Source: Malacoraja senta (taxonomy: Eukaryota). Taken from it: DNA of 64,000 bases. Of this stretch, positions 1 through 64,000 are shown one piece after another; the stretch's first letter is position 1; each line of letters begins with the position of its first letter. A program made the position numbers and the translations under genes. Where the stretch lies: the NCBI GenBank assembly GCA_038087875.1, contig CM075988.1, positions 14,448,001 through 14,512,000 on the forward strand, given 5' to 3'. The notes under the pieces are model-generated. The model was not told where the DNA came from, searched no databases, and saw nothing but the letters and a program-made list of their open reading frames with translations.

Positions 1-1414
1 CCAGTTCCAATGAAATCACATTAACCTGTAATATCAACTGTTCTCTCTTTCCATCGATGCTGCCTAACCTGCCGACTTACTTACACCATTCTTCTTTTAT
101 TTCAGATTTTCAGTATCTGCAATATTCCTGCACTGAATTCTGCTCTTCCCTTTTCTCATTCATCTACCTCTATTTATATTCCGTCCATTTCGATTAGCCG
201 CAATTAACAATCCCTCATCACTCTCTCTCGGCTAGCACCACCACATCTGTATCGTTAAGTCTTACATTTCCACCGTATCACAAACATAATTTTTGCAAAA
301 CTTGAAAAGATATGCAAACGGTAATGAGAAAAAGTCAATTAGAACTGAAGTAACCAAAGTAGACCCAATAATAAGGTTTGCCAAAGCCATTTCTAAAGCA
401 ATGGACTATTATCAGTGAAGCAAAGGTGCACAGGACTAATTAAAGTTTCAGAAATGATATATGTGATCTCTGGTGCTATTGTTAATAAAGAACCTGCATA
501 AGATATCTTTTCCATTGCACATTCTTCACAATAACACACTCTGTAAGTCCCAAAAGCCACTGTTATCCATTTCCTCTGCTGCTCCCTGTTTACAGGGTAC
601 AATACTTTCTGCCATGTCAATTCCATTACTAAATTCAAGGCAAAAATCTGGAGACGTTGTTTTCATTTTCAGTATTCCAGAAGAAGAAATTAAATTGTGC
701 ATTCAAACTCTGCTGTTCTCCAAGGATTAGCTGCTTGGCTTCTGACTAGCATAAAGAAGAAACAGTGTCTCTGAGCTGAAAAACCCATTCAAATGCAGAA
801 CTCGACTGTCAAAATAACCCTCCCCTGCACGGAGGTATATAAACCAAGCTCTCCTACTGCACTCCCATCTGCTGCCCCCCCACATCATTGTCGTTCTCAT
901 CAATAATGGCAGAAAGATGTCTGCTTATCAAGCCAGGCTTGAGGCATCAGGCTTCACTGCTTCCAAAGGCACAACTGCCTGATGCTGTCATCAGCTTGTT
1001 TGCATTTTAATACCATAAAACCTTTTTGTCCCAGGTCTCATGAGAGAATGTGTGTTTGCCAGCGTGTGTGCCGTGCATCAGAAAACAGAAAGCAACCTCA
1101 ACAGGTTGCAATGCCATGAGTCACTGGCTCCTGTGTTCTTTGCTGGCAAGATCTTCCCTCTGTTGAGGCATGAGCCCTGCAGATTAATCCAACCAACCTA
1201 CTGGTGAACAGTAACCACAGATTTGTAAGTTATCGATCTTCTGCAGAAAGTGCCCAAAGTGCAAAATTTATACTCTATCAGGCAAACCGAATGATGAACG
1301 CGGTCTGATTGACCTGGACGATGACACTTTGGCCTGGCTCGCCTCAACGGAGCTGCAGGTCTAAAAGACATACGACAAAAGAAGAAGAAGGCAAACCTAC
1401 CACCAATTGCAGGT

Positions 1415-1739
1415 AAAAAAAATTCAGGAACTACAGATGGGCGTTTACACCAAAGATAGACACAAAATGCTGGAGTCACTCAAGACTTGATTCTGAAGAA
1501 GGCTATCGACCCGAAATGTCACCTGTTCCTTTTCGCCTGACCAGCTGAGTTACTTCAGCATTTTGTGTCTATTTATGGATATATGATGTTTTGGGTCTGG
1601 ACCCTTCTACATTGAAGAATGGTCCAGATCCAAAACATAATCTATCCATATTATCCAGAGATGCTGCCTGACCCACTTAGTTACTCCAGCACTTTGTGTC
1701 TTTTTTTTTGCAACCCAGCATCTGCAGTTTCTTGTTTCT
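1415..1739. mobile_element. Palindromic Penelope-derived short insertion
   Basis: Inverted copies of gacacaaaatgctggagt / actccagcattttgtgtc; hammerhead-like core at 1493; TSD 1403-1414 and 1740-1751 (11/12). Confidence 0.85.
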
Positions 1740-3152
1740 CCAATTACAGGTTACTGCCAACCCCTATAGCACATGTGGTAGGAGATTTCATTGCTGGGGA
1801 GTTGAATGTAATGTGTATACATGCCTCAGAGTGTACTTGATGCTACTTGCTGCATTAAGACCACATGATTTATAAGTCATTACCATGTGAGCTGTTAACT
1901 CTGTGGAGGGTGATATTGGTGATAAATTAATTATTCGTCTCTTCATCTCTACATCCAAAATGTGTAATTTGGCCACAACATTGTCCCTTGTTGTTATTCC
2001 CCAGGCCTTATTTTTATTTATTTTGGCTTAATTTTCTTTTTGTAATGATACCCTTGTTTAATTTGTTCACATTATGTTTGCTCTGAGGAAGCCTGCTTTG
2101 CCTTTCCAAACATTGTCGAGCCTGCTGTGCAGTTCAGAGCTTTGTGCTTTAATTTCAGAACTGTAGCAATCTTGTGTGTTTTTTTTATTATTTAGTTCTG
2201 GCACCCTCGCTGTGGAAATTACTTCTCGTGACAAAGCTCTTTTTTTCTGTCAATATTTTGTTGCCTCTGTGGTGCTTTTGTCACCACGGCTTTTGAGTTA
2301 TTTATTCTTCCTGACATTTTCCACATAAAAATTCATTTCTACAATCTTTAGTTTATATATAAAGACAAATGCATGGATGTTTGAACCATATTATGCAGGC
2401 CACATTTAGAGTAACACAACACTGTGCCTTAGTGATGGTAGGAACCAAAGGAACTCCCTTCTGAGTCATTAGGTGTATGTTCAAGTTCCACTAGAGAGTC
2501 AAGCATTTGCTGACACTTCAGTACAGTGCAGCCTTTATCAAGACATGTCATGCATTTACACTCAGGCCAATGTGGAAGACCCCTTCACATCATTGTAAAG
2601 AACTGCACGTGAATTCTCAAAGATGCTGTGGTCAGTATTTATTCATTGGTTCACAACAGGCAGTGATTAGTGCAGCTGCACAGAAAGGGGGACAGCATGG
2701 ACTTGATGGGCCATCTCCTTGCTGTATGACTCAATGGCTCATCATAACCTTAGCTAGCCAACAACATTCCTCCTATAACTGGACATGTCTCTTCACTCAG
2801 GAACTTGTTGAATTGTTGATCAAGCATTACAGTGGCTCTAGTGCTCTCAAGGATGCTTTGAAGAAATGCTTGGTGTCATCTGACTGGTGAATCGTACAGC
2901 TTAGAATCGTACAGTTATTAAATTGAACAAAACTCAATAGTTTTGCAATTATATCCTCAGAATTTGCATTTATATAAATATGTGGCCATTATTTGAGCAC
3001 CTATCCCAATGGCTCTATGGAGTCATCCTGGGCACCAGCCTCAGCTTTCTCTCCAACTCCTTCATACTTTCATGTCTGAGGATTGAAACAGAATGTGGTG
3101 GACCTGGAAGTCATCCCCAAGCCTTCTATAGTCCGACTACATTCTCTTAATG

Positions 3153-3400
3153 GAGACACAAGGAACTGCAGATGCTGGTTTATTAACAAAAAGAGGCAAA
3201 GTGGTGGGAGTAAGTCAGCAGGTCAGGCAGCATCTCTGGAGAACAAGGAGAGGTGACATTCCGGACAGGACCCATCTTCAAACGGACCCTTCTCCAGTCA
3301 GAAGAAGGGTCCCGACCCGAAACATTACCTATCCATGTTCTCCAAGGATGCTGCCTGACTCACAGAGTTACTCCAGCACTTTGTGCCTTTTTTTCAACAA
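3153..3400. mobile_element. Palindromic Penelope-derived short insertion
   Basis: Inverted arms; TSD tctcttaatg at 3143-3152 and 3401-3410. Confidence 0.85.
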
Positions 3401-4339
3401 TCTCTTAATGTTGTCCTCAATTACATAAGCTACATTATTTAAAGACCATTTTTTTTACTTTTTGCAGATTCATGCTGCTCGTTCAGCAATTCCAACAGTC
3501 CTGAAACTAATCGGCAATAAATACCAGAGCCCAAACGCATAAATCTGCCTGGAAATTAGCATTTAAATGAAGGAAATCAACCCCTTCAATAACACAACAG
3601 AGAGGAATATAGGAGATATAATATTGCAATATCCATACGTTCCTTGCAATGACAGATTTTTCAAAGTTTACATTTTCTAACATGAAGGAAGCAATTATTG
3701 TTAGTGATTGGGTTCACCACCAACTGCTGCTGAAATACAAGTTAATTAAAATCAAGTTTAGCTGTCCTCCTCTTGTCTTCAGCCATTTAAATAAACTCCT
3801 GCCCGAGGTCTGATTTCAATGAACATGCTTGGCTAATTTTGAAGTTCCCCTGTCCTCTGTGGACTGTATACGACAGATTACATGTCTGAATTTCAACAGT
3901 ATCTGCCATTGAACATGAGCTAGGATATCCCTCAAGCCTAATAGGAAAGTACTCTCCAATGTGATAACTGAGAGCAGTGCTTGTTTTGTGGAGGTACACA
4001 CAAGTATGGCACCATCGCCCTTCTGCAAACACCTGTAGCTCCATAACATGGGCCGCACCACCTGCTCATCTCTCTGAACTTCTCCAGGTTTCCCTCTGTA
4101 GAAGCAGCAACTCCAGTTCTTGACCCTGCACACTAGAACACTCCCCCCCATAATCCTTCAATCATTTTCCTCATCTTCAACTACCTTCCTTAACTCTTTA
4201 TCTGTGTCCTATTTAATGCTTTCGTTAATGAGTCACAACATTTCCAGAGCCAACAATGGGCCATTAGGTGTTCCACCCTTCCTTGGTCATCTGCTGCCAG
4301 CACTGCTTTTTAATGGCCTTTTCTTACCTCCAGTTCCTT

Positions 4340-4485
4340 CCCCTCTTCTTTCAGTCTGAAGAAGGGTCCCGACCCGAAGAGTCACCCATCCTTTTTCTCC
4401 AGAGTTGCTGCCTGACCCGCTGAGTTACTCTAGCACTTTGTGTCTATCTTCAGTATGAACCAGCATCTGCAGTACATTTCTTCTC
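4340..4485 (+). mobile_element. Penelope-derived terminal repeat fragment
   Basis: cagtctgaagaagggtcccgacccgaag...gctgcctgacccgctgagttactc...ccagcatctgcag. Confidence 0.85.
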
Positions 4486-7034
4486 ACTTCTTGGGCTGTT
4501 TTGTTAGACGAGGGTGCGCTGAGAGCTTCCCTCCATCCTTGGCTGTTGCGCAAAGGCTCTTCGCGAACTGACTCTTCGCTAACTAACACATACATAAAAC
4601 ACAAAACCTGAGCTACAGGAGTGACGGGTTTTACAGATGCCAACGGTGCAGTTGGCCACCAGACAACGGAGGCAATCACAAAACAGTTACTAGTGGGCTT
4701 TAGTCCAAATCATTAGCAGTTTATTGTACTAATAAAAAACTACATGCCTAATTACTGTGACATACTCAGAGGAGCATAATCTGTCAACAATAGCGGGAAC
4801 ACAGATACATGCAGGAGAAAAGTGACCAAATTGGGAGAGGTGATTGACAATGCCCTAGGCATTTATCTGCAATCAATCCCTGAATATCAGAGAACATTTT
4901 ACAATTAAATGGTCAGGTATTGTGTGGGATGTGTAAAATAGATATCATGCTCAGTGCTCTGGGTCTACTTCAGTCACAAAGACTTCCATTGAAGATCACT
5001 GTTGAAAAGGTGTTCATTCAAACACATAACATGAAGACAGAAGGAAAGGTGACTCCTCTAGAAGGGAACTCTCAAAAACTGTTGTGACTGTTGATTGCTC
5101 AACCCTCTCCCTTTCCCACCACTCCTCCCCCATCCTCTCATCTTCCTAATTCTCCAAGTTCCACCTGTGGCCAAGGTCAGAGGTGACAATCTGGTGATGG
5201 CATCAGTCATGGAGCTGGCTTCTAATATTCGACCAAGATCCACAGCTTGTCAGATTTACAGAAATACGATTCCGATTCATTTCATAGACCAGAAATAAAG
5301 TCCATGATCAGATCTCTTCATCTCCTCCTCTGGATGCACATTCAAAAACAATTTCTTGCCTGCTGAAATGTGGCATATGGTATAACTGTTCGAGTGGCTT
5401 TGTTGAGTGACATTAATGGAAATCACACCATACCTTAAAGGTAGCACTCCTGTCAATGAGGTATTCAAAATGCATCACAGGTCTTCTGATTGTGCCATCT
5501 AGTTCAGTCTTAGTGACTCAACACTGTTAAGTTATTGAGTGTTATTTCACAGGTATCATAGAAAAAATAGCTCACCTTGACTGCAATATTCAGAAGGACT
5601 AGACTGTTACTGTAGCATTTCACTGTACCAATTGGTACATGTGACAAATAAATGTATCTTGATCTTGTTCTTAAACACAATGCAACACAACCAAAGTGTT
5701 TTGTGAATGTGGCAAACTGAAAAGCAACATTTAAGTACATTGTAAATGTCACAATACCTAAGAACTGTAACTACCTGTGGGAGGGTTGTACAATTATTCT
5801 GAAGTATAAAAGATGTGTTGGCAATTCATTCGTTTCCTCAAGACATGTTGATCACCAGTGCAAGATTCAATTTAAGATTGCATTGCGTTGTTTGAGGGTA
5901 TGACAGCAGGACTAATGAAAACTTTTCATGAGAGTGTGAGGATGCTACTCTTATGAACTTTCCAACAGACTATGTACAGATATCTCAAATGTGTCCATAG
6001 CCCAGTAATTACATGGCCGGGCCAGGGACTAGGACGATATGATGACATTCAGGAAACGTAGTTGATATCAGAAGCACCAAATATTGTTTTCCTTGTTCCT
6101 TTTTATAAAATTAAGTGGAAAATGTTGAACAACCTGGGTGTTAATGTCACTGGATGGAATACAGATGCATCACTGTGCATGGTATCAAAGTGGCAGATGT
6201 AACCCGTAAGCACTCGGGTGTGATGAAGTGCAGACAGATTTACCAGACAAATCACCTACATGATAATCCAGTCTGACCTGGACAGTGCAGAATATGGGCG
6301 ATCTGCATCATCAATAGAGGAAAGAGCACAATGGAGGCAGCCAACTGCACATCCAGTGACCAGCTCTGGAACTCATTACCAGAGGGGCTGCTTATGTTCT
6401 TGGATAGATCACATCCAAGGGTTTACTTTGACCTTTGAAATAAAACTAGCTATGGTTAGTAATAGGATCTTGTGATTAATCCACTGCACATTAGCTTAGA
6501 AAGACATGAAAAGATGGAATATAAAGCTGGGACCTAGAAATCAGGAGGATTAAACTAACTAATTTTAATTGCCATGAGAGCAGCAACTGGATAGTGAGAT
6601 GCAAAAGTTATGAGCCAAGCTCTTTACAGTTAATGCCTCAGTTAATAACTATACAGCTAATAACTATTTACAGTTATTATCATTCCTCCTTGACCTGCTG
6701 GCTGGCATACTGATCTATAAGAGTTGCAAACATTTGTGAAGTTCATGGTTTGACCTGTACACCTCAGACACTAGAAGCAGTGTCTTATCACATACAGTAC
6801 CTGTCAGTACAGGTCTTGTCAGAAATTCATTGCTTCCCATACAGTGATGTGCTTAGCAGCTTGTGTTGTTCAAAAGAGAAATCCATGAGATCTGACTGTA
6901 AAGTGAAATCAATCTGGATATGTCCATTAGTTGATTTGCCTCAATATTTTATTTCTCCCAGTTTCTTTCACTATGTAAAGGTCAAAGCATAAGTGCTAAA
7001 CAAGAGGATACAGCCCCAGTAGATTAATTGTCCA

Positions 7035-7250
7035 GACCCCCCTCACCTATAGCCACCTATCACTTGCCAGATTTTGTCATGACCTCACCTCTCTTCCATT
7101 TTTCTCCCCCCTCCATCTCAATCAGTCTGAAGAAGGGTCCCGAACTGAAATGTTACCTATCCATTTTCTTCTGAAATGAAAATTGGCCCGCTAAGTTACT
7201 CCAAATCTTTGCATCTTTTCCTGTAAACCAACATTTGCAGTTCCTTGTGT
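7035..7250 (+). mobile_element. Penelope-derived terminal repeat fragment
   Basis: cacctatcacttgccag...cagtctgaagaagggtcccg...gcagttccttgtgtc. Confidence 0.8.
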
Positions 7251-8859
7251 CAGCCAAGTGTTTAATGGTCTTATATCTATTGGGAACATAACAATAAAAA
7301 TCTTACTTGCTGTACAATAAATTTTGTTATACTCAGTAACCAGACCATAATACTGCAAGCCAAAATATATAGTGCAGCCAATATATCGTCCATAGTAATT
7401 CTGTACTGAGGCAGGGCTGTGATTCACTACTTTCAACTTAGTGTGATGTTCAGTGCTCAAGATGTGAACTCCTCTACACTGAAGGCAAAGGTAGAATGGG
7501 TGACCATCTTTTATAAAGGAACCTTAGACGGCAAGGTGGACATCATCTGCCTCTGCATTTTTCATGCACTGGACCAGCTCATTAATTCAGTGAAAATGAG
7601 AAATCTCCAGTTCCAATAGTGAATGTGGGAGGGAGGGTTGGGCAAGTGGCAGTAAAATTCAGAGTGGGGAGGATTAAGGAATCTTAAGGGGCTGAATCAG
7701 AGGTTGGAGTCTCGGGTCCAGGAACTTGAAGCTATTCATGAATGCAGTGAGTCCAGTGCCATATTTTACTTTGGCTCAGTTCACACCAACAAATGTCATT
7801 TTTTAAATTTTCTCCTGTTTCTCCTGGTTCAATGCAACAGAAGCAGCTCGAGGGGATGGAGCTCGAGAGGTTTATTATTATGCAGTTTTCATTGTGCAAA
7901 CATGGACTGGTGAATGTGCACAATTCATTCAAGCATTCTTAGGCTGCAGCCGTGGGCCGTGGTTTATACCAAGTGTGCATGGGTCACCATTGATTTTTGT
8001 CTACGACTGAGGCATTAATTGAAAACATTATGACTTCCAACATTTCTCTTTGAGAAATTAATCCTTCTCTGTGCAAACAATGAACTCGACATCAAACGAT
8101 TCACAAAATGCTGAATGTTTTAGAAAATTTCAGCTAATGATACGACTGAGTTCTGTTCTCCTGACTGGTGCAAGGAGTGATCAATTGATCTTCAAAATGA
8201 TGCGTGGGAACAAAGAAAATTCTAAAAGGCGAGAAGTTGGGAGCAATTTAGTCCATGCAGAGAAATGCTTAAAATCTATGGACAGGCCTGGCACAAATTA
8301 ATTGAAAATGGCAAGAGGTTGTTACCCATTAGAGGGGACCAAATGCAAAGATACTTGAGATATACAAGTTTGACTAAAGTGTGCACAGTTGTGCCCTTGC
8401 AAGTCAGCAAGGATATACATTCAGCCTTCAGACCTTTAGTCTAACTGACCTCATTCTTCGAGAATATCACCTCAACCATGTTTCATTAAAACACCTATTG
8501 ATTTGACGTGTTTGGTGGATGTAGCTGAACCAAGTTCACTGCAACCGTTTATTATCCTGTATAAAAAGAAATAATCCTTGTTCTCTCTCCCCTCCTCGTG
8601 CATATTAATTTATACTAATGCCTTTGATTAATGCATCATTAAAATATAATATTTTTCATATGTAAGCTATAAACTAATTATTAATTAGAAACATAAAATG
8701 CAGATGGTACTACATTATAGCTGATAACTAAGGAGTACCATTGAGTACCTAATGTTGATTTGTCAGAAACCAGACCGAACAGCTCAGGCTACAGGTGAAC
8801 ATTGATTCATGGTTGAGGTGCATTGCTGAAGAAATGGACGAACTATGTGGTAGAGCTTT

Positions 8860-9460
8860 AGATCCAGGAAATCATGATGCAGCTCTAGAGGACATTTGCT
8901 TGTCCGCAATTAGAGTATTGCTTACAGTTCTGGTTAGGCCATTACAGAAAAGATGTGGAGGCTTTGGAGAGGGTTCAGAAGTGATTTTCCAAAATACTGC
9001 CTGCATTAGAGGGTTTCAGCTACAGGGAGTGGTTGGATAGACTTGGCTTGTTTTCTCTGGAACCTCGGAGGTTCAAGGGAGATTTGAGATAAATATATAA
9101 AATTATGAGAAGCATAGATAGAACTATTTTCCCAGGGTGGAAATGTCCAACACTAGAGGGCATAGCTATAAAATGAGAGCAGGAAAGTTTAATGGAGATA
9201 TGTGGGGCGTGTTTTTTTTTACACACTGCACAGAATGTGGAGAGGGCCTGGAATCTATTGCCAAGGGTAGTGGTGGAGGCAGATGCCACCACTTATACAG
9301 TGGTGTTTAAAAGGTTTTTAGATAGGCATGTGGAAGTTCAGGGAATAGAGGGATATGGATCATGTACAGGCAGATGGGATCAGTTTAACTCAGTATCATG
9401 TTCGGCACAAACACTGTGGGTGGAAGGGCCTGTCCCTATGCTGTACTGTGCCATTCTATG
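8860..9460 (+). mobile_element. CR1-type LINE 3' fragment, degenerate
   Basis: AWNLLPRVVVEA...VFKRFLDRH...GIEGYG; 3' end gaagggcctgtccctatgctgtactg. Confidence 0.85.
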
Positions 9461-10424
9461 CTCTCTCTTCCCTATTGTTGGGCTAGGCACAACTGTTAAT
9501 TGAGAGATTACTGCCTTAAATAAAAAATATTTTGTTGATAGTGTCTATTACTTGTTTTAGAAGGGATGACGAATAAATAGTCCTCAATCGTCCCTCAACT
9601 TAGAATGTTTGATTCGGATAATTGCCTTTTGCCTGGAACTTGCTGAATGGTCAGCATAACCAGTTTAAATCTTTGAAGTCTCCAGGCATCAACATGCCCA
9701 AAAAGATCTTTGCACCATCCATCACAGGGAGTCAGCATATCCACCCCTTAAGTAAGGCAGAGAATTATGGTGAGTGGATGTCATGCACAGAAATGAAAGT
9801 CATAACCTCAAGGCCAGTTAAACAACCTGATGAATTCATACAATGAGATACCCGACATCAGGGCAATCCTGGGTGTCTATTCCACAGCTATTGGCACTGC
9901 TAGATAGCTCCAACATAATTAAACCCTGACAATAATTACAGTATCTCAATCCATCTATATTTTGACTTTTCGCAATACAACAATTGTGTCATTGAAAGCC
10001 ATCTATCCCTTGCTACAAGAAGGAGCAGAACTCTGAACTTGTGAGGAAAGTGTCAGGAAAACTGTTTGTCTGGGAAAATCTCTGTGGAAATCCAGAGGTT
10101 GCATTCAGTTAATCTAAACCTTGCCCAATGCTGGGCACTGAATGGAGTTCACGGTGGGAACAGAAAGTTGCAGCATTTCTCCACACCTCACAGTGGGGAA
10201 TCTGCACCAAGAGTCTACACCAGGTTGGTGGAACGGAGAGAGAAAGTTAATAACTGCAAAGGATTTTGGGGCTAATTTTCATCATTCAAAATTAATTTGC
10301 AGAAATCGTGGAAGCAGGGGGAGAAAGTAAATAACTGTATGGGATTGGGCCAAATTCATAATTCTTGATAAAAAATCAATATACAGCGCAGGCAGGAAGT
10401 GGTGAAGATGAGACTTTTCGTTAA

Positions 10425-10634
<210 letters not shown>

Positions 10635-11912
10635 CTGTTTTGACATAGAAGTGATGTAGAAATGGCTTTGCCATAATTTGCATCATATTTTCCCCACATG
10701 CCTGTTGGAATGATTGCTTTAGGCAAGTATGGATTTCATTCAGAAGTTAATGGTGGTCATGAATTCCATCCTTCTGCATTTGAAACTTTAAAATAAAAGT
10801 TAGAAGTTGCATGTTAACAAATTCAGAGAACGAGAAAATTGGTTCTAGTTAACCATGCAAATTAATGCATTACATCCTTTAGGTATGATCACCTTTAATA
10901 ATATTATCATATTGGAATGTGTTTGAGATCTTAAAAACTTTGCTAAATATAGATCAAAAGAAAATAAATCCAATGTGAAAAGCAAATATGCTGGAGCTGT
11001 ACATTATGATCCGAGAATGTTTGAACTACTCAGCTGGTTAAATAACATCTGAAAAGAAAAATGATTAACATTCATCAAATTTTTTAACCTTATTTTTGGA
11101 CAGTTGATGATCCTGCTGTGTATTTCAAACATATTCTTTTATTAGCCAAATATATTTGCTTTTCAGAATTATACCACAACTTTTCAAAGCTTGAAAATGC
11201 ACATGTTGTCTAAAACTACAGGGGCAGCAGTGATTATCGGTGAAGATGCACGCCAAAGGGGACTTCTTCACTGCTCCTGTGTACAGGCAATCAGTAGAAC
11301 AATGATGTGACCAGAAAATATGATGCATTTAGACGTGCATAATGTCAGTCTCCAAGCATTTCCAAAGAGCAATTGGTGGTTTAGAGAAGTCTTTGAATAT
11401 TGCACTCTAGTCATCCCTGCTGTACCACAATAACACATTGTTTAAATGTTCATTCCTCGGATAGAAGACTTGCAGGTTATCCTTGTTAATACGTAATGTC
11501 AACCATATCTTTATTTCATAAGTTGCACTGCTGAGAATATCAGTCCAGGGATAGCTTTCAAGACAACAATGTGTGGGTATTTCAAACCTTTCACGCTTTC
11601 TCAAATTACTCAGAGGTACAGAGAGCTAAACTATTCAGGAGCCATTTAACCTCGGGGTATTTTGATGGGCAGTATTTTAAAAATGCAAGTTATCTGTTTA
11701 AATAGACCAGGTGACTAGACAGTTAAAGGCTAAAATGTTTATAGCAAGATATTGGTTTTAGTGACCCAGTTACTGATGAGGTGTAAAGGGATTTCTGAAT
11801 GCTTAGCAGCAAAGCAAAACTGTTACTTGACCTGTACACATATGGAAAATGAACAACAGAAAGAACAAAATGAATTGGGTTCATGATCTGAATCACAGTG
11901 AATCATGATGAT

Positions 11913-12210
11913 AGTTGCGCAGCTGGTAGATCTGTTGTCTCACATCGCCAAAGACCCGGGTTCAGGTGCTATGTGTGTGGAGTTTGCACGTTCTCCCTGT
12001 AAATGCATGGGTTCCCTCCAAGTGCTCCAGTTGCCTCCCACATCTAAAAAGTGTGGGTTTGTTGCTTAATTGGCCTCTATAACATTTCCCCTAATGTGCG
12101 ATTGAATGGATAAGTGGGATAACATAGAAGTAGTATGAATGGGTGATAAATGGTTGGGCCGGACACAGTTAGCTGCAGGGGCTATTACCATGCAGCATCT
12201 CTAAACAAAA
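11913..12210 (+). mobile_element. HE1-type SINE, degenerate
   Basis: Same head, central domain and tail as the 29922 copy. Confidence 0.8.
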
Positions 12211-12782
12211 TAATTCTAATATTCCATTAACTTAGACGTTATCTCTGGCTATTCTGTTTGCAAACACATTAAAAAAATGAGGCAATTAAATGTTGCACAG
12301 AGATACCATTGTTTACCGTATCTTCAGTCAATAACTGCCAGGTCTTTGAAGTCCAGGGACAATTCTTTCAAAGTCACTTTGAATTCTACATGTCACTCTA
12401 TCACAAAGAATGCTTTTGAAAAATTAAGTCTCTCTTTGAAATCTTCATTTTCATGACATCAGCTTAAAAGGAATGTTGACTTGGATCAATTTGTATGAGA
12501 TAGATTGGAAATGGAAAACCTTACATTAATTGGTGTTACAATGAGACATTTGTGCAAGCCAGTCCGTTATTTTGTCAATAATTGATTCATTAAATCAACG
12601 TCACATCTAAACCCATAGTAGCTGAAGCAAAGCAAGAATTTCATTGTCCTATCAAGGACACATGACAATAAACTCACTTGAACTTGAACTAGAATGTATT
12701 CACCCGCTCGCTTATAAATGCACCATTCAAGTAATTTATCTCCTAATCCAGACCAGATACAAGTCTCAAAGAATAGCATGAC

Positions 12783-12841
12783 AGCCACACATTACTGCAT
12801 TGTTGGTAGCCACACATTGTTGGTAGCCACACATTACTGCA
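12783..12841. repeat. Short local tandem duplication
   Basis: agccacacatt(actgca / gttggt) unit occurs three times. Confidence 0.8.
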
Positions 12842-14006
12842 CAGCAATTTTTCCATGGGGGACATTGGACTTTTTCTCTGGAACCATTACGTTATAATGA
12901 TATATCCTGCACTTTGATGTCTTTCTCTTTGCTCTTGTACTTGTGTTTGGGTCGATTATATTCATGTATATTATTATCTGATTTGATTGGATAGCATGCA
13001 AGCACATGTGTTTTTGTTACTCTAGCTTAGTACATGTGACAATAATAACAAATAACCCAAGGACAAATTGAAGGAACAACAAATGTAACTAATTTTCATT
13101 CCAATCAAGATGCCCAAGTGTACTTCTGGTATTCTGTAATGGAGCATAAACTCCATTAACATTTATCTAATGGGGTCAAGAAAAGAGCGTTCAAGTCGCG
13201 GCCCTGTTTCCACCAATCTTTCCACCACCACGCAAAAGAAGCGCACGAAGCGACAAGACAGACACCGTTGTATGCAGATGCCGAGAAGTGTGTTCAGCTC
13301 TGGATGAACAACTAATCTTGTGTGTGGACTCGATAAGAAGAATAATTTATCTAATATAATCCAACATCAAAAGGTGTATAGCTCAAATTTAAAATGGTAT
13401 AGATTTGCTCAATAATTAAATTTGCGTTGGTTGCATGCTACCAAGTGCAGACTATTTACAGTAGCTTCAACCTATCATTAGTAAATCTTTGGATTCAGTG
13501 TCCCTTTGAAGACTTCCGGGCAGTTCTAGTCATCCAGCTATTGCTCCGAAGAGGTAGGTATCATTGGCTCAGCCAACACTTACTGCCCATCCAGAATTCC
13601 TCAAACTCAATGGTTTGCTTAGCTATTTAGAGGAAAGTTAAGAATCAACCACTTTGTTATGGGTTTCGATTCAGATATAAACCACAACAGGCAAGGATAG
13701 AAGATTTATTTCCCTGAAAGAAGTCAGTGACCCAGATACATTTTTTTATGACATGGTCACCATTTGTGATTCTAGCTTTTCAGTTCCAGTTTGAATACAT
13801 GTTCTCCATCTGCCAATGGATTTTATCTCTTAGATCAACACTCCCCATCCTGGTGTCCCAAGATCAACAGTCCAGCCCTCTTGATGGAACCACATTGTTT
13901 TATACCACTTGCTAAGAACCATTCAACTATGAAAATCATCTCATACTCAGTTTAGGTCTGCCAATACAAGCCATCATCCATACCGTTTTCAGTGAGGCCA
14001 CCTGGA

Positions 14007-15512
14007 ACATAGAAACATAGAAACAAAGAAACATAGAAAATAGGTGCAGGAGCAGGCCATTCTGCCCTTCGAGCCTGTACCGCCATTTGATATGATCATG
14101 GCTGATCATCCAACTCAGTATCCCATCCCTGCCTTCTCTCCATACCCCCTGATCCCTTTAGCCACAAGGGCCACATCTAACTCCCTCTTAAATATAGCCA
14201 ATGAGCTGGCCTCAACTACCTTCTGTGGCAGAGAATTCCACAGATTCACCACTCTCTGTGTAAAAAATGATTTCCTCATCTCGGTCCTAAAAGTCTTCCC
14301 TCTTATCCTTAAACTGTGACCCCTAGTTCTGGACTTCCCCATCATCGGGAATAATCTTCCTGCATCTAGCCTCTCCAACCCCTTAAGAATTTTGTAAGTT
14401 TCTATAAGATCCCCCCTCAGTCTTCTGAATTCCAACATGTACAAGCCGAGTCTATCCAGTCTTTCCTCATATGAAAGTCCTGCCATCCCAGGAATCAGTC
14501 TGGTGAACCTTCTCTGTACTCCCTCTATGGCAAGAATGTCTTTCCTCAGATTAGGAGACCAAAACTGTACGCAATACTCCAGGTGTGGTCTCACCAAGAC
14601 CTTGTACAACTGCAGTAGAACCTTCCTGCTCTTATACTCAAATCCTTTTGCTATGAATGCTAACATACCATTTGCTTTCTTCACTGCCTGCTGCACCTGC
14701 ATTCCTACTTTCAATGACTGGTGTACCATGACACCCAGGTCTCATTGCATCTCCCCTTTTCCTAATCGGCCACCATTCAGATAATAGTCTACTTTCCTGT
14801 TTTTGCCACCAAAGTGGATAACCTCACATTTATCCACATTATACTGCATCTGCCATGCCTTTGCCCACTCACCCAACCTATCCAAGTCACCTTGCAGCCT
14901 CCTAGCATCCTCCTCACAGCTAACACTGCCCCCCAGCTTCGTGTCATCCGCAAACTTGGAGATGTTGCATTCAATTCCCTCATCCAGATCATTAATATGT
15001 ATTGTAAATAGCTGGGGTCCCAGCACTGAGCCTTGCGGTACCCCACTAGTCACTGCCTGCCATTGTGAAAAGGACCTGTTTACTACTACTCTTTGCTTCC
15101 TGTCTGCCAGCCAGTCCTCTATCCACATCAATACTGAACCCCCAATACCATGTGCTTTATGTTTGTATGCTAATCTCTTATGTGGGACCTTGTCGAAAGC
15201 CTTCTGAAAGTCCAGATATAACACATCCACTGGTTCTCCCTTATCCACTCTACTAGTTACATCCTCGAAAAATTCTATAAGATTCGTCAGACATGATTTA
15301 CCTTTCATAAATCCATGCTGACTTTGTCCAATGAACTCACCACTTTCCAAATGTGCTGCTTTCCCATCTTTAATAACTGACTCCAGAATTTTCCCCACCA
15401 CCCATGTTAGACTAACTGGTCTGTAATTCCCCGTTTTGTCTCTCCTTCCCTTTTTTAAAAGTGGAGTTACATTAGCTACCCTCCAGTCCTCAGGAACTAC
15501 TCCAGAATCTAA
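14007..15512 (-). mobile_element. CR1/HER1-type LINE, 5'-truncated, young; RT frame broken by a single stop
   Basis: ORFs 14742-15533 and 14115-14729 are in frame: NYRPVSLT, QHGF, YLDFQKAFDKVPH, GVPQGSVLGP, FADDTKL, HLEYCVQFWSP, LWNSLP. 3' tail is a (TTTCTATG)n repeat at ~14007-14040. Confidence 0.95.
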
Positions 15513-15584
15513 AGGAACAAGGCACATCCCCATCTGCAGGACATCAATTGCTCCTTCACCTGAGATGGTCTACATTATACTGCA

Positions 15585-16495
15585 CAAAACCACAAAGTGC
15601 TGACATAACTTAGTGGGTTAGGCAGCAATCTGTGGAGGGAACAGATAGACAATGCTTTGGATCGGGAACCTTCTTCAGATTGATTGAGCTGGAAAAGAGA
15701 GGTGGGATCAGTACAAAGCCTGGCTTTATTATGTTGCAATTATGCAACACGTTGGTGAGGCCACTCCTGTGTTCAGTTTTGGCCACCCTGCTATAGGAAG
15801 GCTGTCATTAAGCCTGAAAGAGGGCAGAGAAAATTTATGAGCATGTTGTCAGAACTTGAGGGGTTGAGCTATAGGGAGAGGTTGGGCTGACTCAGACTTT
15901 TTTTCATGGATTGCGGGTGTCTGAGGGGTAATCTTATAGAAGTCTATAAAATCATCAGGGGAATAGATAGGGTAAAAGCACAATGTCATAAGGTGAGAGA
16001 GACAAGATTTAGTACAAACCTGAGGGGCAACATTTTCACTCAGAGGTTGGTGGGTATATGGAATGAGCTGCCAGAGGAGGTAGTTGAGGCAGATCCTACA
16101 GTAGTATTTAAAAGACTATTGGACAGGGGCATGGATAGGAATGGTTTAGAGGGACATGGGCCAAGCTTAGATGGGGCATCTTGGTTAGTATGAACGATGG
16201 ACTGAAGGGCCTGTTTCCATGCTGTATGACTCTTTAACTAAGTGATAGGTAATTACAGGTGAGGAGGTTTGATTGGCAGATGGGTGGAGTAAGTGACAAA
16301 AGCTAGAATTGAAAAGGAGAAAGAGAGAATCAGGCAAGTAGAGAAGAGGAATGAAATGTGCAGCTGAAAGGAGGGATGTAGGTGGAAGGGATGAGGGGAA
16401 GTGTGGAGAGAGGGGTGGGATAGTGGAAGAAATTGGTGCACAACTAGGTGGAGGGGGGGAAAGGAGAGCGAGTATAGGGGGAAATGAACCTGGCA
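15585..16495 (-). mobile_element. Penelope terminal repeat interrupted by a CR1 fragment (~15725-16235, + strand)
   Basis: The repeat breaks at caaagcctggc (~15724) and resumes at aagtgatagg (~16240). The insert encodes NLIEVYKIIRGIDRV...FTQRLVGIWNELPEEVVEA. Confidence 0.8.
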
Positions 16496-16505
16496 CCATG
16501 GTCCA

Positions 16506-17668
16506 TAATAATAAAATAATAATAAAAGCTTTATTTCAGACACAGGTCCATAGTATGAGATACAAAAATACATATAAAATTGCATATTAGCCTATAAGAT
16601 ATACAAGCTATTGCACCAATGCCGTCTTAGCCTAGAAGTGAATCTATAGCAGCTTTTCATAGGGCTGACAAGAGCTTCAATTATGTGGTTCTCTGACTTA
16701 TCCAGGCGACACATAAAACTAAACATCAGCTGTCTTAAAAGGCCTGTCTCACGAGTCTGCGGTCATTGGCGGCGAAACGGGAAGAATCTGCCGCCATAGA
16801 CCGCGCACTCGTGAGAACGCACAATTCCGGGGCCGTGCGGCGGTGTTCCCAACACCGCACGGTGCTAAAATAAAACCTACACTGTTTAAAACTATATTCT
16901 TACCGCACAACCTCCACCAGTGATGCACGAGTGCGGCACGGCCGCCCGCACGGGCCGCCGCCAGTGTGGCTCGAGCGCCGTGCGTCAAACTTCCACTGCC
17001 ACAGCCTCTGCCAGTGAGGCACGTGTGCGGCACGGCCACAGGCACAGCCACCGTTACAGCGCCGCGATCAGGACGACCGCTGCCACAGCCGCCGCTAGTG
17101 AGTCACGTGCGGCGGGCCGACGTCATCGCAGTCGGCCCGCCCTTTTTTTTACTTACCGCAAGCACGTGGGACCAGCCGTATTTGAATTACTCGGCCCCCG
17201 CGCAGCATCCGTGCGGCGCTCCCGTGGATAGGCTCGGCGCTCTCGCCGTTGCCGTGCGGTCCCCTCTACCGGCGACGCCGCGCTTCACCGCCGATGACCG
17301 CAAACAGGTAAGACAGAGCCTTAGAGTGCCTCACAGGTTGGCACTCTAGTGGACACAAACAATTGACTGGCACTATGCCATCTAGGGACACAAAGTAGCA
17401 ACCTCATTGCATTATTGTATGCTACCTTGAGCCTCTGCATACTCTTTTTCTTATAATTAGACCACAATTGAGCAGTATATAACGGTGTGATGTAGGTTCT
17501 GAACAGTGAACACTTCACAGAGTCAGAGCACATAGAAAACTTCCTTATAAGCATGTTAGCTTGAAGATAAATGTGACAGCGCTGTCGGTAGAGGTCTTTG
17601 TCATCCGTCCAGTCATCGGATATTACATGACCTAGGTATTTAATTTCCTAACACACAGCAAGAGGACT
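16506..17668 (-). mobile_element. Non-LTR retrotransposon 3' part (RTE-X-like), split by a MITE
   Basis: IKYLGHVISDDWTDDKDLYRQRCHIYLQANMLIRKFSMCSDSVK...LKVAYNNAMRLLL...CEAL, resuming after the MITE as LRQLMFSFMCRLDKSENHII...SLYIL (stop 16592-16594); then AATAAA and a (TTA)n tail. Clade assignment is from motif memory. Confidence 0.8.
16738..17320. mobile_element. GC-rich MITE (PIF/Harbinger-like)
   Basis: ~40-bp imperfect TIRs (ggcctgtctcacgagtctgcggtcattggcggcgaa vs the reverse complement of the right end, ggctctgtcttacctgtttgcggtcatcggcggtgaa); TTA at 16735-16737 and 17321-17323. Confidence 0.85.
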
Positions 17669-18483
17669 GTGTAGGATCCATAGAGCCAATTTTGATCAAT
17701 AATACAGCCTTGGTCATTAGGAAAGATCCAGGCACAGCATCTAGTTCCACGATCAAAATATGAAGATGGCAAAATGTCTCTTTATTGGAGTCTTGTATCT
17801 GAACATCAGGCTGAAGGGAATGAGTTCACTTTAGGCCAAATAGACATTCAGACCATTGGTTAAAAGCAGCATGAACAAAAAGCAATATTCCATATTTTAA
17901 CAAACTCACAGCCGATAGATTTCAAATATTTATGCAGCTTCACGCATATTTTGACACCAAAGCATATTGCATTCCAAAGATGACAATAGAAGCAGATTTG
18001 CTAAATTTTGTGTTTTGCACAGTGACAAGATCCCCTTTCAAAAATGTTTTTCCATTCTGCATTAACTGCTCCAACAACACTTGGACACATGTATCATAAT
18101 AATTTTCATTTCACTCCTCATCTCATACTCCCACTGGCATCTCCTGTTACTTCACTCAGCCACCAAACCATCAGTGAGAGACTGTGGTACCGCATCAGTG
18201 AGCCTTCAGCTTCCCTCTATATACAAGACTGACTCCCTGTTAAACAAGCCCTGGCTTGTTCAGACCTTACATTAAGCCTTTGGTTTCTGTCAGAGACATC
18301 ATGATAGCCTTACAATAAGTCTTGGGAAGATTTTGGTTTATGGAACCATCATGCCTCTCTCCATAAGACCACACAATTATCCGAAAACAGCCTTCAGATC
18401 ACAACTGTTCAAAAATTAATGGTGCAGGATAATTCCAGGAAAGTAACCAATCAATAACCACTGGCATTTAATAGAAGCTTTAA

Positions 18484-18686
18484 GATCATAAGTGATAGGA
18501 GCAGAATTAAGCCATTTGGCCAATCAAGTCTACTAAACCATTCACTCATGGCTGATCTATCTCTACCTCCTAACCCCATTCTCCTGCCTTCTCCCCATAA
18601 CCGCTGACACCCGTGCTAATCAAGCATCTATCTATCTCTGCCTTAAAAATATCCACTGACATGGCCTGCACAGCTTTCTGTGAAAA
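18484..18686 (-). mobile_element. CR1-type LINE 3' end
   Basis: DIFKAEIDRCLISTGVSGYGEKAGEWG plus the 3' UTR. Same short family at 34742-34905, 40730-40978 and 44560-44690 (+). Confidence 0.85.
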
Positions 18687-18763
18687 TACCAAAAGTATTT
18701 GATGGCGAATATGAAAACATCTTGATCGAGGACATCTGCAAGGAGTAGAGGCAGTGAGTGTTA

Positions 18764-19006
18764 AGGGCTTGTCCCACTTGACGAAATTTTCAGCGACTGC
18801 CGGCATCGACTGACGCATCAGGTCACCGAAAAGATCGTGGCGTGATGCGGCGTGATGACGTATTGACACGCGGTGTTTCCTCAAGTGTCACAACATTTTT
18901 TTTGTCGCCGCTGGATTTTGAAATGTTCAAAATCTTTCGGCGACCCTGATAGATCAGTCAATGATGCCGGCAGTAGCCAAAAAAATCACCAAGTGGGACA
19001 GGCCCT
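18764..19006. mobile_element. MITE with AGGGCYTGTCCCACTTG TIRs
   Basis: agggcttgtcccacttg ... caagtgggacaggccct with extended imperfect inverted arms; TA/TTAA context on both sides. Confidence 0.9.
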
Positions 19007-19613
19007 TAAGGGAGGGCATTCCTGAACCATAGTGTGATGCAGCTAGCTGCCAGTAGTTGAGCAGAATGCACTGAAGCCAGGCATAGCCTTCGGTTTGAGA
19101 AGAGAATCAATGCTTGCCCCAAAGGTGTTGAAATGATTGATCATACCTGCTGTCAACCACAGACAAGAACCACAGTAATAGTCCAGCCACTCTCCTCTTG
19201 ATTCTTTTCAGCAAATTTCAGTGAATTAGCACAGGGACAAATTGCAATTATTCACCTCTAGCCCACAGATTACAAGTGAGAGCTTTGCTAACGAGTGCAT
19301 TTGAACTTCAAATTTAGTGACAGCTTCCATTTATTTTATTTTCAACCGACTTAGCATGGTGCCTTTGATTCCGAGCCTGAGAAACCTCTACTTGATTGTC
19401 AACTCACCATTTCACTGGTGTTGAACTTATTTCCCCACACTACAATAAGAGGAATTGTTGGGCATAATGATGATTGTAATCTACATCTTCTAAGAATTGA
19501 CACCACAGAGATAAACATACTTTAAAATCGAATTCCCTGGGGGTTGGATCCGTCTACAAGTTACTTGGCCTAATGTCTCAGCATGATGTGTTGGTTTGCA
19601 ATACATGGTTACA

Positions 19614-19906
19614 TAGTTTAGTTTTAGTTTTGAGATACAGTGCGGAAACAGGTCCTTCGGCCCACCGAGTCTGCGCCAACCAGCGAACCCCACACATTAA
19701 TACTATCCTACACACATTAGGGACAATTTACACTTATACCAAGCCAATTAACCTACACACGTGTACGTCTTTGGAATGTAGAGGAAACTAAAGATCTTGG
19801 AGAAACCCTACACAGGTCATGGGGAGAACGTACAAATTCTGTACAGACAGCACCCAAAGTCAGGATCGAACCCGGGTCTCTGGCGCTGTAAGGCAGCAAC
19901 TCTACC
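19614..19906 (-). mobile_element. HE1-type SINE
   Basis: Reverse complement of the HE1 pattern with B box (ggatcgaacc on +) and (gttta)n tail. Confidence 0.9.
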
Positions 19907-20742
19907 CTTCTCTGTTACTCTGTTAACTGTTTGTTTCATTTGTGCTTCCCAAACCATCTGAAACTTAGCACATCATCCCTTCCAACAAGGAGCTACAGTT
20001 TACCAAGAACAATCAACTGGAACACACAATACAGACACATTACAGGGGAGAGGGAAGATAAATCACCTCCATCTTCAGCTCTTGGCTGCAGCTCCCGACA
20101 CCCTTGGAAATGAGCAACATTGTATACCGTCGAGGATAGGATCAAAATGTACCTTCAAAGTAAATCAAACTTCACAGCATGAGACTACTTGCTGGTGATT
20201 TCGATGAGCTGCAATCCTATTGCATTGTTGAGAATGTATTTGGACTGAAAAGACGAGACACAAATGTTCTGTGGCAAATTTTGTTCATGTTATCCAGCAG
20301 TTTCAGCAATGACATGAATCAAATGGATTTCAATGGTGTGGGAAGGCAGCAAGAGGGAATTTTTGTAAAACTAATGGCAGAACTGAATGTTAAAGAGAGC
20401 TACCAGAGTGTATTTAAGCTCAACACACCTGTCCCCTGCCTGAAATTGCAGAATCTTCTGCACTTGAATAACAGCCATTTAGGCGTAATATTTCTTTGAG
20501 TGGATAACCTGGCCTCTTGAAACATTCAATATTGAAAGATATCTTTAACACGCTATCAATTATTTGTGAAGTGTCATTTTTGTTCCATACTAATTAAAAT
20601 ACATGACTAGTGTAACAATTCACAGTGGGTAAACTTTGAATGCAAGTTATTCACTTATCTTCAGCAACGGTTAGAGCAGCAGAGGAGCTCAGATCCAGTC
20701 ACGTTTTGAACATTGGTCTTACCATTCATACAAGAACTCCAT

Positions 20743-21292
20743 ACTGAAAGTAAGCACGCAGGTACAGCAGTCAGTGAAGAATGCCTTCATTGCGAGAGGA
20801 TTGGCCATTGCGTGAGTTGGCCTTCATTGCGAGAGGATTTGAGTTTAGGAGCAAGGAGGTCCTACTGCAGTTGTACAGGGCCCTGGTGAGACCGCACCTA
20901 TTGTGTGTAATTGTGTTCTCCTAATTTGAGGGAGGACATTATTGCTATAGAGGGGGTGCAGCATAGGTTCACCAGGTTAATTCCCGGGATGGCGGGACTG
21001 ACATGTGATGAAAGAATGGGTCGACTGGGCTTGTATTCGCTGGAATTTAGAAGGATGAGAGGGTATCTTATAGAAACATTAAAAATTCTTAGAGGATTGG
21101 ACAGGGTAGATGCAGGAAAAATGTTCCCGATGTTGGGGGAGTCCAAAACAGTTTACAGTTTCAGAATAAGGGGTAGGCCATTTAGGACTGAGATAAGGAA
21201 TAGCTTTTTCACCCAGAGAGCTGTGAATCTGTGGAATTCTCTACCGCAGAAGGCAGTGGAGGCCAATTAACTGGATGTTTTCAAGAGAGAGT
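20743..21292 (+). mobile_element. CR1-type LINE RT fragment, truncated at a MITE
   Basis: SPNLREDIIAIEGVQHRFTRLIPGM...LWNSLPQKAVEA. Confidence 0.9.
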
Positions 21293-21294
21293 AA

Positions 21295-21980
21295 AGGGGC
21301 TGTCCCACTGCGGCGATCTAATCTGCGAGTTTAGACGAGTTTGCCCTCGACTCAAACTCGCAGCATGGTCGACACGAGGTCCTAAGAGGTCCTATGAGGT
21401 CCTATTGGAACTCTCCTTCATGCTCGAGGGAAGTTCCCGAATACTCGTGGCCTCAGCTAGGTCGTGGAAAATTTTTCAGCGAGTAAAATTTGGTCGGCAT
21501 GGTTCTTTAACTCGTAGTGCAGTGGAGTGGGGTAGCTATTTAGTTACAGGCAGTCGAGGGCAGCCGTAGGCAATCTCCTTCACCGACTGGGCATTTTGAT
21601 TGGCTCATTGGAGTTTTCAGGATCAGGGAAAAACGACCAGTAGGTAAAATGCCCGCTAAACTTTATTATACTTTTAAAAAGTGGCTCCACTCCTTCTCCC
21701 CCCCCCTTGCTCTCTAAAGGTCTGTGCCAGCCGTTTACCTTCCTCTTCATTGCGGGTCTGAATTTCAGACAGCGCTCCCCCGCTTTGTGTGTGTGTGCGT
21801 GTGCGTGTGCCTGTGCGTGTGCGTGTGCGTGTGTGTGTGTGTTCGATCCAGCTCGCGGTTTCAACATGGACGGTCGATCCAGCTCGAGGTTTTCCAGGCG
21901 AGCTTGAGTGCCCTCGAGCTTGAAGGTCGAAGGCACTCTTCTTAACTCGCAGATTAGGTTGCTGCAGTGGGACAGCCCCT
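21295..21980. mobile_element. MITE with ~46-bp AGGGGCTGTCCCACTGC TIRs
   Basis: Left aggggctgtcccactgcggcgatctaatctgcgagtt; right aactcgcagattaggttgctgcagtgggacagcccct; internal TG/CGTGTG microsatellite ~21786-21842. Confidence 0.92.
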
Positions 21981-23073
21981 TTACCGTAGGCTAGGCTACC
22001 TTCTTGAATTGTTGCCGTCTTTCTGGTGAATGTTGCTGTGTAGGGAGTTCCGGGATTTAGACCAAATCACGATGGAGAAATGATATATTTCCAAGTCAGA
22101 ATGGTGTGTGAATTGGAGGTGGTCCTACAAGCTCGTGGAGGTCACATTTTTTCAGAGGTGCTATTAGAATGCCCTCGGTAAGTAAATGGCATCTCATTTT
22201 GTGGCTAGTACACGATGACCACTGTGTTGCTGTGGTGGAGGGAACGGATGTTTATGGTAGTGGATAGAGTACCAATGGAGCAAGCTGCTTTGTCATGAAT
22301 GGTGTCCATCTCATGAATGCCGTGGGAGCTGTAATCTTCAAGCACATAGACAGTGGCCTTAATTGTCTTGGTTGATACTCCCACATTAACAGTGGACCAT
22401 CAATAGGTCTGAATGAAAATTAAACAGTGTATGTTTGCAAGCACCAAGATATGGACAACATATTGGATGGACCAATAATGGCTGGCAATTTTATTTTCGC
22501 ACAAGCCTAGCAAAGAGCAAGACGAAACACCTATGCTTAACATGGTATAAATGTAAATTATCCCTAGTGTGTGTAGGATAATGTTAATATGTGGGGATCG
22601 CTGGTCAGGGCAGAGTTGGTGGATCGAAGGGCCTGTTTCCGCGCTGTATCTCTAAACTAAACTAAAGTAATCGTCAAGAACAACATGGACATCAAATGCA
22701 TAGGAACAGGTTCTCTTCCACTGCATACCATCTGAACTTAGAAACATATTGTTGGTCTTCTATCACTGTTGGGTCTAAATCGTAAAGTTCTGACCCAACA
22801 GCACAGTCAGAATCTCTTTACCAGAAGGATTGTAATAATTGATGAAGGGAGTTTACCATTATCTTCTCAAGGATAATTAGGCATGGACAGTGAATGATGG
22901 CCTTCTCAGTGACGTTCATATCCCATAAAATAATGTGTTAAGAGCTATATTTTGTGGTTAGTTTATTGGTGTCAGTCCAGACCCAAAAGGAGCTAGATTA
23001 AAACTACCTATCCTGATTTTACTTGAGTTTACTAAGCCAGCAGTGTGACACTTTCATCCCATGTGTCCTGTAG

Positions 23074-23160
23074 ATCTACTTCCCACACATCTCCTCAACA
23101 GATGTCACACGAGACACCAACTCCATTACCTGCAGGTCAGCACTGTTCGAGACAGGAATG
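23074..23160 (+). other. Candidate spliced exon (unverified)
   Basis: Acceptor tttcatcccatgtgtcctgtag, donor ATG|gtgaga, 87 nt, no stop in any frame; no recognisable protein. Confidence 0.25.
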
Positions 23161-24368
23161 GTGAGATAAACATGCCTCAGAGCCGAACATTCGATTAGCC
23201 AGAACGAACAGCGTGCAAAACTTGTTTCTCCACAGATTAAAAGAAGAAATGGAAATATAACAGAATGATGACATTATGCTTTTCAAGAAAGCAGCTCATC
23301 TCTTAAACCAAAACAGGCCTCACTTTTATTCCCATTTGATTGTTGGTGAAAAACTGTTTCTCATCCATATACCCATGTGAATTTTACACTGTGCCATGAA
23401 CCATAAGCCAGATTAACATGCTCCCAGTGACCAGGGAGGGAATGAACAATGAATACTACAACTTTATACTGTAGGCATGGAGAAGAAACGGCCTGCTCCA
23501 CCATGCGAGAATGCAAACAAATTCCCCTCTCAGCCTTCACAATTCCAGCCTTCTATGACCTCCTTCAACCAGGCCAGAAAGAATCATTGCAGCACAATTG
23601 ACAAAGTAGCAGAAAAATGTATTGCTTCAGATGATATTGTTTCCACTCACTTAAGATAGGAAGTTAGACTGGGATGAGTCAGATTAGTAATGCAACAAGC
23701 TTAATTTCCACCGGCGCAGCAGCAGGCTGGGCCTATGAAGTTACTCTTCTAAACCCTCACCGCCTACAAACTCATCCACCCCACTCACCCTTTAAGTTAT
23801 TATCGATCGAAAGTTTAAAATAAGAACAAATCACGAGGTTTTAAATTTGAAACATTTAGCGAACATGAATGAGTGTTGCAAAGAAAAACCTTTATTATTG
23901 AAGAGATTGCTCTGCTCAATAAATCTGCTCAAATCCTTTAATTATTTGAATTAGTCAGTCTACTGTTGAAGTAGCAAGAATAATATTTATAGTGGACATG
24001 GTAATATACGTCATGTTAAATATATAATACACACGGGTAAGATTCTAATTGAACAGTCAAAAGTACAGCACATTCTCTTGCACAGTATTAATATTTTTCA
24101 ATAAGGAACATTTTTGGTTAGATTTCACGTCAACCCGAAAGGAGAGCGGGGATGGGGGAAAACAAAAGCTAGAAAGCAAAGTTAGAAATGTAATAAACAA
24201 CATAAATACATAGTTGAAACAAAGGTCAGCATTAAAAGGGGGCAGAGTAAATGTAAAAGGTTAGAATTAAAGGCACTATGTCTAAATGTAAGCTGCATAC
24301 ACAACAAGATGGATGAACGAGGGCACCAAAGATCATAATTGGGTATCATCCATTTGCCATCACAGGCT

Positions 24369-24499
24369 CTGAAGAAGGGTCTCGACCTGAAACATCACCC
24401 ATTCCTTCTCTCCAGAGATGCTGCCCGTCCCGTTGAGTTACTCCAGCAATTTGTGTCTATCTTCGGTGTATACCAGCATCTGCGGTTCCTTCCTACACA
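24369..24499 (+). mobile_element. 131-bp solo Penelope-derived insertion
   Basis: Starts at CTGAAGA; TSD 24355-24368 and 24500-24513 (13/14). Confidence 0.85.
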
Positions 24500-24592
24500 T
24501 GCCACCACAGGCTACAAGGTGAGCCAAGTTGCAAACTAACTATTCCAAAGTCTTCAACATTTAGGAAGGAAAGGCAAAAAAAAGAAGTGAAT

Positions 24593-24818
24593 ATAGACAC
24601 AAAAGCTGGAGTAACTCCGTGGGTCAGGCAGCATCTCTGGCGAAAAGGAATAGGAGAGATTTCAGGTCAAGACTCTTCTTCAGACTCAAGTCTGAAGAAG
24701 GGTTTCAACCCAAAGAGTCACCTATTATTTTTTCTCCAAAGATGCTGCCTGACCCACTGAGTTACTCCAGCTTTTTGTGTCTATTTTTGGTGTTAACCAA
24801 CATCTGCAATTCCTTCCT
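24593..24818. mobile_element. Palindromic Penelope-derived short insertion
   Basis: Inverted arms tagacacaaaaagctggagtaactc / gagttactccagctttttgtgtcta around two degenerate hammerhead-like cores. Confidence 0.85.
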
Positions 24819-24859
24819 AAACAAAATAAAGAGATGGGTAGCACTTTTCATAAGGATGA

Positions 24860-26130
24860 TGTTGAAACAATCGTTTAAAATGGTTTGGCAGATTATTGTA
24901 TGAAATTAAAGTCATTTTGTGTGTTGGGTGGAGCAAAGGAACAGCAGGAGGCAGAACACATTGGTAAGAGTTGTTTATGGGTCTCTGAACAGTAATTGTG
25001 ATGTAGGGCACAGTCTAAATAAAGAAATTAGGATGCTCAAGGATAATATGGTAATTATGGGGGACTTTAATCTTCATGTAGACTGGGCTAATCAAATTAC
25101 TGGGAGCACCTAAGAGGATGAATTCCTGGAACATGTACAACATGGATTTCTAGATCGATATTTTGAGGAACTTGCTGGGCACAAGGTTATTTCAGATCTA
25201 GCAACAAGAGAGGTTTAATTTTACAATACTATTGTAACATGTGCCAAAATATAATAGAATTGTACTTAAAGTCTGAGAGTGATGCAGTTCTGTAACTGGT
25301 TTTTAACCTATATTAGAAAACTGTGAAGATTGGCTGGTGCCCATTGGGAAACTACATTAAAAGCCATGCCAGTGTGAAAGTAATGATTGGAAATGAAAGA
25401 AAAAGTAAATGCATTCTTTAAGCCACAAAAACACAGCAGGAAAAGTGATTGTTGCTGCCAACAGAAGCAATTAGCCCCAAACACTGGGAACATTTTATAT
25501 TTCAGCGCAAAAACAAAAGAAGGGAAAAAAGAGTACAATGGCAAAAAATAACATGAAAACAAGAATTAGTAAAAAGACTTGCAAGGGGAAATGTCCCTTA
25601 CATAGACAATAAATTTGTAAAGAGGGATAAGGAAATGACAGAGGAATACCTCGAAACAAATACCTCGTATCAGCCTTTACAGAAGATGATAAATAAAGCA
25701 TGACAGAAACACTGGAGAATCGAAGGTGTAGCGTTGTGTAGCGAAGGTGTTGATGTTTTTATAAAGTGTTCATAAAGAAACACTATTACAGTTAATGAGG
25801 CAGAACATGTAGAATCCCAAAAAGTCCTCTGTTGAACGACCCCAGGGTTTTGAAGGGTTAGTTGTGGAGATAATGGATTCTCCCATTAATTCCCCAAATA
25901 CTGAATTGGATGCAGCAGATTGGAATGTTGCAAATGAATCCCCATTATTTAAGCAAGAAAGGAAAGGTACAAAAGATACCATCGACTTAGTGATCCTGGC
26001 ATAAACAGTAAGGAAAATGATGGAAGCTATAATAAAGGATGTAACATCAAAAGTTTAGAAATTAATAATATGATTTGCAGCATTACTATGAATTTATAAC
26101 AGGAAAATCAGGGCAGACTAATCTTTTGTA
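24860..26130 (+). mobile_element. Old CR1-type LINE ORF2 relic including APE endonuclease region
   Basis: WVEQRNSRRQNTLVRVVY...VIMGDFNLHVDW (GDFN motif), followed by decayed RT N-terminal motifs. Confidence 0.7.
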
Positions 26131-26239
26131 GTTTTCTGAAGCAGGATTTTAAAAAATCACCGTTTTAAATTAACAAAGGACATTCGTTGATAATGAATCA
26201 GAATGTTAAGAAATAAGAATCACTGTCGCCGACAAAGTG

Positions 26240-26556
26240 GTTTAGTTTTAGCTTAGTGTAGAGATACAGCGCGGTCACAGGCCCAAGTCCTTGCCAACCA
26301 GCGATCCCCGCACACTAACACAGTCCTACACACATTAGGGCCAATTTACAATGTGATCAATCCAATCAGCCTACAAGCCTGTATATCTTTGGAGAGTGAG
26401 AAGAAACGGAAGCACCCGGAGAAAATCCACACAGGTCACGGGGAGAAAGTTGACTACTTCTAGATTACTTCTGGAATCTGTTTAACAGCACTCGTAGTCA
26501 GGATTGAACCAGTGTGATTGGTACTGAAAGGCAGCAACTGCTGCTGCACCACCGTG
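26240..26556 (-). mobile_element. HE1-type SINE
   Basis: gtttagttttagcttagtgtagagatacagcgcgg...gcagcaactgctgctgcaccaccgtg. Confidence 0.85.
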
Positions 26557-27511
26557 ACATGTATAATGTTATAAATGGTTTCTTTCTGGTAAGGTCTCTT
26601 TCTAGTCCATGGGTAGATGGTGTCAGGCCATATCTTCATCCTCACTACATCTATCCTCCACAAGCATGGAACAAGCATGATGGAAAGTGAAATCAGCAGG
26701 GCATCTTAGCATTGAGAGATTATTAATGCGTTAAGCAGCAACGCTGAACAATAAGCAGCCTGGTTTATTGGCTACCCTTTCTGACAAGCTATTTTCCTTT
26801 TTTGAAATGGAAATGAATTTGAAGCACTTTTGAAATGTATAATGATAGCATTAAATAAAAACAAACAAATCATCCAATTTTGTGAATGATAATGACATGG
26901 TTAAGGATATTCCATTCACGGGAAAGCAAGACAGATGCAAACCATAAACACATCCTTTATTTACAACATTAGCTTCTGACTCTGGTTCCCTCAAAATAAC
27001 CATAATTGCTGTTTAAGCATTTCAAATGCAAAAAAAAAGCACTACAGGTGAATATAGTGGGCGCGAAATAACCTTATAGTCTCTGCTTCAAATGGGCCTT
27101 GACACATGTGCAAACACACAGCAGTAAAATCCACCCCCATCATGATAGGAAACAAAGGCTGGGACACTCACAACAAGAAACAAATGATTGACATATTGTA
27201 CACAAGTAGGAGGCACAGTAGATTTATCATCGCTTGACGATATTCATTGCTCATAATGGGCCATCCAGATATGTAGGATTATTTTCATGTTTCTATGTAT
27301 TACTTATTGGAGTCAAGATACATTTCCATGCTGCATTAATCTAGCTTCAACCTTTGCTCTCAATGGATATGATGATGGTTTGTTCAGCCTATTATCAAGT
27401 GCTCTGAATGGCATGTGGAGAGTAAAGAAAATAATAGATAGTATTCTACCGATGTTGTTAATGGAATAAGCACCAGTTTATATTTTGTATCGAGTGAGCA
27501 TCCCTTTCTCT

Positions 27512-27902
27512 GACAATAGACAATAGACAATAGGTGCAGGAGTAGGCCATTTGGTCCTTCGAGCCAGCACTGCCATTCAATGTGATCATGGCTGATCATC
27601 CCCAATCAGTACCCCGTTCTTGCCTTCTCCCCATATCCCCTGACTCCGCTATTTTTAAGAGCCCTATCTAGCTCTCTCTTGAAAGCATCCAGAGAACCTG
27701 CCTCCACCACCCTCTGAGGCAGAGAATTCCACAGACTCACCACTCTCTGTGAGAAAAAGTGTTTCCTCGTCTCCGTTCTAAATGGCTTACTCCTTATTCT
27801 TAAACTGTGGCCCCTGGTTCTGGACTCCCCCAACATCGGGAACATGTTTCCTGCCTCGAGCGTGTCCAAACCCTGAACAATCTTATATGTTTCAATGAGA
27901 TC
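27512..27902 (-). mobile_element. CR1-type LINE 3' end, young
   Basis: DLIETYKIVQGLD...FFSQRVVSLWNSLP...GYGEKARTGY; tail repeat gacaata x3. Confidence 0.92.
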
Positions 27903-28029
27903 TGTACAAAGACTACAAAGTAATTTGCAAAATAGTAAAACAAAAAGGGATTGGCAACCTGGATCCAAATCCAAGAGCGATTTTAGTTTTGAAAACCAAG
28001 ACGAGGAAAGACCATCCTATTGTATCTGC

Positions 28030-28362
28030 ATATGTTGCAGTTGTATAAAACGCTGGTGAGGTTGCATTTAGAGAATTGTGTTCAGTTTGGGAACCATGTT
28101 ATAGGATAGATGTTGTCAAGCTGGAAAGGGTGCAGAGAAGATTTACATTGCCAGGTCTTAAGGGCCTGAGCTAATGGCAGAGGTTGAGCAGAGATAGGTA
28201 CTATGGCAGTGTTTAAGAAACATTTAGACAGGTACATTGCTATGACAGGTTTAGTGGGATAAGGGCCAAACGCAGGCAGGTGGGACTAGTGGAGATGGAA
28301 CGTGCTGGGTGGTATGGGTAAGTTGGACCAAATGGCCTGTTTCCACACAGTAAGACTATGAT
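28030..28362 (+). mobile_element. CR1-type LINE 3' fragment, degenerate
   Basis: gcagttgtataaaacgctggtgagg...ggcctgtttccacac. Confidence 0.8.
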
Positions 28363-29016
28363 AGATGGAGGGAAAAAGGTTAAAATCAAGATCTGGGTGT
28401 TGTTTTATTTAATGAACGAACGAATGAACAAACATATTCGGTGGGTACACTTGCAAGTAAAATCCCAGGTTATCTATAGATGAGGTGAAAGACTGTCTGT
28501 TGAAGCCTGAATGAAATCCTAGCATCTCCCCTGTGCAACAAGGCTTGCTCCTGAAGGTTCTTGCTCTTTAACTGGATTTCTTACTGATGTACTGATGTAA
28601 CATTATGCATGTAACAACGCTTTATTGAACCCCGTTCAACCCACCATACATTTATTTGAACATTTTTCTGAGTAGTCAAATATTTTCTTTAATAACTGTT
28701 CTATTATCTTCCAAAGGAATTTCAGGAAACATCACTTTATTTGTGCAAGTTTTGAGGGGGAAGTAAAAAAGTGAACGATTTTATGCTTAGAAAAAATCTT
28801 TAGATCCTGGATTGAGCCATTACAGCACGTCAAGAACATCAATAGAACAGATGATAGTGTATTGTCTGCAGCAAGTTAAAACCGTATAGTACGAGTCAGC
28901 CAACTTTCCCCATTGTCACCAACTGATTAATGGGGATTATTGGTGACAAGCACTGGGTTCAGGTTAAGATGGCGAACGACCATGCAATTTTGCTGCAAGT
29001 GTGACTTCCAACACTG

Positions 29017-29261
29017 TGTAGGAACTGCAGATGCTGGTTTAAGCTGAAGATAGACACAAAAAGCTGGAGTAACTCAGCGGGACAGGCAGCATCTCTGAAG
29101 AGGAGGAATGGGTGACGTTTCGAGTCGAGACCCTCCTTCAGACTAACTTGTGAGGACTAATGTCTGAAGAAGGGACTCGTTCCGCAATTTCATCCATTCA
29201 TTCTCTCCAGAGATGCTGCCTGTCCCGCTGAGTTACTCCAGCTTTTTGTGTCTGTCTTTGG
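29017..29261. mobile_element. Palindromic Penelope-derived short insertion
   Basis: Near-perfect inverted arms; exact 12-bp TSD cttccaacactg at 29005-29016 and 29262-29273. Confidence 0.9.
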
Positions 29262-29921
29262 CTTCCAACACTGCTCTGCATTCCTCACATGGACTGCCCA
29301 ACCATAGCCTTCATAGAATCACCTTCAGTCACTGTTAACATTCATCAGAAAGCAGCACATAGAACAGGAGGAACTGTTCAGTTTGTGGATTTATTCACCA
29401 ATAATTGTAATAAATATTTCTGATAGCCAAGAATGAAAGGAAAATGTGGTTTAGATGACAAATTCAATCGTCAAACCTAATATTTTTGACAGAATTTATT
29501 TGATCTAAAACCAGTTTATTTCAAACTGAAGGGATGGGGGTGGGCACCATTTTGCTAAAAAGTTATCTTTATCAATGCATATAATCATCCAGAGTGCATT
29601 AGGAGGCAAACTGCTTAACCAAGACAGCAGATCGCATATTTGTCTTTTTTTTTAAAATATCAAATAAGACAGCTCCTAAAGAGGTTAAAGGCAGGCAAGA
29701 TTGAAGATTGAAGAACTTCATAGACATTCAATACCTGAAAGGGAAAACCAGAGAAAACTCTAAACTGGACTTGGTACTTGGAAAGAAGCAGAAAGGAATG
29801 AGAATGGCAAAGCAATTGAGCAGGAATATTAAAACAAATGTGAAATAAGATGATTTACTATGAGAAGTGGAGTCACTCAGAATTGGCCCAGTTTATCATA
29901 TTAATTCCAGAGCTGGGCAAA

Positions 29922-30225
29922 ACATGGTGGCGCAGTAGTGGAGTTGCTGCCTTACAGGGCAAGAGACCCGGGTTCGATCCTGACCTTGGGTGCTGTCTGC
30001 ATAGAGTTTATACATTCTCCCCGTGACTATGTGGGTTTTCGCTGGGTGCTCCGCTTTCCTCCCACATTCCAAAGACGTACAAGTTTGTAGGTTAATTGGC
30101 TTCAGTAAAATTAGTAAATTGTCCCTAATGTGTCGGATAGGGCTAGTGCATTTTGATCGCAGTTCAGCTCAGACTTGGTGGGTCGAAGGGCCTGTTATCG
30201 CGCTATATCTCTAAACTAAACTAAA
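29922..30225 (+). mobile_element. HE1-type tRNA-derived SINE, near full length
   Basis: A-box-like tggcgcagtagtgg; B box ggttcgatcc (29971-29980); central ggagttt...gctttcctcccaca domain; CR1-like tail gaagggcctgtt...(TAAAC)n. Confidence 0.92.
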
Positions 30226-30577
30226 GTTGACTGGTCATAATGTTTAGAAAAAATCCAACACAAACAGATTTGGAAAGCCTCCATGATCCTGAGATGGATA
30301 GTAAAGAACAACCACTTGACCTAGTTAAAAATTATAATATTAGAGAAAGTTAAATAGTGAAGTACAGACCCAGAATAATTTCACAGGAAGTTGTAGCGAG
30401 ATTTGTCCAGTCGCTCAAATGCTCACTAGTATCTCACCATTCCTGCAGGTGTCACATTTCAATCATTATTTTCAATTCTTGCTCATACCAGAATAGACAA
30501 TAAGTAGCCATTGACAGGGTTGATGTTAACTTGAGAATGTGGAGATTTTGCCTGTCAAAGTCAATCCTAATAACATG

Positions 30578-30977
30578 ATCTTAGAGTGATACAGTGTGGA
30601 AACAGGCCCTTCGGCCCAACTTGCCCACAACGGCCAACATGTCCCAGCTACACTAGTCCCACCTGCCAGAATTTGGTCCATATCCCTCCAAACCTGTCCT
30701 ATCCATGCACCTGTCTAACTGTTTCTTAAACGTTGGGATAGTCCCTGCCAAGGGGATAGATTCCTCAAATCTTTTCCCCTTCACCTTAAACATAGTCCTC
30801 CGGTCCTCGATTCACCTACTCTGGGCAAGAGACTCTGTGCATCCACCCGATCTATTCCTCTCATGATCTTATACACCTCTATAAGATCACCCCTCATCCT
30901 CCTGCGCTCCAAGGAATAGAATCCCAGCCTACTCAACCTCTGCCTATAGCTCAGACTGTCTAGTCCTGGCAACATCT
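30578..30977 (-). mobile_element. CR1-type LINE 3' end
   Basis: MLPGLDSLSYRQRLSRLGFYSLERRRMRGDLIEVYKIMRGIDRV. Confidence 0.9.
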
Positions 30978-31499
30978 TGCATGCCACTTCAGAAAGATTC
31001 CCACAACTGAACAGATACTGTGGAGGATAGCCTCGATGCTGTGAGACAAGATAAATACAATTTGAACACCAAAGCCACTCAGGGCAAGATACAGTCATGC
31101 CTAAATAACTTTACATAAAGAGCTTAAACTAAAGACAAGGGCAGCACATTACTGATACAAAACTATTCTATCTATGTAAAGTGGGCCACCTAGCATCTGG
31201 TGCAATGAACATCTGTACATTTTCCAACTAAACCAAAACCATTTAACATGTCATAAATTTACTCCAATGTCCCTCTTTAAATTCTCAATATTCTATTGAA
31301 ATCTGTAGCCACGAATAGTTCATTTATATTCATTCTGCCTTTTGTTAGCAAGGATACAGTTTGCTGATTTATTACCATATAAATTGATAATGACCAAGCA
31401 TATTAAACTCTAATAAGCTGGTGTAAAATGCCATGGTGCTTTCGAGATCTGCGAAGCAATTTTAAGCAGTAATTTTAAGTAGCAATGATCTGGGAGCCA

Positions 31500-32695
31500 C
31501 AGAGAAGATTCACAAAGATGGTGCTGGGACTGGAGGGCCTTTAAGGGGAGACTGGGCAGGGTGGGACTGTTTCCAAGGAACAAGATAGGTTGAGGATTTA
31601 TTGAGGTGTAAATTTGGGGTTATTACCGTCAAGCGTACCGAGGTATAGTGAAAAGCTTTGTTTTGTATGCTGTCTAATCAGATCAGATAATACCATACAT
31701 AAATACAATTGAGTCAAACTCAATTATTGGGCTATGGATCATGAAAACAGGTCCATCCGCCCAACTCGCCTATGTTGACCAAATTGCCTCGCTGAAATAG
31801 TTCCAGTTGCCCATGCTTGGTCCATTTCTGTCCAAATCGTTTCTATCCATGTACTTATCCAAGATCTTTTCATGTATTGTACTTGCCTTTACTACTTCCT
31901 CTGATAGCTCTTTCCATGTACACACTATCCTCAATAATCAAAAAGTGGTCACTCAGGTCACTTCTTGAATCTTGAAAGGATGACTACTAGTTTTAGACTC
32001 CTCTACCATGGGGAATGTCTGTGACAACTCTCCCTAATTATTCCTCTCTTTAGATAACTCTAAAAAATATCACCCCTCAATCTTCTACACGCCAGGGAAT
32101 AAAGATCCAGCCTGTCCTTACAATTCAAGACTCAAGAGTCAAGTGCGTTTTTATTGCCACATGTTACAAAACAGAACAATGAAATTCTTACCTGCAGCAG
32201 CACAACAGATATGTAAACATGGTGCATAGACTCTCCAGACTTAGTAATTATTTTTTGCACCTTTTCCAATTTAATGCCATTCTTCCTGCAGCAGGGCACA
32301 GTACTCCAAATATAGCCTTACCAACGTGTGGTGGAGCTGTTACATACGTCCCTTCTCCTGTACTCAATAACTTGACCAAAGACGCAAGGAGTTCTAAACA
32401 ACTACTTCACCACCCTGCCTGAAGATGACCTGAGAGGTTATATTTAATGAGGGGCATAGACATGGAAGGGGAAAAATGTAATGGGGTCATGAGGTCATGT
32501 TTTTCCCCACACAGAGGTAGCGAGTATCTGGAATGTGCTGCCAGATAAAGAGATAGAGGCAGGTATAATTACAATGTTTAAAGGACATTTGGACAGGTAT
32601 GTTGATAGGAAAGGATTAAAGAGATTTGGGCCAAACAAAGATAAAATGTATCCAGCTTAGGTCGGCACCTTGCTTGGCATTGGCGAGTTGAGCTG
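31500..32695. mobile_element. Nested cluster of degenerate CR1 fragments and short LINE tails
   Basis: CR1 3' motifs on both strands, interrupted by minus-strand tails at ~31595-31725 and ~32135-32220. Confidence 0.6.
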
Positions 32696-32774
32696 CACAC
32701 CTTGTAGGACTCCAAGGAAGATTTTAAACATTTTGAACCATATTCTGCAAACCAAATACAATGAACAATGAAGA

Positions 32775-32962
32775 ACCCGGCGTGGGGGGACCGCTATGAG
32801 GGCGGCGGATGGGGAGGGAGGAGGAGGAGGGGAACAAAGGGGAACCTGGCACAGGGGTATTTTGTCAGTGCCCTCTAGGTGGCGACTATTTGCATACCTT
32901 GGGTATGCAAGCAAAGAATTGCTTGACTTGTCACATGTGACAATAAAGTATTCATTCATTCA
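32775..32962 (+). mobile_element. 3' end of a non-autonomous retroelement / LINE tail
   Basis: tgcataccttgggtatgcaagcaaagaatt...tcacatgtgacaataaagta(TTCA)n. Confidence 0.7.
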
Positions 32963-33359
32963 AATACTCACATAGTTGATGGGATCTAAACCTGCAGTAG
33001 GCAGTAGACTTCCAGCCTGAATGCCCATCAATACATTCAAATGGGTCATTTATTCATCCCCATGGGCAAATCTAATGGTTTAAAGCACATTTTCCAAAGG
33101 GACCAAACTCAGACATAAAGGCAAAACGTTGATTCCATCAAAAAAAATGCTTCCTTTATTATTGCCAAAGGAAAATTAAAACTGCTTGGCTGTTCAGTAA
33201 AAATATTTCTGTCAGTAAGCAGAGGATGAAAAGGCATGAGTCTTCTCACACGTTGCCACATTTCTTTTTAGAATTGTTTTGGAGTTCTGCCTGAAAGCTC
33301 AAAACAAAATGGTCCCCTGGACCCCTTCCATTGAAACTGGGCTTTGTCAGGCAGCCAGC
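32925..33359 (+). repeat. Segment A, copy 1 (duplicated at 37074-37506)
   Basis: 435 vs 433 bp; 3 substitutions and 2 single-base indels seen. Confidence 0.95.
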
Positions 33360-33559
33360 GAGAAGAACAATTCCATAACTGTGATTGAAGCTGCTAAATT
33401 ACATGGTACAAGTATCTCAGTTATGCTGACAATAGCAAAATAAAAAGTAAATCCCAAAGTAGATGGATGCTTTATCCTTCTCTGCATCATGCATGATGTG
33501 CCAATGTTTAAAAAGGTGGAATGGAATGGTGAGACACAGGGCGGCTTAATCACTACTTC

Positions 33560-33800
33560 TCTAAAAGGAGTTGCGCATTGTCGTCAAATGATTCTGACCA
33601 AACAAACCTCCCCAACATTTACACATTGTTGAAAGGTTCACAGATCAGATGGGGAGGACATGTTAGAAGAATGTCTGATGACAGAATACCAAAGCAGCTG
33701 CTCGACAGAGCTGATCAAGGGCAAGCTTTCAAGAGGTGGACGGAACATGAAATTCAAAGACTCTCTTGGAACATCCTTGAAGAGTTTCAACCTTGGGACA
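33560..33800 (+). mobile_element. RTE-clade LINE C-terminal relic
   Basis: QIRWGGHVRRMSDDRIPKQLL, then (frameshift) KGKLSRGGRNMKFKDSL. Confidence 0.8.
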
Positions 33801-33993
33801 CATACCACTGAAAACAACAAGCATTGGTTCATCCTATTGGGTATGCCTGCATAAAACATGTTGCTCACTTACAGCTCATTAATAGTGATATTTCAAGAAT
33901 CACTAGAGTCAGGTTTCCAGACAATCGGATAATTGCCAATATTACCCCTCTGTCCTCCACCAGGGGCGCCGTGGAGATGGCCAGCCCTGCCGG

Positions 33994-34213
33994 CCATTAG
34001 CTTTCTCCATTAGCTTTCTTCACTGCCTGCTGTACCTGCACGCCAACTTTCAGTGACTGGTGTACAAGGACACCCAGGTCTCGCTGCACCTCCCCCTTAC
34101 CTAACCTAACCCCATTGAGATAATAATCTGCCCCCTTGTTTTTGCCGCCAAAGTGGATAACCTCACATTTATCTATATTATACTGCAAGTGGATAACCTC
34201 ACATTTATCGATA
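33994..34213 (-). mobile_element. Internal CR1 RT fragment without tail
   Basis: MQYNIDKCEVIHFGGKN...QRDLGVLVHQSLKVGVQVQQAVKKANG. Confidence 0.9.
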
Positions 34214-36766
34214 TATCATCTAACATCATTCAAACAGATCATTAGGTCATTATCAATCCCAGGTACCAAGGATTGCAATTCACAAAACCACATGCTTCCA
34301 AACATACAAGTGTGATAAAAGTGACAATAAATTCAAAACTCTTTTGTAATAACATTTTTTGTAACATCCTGTAATTATGAAGTGCTCTATAAATGAAATT
34401 GTTTCTTCTTCCAAAGTTAAAAATTGATCACAGTGGCTATAAACTCTTCCAGCGTGATCACGTGACACCACGGTCCTTCAGCCAGGCTGATTTCCATACC
34501 ACCAGAAGTTGTATGTCTGTCACTATCAACTTTAGAGATACAGTGCGGAAACAGGCCCTTCAGCCCATGCCGACAAGTGATCATCCCGTACACAAACACA
34601 AATCTACGCACCAGGGACAATTTACAATTGTCACAAAGCCAATTAACCTCCAAACCAGAACGTCTTTAGAGTATGGGAGGAGCACCTAGAGAAAACCCAC
34701 ACGGTCACAGGGAAAATGACAAACTCCGTACAGACACCAAATTCAGTGGATATTTTTAAGGCGGAGATAGACAAATTCTTGATTAGAACGGGTGTCAAGG
34801 TTTATGGAGAGAAGACAGGAAAATGGGATTAGGATGCAGAGATCAGCCTTGATTGAATGGTGGAGTAGACTCAATGGGCCAAAAGGCCTCATTCTAATCC
34901 TCCAACTGTGCCACTTAAAGAACTCTGAGATCAAACTTGATCCTTGGTTTTGTACTTCGTAAATTTTCCAGTATTTTATCTTCCAAACAGTGACATAAAA
35001 GTGAGCAGATGCTGGAGCCTTGCGTAAAAAATCTGGTGGAGAAACTTAGCGATTTAGGTAGGTTCAGACCCGAAACGTCGTCTGTTCATTTCCTTCCACA
35101 GATGCTGCCTGACCATCTGAGTTCCTCCAGTAGTTTGTTTTTTTGCATTCTAAAGTTGCGTCTCAATGATGATATTCTTTTATCCAATTGCATTTTTATT
35201 GCACCTTTCACATTCCTTTCAGATTGTGGCAAAGTGTTTTCTAGGCAAGAAGGAACACTGGATGTGTAGTTTCTGCCATACCATTGGAAGCAGTTTAAAT
35301 AGCAACCTCTCATGAACAGGATTGTGGCAATCTGTTGTGGTAAAGATTTAGTAAGATTCTTTGATGGATAAATATTGGTGATGACAGCAATATACCAGCT
35401 GTAACAAAGAACCAAAGGCTCAAAGGACCATGCAAAGAGCAGAAACAAGGAACTAAAGATGCTAGTTTACACAAAAGGACACAAAGAGCTGGAGTCGGTC
35501 AGTGGGTCAGGCAGCATCTGCTTGCTAACCTAAAGTGATGGGGAGAGGGGAGGAGAGAGGAGAAAGAGTGGTATTGGCACTGAGAGTAGAGCCTTCTCTC
35601 CACCCAAAAACAAAACTATGCATTCAGCTATCCTACATTTTGAGTGTGAGTTATCTGGTGACTTGCCAATTTTATAATTCTGGGATAAAGGAATATTCAA
35701 AAGCACTTTTTCTTTACTAATAGGCAACATTTTTCCAATAAACCAAACCTGACAATATTTTGTTCTGAGACATTTAGGAATAAAAGTGTTATTCTTCAGA
35801 AATGTGTGTGGATATTGTGCCCACTGGGATCTCTCCAACAATAGCCTAATAGTCTGCCACATCAATTGCTTGCCTCAAATTGGTGCGTCTTTCAATTCTA
35901 AGCCAGCCCATTAGATGGAGCACCGTACTGAACTATTCCAATACAAAAAGAGGGGAGAAGAATACTCCATTTGTTTTTGTCGGGTATGGTGCAGCTAGCC
36001 AAAAGAGGAAGAACTATAGTCTGAACCTTCAAAATTGCTATCTGATCAAGCCCAAATATGTCCGAGAAAGCTGTGGTGTTGAAATATTTTAAATATCTTA
36101 ATGCTTCAAATAAGTGGCTTTCACCTGGTATTTCCAAACATTTTCTCTTACTCTGCACGATGCTATGATCTGATACAATGCAATACTTTCACCTTAAGTT
36201 GGATCAAACTTGCAAACTTACCATTCATTTTCAAATATAGTGATTTGACTCAGTGCATGTAATCTTTGACCAGGAAATCCAAGGTCATCAGCTTCTGGTC
36301 TCATTTGATTCTTCATTTCATCTCTTCAGCACTCTACAAGTAACATCTTTTCCCTTGGCAATTTCTTGCTTCCAGTTGCCCCCACGCTGATCTGTTTATG
36401 TTCCTTTTATTTTTTCGCTTCACCGTATCTATCATGCATACACAATTTTTTTTAAAGTCTTCTGCTCCCTATAAATCTGCCGATCAAATGATCACATTTT
36501 GTATTATCCCAGCTTCTGTTCCCTTCCTGCGTCCTTCTGGCAAGCCCAGATGTAAAGTTTAATGAAGTCCCAAAATATCTGCTCTCATTTTGCTACTCAG
36601 TGAAACCATGCCAGATCAGACCAATAACAAGCAACAGCTCCTGAACAGGAATTTTTTAAGTCAGAGTCCTTTCGTAAGGAGACAGGCTCTTTAGTCCACG
36701 AAGTCTACATCAACCATCAAGCACCTATTGACACTAATCCATTTTATTCTCTCCCTTTGTTCTCAT

Positions 36767-37802
36767 CAGCTCCCCTCAGATTCAACAGCCCTACCTCACT
36801 TATTTGGATCCATACTACCTTTGTCCATCAACCACACACTTCCCCCACTGCGTCCTCTCGCCTCATTCTTCCCATCTTCCCACCCTAGCTTCCTTATTTG
36901 GTTCCATGTTTCATTTTCCTTTCCAAATAGATTCTATCATCTGCAGGCCATTGTTGATTCCACCTGTTGCCACCCAGTCTCTGTCAATATTTCCACCCTA
37001 CTAACTCCCACCTGACTCTACCTTCTGATGAACCCTTCTTCATCCAAATCCACATCATCTGCCAACATCTGCCGACTTGTCACATGTGACAATAAAGTAT
37101 TCATTCATTCAAATACTCACATAGTTGATGGGATCTAAACCTGCAGTAAGCAGTAGACTTCCAGCCTGAATGCCCATCAATACATTCAAATGGGTCATTT
37201 ATTCATCCCCATGGGCAAATATAATGGTTTAAAGCACATTTTCCAAAGGGACCAAACTCAGACATAAAGGCAAAACGTTGATTCCATCAAAAAAAATGCC
37301 TCCTTTATTATTGCCAAAGGAAAATTAAAACTGCTTGGCTGTTCAGTAAAAATATTTCTGTCAGTAAGCAGAGGATGAAAAGGCATGAGTCTTCTCACAC
37401 GTTGCCACATTTCTTTTAGAATTGTTTTGGAGTTCTGCCTGAAAGCTCAAACAAAATGGTCCCCTGGACCCCTTCCATTGAAACTGGGCTTTGTCAGGCA
37501 GCCAGCTCCCCTCAGATTCAACAGCCCTACCTCACTTATTTGGATCCATACTACCTTTGTCCATCAACCACACACTTCCCCCACTGCGTCCTCTCGCCTC
37601 ATTCTTCCCATCTTCCCACCCTAGCTTCCTTATTTGGTTCCATGTTTCATTTTCCTTTCCAAATAGATTCTATCATCTGCAGGCCATTGTTGATTCCACC
37701 TGTTGCCACCCAGTCTCTGTCAATATTTCCACCCTACTAACTCCCACCTGACTCTACCTTCTGATGAACCCTTCTTCATCCAAATCCACATCATCTGCCA
37801 AC
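36767..37802 (+). repeat. B-A-B block: 300-bp direct repeat (36767-37066 / 37503-37802) enclosing A copy 2
   Basis: The B copies look identical by eye and give identical ORF translations; CAGC overlap at 37503-37506. Confidence 0.95.
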
Positions 37803-38599
37803 TCCTGCCCTGCCCCTCTTCACCCCTCCCCCCCATCATCTCTTCATCCCCCCCGCCCCCCTTCAACCAGAAACTTTGATCGTCAAATTTCCTCCACGAT
37901 GCTGCCTGACCCACTGAGTTAAGCCAGCAGATTATTTATTACTCATCTATAGACCAGGGAAATTTTACAGTGGCCAATTAACCCATCTTTGGGATGTGGG
38001 AAACAACTGGAGCACCCAGAGGAAACTCGCGTGTTCACAGGGAGAATGCACAAACTCTACAATGTAACACTAGTTGTGACACTGTGCTGCCTGAAATATA
38101 TTATGTTAAACAACAAAATCACACATCTGGAAAATTATGGCCTAATAAAGATCATGAGAAACATACAAATCACAGAGACCGAAGCTTAGACAAGCTTCCA
38201 AGGGCTGTGAAAACCCTTGTGTAACAAACATCTATTGGAACCAAGCGGAGGATCACGCCACCACAACAGCAACAACATGCCCTTCGGTTAAAGTATTGTC
38301 CTAGCTGAATGAAGCATCATTGGTGCACTCCAGTTGCTAAAACAGTTGGCTGACAACATGCTTCAGAGGGGAACCAAGAGCTTTTGTTATCAGCAGAGTG
38401 CAACAGGATTCAATGAGACTTCAAGTGAATTGCAGGTCAATTTTAGTTAATGAAAAATCACTTCAATGCAGCGTGTATTGAAGTCTCCCAATCATGTCTC
38501 TTAACATTAAGTGCAGGAAATATAAAAATTGAGATGTTATTTCGGGCATGCAATTATCAAAAGAACTTTTCTATATATGTGTAAGTGCAAGGTGATACA

Positions 38600-39190
38600 A
38601 TTAACGGGGCAATAAGGAAGCTACATGCTTGGAAAATACATATGGTGTAAGAACAAAGGGATGGGAACGAGGTGGTACAGATTCGCAGATCAGTAACAGC
38701 AGTGATGCAGATTAATAAGGCCATACAAATGCAAATAAAGCAATTAAAGTTCCATGGGGACAGAACTGAAAAACAGAGTGATGTTAAAGATACAGAATCT
38801 CGGTTACATTTGAAATCTATGTGCTCAATTCTGGTCTCCGCATTATTAAGACAAAACAGAGGTACAAACGAAAATGATGAGAAAGTGATTTACTGGAATT
38901 ATTCCACTGGGTAATACAGCTTTTCAGGAATCAGTGAACAAGCTGTGCTCTTTCCACCACAAAAAGGATGACTGAATGATGATGAAAATCTATAACATTT
39001 TGAATGCATTTGATGGGGTAGAAAATGATAGGATGTTTTCGTCTGGAAGAACAAAGCTGGGCTTCATAAATAAAAGGCAGTCACCAGTAAATGCAAAATG
39101 GATATTGAGCCAAAACCTCTTTCCACAGTAGATAGGATATAGAATCATAGAGAGTAGCTAAGGAAGAATGCATATAGAGATTTAAGGGGA
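38600..39190 (+). mobile_element. Old CR1-type LINE relic
   Basis: Decayed QINKAIQ...HLKSMCSILVS segment, equivalent to the HLEYCVQFWSP region. Confidence 0.55.
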
Positions 39191-39222
39191 AATGATAAGC
39201 ACGTGAAAGAAAGCAATGGAAG

Positions 39223-39445
39223 GAAAAGACACAAAATGCTGGAGTAACTCAGAGGGTCTGGCAGCATCTCTGGAAAACATGGATAGGCATAATTTTGGAT
39301 CGCCACCCAAAGAAAGGTTCTGATCCGAAACGTCACCTATCCATATTGTCTGGAGATGCCAAGTCTGAAGACAGGTCCTGACCAAAACCATTGCCTTTCC
39401 ATATTCTCCAGAGATTCTACAGCATTGTGTGTCTTTCCTCATGTC
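39223..39445. mobile_element. Palindromic Penelope-derived short insertion
   Basis: Inverted arms; TSD 39210-39222 and 39446-39458 (12/13). Confidence 0.8.
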
Positions 39446-39649
39446 AAAGCAATTGAAGAATATGTTTTGATGAAGGGTTTTTGACCTGACCTGTTAACTG
39501 TTTCTCTTTCACAGTTGCTGCCTAGATGCTGAGGTGTTACCAGCGGCTTCAGTTTATATTTCAGATTTTCAGCTGCTGCCATTTTACTTTGATTTTCATT
39601 TACTGAAGGATGTGTTAATTGAACAAGGGTGAAGCATGATAAATTAAAC

Positions 39650-39745
39650 TGAACTGAAGATATACACAAAATGCTGGAATAACTCAGCGGGACAGGCAGC
39701 ATCTCTGGAGAGAAGGAATGGGTGACATTTTGGGTCGTGACCCAT
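39650..39745 (-). mobile_element. Penelope-derived repeat fragment (similar fragments at ~45-130, 35005-35150, 35445-35580, 42925-43013, 44875-44960, 55405-55530)
   Basis: acacaaaatgctggaataactcagcgggacaggcagcatctctggagagaaggaatgggtgac. Confidence 0.8.
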
Positions 39746-39913
39746 ATATATATTCTTGGTTCTCAAAAGTAGAATGTGTGATGAAACTATAACTTTGCAA
39801 TATTGGCAGGTTTTTGTACAGGTATGTGATAAAGTATGCAACTCTTGCTTCATAATCACCCTCGAAGGGTTTAACCATTAGTCAGTATCTTCAAACTTGC
39901 CTCAATGATTATA

Positions 39914-40650
39914 TCAAGTTCAAGTTCAAGATTGCGTTTATTTTCACTTAACCGACTAAGGTACAGTGAAATTTGAGTTACCATACAGCCATACTAAGTG
40001 AAAAGAACACAATACACACATAAAATAAAATTTAACATAAACATCCACCACAGTGGAATCTACATTCCTCACTGTGATGGAAGGCAATAAAGTTCAGTCA
40101 TCGTCCTCCTTGTTCACCTGTGTCAGGGCCTTGAACCCTCTGCACTTGCCGTTGCTGACGGTCCGATGTTCAAGCCCTCTCGTCGGGATGATCGAAACTC
40201 CGGCGTCAGAATGGATTGGAACACTCGAGTGGGCATGGATCTCCCGAGTCGGCCACTTTTTACCAGAGACCGCGGGCTTCACGGTGTTAAAGTCCACAGG
40301 CCCTGCGGTCGGAGAACTTCTTCTGGCGATCCTCGGCATAGGATCCATTGCTCTGCGATGGTAAGTCCGCGCCATGCCTGCAGCTTGAAGCTCCGGGCTG
40401 GTTTCCAGGAAAGGCTGCACCACTCCAGGTTGTTAGGCCGCAGAGGGGGAGGAGACGCGACGGAGAAAATCGCATCTCCGTCGAGGTAAGTGACTGGAAA
40501 AAATTTCCCCCGTTCCCCCGATCCCCCACCCCCCACATAAAACATAGCAAGAAACATTAAAACAAACATTCAAAACAGACTTAAAATAATAAAAACAGGG
40601 AAGTAGACGAACAGACTGCTGGCGAGGCAGCCACAGAGGTGGCGCCACCC
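39914..40650 (-). mobile_element. GC-rich non-autonomous retroelement with LINE-type tail
   Basis: The minus strand ends aaatttcactgtacc...aataaa...(CTTGAA)n. Similar tails occur alone at ~5612-5670 and ~12626-12690 (+). No credible ORF. Confidence 0.7.
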
Positions 40651-41423
40651 GATGGACCTTACTGACAAAAAAGTTATATTTGTCAAACCATGATCAATCC
40701 AGCAAGATTGATCCAGCAAGTCAAATGCAGGCAAGTGTCTTTAGTCAGAGGGTTGTGAATCTGTGGAATTCATTCCCACAGATGGGTGTGAAGGACAAGA
40801 CAGCGTTTTTTTAAGGTAGAGATAGATTTTTGATTAGTAAGGGTGTCAGAAGCTATGGACAGAAGGCAGGAGAATGGGGTTGAGAGGGAAAGATAGATCA
40901 GCCATGATTGAATGGCGGAGTAGACTTGATGGGCTGAATGGCCTAATACTGCTCCTATGACATGAACTTATGACTTGTGAAGAGCCAAATCAAAAGACAC
41001 AAGCCCCATGTCTGCTTTGCTTTTTCATTTACTTCCACAGCATCAGTCCATCCTTTCACAACTGGTCACAGCTATTCACAGGTCAGTGGAGAGAACTTCA
41101 CTGCAGTGCCTTTCTCTTGCACTTATATCGTCAAAAGGAGCAGGTGCTAACTTCTGTCATTAAAATATGTCAAGGTAGCGAACATCACATGCAAGAGACA
41201 TCCAAGTGCTCCAAATTCACACTCATGCTAGTTGGCAGAATCAACACATTACTGTTGCCATCTGCAAACCAAGAGACATGTTACAAAGGAGGGATGAACT
41301 CACTGTTAATGCAATTGTTGAAAGTAGCGTCTGGAAGACGTAGACAATTAAGATATTGGACTTGTTTCACAACATATAGAGTAGGACAGACAAACTCTCA
41401 TTCTTCAAACCTCTTAGTCAGGA

Positions 41424-42190
41424 AACAGAAAACAAGAGTAGGCCATTCAGCCTTCAAACTTTACACGTTAGAGATACAGTGTCCCTTCAGCCCACTGAGT
41501 CCACGCCGACTAGCAATCATCCTGTATACTAGCACTAGCCTACACACTAGGGACATTTTACAAAAGCCAATTAACGTACAAATTTGTACGTCTTTGGAAT
41601 GTGAGAGGAAAGCGGAGCACCCGCAGAAAAACCTCGTAGTCACAGGGAGAACGTACCAACTCCAAATAGACAACACTCGTAGTCAGGATGAAACTGGATC
41701 TCTGGCACTGTATCGCCCTTCAAGCCTGAGTAAAATAATATTTTACTCCTTGATGCCTTGTGTCCAGAAATCCATCTACTTATTAAATATAATCTGTGAT
41801 TTGAACGTCTAACACTGTGCTAGAAAATGTCACAGGCTCGCCACCCGTGAAACATTTCCCTTCATCTCAGTCCTATGTTTCTTTCACCATGTCCTGAAAC
41901 CGACTCCTCATCCTAGATGGCACAGAGAGGGACGACAGCCTCCTCACATTCAGCCTGCCCATCTCTGTCAGAGATTTCCAAGTTTCTACCGGGTCCCCAA
42001 CTCATCCTTTAAACTCCATTGATTAGAAACCTGGTCAAACTAATCTCTCCTGTGATACCAGGAATCAGTCTGCCAAACCTTTGTGGCACTCTCTCTAATG
42101 CAAGTATATCCTTTTTTAGATTAGGGGACAAAAGCCACTACAATCCTCTGGGATGGTCTCACCAAAGAGCCATTTAATTGCAGCAAAATA
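41424..42190 (-). mobile_element. Degenerate CR1 3' end with an inserted HE1-type SINE (~41466-41712)
   Basis: Tail/3' UTR ggaaacagaaaacaagagtaggccattcagcc; RT-like ccaggaatcagtctgccaaacct...ggtctcacc. Confidence 0.7.
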
Positions 42191-43124
42191 TCAAATCATC
42201 AATATTTGCTGGTCATTCTGAATGCAAATGTCACAAATATTGGTTTATTAGTTCAACTCATTTATTAATGGAAAAAGAAATGCCATTGAAGTGTTTACCT
42301 CAACTCACAGATGCACCATTTGACATTACTATTCATAAACTATTTACCTGTAATTAAAATCACTCAACACATATGTTGGCCGACATGTTTGCTAAATGTT
42401 TCGTGGGGATTCCTGCATCATGAAGAGCATCAAGACATCCAACTGTGTGGATTGAGTAAGCAAAACAAATATGTATTCAACAACATTGAGACTGTTATTA
42501 CTGCATTTACTTTTAAAATCTATGTTGAAAAACAGAGCCATAAAAAAAAAAAGGCTTGTTCAAACCTGAAATGTCACCAAGTCTTAGGATACATTACACT
42601 GGAGGTCATAACTCAAACAGAGGATCACACTCTCCCCCTTTCTAAACCTCCACCCACTTTCACTCTACACCAATTCCAACCAAACCCCAACCTGGTTGCA
42701 CAAACCTGCCTCCCATGCCTCCACAACAGCACCGCTCACCACAACTACAACCCCACAACCAACGTTAGGCAAAGCATTTGTTGCATTTTTGCCTGGACCT
42801 GCAGTTTTCCCAATATCGTTACCTTCTGAAGAATTGATTCAAGACTGTACATGACCCTGTCAGAGTCCCATGTTAACCTAACCTGGGCAGAAGCATGAGT
42901 TAGGGATAAGGGATAAGAGTCCAATGAAGGGTCTTGACTTGATACTTCACCTATTCCTTTTCTCCAGAGATGCTGCCTGACCGTTGAGTTATTCCAGCAT
43001 TTCGTGTCTATCTATCTAAGGGGTTAAAGGTCAAAAGAACGGGAAAATTTGCTGTCACATTGGTCGAATTTTGAACCTCTAAATAAGTATGCTCGGCCTC
43101 AAATTCCTGCCTTAATAACAATCT

Positions 43125-43482
43125 TACTTAGACGTTGACTTAGTTCCTCCCACACTGTTGAGTGCATTGTGCTGCAAGCTTTCGCCATTCTGTTTGGTTA
43201 TGTGCGACGTCTCCACCCTCGATAGGTTTTAGCGTCCCAGACTTCCAAATCCTTCTTGAACGTTCGGCTCCATGTGAGTTCTGGTCGGCCTCTTTTCCTT
43301 CTTCCGTCAGGTTGCCATGTCATTTATATCTTAGGTGCATGTTCTGGTGACATTCTGAGTACATGTCCTGCAAATTTCGTCCTGCGTCCCTCTATGTCCT
43401 GGCTGAGAGGCTTTGTTACAGTTTCACGGTAGATCTCCTCGTTTGTGACGTGGTCTCTGTAGCTGGTCTTCAACAATCAGCA
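43125..43482 (-). mobile_element. RTE-clade LINE 3' end
   Basis: Hand translation LLKTSYRDHVTNEEIYR...KFAGHVLRM...TWQPDGRRKRGRPELTWSRTFKKDL; tail ctaagtcaacgtctaagtaag. Confidence 0.85.
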
Positions 43483-45074
43483 CTATTTTTTTTCACTCAA
43501 TAATAAAATGTCAGGAAAGGAAAAAGGATAAACCTTCTGACAAAGGTGGTTTCCTAACATTCAAGCAGTGCGAGGAGCCTGCAGATGTGATCACATCCAA
43601 CCCTTGTAGTGAAAGGGAAAACCCTGGGTTCAATTACGAGGATCAAAGGCTGGCTCAGCTCTTCTTAACAGCTGCACATCCGGAGAGTTTCACTGACTGG
43701 AAAGGCTTTATAATGGTAATTGATCTTGTGTCGGTATGTTTTACACAAGAGATGATTTTTCTCGCAAGTGTGCTGGGTTGCAATACAAATGCTTTCATTC
43801 TCCAAGATGCACAGGTTGGTTCAATGCTTTGACATCATCGTGCTTGTTACTCAGTAGCACATGCCCGAGGTGCAACATTGCCAATAAAATAGAACACAAT
43901 TAGCAATCCCGTCGTCTTTGAAATATGTTAACACGTTGACAAGGTCTCCTATTAAAATGATGAGATTTTGAATAAAAGTAGCATTCAGTATTGTATGTGC
44001 CAAACTTATGTTCTCCCTGTAGCGAATGGGCTGTGTATCTAATGATGTTACACATTGGATTCTTCTCAGATTCAAATAATTTAAAATGTGTTCAAATAAT
44101 TCAAAAGTATGATTAATACAAATGGAATGAACCCTTTTAGCTGGAGCTATAAATTCAGTAGCTATAAAATTTAACTCCAGTGTTGAATTAATGAACTTTC
44201 AGATTCAGTAAATTAGTTGGCAAAACTTTTATGGTGAACAACAACATGGTCAAAAGATTAAAAATAGCAAGGTTAATCTAATACAGGCAGTAATAAAACT
44301 CCAGTGCCGGAGCCTGGAGTTTAGGCACATTAGACTAATTAAGCTTTACACTGAGCGTGAAATGTAACAGATTACATTCATACAATAGAGCACATCCACT
44401 GGAAATTACTTCCCATCCTGTCCTGTGTCAGATGAGATCGTAGTCACGTACCTGTTCTGCTTCTATTTTAATCTTGAAAATTACAAAGGTTATGATGGCA
44501 TTGTAGTTAAATATTGGAATAACAATTCAGATGCCTGGAATTCTCCCCATAACCCCTGTCAGGGCTTATGGGGAGAAGGCAGGAGAACGGGGCCGAGGGG
44601 AAATGATAGATCAGCCATGATTGAATGGTGGAGTAGACTTGATGGGCCAAACGGACTAATTCTGCTCCTATCATTTATGAATAATGATTTGAATATACTA
44701 ATCCATGATGAATGGAAAAGTTCCATATCTATATAATCAGATGCATGAAACAAGAAGAATTGATAATATGTGGACATTTAGATAACAGCTCCCTGATGCC
44801 GTTGAGGGAAGATTTTCCATCCTTATTTGACTTGCAACTCCAAACACTACTAAGTGAATGATTCTTATATGCCGAAGACAGACACAAAAAGCTGGAGTAA
44901 CTCAGCGAGACAGGCAGCATCTCTGGAGAGAAGGAATGGGTGACATTTCAGGTCGAGACTATGGCCCATGAAATAGCCCTGCAGTTAACTCAACAGCAAT
45001 TCAGCTTGTACAATACATGCTGGTCTTGCTACTGCCACTAGCATCTTTCTGAAAAATATTCAGGTGGTGCAGCG

Positions 45075-45376
45075 GGGCAACATGGTGGTGCAGGAGTAGA
45101 GCGGCTGCCTTACAGACCCGGGTTCGATCCCCACAAACGGGTGCTGTCTGTACAGAGTTTATACATTCTCTCCACCTGTGGGTTTTCCCTGGGTGCTCCG
45201 GTTTCCTCCCACACTCCATAGCCGTACAGGTTTGTAGGTTAAGTGGCTTGGTAAAAAAAAAAACATTGTAAATTGCCCCTAACGTGATGAAAACTGCTAG
45301 TGTACAGGGATCCCTGGTCAGTGCGGACTCAGTGGGCCAAAAGGCCTTTTTCTGCCCTGTATCTCCAAACTAAACT
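45075..45376 (+). mobile_element. HE1-type SINE
   Basis: B box ggttcgatcc, central domain, tail ctgtatctccaaactaaac. Confidence 0.9.
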
Positions 45377-45638
45377 CTATATCTAAACCAGCCCTAGTAA
45401 TATCACCAGTCATTGTGTTTTGTGTTTGTGAAGAGGCGAGTGTCATGGGTCAACACAAGGGGAGGCAAAGCATACATTGCACTTGGCAACACACCTACTT
45501 GATCAAAAATTGTGGGACTTGCCACTAGAAGGGGCAGCAATGGTAACATAGTCAGTTCATTGCTGAGAGAAAAAGAGAATGGAATCATGCAAAATGGATT
45601 GACGTTCCATCCTTTTAAAAAGTAACACACCCAGTATT

Positions 45639-46685
45639 TAGCAATGTTACAAAATTTTGAGATTTTAAAAATCAAGTCTGCAATTTATACCATCAGATAA
45701 AGCATAAAAATAAGTTTAATTTGACACCTAATTCACTTTCATATCTTCAGTATTAAAAAAGTTATGGCCATTTTCATACTCTGAAATTAGCATCTTGTTC
45801 CCTATTGCTTTTCCATTGACTTAACTCAAAAGCTGTGATCAAAGACAGTCAAAAGCCCATAACTTTCTTAAAAATTAAGAGAACTGAATGAAATTTTCAG
45901 TTATTTTAGATTGAAGCATTCTGAAACAAATATGAAACAATCTTACTTGGATGACCTGAAATTAAAGCATATAATTAGTTAGTTACCCAATTGTAGCTAA
46001 TTACAAAATTCAATTACTAGATCTAAACATCTATCCATTTCTTCAGAAATGGTTAACATTTTTAAATAGCCTAAGTGTTCAAATAACAGTCACACAATCA
46101 TTCACAATATAACATGATTTTTAAATCTCATTGTCATTAATTTATAGGCCAAATGGAAGGAATTTAGTGTTTAATTCCCGTAAATTAATGGCCATTTAAA
46201 TCATCTTGCGAGTGGGTTTTTGAGGAACGCGCTGGTTTGGAACGTTGCGGTTTGCGGTGAATTTAAACCTCATATCGGCAGGAAAAATACTGCCAGTTCA
46301 TATATTTACATAATGACATTTTCGCAACGTAAAATTTTGATTAAAGGCATCCTTAGAAGCAAGTTTATATATAAAATAAACGGCTTTCCTTTACCTGTCC
46401 CGTGCGTGAAATCCGTCCCCTTTGTCGAGAAATTGTCGGCTTTAGAAGATTATTTTTAACTTACTCTTGTTCGTAAAATATCCAGTGCAGTTTAAAAGAA
46501 ACTTAATAAAACGGCAGTCGAAGCGATTATTCTTTAGCAGCTAAACAGCCTGTTCAAAATCGATTTGAATAGGCTTGAGAAATACTGCATTTTAAACCCG
46601 CCCCCCTCTCAAAGGTGCCAAAGTCGCACACACGGGCAGTGACAGAACTGCAGCGCCGCTGAAGGTAAGTTTTGTAACATACCTA
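45639..46685. mobile_element. ~1.05-kb non-autonomous DNA transposon, superfamily unassigned
   Basis: Imperfect TIRs TAGCAATGTTACAAAATTT vs the reverse complement of the right end, TAGGTATGTTACAAAACTT; flanks cagtatt / caatatt. Confidence 0.7.
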
Positions 46686-46861
46686 CAATATTATGAGCCA
46701 CATAATTATTCTGGAACAGGCCGACTATGCCATCAGGTTGCAAATATTAAGACAGTACTCAATAAATTTGCAAATCAATGGGTGGCAGAGATTTCCCATC
46801 AAGGATAGAGGGAAAAATGCCATTTGCTGATTACTGCCCTTGAGAATCAAGTGAGGTATAA

Positions 46862-47030
46862 GACATAGAAACATAGAAAAATAGGTGCCGGAGTAGGCCA
46901 TTCAGCCCTTCGAGCCAGCACCGCCATTCAATATGATCATGGCTGATTATTTAAAATCAGTACCCTGCTTTTCCCCCTTATCCCTTGATTCCTTTAGCCC
47001 AAAGAGTTAAATCTAACTCTCTCTTGAAAG
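46862..47030 (-). mobile_element. CR1-type LINE 3' end
   Basis: acatagaaacatagaaaaataggtg...taactctctcttgaaagcat; same tail as the 14007 copy. Confidence 0.9.
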
Positions 47031-48936
47031 CATAGATCCTCCCCATTCCTGCCCAGATCTACAGTCCAACCTCATTTGTAAGATATCCATAGCCTTTGTA
47101 GTGGCCATTTGGCTTGTTTTGCATTTCATTGATGATGGCATGTGCCTTTAAATTTTAGACTGCCCGTTATATTGTGGGTGGGATTTATGATGTATTTTTG
47201 GGCGTGTTTTGGGCTATGTATCCTGCGCAGGAGCTTAATTTTTTGTTTTTATTTTGGAGGAGCAGGGAGAAGGTTTACCCTTCGACCATGCGAAGTGTAA
47301 CGGAGACACGATGAGTTTTCTCATGTTTAAAGTGATAAGCTGGAGTTCGATGAAGATTATGGTAACGTCAGAAGAAATTTGGATGTATCTTACTTTCTAT
47401 CAACAATAAAGCATTTATTCATCAAAAGACTGTGTTTTGAAGAATTATCTGTGAGGAAGCTCTGAAGGTCTCTGTGGGTGAGCTCGCATGCGTTTTGAAG
47501 ACATTCCCCTTAACCATGCTTGTCCATTTAGCGGCTAGAGGGTTAATTTCTTGAACGGTATAAAAATCGTCCGCTACAGCCTTCATCAACCAGATTACAT
47601 TCTCACAAACAGCAAACAATACATTTCTAAATTTCAAAAGTTCTAAATTTTATAAACTTTTAAAAAACTAATTACAGATTGGAACAAACATGCATTAAAG
47701 TGGAACATGAAATATTATGAAGATTAGACAATAAAAATCAAGTCCATAAACCTTTATTCTTCTAAAACAAAGGCATTTTCAAATATTGTACAATACTGTT
47801 TAATCAATATCTTTTCAGAGAGGTATAGCTTAGTGCAATGTTAAATATCCAACTACAACCCAGTCATCAACATTTGACATGTTCAGTGGCTTTTATATCA
47901 AGAATTGTGTGGAAAAGGTTGATGTTCATCTCAATTCACTGATTCCACATTGATTGCATTGACAAAGTTTACAACAACACACCCTGCAGAGAGCAATATG
48001 CTATATGTGTCTGGAATTTTTAGGTTTCTGTGTTTAACTGTACCATGTGCGGAGCCCAGAAGTTGCACTTAGTTTCAGAATAATGACAGCAAGCATTGAC
48101 ATTCACTCTCAGTGAATTCCAGGCCATTAGAACTGGATCTGAATGTTATCCAGTGCTGCTTTGATCGAGTTGCCCAGGAAGGAGCAGGTATTTCATCAGG
48201 AAAAGGTTAATGTTCTGTATTCTTGTATCACCTTGACCTTAATGTAATTGAGTGGATTCGACAAACCCCCTGAAGGTCAGAACCAATAATGGAAGCAGCC
48301 GAGGATCTATACGGCAGTCTTTTCCACGAGAAGAAAGTGAAATCAGAAGTCTGTCAATGTCAAGGCATAGATGAAGGGGCTCTGCAAAGCACAGAATCTG
48401 CAATTGCTGTTATACAATTACTCCTCTGGTTCCAAAAGATGTAGGAACAATTAGCTCCAAAAGCAGATTACCACTTCAAGTTATTAATTCCTGGTGTTTC
48501 CTTTACCTTCAATCCATAATGTATATTAAGACATAGCCCAACTTTGAATTAACTGCAGAACATCAGTCCAGTTACAGACCGTGTGTGTCGTCTATTATCA
48601 GTTTCAGCATACTCCACCAGACCTGAAGAGTACAGAACAAACTTTAATTCAAATTCCATTCATTTCCATTTGATGCGCCAATGGTCTTGGTTCTACTTCA
48701 GGTTCCATTTTTCTTTTCCAGACTTATTAAAATATTGTAATTTTCTTTCAATCCCCACAATCCATTCTATGGAGTTTTTCTCTGATAATAATGGACCCTT
48801 AATGACCATTTTTCAGCAACAGGGGTTCCATTGCTGCACAGGATCATTCATAATTACAGATTCATTGTTAACCAAGGAAGCTAAAGAAAATCAAAACCAT
48901 ACAAGTGGCAAAATATTGATGACTTGTTTTACCATT

Positions 48937-49225
48937 TGAAGGTCTGGTCGGGGGGGGGGGGGGGGGGAGTTCCCCCCACCACGGGTACCATGTAATCCCG
49001 TTCTATATGGTTGGATAGTTGGCGACTAAACCGTCTCCCCCACCTGGTTTGCCAGGTGCGGAGGGGGCTGTGGACCCCCAGCAGGACCAAAATCAAGACC
49101 TGTCAAAGGGCTGATGAGCACCTAGCGAGCCAACAGCCATCCACATTTCAGTAGACCTTGCGATCACTTTCGTACGTAGCATTGTAAGGCACCGTGCCCG
49201 TTGATGTTTTCATCGATGATGATGA
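48937..49225 (+). mobile_element. Short non-autonomous retroelement with (GAT)n tail, probably RTE-mobilised
   Basis: Exact 12-bp TSD tgttttaccatt at 48925-48936 and 49226-49237; (GAT)n tail; G18 run at 48950-48967. Confidence 0.8.
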
Positions 49226-51083
49226 TGTTTTACCATTACTTTAGATCTCTGTTGGTCCATCTTATAGGCAAGAATATCCGTAAAGGCTGGTATACAACTG
49301 ATAGGATACGGCACATAACATTCATACAACTTAATTTTCAGACTCCCTCATAAACTTCCATCTTCCACTTATTTCTCTATATTACTTCTAAAGTGTTATC
49401 TTGATCTCATCTCTTCAATACCTGTTAATCTTAATTTCACAATCTTTTTCAGTATTGATGTTCTGCTCCTTGGGCTATTGCTTTTCATCGAAGCTCCTAA
49501 ATATTTTCTAAAATTACTGATAACATAAATAGTTAGAGCAAATTAACCAAACTGTAGACGTAATGAAGGAACAACTTGCATCTTCAGTGTGTGGACCAGC
49601 AACATGGAACCTTGTCCAGAACAGCCCATGTTGGAAAATGGCAGACAACTCATTGTGGCCTTACACCATTACCAGCCACTGACAGCATTCTGCTTGGGAT
49701 ACTGCCCGTTATGTTCTCGTGCCTGATTTCATAATAGCAATCTATCAGGGTGAGAGCCACGTGGGGAACTAGATTTAGAGGCCATTTTTGATCAAGTTCT
49801 ATCCAAGCTCTGCAAGCCCTTTAATGAGGGAGGCTGTTATGTTTTATCTCTTTTTGTATCACAGCTATTTTCCTCACCATTAATGCAACCCATCATTTTC
49901 ACTGCAACTTGTTACAGAATTAACTCTTATACATGACTGCCTTGGGATGTTGTTCACGTCAGCTTCACAAGCACAAACCTTTCAAGTCTTTCACTCAAGT
50001 GACTAAACTACAAGATTCCAAGAGATTGTAAAGAATGGAAGTGAAAGCACACATTGTAACCTTGCGATATCATCATTATTCTAAATGTGTACTTCGACAG
50101 TCGACTGAAAATCAGTACAGAATTTACGACATATTTTTAGATTAATAAAAAATTCACCCTTCCTACATCACATCTTACTATTATAGAACTGCTTGCTGTT
50201 GTGATTCTAAATGTTTCAACTCTGCATGCAGATAACCAATTAGACCAAACAGCCAACCACTAAAGTAGGATCATTGCAGTTGATTATTCATCCAATGCTC
50301 AACATATAAAGGCCATTCCAGTGAGACAAAATAAAGTGGAACGTACCAACGAGCAATGTGCATCATATTCAGTGCACATAAACTGAAAGCTGGACATGAT
50401 ATAAAAACGCCTACCAAATAATATAGCTCATAAAATATTTCTTTCTGTGCAGAATGGCACTGCAAGATTTTGATATTCTCATGCCTCAGCAATTTGAGTT
50501 AAAAGCCATCCTCACTAAGATATGAATGACAACATTAATTTCAAAGCTTAGAATCCAGTTTTATGTAACTGGCAACCCACATGATAAGGCTACTCGTAAT
50601 TCAATTTCAGGCAGGCAATTGAATTGATGAAACCAGTTAAAATGTACGTTTTATTTATATCCATACAGAATTCTGTGTCTGTACATATTATGTCTTTCAT
50701 TAATCACATAAGAATATGACTAAGTTACAATAAATATGTTTCTACCAATAAATTGTTGCAGTGCTGTATCAGTTATCCAGCTGTATTGGTACATTCCCCC
50801 TTCTCCCCTGCCAGCATCCCCCACCCGCTTGTCATCCCCAAGCTTATAGCAGACAAGAGGGGATTTTACTAGGACCTAACTGCAACTGATCCAAGATCTT
50901 CATTTCGCTGGGGAGAAATGAAAAGAGGAAACAAATCCTTTGTAAAACATCTGGCTACCTGGCTCAAGAGATTATCAATGGCTAAAAGAGAAAGGAGGGA
51001 TGGTGGTAAAGAAGAAACAGGCGGCACATGATATGTCAATGGGAAAGAACATGTTTGCCCTGATTCGAACTCAGAGATTTATT

Positions 51084-51323
51084 GTAATGGCCGCTCGTCG
51101 GTACTCGGGGCTCTCGTGGAATGTTGAAAACATGTTGAAAAATCTTCACGAGTCTTCCCGAGCTTACCGCGTTTCCCGAGTACCTGCCGTTAGCGTTACG
51201 AGCTGCTGAGAGACGTCCCCGAGTTCCGACGTACCCGCTACGTTCATTCTACGTGCTTACATGTTTGATTTTTTTTTAAACTCGGGAGAGCACTTGAATG
51301 AACTCGTACAGTGGGACAGGGCT
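51084..51323. mobile_element. One-ended MITE fragment of the GTCCCAC-TIR group
   Basis: Ends in ctcgtacagtgggacagggct; CpG-rich interior; no left TIR found. Confidence 0.7.
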
Positions 51324-51454
51324 TTAATTCTGATTATTACACTGGATGCAGACCAGATCTTTGATGATCAAAATTCATCCAAACCAATTGCATCTGTTTT
51401 CTCACTATGTTAAACTTTCAAATCTCTTGACCCCAATAATTTGTTTCTCTGTTT

Positions 51455-51973
51455 TGCGGAGAGTGTTGGGTGCCTGGAAACCTTTACCAGTGGTGATGGT
51501 GGTGAGCATAGCTACATTTGTGGTATTTAAGAGCTTTTAGACAGGCGCATGGATATGCAGAGAATGGAACTTGTGCTGGGAGAAGAGATTAGTGAAACTT
51601 GGTATCATGCTCAACATGGACATTGTGGGACAATGGGCTTGTTCCTGTGCTCAAATCCTCTCGCTATGAAGGCCAACATGCCATTAGTTTTCTTCACTGT
51701 CTGCTGTACCTGCATGCTTACTTTCAGTGACTGATGTACAAGGACATCCAGGTCTCATTGCACCTCCCCTTTTCCTAATCTAACACCATTCCGATAATTA
51801 TCTGCCTTCTTGGTCTACCAAAGTGGATAACCTCACATTAATCTACATTATACTGCATCTGCCATGCATCTGCCCACTCACCCAACCTATCCAAGTCACC
51901 CTGCAGCCTCATAGCATCCTTCTCACAGCTCACACTGCCACCCAGCTTTGTGTCATCCGCAAACTTGGAGATA
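51455..51973. mobile_element. Degenerate CR1 3' end (+) abutting an internal CR1 RT fragment (-, ~51647-51973)
   Basis: The minus fragment is nearly colinear with 14640-14962 (KFADDTKL...VKKTNGMLAFI). Confidence 0.85.
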
Positions 51974-52092
51974 CAATAATCCCAGAGAATACTTCAATCC
52001 CTTCTCCTATTCCTCTGCAGGTATACAATTTATTCTATCTCACACGGCCACCAACTTCCTTTTTTGAAAAATAAATATTTTTGTCATTACCT

Positions 52093-52320
52093 ACATGGAG
52101 TTTGTACGTTCTCTCAGTGACCCCGTGGGTTTTCTCAGAGTGCTCTGGTTTCATCCCACATTCCAAAGACATACAGATCTGTTGGCTAATTGGCTTCTGT
52201 AAATTGTAAATAGTCCCTATTGTGTGTAGGATAGTGTTAGTGTGCGGGGTGATTACTGGTCGGCGCAGGCTTGGTGGGCCAAAAGGCCCGTTTCCGCTCT
52301 GTATCTCTAAACTAAACTAA
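52093..52320 (+). mobile_element. HE1-type SINE, partial (other partial copies at ~22549-22666 +, 34530-34736 -, 37950-38062 -, 54165-54359 -)
   Basis: Central domain and (TAAAC)n tail. Confidence 0.85.
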
Positions 52321-54509
52321 GAAGCAATTTAGAATGGCCAATTAGCTGACCAGTACTTTTCTTTGAAATATTGTAGGGGACTGCAGCACACACAGTGAAG
52401 ACCCATGCAGTCACTGTGGAAAATGTGCAAACCACACGCAACCAGCAATGAGGTCAGGATTAAACCCACTCTACCACCAAAGGTCAGTAATTAAACTGTT
52501 GCTCGTTTGGCATTGTATATCCCCTTTCCATTAACCAGACTGACTCCCAATAACTGGCATTAAACTGATGTGACAGATGCAAACATGCTCCCCTTCCAGG
52601 TATTCGATGCAATACTCAACTACATTTCCCCACTTCCCACACACAGATCACACTGTCCCCAGTAAATGAAACTGTGCTGGAAATCTGAAATAATAAAATG
52701 CTGGAAACATTCAGCGGGTCAAACTGTATAATGGAAAGAGAAAAGAAAAACAGTTAATTTTCAAGTGATAGGCTTTTCATCAGAACTGGGAAAATGAGAA
52801 GTTAGATTTAAGTTGCAGAAATGGTTGGAGGGAAAGATAGGACAAAGGGAATCTCCCAACTATGGCAAGATCAAGGGTGCTCATGTGATTTTATTGTTTA
52901 CAGGGTTATCTAGTTAATGGGGGTCTATAACAGAGAAGCAAATAACGCTTCACAACAAAGTTGTGAAATGCAGGTCAGAGCTGTTGCTGGAACTCTAAAA
53001 CAAAGCATGAATGCTGCAAATGCCCAATAAATTAGATAATTATGACAGAGAAAGAAAAAACATAAAAAATTATAAATGGGTAATCCTACAGGAGAGCTAG
53101 CCAGTTTCAACAAAGAAGAAAATCATATTCAGGTAACGTGGGAAGGAATAACTTTATACATGCAAAAATAAAAACATTATTCAAACAACAAACAGTTCAA
53201 ATTTAAATCAGCCGAATGCACTTCCCAAATGGATTAAATACTTAGTGCATTGACATTGTTTTATCAAGTAATATCGGCTACCAAAAAAGTGGGACATGGA
53301 GAAAGTGATGTCCTTCTGTTACCTGCAGTTTGCTTCATGTTTGGTGTTGTGATGTGTCTATGTTATTGGCAGATACATTAGGGAATGCAAGGTCAGAGAA
53401 ATGTGGTGCTGCTGAGTGGAGCTGGTCCAAAACAAAGGCCGTAAACCTCGTATGGTTCAGAGTCATGTCCCCTTACATAATAATCTTAAATATCTTGGAA
53501 GATAACATTCACTTCCTTCAACCTTACAGAGCCTGGTTGAAATCTTTCATAAATGTTTAAACAGGCTCTGAACATAGTTGAAAGTTAAAAGATTTTTGAA
53601 GGGAGCACATTAAAAGTGCAACATATTTTCAACGTTTCACCGTTCATATCTTCACTTTGTATGTTAAGAGTATCTTACCAGAACACTGAGGGCAGGATGA
53701 AATTAGAATGTAGAATAGTAAATTTGTAAGATTATGAGGCCATCTCTGTCCTTTGCAGTAACCAGAGATGGGGCTTGTTAATTCAGAACTTACCAGGTTG
53801 CCCCAATTAACTTTGTCACTCCATTGCATTCCAACTGCTATCACCCGATTACAACCCAACAAAGATAGAATGCTTTCTCAATGTGCAACTGATTTATATT
53901 GGTAACATTATGCCATGCATTATCCTAATTCTGTCACATTTGTTAACATTATACTTCAGAGGTGCAGTGAATGATCCCCAGAACTATTTCAAATGGCTTA
54001 CAGTCCAAATGTGACCACTCAGTGAATGGGCAAAAAGCTCAAAATACTAGGGACTTGAATCCTTAATGAACAACGAGAGGCCTCATGGCATCGTTAAACA
54101 TAAGATCCATGATCATCACTTAGTGTCCTCCCTCAGCAGACGTTCCTCAGTGTAAAACAGTGCTTGTTTACAATTTTCACCAAAGCCAATTAACTTACGA
54201 ACCTGTACATGTTTGGAGTGGGGAAGGAAACTGGAGCACCCGTAGAAAGTCCACATGGTCGCAGGAAGAATGTACAAACTCCGTGCAGCCAGCACCCGTA
54301 GTGAGGATAGAACCTGGGTCTCTGGCGTTGCAAAGCAGCAACTCTACTGCTGCACCACCTTACTGCCCTCTTCGCCCAGCACATCCCTCATTCTACCATT
54401 ACAGTCAAGCCATGGGATCAACCCTCATTCACTGGGTGGTTCCGAAGGGCATGACAGGAGGCATGCTTGGAAACAAGAAGGTACCAGCCGAGTGAAGCTG
54501 CAGTACTGC

Positions 54510-54785
54510 TAGGAGAATGATTTAAAGGGAACCTGAGAGGCAGCTTAAAAAAAAAAATTATAACACAAAGGGTGGTAGGTGTATGGAAGAAGCTGCCAGA
54601 GGATATAATGGAGGCAGGTACTATCACAATGTTTAAGAAACATTTAGACAGGATAGGACAGGTTTAGAGTGATATGGGTGTACCACAGACACGTGGGACG
54701 AGTGTAGATGAACCATGATGGTTGGCATGGGCAGGTTGGGCTGAAGGGCCCGTTTCCATGCAGTATGACTCAATGAATCTACTGG
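54510..54785 (+). mobile_element. CR1-type LINE 3' end
   Basis: acacaaagggtggtaggtgtatggaagaagctgccagagg...gaagggcccgtttccatgcagtatgactc. Confidence 0.85.
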
Positions 54786-55099
54786 ACTACATGTTGCAAA
54801 AGTAAAAATGGCATGGAATTGAGAGAGGAGCAATCACACAAATAATGGATGAGAGCAAAGTCCGAACTCCAACTGCATCTAGTGGAAGTAGAAAACTAAA
54901 CAGCCAATGGAGGCAGTTCCAAAAATAATGCCACCCCCAAGAATGACAGGGACCAAGGAAAAAGGTGGATACGTTGACAACCAGGCTCAGCCAGACGTGC
55001 TGCACAGATGGTCATCTTGGCTTCCTCTCAAGATCCACACAGTCACAGGTTCTCTCTCCAGTCAATTCAATTCATTCCAGGTGGTGTCACGAAATGGCT

Positions 55100-55395
55100 G
55101 AGAGGACTGGGACCAGACAGCATCCCAGCTGTAGGACTGAAGACCTGCAGAACTACCTATGCCTCTAGCTGAGCTGTTCCAGAGCAGCTACAGCACTGGT
55201 ATCGACCTGACTATGAGGAGAATCACACAGGTATGTCCTGTTCTAAAAAAAAGCAGGACAAATTCAGTCCAGCTTTTCACCACCCGATCAGCCTCCTCTC
55301 AGTCATCAGCGGATGATGGAAATAGTCAACAACAGTGCTCTCAAGTTGCACCTACTCACCGGTAATATGTTCACCAATGCCCAGTTTAGGTTTTG
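55100..55395 (+). mobile_element. Older CR1/L2-group LINE RT N-terminal relic (related pieces at ~21990-22350 (-), 22690-22935 (+), 55650-55760 (+))
   Basis: GPDSIPAVGLKT...MPLAELFQSSYSTGI...QVCPVLKK...PISLLSVIS. Confidence 0.7.
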
Positions 55396-55771
55396 GCAGT
55401 ATGTAAAAACAACAAAATGCAGATGCTGGATTACAAAGAAAAGGCACAGTGCTGGATTGACTCAATGGATCAGGTAGCATCTTTGGAGAACTTGGATAGA
55501 CGATGTTTCGGGTTGCGACCCTTCTTCAGTTATTTTATGGTTTTGCCAGGATCACTTGACTCCTTACCTCTTCATAACCTTGATCATTATGTGGACTGCA
55601 GAGAAGCTATATTCTACAGGCGAGGAGAACCAAGACAGCAGGAACATGGAAACTTTAACACGTTCAACTTCAATTCCAAGTCGTACACATCCTTATTTGG
55701 AAACTTATTACCAGTCTTTTGTTGTTGAATCTAAATCCTGAAACTCCCTGTTCTATAGCATCATTGAACAT

Positions 55772-56523
55772 TTAATAATAATAATAATGAATTTTATTTA
55801 CGGGCGCCTTATACCGAGGTCTCAAGGACACCATACAGAGATTTATAGGAAACATATAATCAGAATTAAAAAAATAAGTTATAAAGACCAATACACAAAT
55901 CAGGGACAGAATTCCTTCCAAAAACACAAAAAATAAAATCAGAAGCACAATTTGAGGAGAGAGCAGCGGCAACGAAACCGCGCCAGCGTCCACTCTCCCA
56001 TCCGACCGCCATCTTGAACACAGACGAACAAATACAATTACAAACAATTACATACAAAAATCATCCCCCCACAATGATTTCCACTGTGGGGGAAGGCACA
56101 ATGTCCAGTCCCCAGCCCCAGTTCAACCAAAAAGTCAGGCCAAATGAGGCCCCCGTTATTGCCTCTACGGAGGCCCGATGATCCTGGCCGTTCTCGCCGG
56201 GTGATGTAGCCCCGGCGTCGGGAGAGTCCTCCAGCAGCTGGGCCACCTGGAACGGCCGCATCCCTCACCGGATGCCGCAACTACGGCTGGAACGGCCAAT
56301 TTCCCGCAGGCGTCCGCAGCACCCGACAAGGCCGCGCCGATTTGGAGCCACGAGGCTCCCGATGTTGGAGTCGGCGCCACCGCCCGCGGATGGTCGCTCC
56401 AGTCCCGCAGCCCGGAGGTGTTGAGCTCGACGGTCCAGCTCACCGGAGCTCCAGCGCGTCGGTCCAGCGCGGCGACCCAGGCAAGGCATCGCCCGCTCCG
56501 CTGCACAATAGCGCTCCAGCGCT
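55772..56523 (-). mobile_element. GC-rich non-autonomous retroelement with L2-type tail
   Basis: The minus strand ends ggtgtccttgagacctcggtataaggcgcccgtaaataaaattc(ATT)n, an L2-like stem-loop tail. No credible ORF. Confidence 0.7.
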
Positions 56524-56664
56524 CAGATGGACATTTATAACAATGTCCATCTGAGAATCCTCACTATGAGCGACATCAATGAGTGCAATGCACCCACAGT
56601 GGGGTCAGAAGAGACAGAAACAAATTATTCCTGATAATAATTTTACAGAACCTATCAAGACCAA

Positions 56665-56968
56665 GCGGCACGGTGGTGCAGTGGTCGAGTTGCAGCCTTA
56701 CAGTGCCAGAGAACCAGGCTCGATCCTGACTACGGGTATTGTTTGTACGGAGTTAGTACGTTCTCTCAGTGACCACTTGGGTATTCCCCTGGTGCTCCAG
56801 TTTCCTCCCATACTTCAAAAGACATACAGGTTTGTAGCTAATTGACTTTGGTAAAAACTTGTAAATTGTCCCTAGTGTGTAGGAGAGTGTTAATGTATGG
56901 GGATCACAGGTCGGTGTGGACTCAGTGGGCTGAAGCGCCTGCATCCGTGATGTATCTCAAACTAAAAA
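56665..56968 (+). mobile_element. HE1-type SINE, full length
   Basis: gcggcacggtggtgcagtggtcgagttgcagccttacagtgccagagaaccaggctcgatcc...tgtatctcaaactaaa. Confidence 0.9.
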
Positions 56969-57350
56969 CCAAACGAGCAGCCCCACTAACTTGTTGACTG
57001 ACAGTATTGATAAGACAGACATTACTCCCTTCTAATTTTTAACTACCCTTTAGAACAGTAATGGACTGCAAAATCAGGGACGATTACTCTTAAGTTGTGA
57101 TCTTCAAGTCTTTGCACAGTTGGTTTGTGATGAAATAAAGAATAGTAAGATTAAACGAGAACTTACCAGTTTGAAGTTTGATCTTTATTTTATGAGGAGT
57201 TACGTTGGTGATTACGTGAAGAAGACCCGTCAGGGTGCATGCGCGTCAATCTTCAAAGCAGCGGTATAATTGAAGTAACATATTAAGATGAGAAACATGA
57301 GAACTACCATTATGACCTTTATTCTATGAGAGAGGGTTGGGCGTGGCGGG

Positions 57351-57462
57351 CACGTAATCACCAACGTAACTCCTCATGAAATAAAGATCAAACTTCAAAC
57401 TGGTAAGTTCTCGTTTAATCTTACTATTTTACTTCGGAGTCACGTGAGTGACTACGTGAAGA
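57351..57462. repeat. DIRS internal complementary region (ICR)
   Basis: 57351-57428 is the reverse complement of 57141-57218 (77/78). 57427-57462 is the reverse complement of 61418-61453 (36/36). Together they spell the circle junction. Confidence 0.95.
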
Positions 57463-57703
57463 TTTTAAAGCTCTGTGATTTTTATGCCGCAGATCAAAAT
57501 CCCGGCTTCTCACTGCATCGATTGACTGAGTATCATCAATAATGCTGTAAACATGACATTGCATATCATGCAAAAACAAAACAGTTTTATTTTTGGTCAT
57601 AAAACAACCAATAAACCCTCTTAATGTAGGGCAACAAACGAAACAGAATGAAACAGTATTGAAAAACAGACTTTAAACAATAGCAACAGCACTCAATATT
57701 GAG

Positions 57704-58689
57704 TTAGCAAACAGCCCTCCATCGGCAATCGGCCGATGGTAGTATTGCTGAAAACACAAGTTCATTTTTCCAACCTGCGGCTTTTAATATATGGTCGATG
57801 GGAACGTCCATCGCCCTGGCCGCGGATGTTGCTACTGCGCTAGTGGAATGCGATGTAAACACATAAATGTTAATTCCTGCCTGAACCAACTCTTGCTTTA
57901 ACCACCTTGAGATAGTCTGAACTGCCACTCTTTTATGTTGGTTTTTTGTAACTGACAAATAATCCTGTTTCTTCTTGTCTTAAAGCCCTTGTGGCTTCAA
58001 TGTAATGTAACAAATGTGTCCTTACACATAAACATGGAGCTGTAGGATATGCTGAGAACACAATCTTAAAACCTGTCTCACCTGGCCTGCTTTGTTTGAG
58101 CAGGTCAGAAATATAAAACAGAACATTCTCTGTATTCACTTCCATTCTCTCGAACTGAAGTTTTTTGGAAAATCTGCACTCTCTGTACTGACACCAATGC
58201 CATTAGCATAGCCAATTTCATGGTTAATTTTAACAAAGTTATAGCCGTGACAGGGACCCAATGACGAAGTATGTTACAAACAACACTTACCTCGCAGATT
58301 ACCATATACCTAGGCTTAGGCGGTTTGGAATTAGATTATTTTCATCAACCTAGATATGAGAGGGTGAGAACCTATACTTTGTGTCCGTGTACCTATTACA
58401 AAATATGCGGACAAACCACTTCTAGCTGTATTGATAGCAGTATAGCTAAGACCTTCATCATAATAAAGTGTAGATAACTCTAACACATTTTCAATAATTA
58501 CAGTATCATATTGAATATTCTTTTGAACACAATATTGTTCCTTTTTTTTTCTTTTTTTTTTCCCTTTTTTTTTTTTTCCCCATAAGTCATATACTGTTTT
58601 TGAGTACTCTTTCTCCAGACTGCAGCGAGTATATACACCGTTGGCCTAGAAAGTCCTCGACCAATGTAAGGCATTCTTGAAACCTGCAA
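57704..58689 (-). pseudogene. DIRS tyrosine recombinase relic (frameshifted)
   Basis: Fragments ILAAVWRKSTQKQY, LTMKLAMLMALVSVQRVQ, LLKQSRPG...LCVRTHLLHYIEATRALR...LFVSYKKP and TISRWLK...FTSHSTSAVATSAA...ILKAAGW. The HSTR motif reads HSTS, the C-terminal FQQYYHRPI is in a shifted frame, and there is a poly-T expansion near 58540-58576. Confidence 0.9.
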
Positions 58690-58800
58690 ACTAACAGATC
58701 CATACCGTCACATAACGGATGAACTTAATGCGTTACTGGATGCTCCAGCAAATTCCTACTGTTTGGAATCAGCAAAAAAAGGTTGGATCGCTATCTGTAA

Positions 58801-58980
58801 CATCAAAGGGAACCATGGTTGAATGAGGCAATTTGGTATCACCAAAACACCTGAAGCGGCATCCTGCTTGATTTTCTCAAACACCGACCTATGAGGCAGA
58901 ATGGTGGGAAAATATACACAAACATATCATCCCAATTTAGTGAAAAAGCATCAATTGCCACTGCCCCTGGATCTGGTGCC
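58801..58980 (-). pseudogene. DIRS DNA methyltransferase-like (Dam-like) domain relic
   Basis: Hand translation gives APDPGAVAIDAFSLNWDDMFVYIFPPFCLIGR, then after a frameshift KIKQDAASGVLVIPNCLIQPWFPLM. This matches the DAF..W...Y.FPP...P.W..QPWFP pattern of DIRS methyltransferase domains. Confidence 0.8.
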
Positions 58981-58999
58981 TATGAAACATATTTTGGCC

Positions 59000-60231
59000 T
59001 TCCATATAGAAGTACTATGTTCTTGAACACATCCTGGTTCCACATCCACTCTGTGTTATGATGGAATTTTCGTGAACTGCCATCTGGTACTACATTAAGT
59101 TTCCCTGGCAGATAGATAGCTCCAATCCAAATCTCTCTATCCCTACTCCAGGTCCAATTGTATTTGCCAACCTGTCACATGATAACGATTTGATTCCACC
59201 CATGTGATTCATATCAGCAACTGCTGCAGTGTTGTCTATTTTGCACTGCACATGCAAACTAGTTTAGTTAGTGCCATAAGCCTTGAGTCCATAAAATACT
59301 CTTGGTTAATTCCCCATGTATGCAGAAGCAATGTTCATCTGTCTCCACCGCTGGATCTTGTATCAGTAGCACCCTACCCAAGTGCTCTGACATCTGTCTG
59401 CAAATCATGGAAGCTTGGTCCAATAACACTTTGGAACTACTAGTGGACACATGCTGAATCCACCATTGTACATCAGCAACAGCCTCTTTTGATAGAAGCA
59501 TAGGTCTATTATAATGACCCCAATGTATCCTCAATGCTTGTTCCTTTGACCTTTGTAATTGTAGATAATAAAGTGGCCATATTGAACTGCTGGAAATGCT
59601 GCCAGCCATTACCACAGCAGTCTTGTCACCTGGCTAATTGAAGGCTGTTAGCAATTAACTTGATATAGCTCTTAATTAGCTGTACCCTTTTTTGCCTGGG
59701 CAAGGTCACAATGATGTTGATTAAGTCCATTGTGAACCCAACTAGTCAATTTATGTCACAGGTATAAATTTAGATTCCTCAGAATAGCTTATAAAGCCCA
59801 ATTAACATTGGTTTTTACCAACTGCCACTGATGCTTCAGCTGTTTCCTTTGATTGTCCTACAATCAAGATATTATTTAGCTAAACCATGAGCACATGACC
59901 TTGACTTGGCATAATTCCCCATCCAGCTGAATTTTAAATCTTGTATCCTGCAAATGAACAGACACTGAATCCGCATCTTTAAGATCTCCTTCACAAACGT
60001 TTCCATCTTAAAATGTCTATACCGTACAAAAGGGTTAAACCTATTCAGGTCTGTATAATTCTGCATCCCCCCATCCTTTTTTGGTCTGGGAAAGATAGTG
60101 GACACAAACTGATGGGTTTGGTAAACTGCCTTAGCAATTACACCTTTATTACATAAGCTTGCAAGTTCCAGCTGAACTTCCAATTGTTCAGTGATACTGA
60201 AGTCAAACTCCTTTTTTGGAACATGTTGCAT
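59000..60231 (-). pseudogene. DIRS reverse transcriptase / RNase H relic
   Basis: FVSTIFPRPKKDGG...DLNRFNPFVRYRHFKMET; DLKDA in a shifted frame; YxDD reads stop-LNN at 59871-59882; RNase H end WIGAIYLPGKLNVVPDGSSRKF...EW. Confidence 0.9.
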
Positions 60232-60249
60232 GGGTAAATCAGAATTTGC

Positions 60250-61270
60250 ATTTAAGCTTTATTCGATGCCCTTGAATAACCTTCAGTATAAACATATCTG
60301 AGGTAAACATTTAATTGTATCACATTAGATCTGTCTACATGAGAACCAGACCCTCTTACCTCCTTACCACCTGGCATTCTTCCCCGGCCTTGAGCTGGAT
60401 ATCTCACCTCCGTGGCGGTGCTACAGCCGAACGCCAACTGCGCTGCATCGTAGCTGGACTCGTCCCTTGCCCGGACCAGTCTACTCCCTTATAGGGATAC
60501 TTCCGCTTTGGTGAATATGTGGCTGCCGTCTTAGCCTCCTCCTCCAGCTCCTTCACCTGCTGTGCGAAATCCTCGCCAAACAGCTGTGCCAGTTGCACTG
60601 TGCCAGGCTGGCATTTATGCTGGTGGCAAGTTCCTCACCCAGAGGCTCACCAGCATCCGACGACATGGCAAATCGTGCTACACACGGTGTCAGCTCTAAC
60701 AGCTGCCTGCCCTCCCTTTGGAAGTCGTCGGACTCAGGGTCAGAGCGTATCTGCCCTTCTGCACTCACCTCTTGCAAAGAGGGTGCTTTCAAGCAGGCCT
60801 CTACTAGGCACTGCCAGCGGAGCCGTCCCCACGGCCTCCCGCCTGCACAACTCCTCCTGGAGTTGTGGCTTTATGAGGCAGACCTCTCCTAGGCACTGCC
60901 AGTGGAGCCTTCTCTGTGGCTTCCCACCTGCACTACTCCTCCTGGAGCGTCTCTGTGGAGCAGCCCCTGTATGAGCTGCTCCTTTTGGATAACCGCTGGG
61001 GAACGGTATCCTGTCCCCGACGGGACTCTCGTGGCCCGACTCTGCGGAGTCTATAGCCGTTAACTTATGCCGACCGCCCGACTGGCGTTGGCTGTGTACC
61101 CGGCTGGGCACTTTCCGAAGTCTGTCGCCGCACCGCTACCGGCTTGCGACTCCCCCGAGGTGACAGGCTGCCTTTCAGAGACTGCGTCCCGCAGCTCTCT
61201 CTCTCCTTGTCGGCAGCAGCCTGCACCTTTCCCTTGTTCCTGCATATGGGGGCAAAAACAGACAGAAACA
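60250..61270 (-). pseudogene. DIRS gag-like ORF1 relic
   Basis: Position upstream of RT inside the element; LFGEDFAQQVKELEEEAK resembles the LFG motif of DIRS ORF1; multiple frameshifts. Confidence 0.55.
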
Positions 61271-62263
61271 ATTTCTATACTTTCTTATAACTCCTCCAAA
61301 GTCTCCCCGACTTTGGTGGAGTTGTATTTACTCACGTTGCAGCAGGACGTCCGTGCTCCTGCTGCCGTTCGCACCAATGCGTCCGACGTAATGACGCGCA
61401 TGCGCCCTGACGGGTCTTCTTCACGTAGTCACTCACGTGACTCCGAAGTAAAATCCTCAGTTAAAGCTCCAATTCAAAAATATCAAACAACTGCTGAGCT
61501 TCACAAAAGGGAAAATTCACTTCCCTCAACCTTACAGAGCTGGTGTTCAAATACTTTATAAATGTTTAATCACGCTCCTAACGCAAAGCTTTGTAGTGTG
61601 CCCCAGTAGTGCATTTCATACTGCCTGCTAACAGAATAAGGAAACAGAACACGAGTTATTCTTAACGATAAACAAGAAAGACAAACATCAAAGCTTTACT
61701 TTGCCAGCACCAAAGATGTACACATCCTGACTAGAATTCCCACATCCATCGATTCTTATTGACCTGAAATGTGTTGCAATTTAGCACATTAAATTTTCAT
61801 TTGCAGCAAGGATTTGTGAATCCATCTCGGGGATTACCTCCATTCGACCATTTCTAACTTTTCTTATTTTATTAATACTGAACAGTTCACATGTATTCAC
61901 AGAATTTATAATCACAATTTCAGCAGAATGCCAGTCAATTTGCTGGAAGTGCATTCAGCGAAGGAGAGGTTATGGTGTTTTTAATAGCCAAGAACCCTTG
62001 GAGCAAACAAAACCACAGACAGAATTTTAAAGCATGGATGCTCTGGAGTGGGCGAGAGCATGCGAGAAACCTGGAAGTGCAATGCGTATGTCAGTGGCAT
62101 TTTAACTCGGAGCCTCCATTATTATTTAAACTTCTCCTTTCCGGTCCAATTGGTGCCAGCGGGGATGATGATAACACACCCGCCATGAATTCTTCTAATA
62201 CCAAAATAAAATGTCTAGACGCAAAAGCTGCCTTGGAACCATGGCCATTTGCTCTGGAGTGGA

Positions 62264-63156
62264 AGCAAGGAACTGCAGGTGCCGGTTTATAATTAAAATA
62301 AGACACAAAGTGCTGGAGTAACTCAGCAGGTCCAGCAGCATGTCTGGAAAACATGGATAGGTGAGGTTTCGAGTCGTCTCCCTTCTTCAGACTGATTGTG
62401 GGGTTGGGTGGGAAGAAACCTGGAAGAGAGGAGAGACAGGACAAAGCCTTGCAAGTAATAGGTGGATACAGGAGAGGGAGGTTTTTGATAGGCAGTGGGT
62501 TGGACAGAAGCCAGAGATGAAAAGACAAAGTGTTCCCAATGTGGCCTTCTGCACATTGACGAGACCAAGCATAGACTCTGCAACTATTTTGCCAAACACT
62601 AGTGCTCAGTCTGCCAAGGCTTACTGGATCTCTCAGTTACAAACCATTTTAACTTTTCTTCCCATTCCCATACTGACATTTCTGTCCTGGGCTTCCTCCA
62701 ATGTCAGAGTGCGGACAGCACGCAAACTGGAGACAACTGATATTCCACTTGGGTAGCTTACAACCAAATGGTACGAACAATTCACTCTCTTCTACCTACC
62801 CTCTCTTTTCTTTACCCCCTTCCCTCCCCCCCCGTGCCCCCCACCTGGATTTGCACACACTTCACCCTCCTCCACCTTCTCCCCTTCCATTCCTTCCTCT
62901 AGGTTCACAATTTGCAACTTTTGTCTCACATCTTCTCTTTCATCTCTGGCCTTTGTTCAACCATCTGCCCGTCAAAACCAACCCTCAGCTGTATCCCCCT
63001 ATTAATTGCCAGGCTTTGTTCTGCCCCATCTCCTCTCTTCCAGCTTTCTCCCCCTCTCCTGCCACCATAATCAGTGTGAAGAAGGGTCCCGACCCAAAAC
63101 ATCACCTATCCATGTTCTCCAGGGATGCTGCCTGACCTGCCGAGTTAGTTTGTATC
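62264..63156 (+). mobile_element. 5'-truncated Penelope-like element: inverted terminal repeat + GIY-YIG endonuclease relic + terminal repeat
   Basis: 62540-62780 translates to CGLLHIDETKHRL...H*...NHFNFSSHSHTDISVLG...LIFHLGSLQPNG. It is flanked by opposite-orientation copies of the hammerhead-bearing repeat. Probable 15-bp TSD at 62249-62263 and 63157-63171 (13/15). Confidence 0.9.
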
Positions 63157-63377
63157 TTGCTTTGCAGTGGAGATTGGGCAATGACACTGAAGTGTGAAGT
63201 GGCCTTTGACAGTGTGCTGTGGAGACTCCAGAGGGAGATAAGGGAAACAAAAACGAGTGCCCAAGACGAGAGAGTGTTGGAGATCCACGTCACGGCCGCA
63301 GTGTCACATCCAGGATCAATGAGCCAAGTAGTGCAGGAAAGAAGACAGCAATAGCACAACTGATTTATTCCAAGATT

Positions 63378-63917
63378 GACAGAAAATGCTGGAGTAACTC
63401 AGCGGTTACAGGCAGCATCTCTGGAGAGCAGGAATGGGTAACGTTTCGGGTTGAGACCCTTCTTCAGAATGATGTCAGGGGAGAGGGAGATACATAGATA
63501 AGTAAGTGTGAGATATGAAACCAGGAGAAAGGGGATGGAGATCAAGGAAAATGTAGAATAGATCATTGTTAGCTGGGAGAAGGTAACACCAAAACAAACA
63601 GAGATAAAATGTACTTGGAGACAATAAGACTGGTCGGAGATCTGGGAAGGGGGAGGGATGGAGGTGGAAAGCAAGGGTTACTTGCAGTTGGAGAAGTCAA
63701 TGTTCATACCGCTGGGGTGTAAGCTGCCCAAGCAAAATATGAGGTGCTGTTTCTCCAATTTGCGCTGGGCCTCACTCCGATAAAGGATGAGGCCTGGGAC
63801 AGAAGGTCAATGTGGGAATGGGAAGGGGAGTTAAAGTATTTAGCAACCGAGAGATCAGGTAGGTTTATGCGGATTGAGCAGAGGTGTTCAGAGAAATGAT
63901 CGCCGAGCCTGCGCTTG
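63378..63917 (-). mobile_element. Penelope-like element 3' portion (GIY-YIG C-terminus + terminal repeat with hammerhead core)
   Basis: KRRLGDHFSEHLCSIRINLPDLSVAKYFNSPSHSH, then the terminal repeat with CTGAAGAAGGGTCTCAACCCGAAACGTT on the minus strand. Confidence 0.9.
63440..63467 (-). ncRNA. Minimal hammerhead ribozyme core within Penelope repeat (activity unknown)
   Basis: CUGAAGA, stem II GGGU/ACCC, GAAA, CGUU (NUH = GUU; palindromic AACGUU in place of stem III). Stem I pairing is weak. Confidence 0.55.
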
Positions 63918-64000
63918 TTGTATGTATTCAAGTGCGATGGGCATTGCTGGCGTTCAGAATTTATTGCCAATTCATAACTGCCATTGAACTGAACTACTGA

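Follow-up and report, generated by a model that had tools for sequence, protein, structure and literature searches.

A young copy of a high-copy, apparently coding-dead DIRS1-like family, very probably mobilized in trans

Layout and termini of the element

A single DIRS1-like element lies near the right edge of the window (the whole 64-kb stretch of DNA that was analyzed), and no second copy of it was found within those 64 kb. Its features are as follows.

57141..61454, minus strand: whole DIRS1-like element, 4,314 bp, with ATT at start and end; boundaries fixed by the empty site (run X9, record 25)
61392..61454, minus strand: left terminus, with divergent ITR 61454–61428 and conserved ITR 61427–61392; pairs 37/37 with the left ICR and 35/36 with the right ITR core
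57426..57462, minus strand: left ICR, 37 nt, from the terminal pairing comparison
57351..57428, minus strand: right ICR, 78 nt, sharing the 3 bp of the circular junction, AAT (57426–57428), with the left ICR
57141..57248, minus strand: right terminus, with conserved ITR 57248–57213, divergent ITR 57212–57187, and right extension 57186–57141 (46 nt)
61452..61454 (also 57141–57143), plus strand: target trinucleotide AAT, occurring once at the empty site and at each end of the inserted element
60310..61390, minus strand: 5′ leader and gag-position region, with weak gag-end resemblance only, near 60583–60491 (tblastn E 0.23)
60793..60947, strand not applicable: internal duplication of 85-bp period, units 84% alike
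58590..60307, minus strand: pol remnant (RT, RNase H position, methyltransferase), from frameshift-aware alignment to a pol profile
59871..59882, minus strand: YxDD position, stop-L-N-N in this copy
57682..58662, minus strand: tyrosine recombinase remnant, 5 strict frameshifts, without long overlap with pol
57839..57850, minus strand: H-x-x-R motif position, H-S-T-S in this copy
58542..58581, strand not applicable: T-rich run, variable among family members, within the 5′ portion of the recombinase (joint 58521–58609)

The inverted termini, each with a divergent and a conserved part, are 87% alike over 63 columns (core, 35/36), and two ICRs near the 3′ end are complementary to both termini (37/37 and 77/78) and overlap in AAT at 57426–57428. 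The trinucleotide ATT stands at both element ends, with one copy at the empty target, and the tyrosine recombinase lies downstream of pol on the same strand. From this full DIRS1 end layout, together with the pol and recombinase remnants, we assign the element to the DIRS1-like superfamily. The terminal pairings given in an earlier note on this DNA were reproduced exactly for 77/78 (57141–57218 against 57351–57428) and 35/36 (57213–57248 against 61392–61427); the pairing of 36/36 (61418–61453 against 57427–57462) was likewise recovered and becomes 37/37 with the outer base. The resulting end divergence of 2/150 (CI 0.2–4.7%) holds as a figure, although its positions are not all independent, with 57213–57218 and 61418–61427 used repeatedly. 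CpG observed/expected is 0.70 in the first kilobase of the element against 0.40 in the window. Contigs that skip 90–91 bases at the internal duplication exist in runs X1 and X3 (described below), and an Rfam search of the window gave 0 matches.

Remnants of pol, recombinase, and gag

A profile was built from 16 homologous pol proteins and aligned to the element in a frameshift-aware manner at four penalties. The pol remnant covered profile positions 22–656 of 678, with a score of 1021 compared with 57–76 for 3 shuffles. At the strict penalty it carried 13 frameshifts (10 to 25 over the four penalties), together with 8 stops (range 5–9) and deletions near 59995 (about 13 aa), 59910 (about 27 aa), and 58995 (14 aa). 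Among the pol homologues scanned, RVT_1 was hit in 11/11 and Dam in 3/11; RNase H was assigned by position and had no family match. Stop-L-N-N is read at 59882–59871, in agreement with the reported loss of the RT YxDD motif; none of the listed pieces of the public contigs compared below crosses this position. The segment between DLKDA and YxDD had been described as apparently missing; a loss is present there, but it amounts to only about 27 residues rather than the whole segment. The YxDD codons display a G-to-A pattern that could suggest editing, a reading dropped because it concerned two sites only.

The recombinase remnant held 5 strict frameshifts (5 to 7 over the penalties). A Pfam search of the six whole frames returned 0 families in 6/6, and in a search of 15 pieces the only meaningful family was PF00589, at E 0.012 on one recombinase piece; the same family was found in 9 of the 12 recombinase homologues. 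The recombinase profile matched Cre weakly (E 0.01), with the Ser of H-S-T-S aligned to the position of Cre Arg292. The change from HSTR to HSTS was confirmed at 57850–57839, and the Arg is kept at the H-x-x-R position in 12/12 homologues. That every ORF is frameshifted proved right for pol and recombinase but could not be extended to gag, which was not alignable above chance (score 64 against a shuffled maximum of 63 in 30 shuffles). Across pol and recombinase the strict frameshifts number 18 and the large deletions three, and an autonomous element, with an open pol containing YxDD and an open recombinase containing H-x-x-R, is not what this copy encodes.

Empty site, copy abundance, and shared lesions

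Public contigs from 4 of 24 listed runs were compared with the locus: X1 (organism A), X3 (B), X6 (C), and X9 (D). Parts of the body that X3, X6, or X9 did not cover were not scored as absent. Organism D has an empty site with a single AAT: letters 118–856 of X9 record 25 fall on 62199–61452 and letters 857–1026 on 57140–56971. Its flanks differ from this locus by 17 substitutions in 918 bases, or 1.85% (CI 1.1–2.9), in the one empty allele seen, on one contig at depth 10. Because an empty site exists in D with flanks just 1.9% different, the insertion is young; it is also precise at the AAT/ATT trinucleotide, and its date is independent of end identity. The flank divergence of 1.85% agrees with the end divergence of 2/150. 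The young age read from end identity is borne out by the empty site; the end clock alone is not airtight, giving P 0.09–0.14 when end divergence is set at its upper 95% limit and the indel:substitution ratio is assumed to be 0.2.

The non-significance of the end clock at that limit would suit an autonomous copy that inserted long ago and decayed in place, its ends kept alike by local gene conversion, and only 132 nt do separate the right end from the right ICR, the two folding into a long hairpin. We consider this highly improbable: the 37/37 pairing spans 4 kb, the insertion is dated by the empty site with no need of the ends, and the lesions are common to contigs 1.4–2.7% away.

Summed depth in X1 reached a median of 383,331 over the element body against 26.7 in the flank, a ratio of 14,384, or 464 under the harshest correction for overlap, in which every place is counted 31 times; such summed depths are not copy numbers, and the only full-length copy seen is this one. 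The family most likely has at least hundreds of copies in organism A. Depth in X1 falls to 24–30 immediately outside the element, and one X6 contig exits the right end into another flank, both of which argue against passive multiplication of an old dead copy by DNA-level duplication. Such duplication, moreover, would not hold the end pairings at 2/150 with at least 15 frameshifts in the body. The companion idea, that the D allele reflects precise excision of an old insertion, draws on the empty allele having been seen once only and on a tyrosine recombinase being able, in principle, to run its reaction backwards. We regard either version as very unlikely.

Contigs from B (X3) diverge from this copy by 1.4% and those from C (X6) by 2.7% (47/1721, a count that omits X6 record 19, 11% different, as a separate relative). 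Lesions common to B or C contigs include 9/18 strict frameshifts and 2/3 large deletions. The breaks in common lie at 57938, 58779, 58877, 59158, 59306–59337, 59405, 59575, and 59744, with the deletions at 58995 and 59995. Of the other strict frameshifts, 3/18 are absent in B or C, 1 is probably absent, 4 have no call, and 1 lies in a variable T run. X3 record 10 spans 58674–59665 with 13 substitutions and one 4-letter gap only, and therefore has 7 strict frameshifts and the 14-aa deletion in common with this copy. X6 records 18, 21, 22, and 23 run without gaps across 6 strict frameshifts, and X3 record 12 crosses the 13-aa deletion with 3 letters in gaps. Because X3 and X6 lack right-flank cover, these contigs could be mosaics or the orthologous copy.

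These comparisons leave almost no room for the frameshifts being long-read assembly errors in an intact element. Many of the breaks are indeed single-base indels, but they are crossed gap-free by independent contigs from two other organisms, deletions of about 39–81 bases are not explicable as base-calling errors, and the window also holds open LINE-like frames of 275 and 208 aa.

In the public contigs, most resolvable lesions are common to near-identical copies; lesions private to this copy would have counted against old decay. The claim that coding decay predates insertion was upheld, as the resolvable lesions are mostly common to near-identical copies and the empty site dates the insertion as young. 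The pol and recombinase frames of the family had been disrupted by the time of this insertion. Three small indels arose afterwards, in this copy or a subfamily only, and the same probably holds for the 27-residue RT deletion and the gag-region deletion near 60613. The RT deletion had been put forward as an exhibit of old decay; it is present here, but it is probably absent from B and so probably not family-wide.

Letter and gap differences from the public contigs refer to those listed (40 of 280 letter rows and 12 of 42 gap rows). Among these, the Arg-codon letter at 57839 makes up about 2% of X1 depth and all of X9, and is missing from X3 and X6; a second Arg-encoding letter at that position, or repair of the 4 frameshifts with no call, may stand in the other rows. 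Single-letter differences displayed no general return towards homologue residues, except at 57839 and 58635. That minority Arg codon, and the variation of frameshifts among copies (48% of X1 depth lacks the one at 57751, and 22% the one at 60251), could speak for mobilization without a separate helper family, by partly defective members complementing one another or by a small intact minority that supplies proteins. However, the X1 minority letters at 57769, 57773, 57839, and 59495–59505 match a relative in organism D whose longest body pieces are 81–83% alike, so that it looks like a sister family and not a member of the 98–99% family. Complementation within the family also has to contend with seven pol frameshifts common within one 1-kb contig, and we judge this explanation unlikely.

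Mobilization in trans and comparison with known systems

In organism D, 195 contigs exit the element exactly at 61454 into unlike flanks, and terminal depth is 0.4–2.4 million with a median body depth of 176. Relatives that diverge at 57481 account for 73 contigs in X1 and 101 in X9. Families thus share cis ends across unlike bodies, and the end-sharing relatives in which the Arg codon is kept are candidate helpers. No open frame was seen in end-sharing relatives among the public contigs. The search for an intact helper yielded none, the nearest proteins being about 25–53% identical over partial alignments; longer relatives of the RT piece were found in 0/57 candidates, the ICR junction pattern had 0 matches in metagenome contigs, and 0/356 matches to the recombinase piece pattern were confirmed.

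We consider it very likely that this copy is young and that its DIRS1-like family is high-copy, non-autonomous, and mobilized in trans, with an autonomous partner presumably supplying the enzymes. The dead copy would be transcribed from its left end and the RNA copied by the reverse transcriptase of a related coding DIRS element. The ends would be rebuilt from the right ITR and the ICR, with identity reset each round, and the helper's recombinase would link the junction of the circle with a trinucleotide in the genome. The body would drift as a pseudogene and the ends would remain compatible with the helper. A more elaborate history is possible, if rather doubtful: a sister family re-adopted a DIRS copy already decayed by roughly 10–15%, the ICR mechanism renewed its ends, and the copy multiplied into the thousands in several related animal species, coding relatives being outnumbered about fifty to one and the dead body of >4 kb being kept because DIRS mobilization needs length or internal signals.

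Mobilization in trans would be evidence from nature that the DIRS cycle can run in trans from start to finish, with integration as one of the steps; the experiments of PMC7192593 demonstrated trans action for reverse transcription, and for integration in an indirect way only. The pair of sites, filled here and empty in D, fits the trinucleotide recombination model. End identity would give the age of the insertion but not of the coding loss, and a family whose consensus has broken ORFs can have spread with success not long ago. The minimal DIRS cis signals could be mapped from thousands of copies, together with sister families that have only the ends in common.

Among known systems, the molluscan AcaDIRS1/2 and LgDIRS1/3 are DIRS1-like elements with short ITRs and annotated coding domains (PMC3266345, Table 3). 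As described there, they resemble this element in having ATT at both ends, an AAT junction, a right extension only, and ORFs without long overlap. The parts of the present element measure 27 (divergent), 36 (conserved), 46 (extension), and 37–78 (ICR), near the 30–36, 31–36, 48–49, and 39–45 and 86–88 of the molluscan elements (PMC3266345). The difference is that their coding domains are annotated, whereas pol and recombinase are broken family-wide here. Vertebrate DIRS entries in the same table have conserved ITRs of 102–146 nt and other trinucleotides (PMC3266345, Table 3).

In Dictyostelium DIRS-1, the ICR is required and the RT acts in trans, and a truncated trDIRS-1 reporter was reverse transcribed in trans, with retrotransposition not completed, in the experiments described (PMC7192593). 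Where trDIRS-1 stops short, the family here appears to have completed the cycle at least hundreds of times in nature. Morgane-type elements are non-autonomous LTR elements with a decayed pol, in which a family is amplified with a pseudogene body; they are alike in this respect but use LTRs and integrase, not an ICR and tyrosine recombinase. TOC1 of Chlamydomonas has split direct repeats and lacks a gag-pol-recombinase body, whereas the element here has inverted ends with ICRs and recognizable pseudogenes. TOC1 is described as an active nonautonomous DIRS retrotransposon (bioRxiv 10.1101/2022.06.16.496473) and is alike in being a multiplying non-autonomous member of the tyrosine-recombinase order. 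SIRE of Trypanosoma cruzi is presented as a truncated non-autonomous VIPER of about 0.4 kb, with its mobility questioned, and is likewise a non-coding derivative retaining the ends of a recombinase retrotransposon (PMC6681497); the element here differs in being 4.3 kb with a dated, precise insertion. In Xenopus, 36/75 and 13/20 Repbase DIRS-like consensus families are reported with broken ORFs or repeats; some may be of the same kind as the element here, and the account treats them as degeneration, without a test of spread after coding death (PMC9210276). In literature outside Repbase, Dfam, subscription journals, and supplements, we found no account of a DIRS1-like family that is full-length yet coding-dead and has spread in trans. 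Non-autonomous recombinase retrotransposons are known from TOC1 and SIRE, and the full-length, pseudogene-bodied form is a variant of these, neat but not shocking to a transposon specialist because non-autonomous partners exist for most element classes.

Layout and coding remains of the element

The element is a DIRS1-like retrotransposon whose ends pair with two internal complementary regions (ICRs).

Features of the element
61454 to 57141, minus strand: whole element, with ATT at start and end
57426-57428: AAT in which the two ICRs (37 and 78 nt) of the end pairings overlap
59995: pol deletion of about 13 residues, upstream of DLKDA
59910: pol deletion of about 27 residues, between DLKDA and YxDD
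58995: pol deletion of 14 residues, in the methyltransferase

The terminal pairings counted in an earlier note were reproduced exactly (77/78, 36/36 and 35/36), although a few bases are reused between pairings, so that the 150 compared positions are not fully independent. This arrangement is the DIRS1-like layout described in PMC3266345, and the sizes of the end parts are nearest the mollusc DIRS1-like entries there. In Table 3 of the same paper, the short terminal inverted repeat (ITR) ends (57141-57462 and 61392-61454) lie nearer mollusc than fish, frog or lizard entries, though the host is vertebrate-like.

A search with the reverse transcriptase (RT) region listed 150 proteins; all 11 scanned contained RVT_1, and three contained Dam. 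The window was aligned, with frameshifts allowed, to a pol profile of 16 listed homologues (13 were 620-720 residues long; three longer ones contributed their C-terminal parts), yielding a pol remnant at 60307-58590 with a score of 1021 against 57-76 for three shuffles. At four rising penalties this remnant held 25, 13, 12 and 10 frameshifts, with 5-9 stops. The claimed loss of the RT YxDD motif was borne out, the frameshift-aware reading being stop-L-N-N; a deletion between DLKDA and YxDD is likewise present, but the missing segment is about 27 residues only. At YxDD (59871-59882), AAT stands at both Asp codon positions, a sense-strand G-to-A pattern at two sites only. Against a profile of 12 homologues, the recombinase remnant (58662-57682) held 7, 5, 5 and 5 frameshifts at the four penalties and no stops. 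Its H-x-x-R motif reads HSTS, as had been claimed, and the Arg is kept in 12/12 homologues. The motif aligns to Cre His289/Arg292, residues with an established catalytic role. The gag region gave no alignment above chance.

Repeats are abundant in this animal DNA: LINE-like frames occur in the window, as do numerous SINE-like repeats. One of the latter (56669-56966), which recurs many times in the window and lies 175 bases from the element, presumably resembles HE1, a SINE of sharks and rays, and a minus-strand LINE-like remnant (14118-15569, with frames open for 275 and 208 aa) we take to be CR1-like. A 283-aa frame free of stops lies on the plus strand at 40961-41809. Two 99% direct-repeat pairs occupy 32925-37809 (A1 32925-33359, B1 36767-37073, A2 37074-37506, B2 37503-37809), and their A1...B1 A2 B2 order is the split-repeat layout of Ngaro/PAT elements; tandem duplication with internal deletion at the CAGC overlap would explain it equally well. 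Frames in this region did not exceed 126 aa, and nothing there matched the DIRS proteins.

Age of the insertion and of the lesions

End divergence was 1.3% (CI 0.2-4.7%). If the indel:substitution ratio is assumed to be 0.1-0.2, this predicts 1.8-3.6 indels in 2.7 kb versus 17-18 seen (P < 1e-6). The earlier argument that pristine ends on a dead body imply prior decay thus holds at the point estimate but not at the upper divergence limit with a ratio of 0.2 (P = 0.09-0.14), and therefore needed outside evidence. All contigs of four of 24 listed public runs (X1, X3, X6 and X9, from organisms A, B, C and D, respectively) were compared with 56970-62200 at 80% likeness. X9 record 25 joins 57140 straight to 61452, and therefore represents an empty site with a single AAT in organism D; in the flanks of this record, 17/918 bases (1.85%, CI 1.1-2.9) disagree with the window, and there are 9 gap letters besides. 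X1 record 8 showed 0 differences over 61430-62200, and organism A therefore carries the filled allele.

Differences from the window came to 44/3,081 bases (1.4%) in six X3 pieces and 47/1,721 (2.7%) in seven X6 pieces, with X6 record 19 (11%) excluded. Sharing of breaks was bounded by gap counts per contig piece. Half of the 18 frameshifts called at the strict penalty (13 in pol, 5 in the recombinase) were shared with B or C contigs (57938, 58779, 58877, 59158, 59306, 59337, 59405, 59575 and 59744), and three were missing from B or C (57760, 59643 and 60241). With 12 of 42 gap rows listed, four may be either shared or missing (58164, 58333, 59935 and 59988), and 58554 sits in a T run of variable length. 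The last, 59916, marks the joint left by the 27-residue deletion; X3 record 12 ends there with 150 letters left over, so B probably holds the deleted stretch. Similarly, X3 record 15 continues for 290 letters at 60613, a sign that the element may have a deletion in the gag region that is absent from B. Large deletions were shared at 59995 in B and at 58995 in B and C. At 57839, the letter giving D's Arg codon made up 2% of X1 depth, none of X3 or X6, and 25/25 X9 contigs, among 40 of 280 letter rows listed and with another Arg-encoding letter possible.

The claim that coding decay is older than insertion is supported by nine of 18 frameshifts and two of three large deletions shared with B or C contigs, and by the empty D site. 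That these contigs are the orthologous copy of the element is implausible, as nine frameshifts and two deletions would be squeezed into < 1% substitution. Orthologous or not, we infer that the lesions predate the insertion.

Copies, related families and proposed mobilization

Summed X1 depth was 119,000-623,000 over 22 body bins versus 24-30 in the right flank, a median ratio of 14,384, or 464 if each place is counted 31 times (lowest bin 144). Summed contig depth is no copy number; we take it to mean at least hundreds, plausibly thousands, of copies in organism A. Of 36,071 X1 contigs compared, 28,487 were at least 95% alike.

In organism D, terminal bins reached 0.4-2.4 million versus a body median of 176, and depth in the right ITR-ICR spacer was low (58-1,809 at listed places). 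At 57145-57494 and 61345-61519, X9 holds a very large set sharing the element's termini with almost no body, which may include short non-autonomous derivatives. From 61454, 195 X9 contigs exit into unlike, AT-rich flanks. Relatives tracking the right end and ICR up to 57481 before diverging numbered 73 in X1 and 101 in X9, and body pieces 81-89% alike occurred in all four runs. Related families therefore have cis repeats in common but differ in body, as cross-mobilization needs, and are candidate helpers. No open frame of such a relative was seen among the contigs compared, and neither protein nor metagenome searches turned up a close intact relative.

In PMC7192593, the ICR is required for DIRS-1, the model of ends rebuilt from the right repeat and ICR is restated, and DIRS-1 RT works in trans, a truncated construct leaving the cycle incomplete. 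The layout of the ends, the target site, the age and abundance of the element and the sharing of its lesions were all observed. Applying the DIRS-1 model here, we propose that a dead copy would be transcribed, and that a helper, a coding DIRS relative, would reverse transcribe its RNA and repair the ends. A circle would form from the helper-made copy and recombine at a genomic trinucleotide. Since end identity is reset every round, ends cannot separate continuous hitch-hiking from fossil revival; a copy tree can.

Comparison with known systems

The element is very probably a copy of a non-autonomous DIRS1-like family, with pol and recombinase dead before insertion and mobilization apparently in trans. 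Literature searches, as distinct from Repbase and Dfam, yielded no full-length pseudogene-bodied DIRS1-like family that was shown spreading after coding death, and PMC3783388 contributed nothing further. Degenerate consensuses are common among Xenopus DIRS families in PMC9210276, whose supplements may bear on novelty. Papers on TOC1 (bioRxiv 10.1101/2022.06.16.496473) and SIRE (PMC6681497) already describe non-autonomous recombinase retrotransposons; what appears new here, beside such known elements, is the full-length, pseudogene-bodied DIRS1-like variant.
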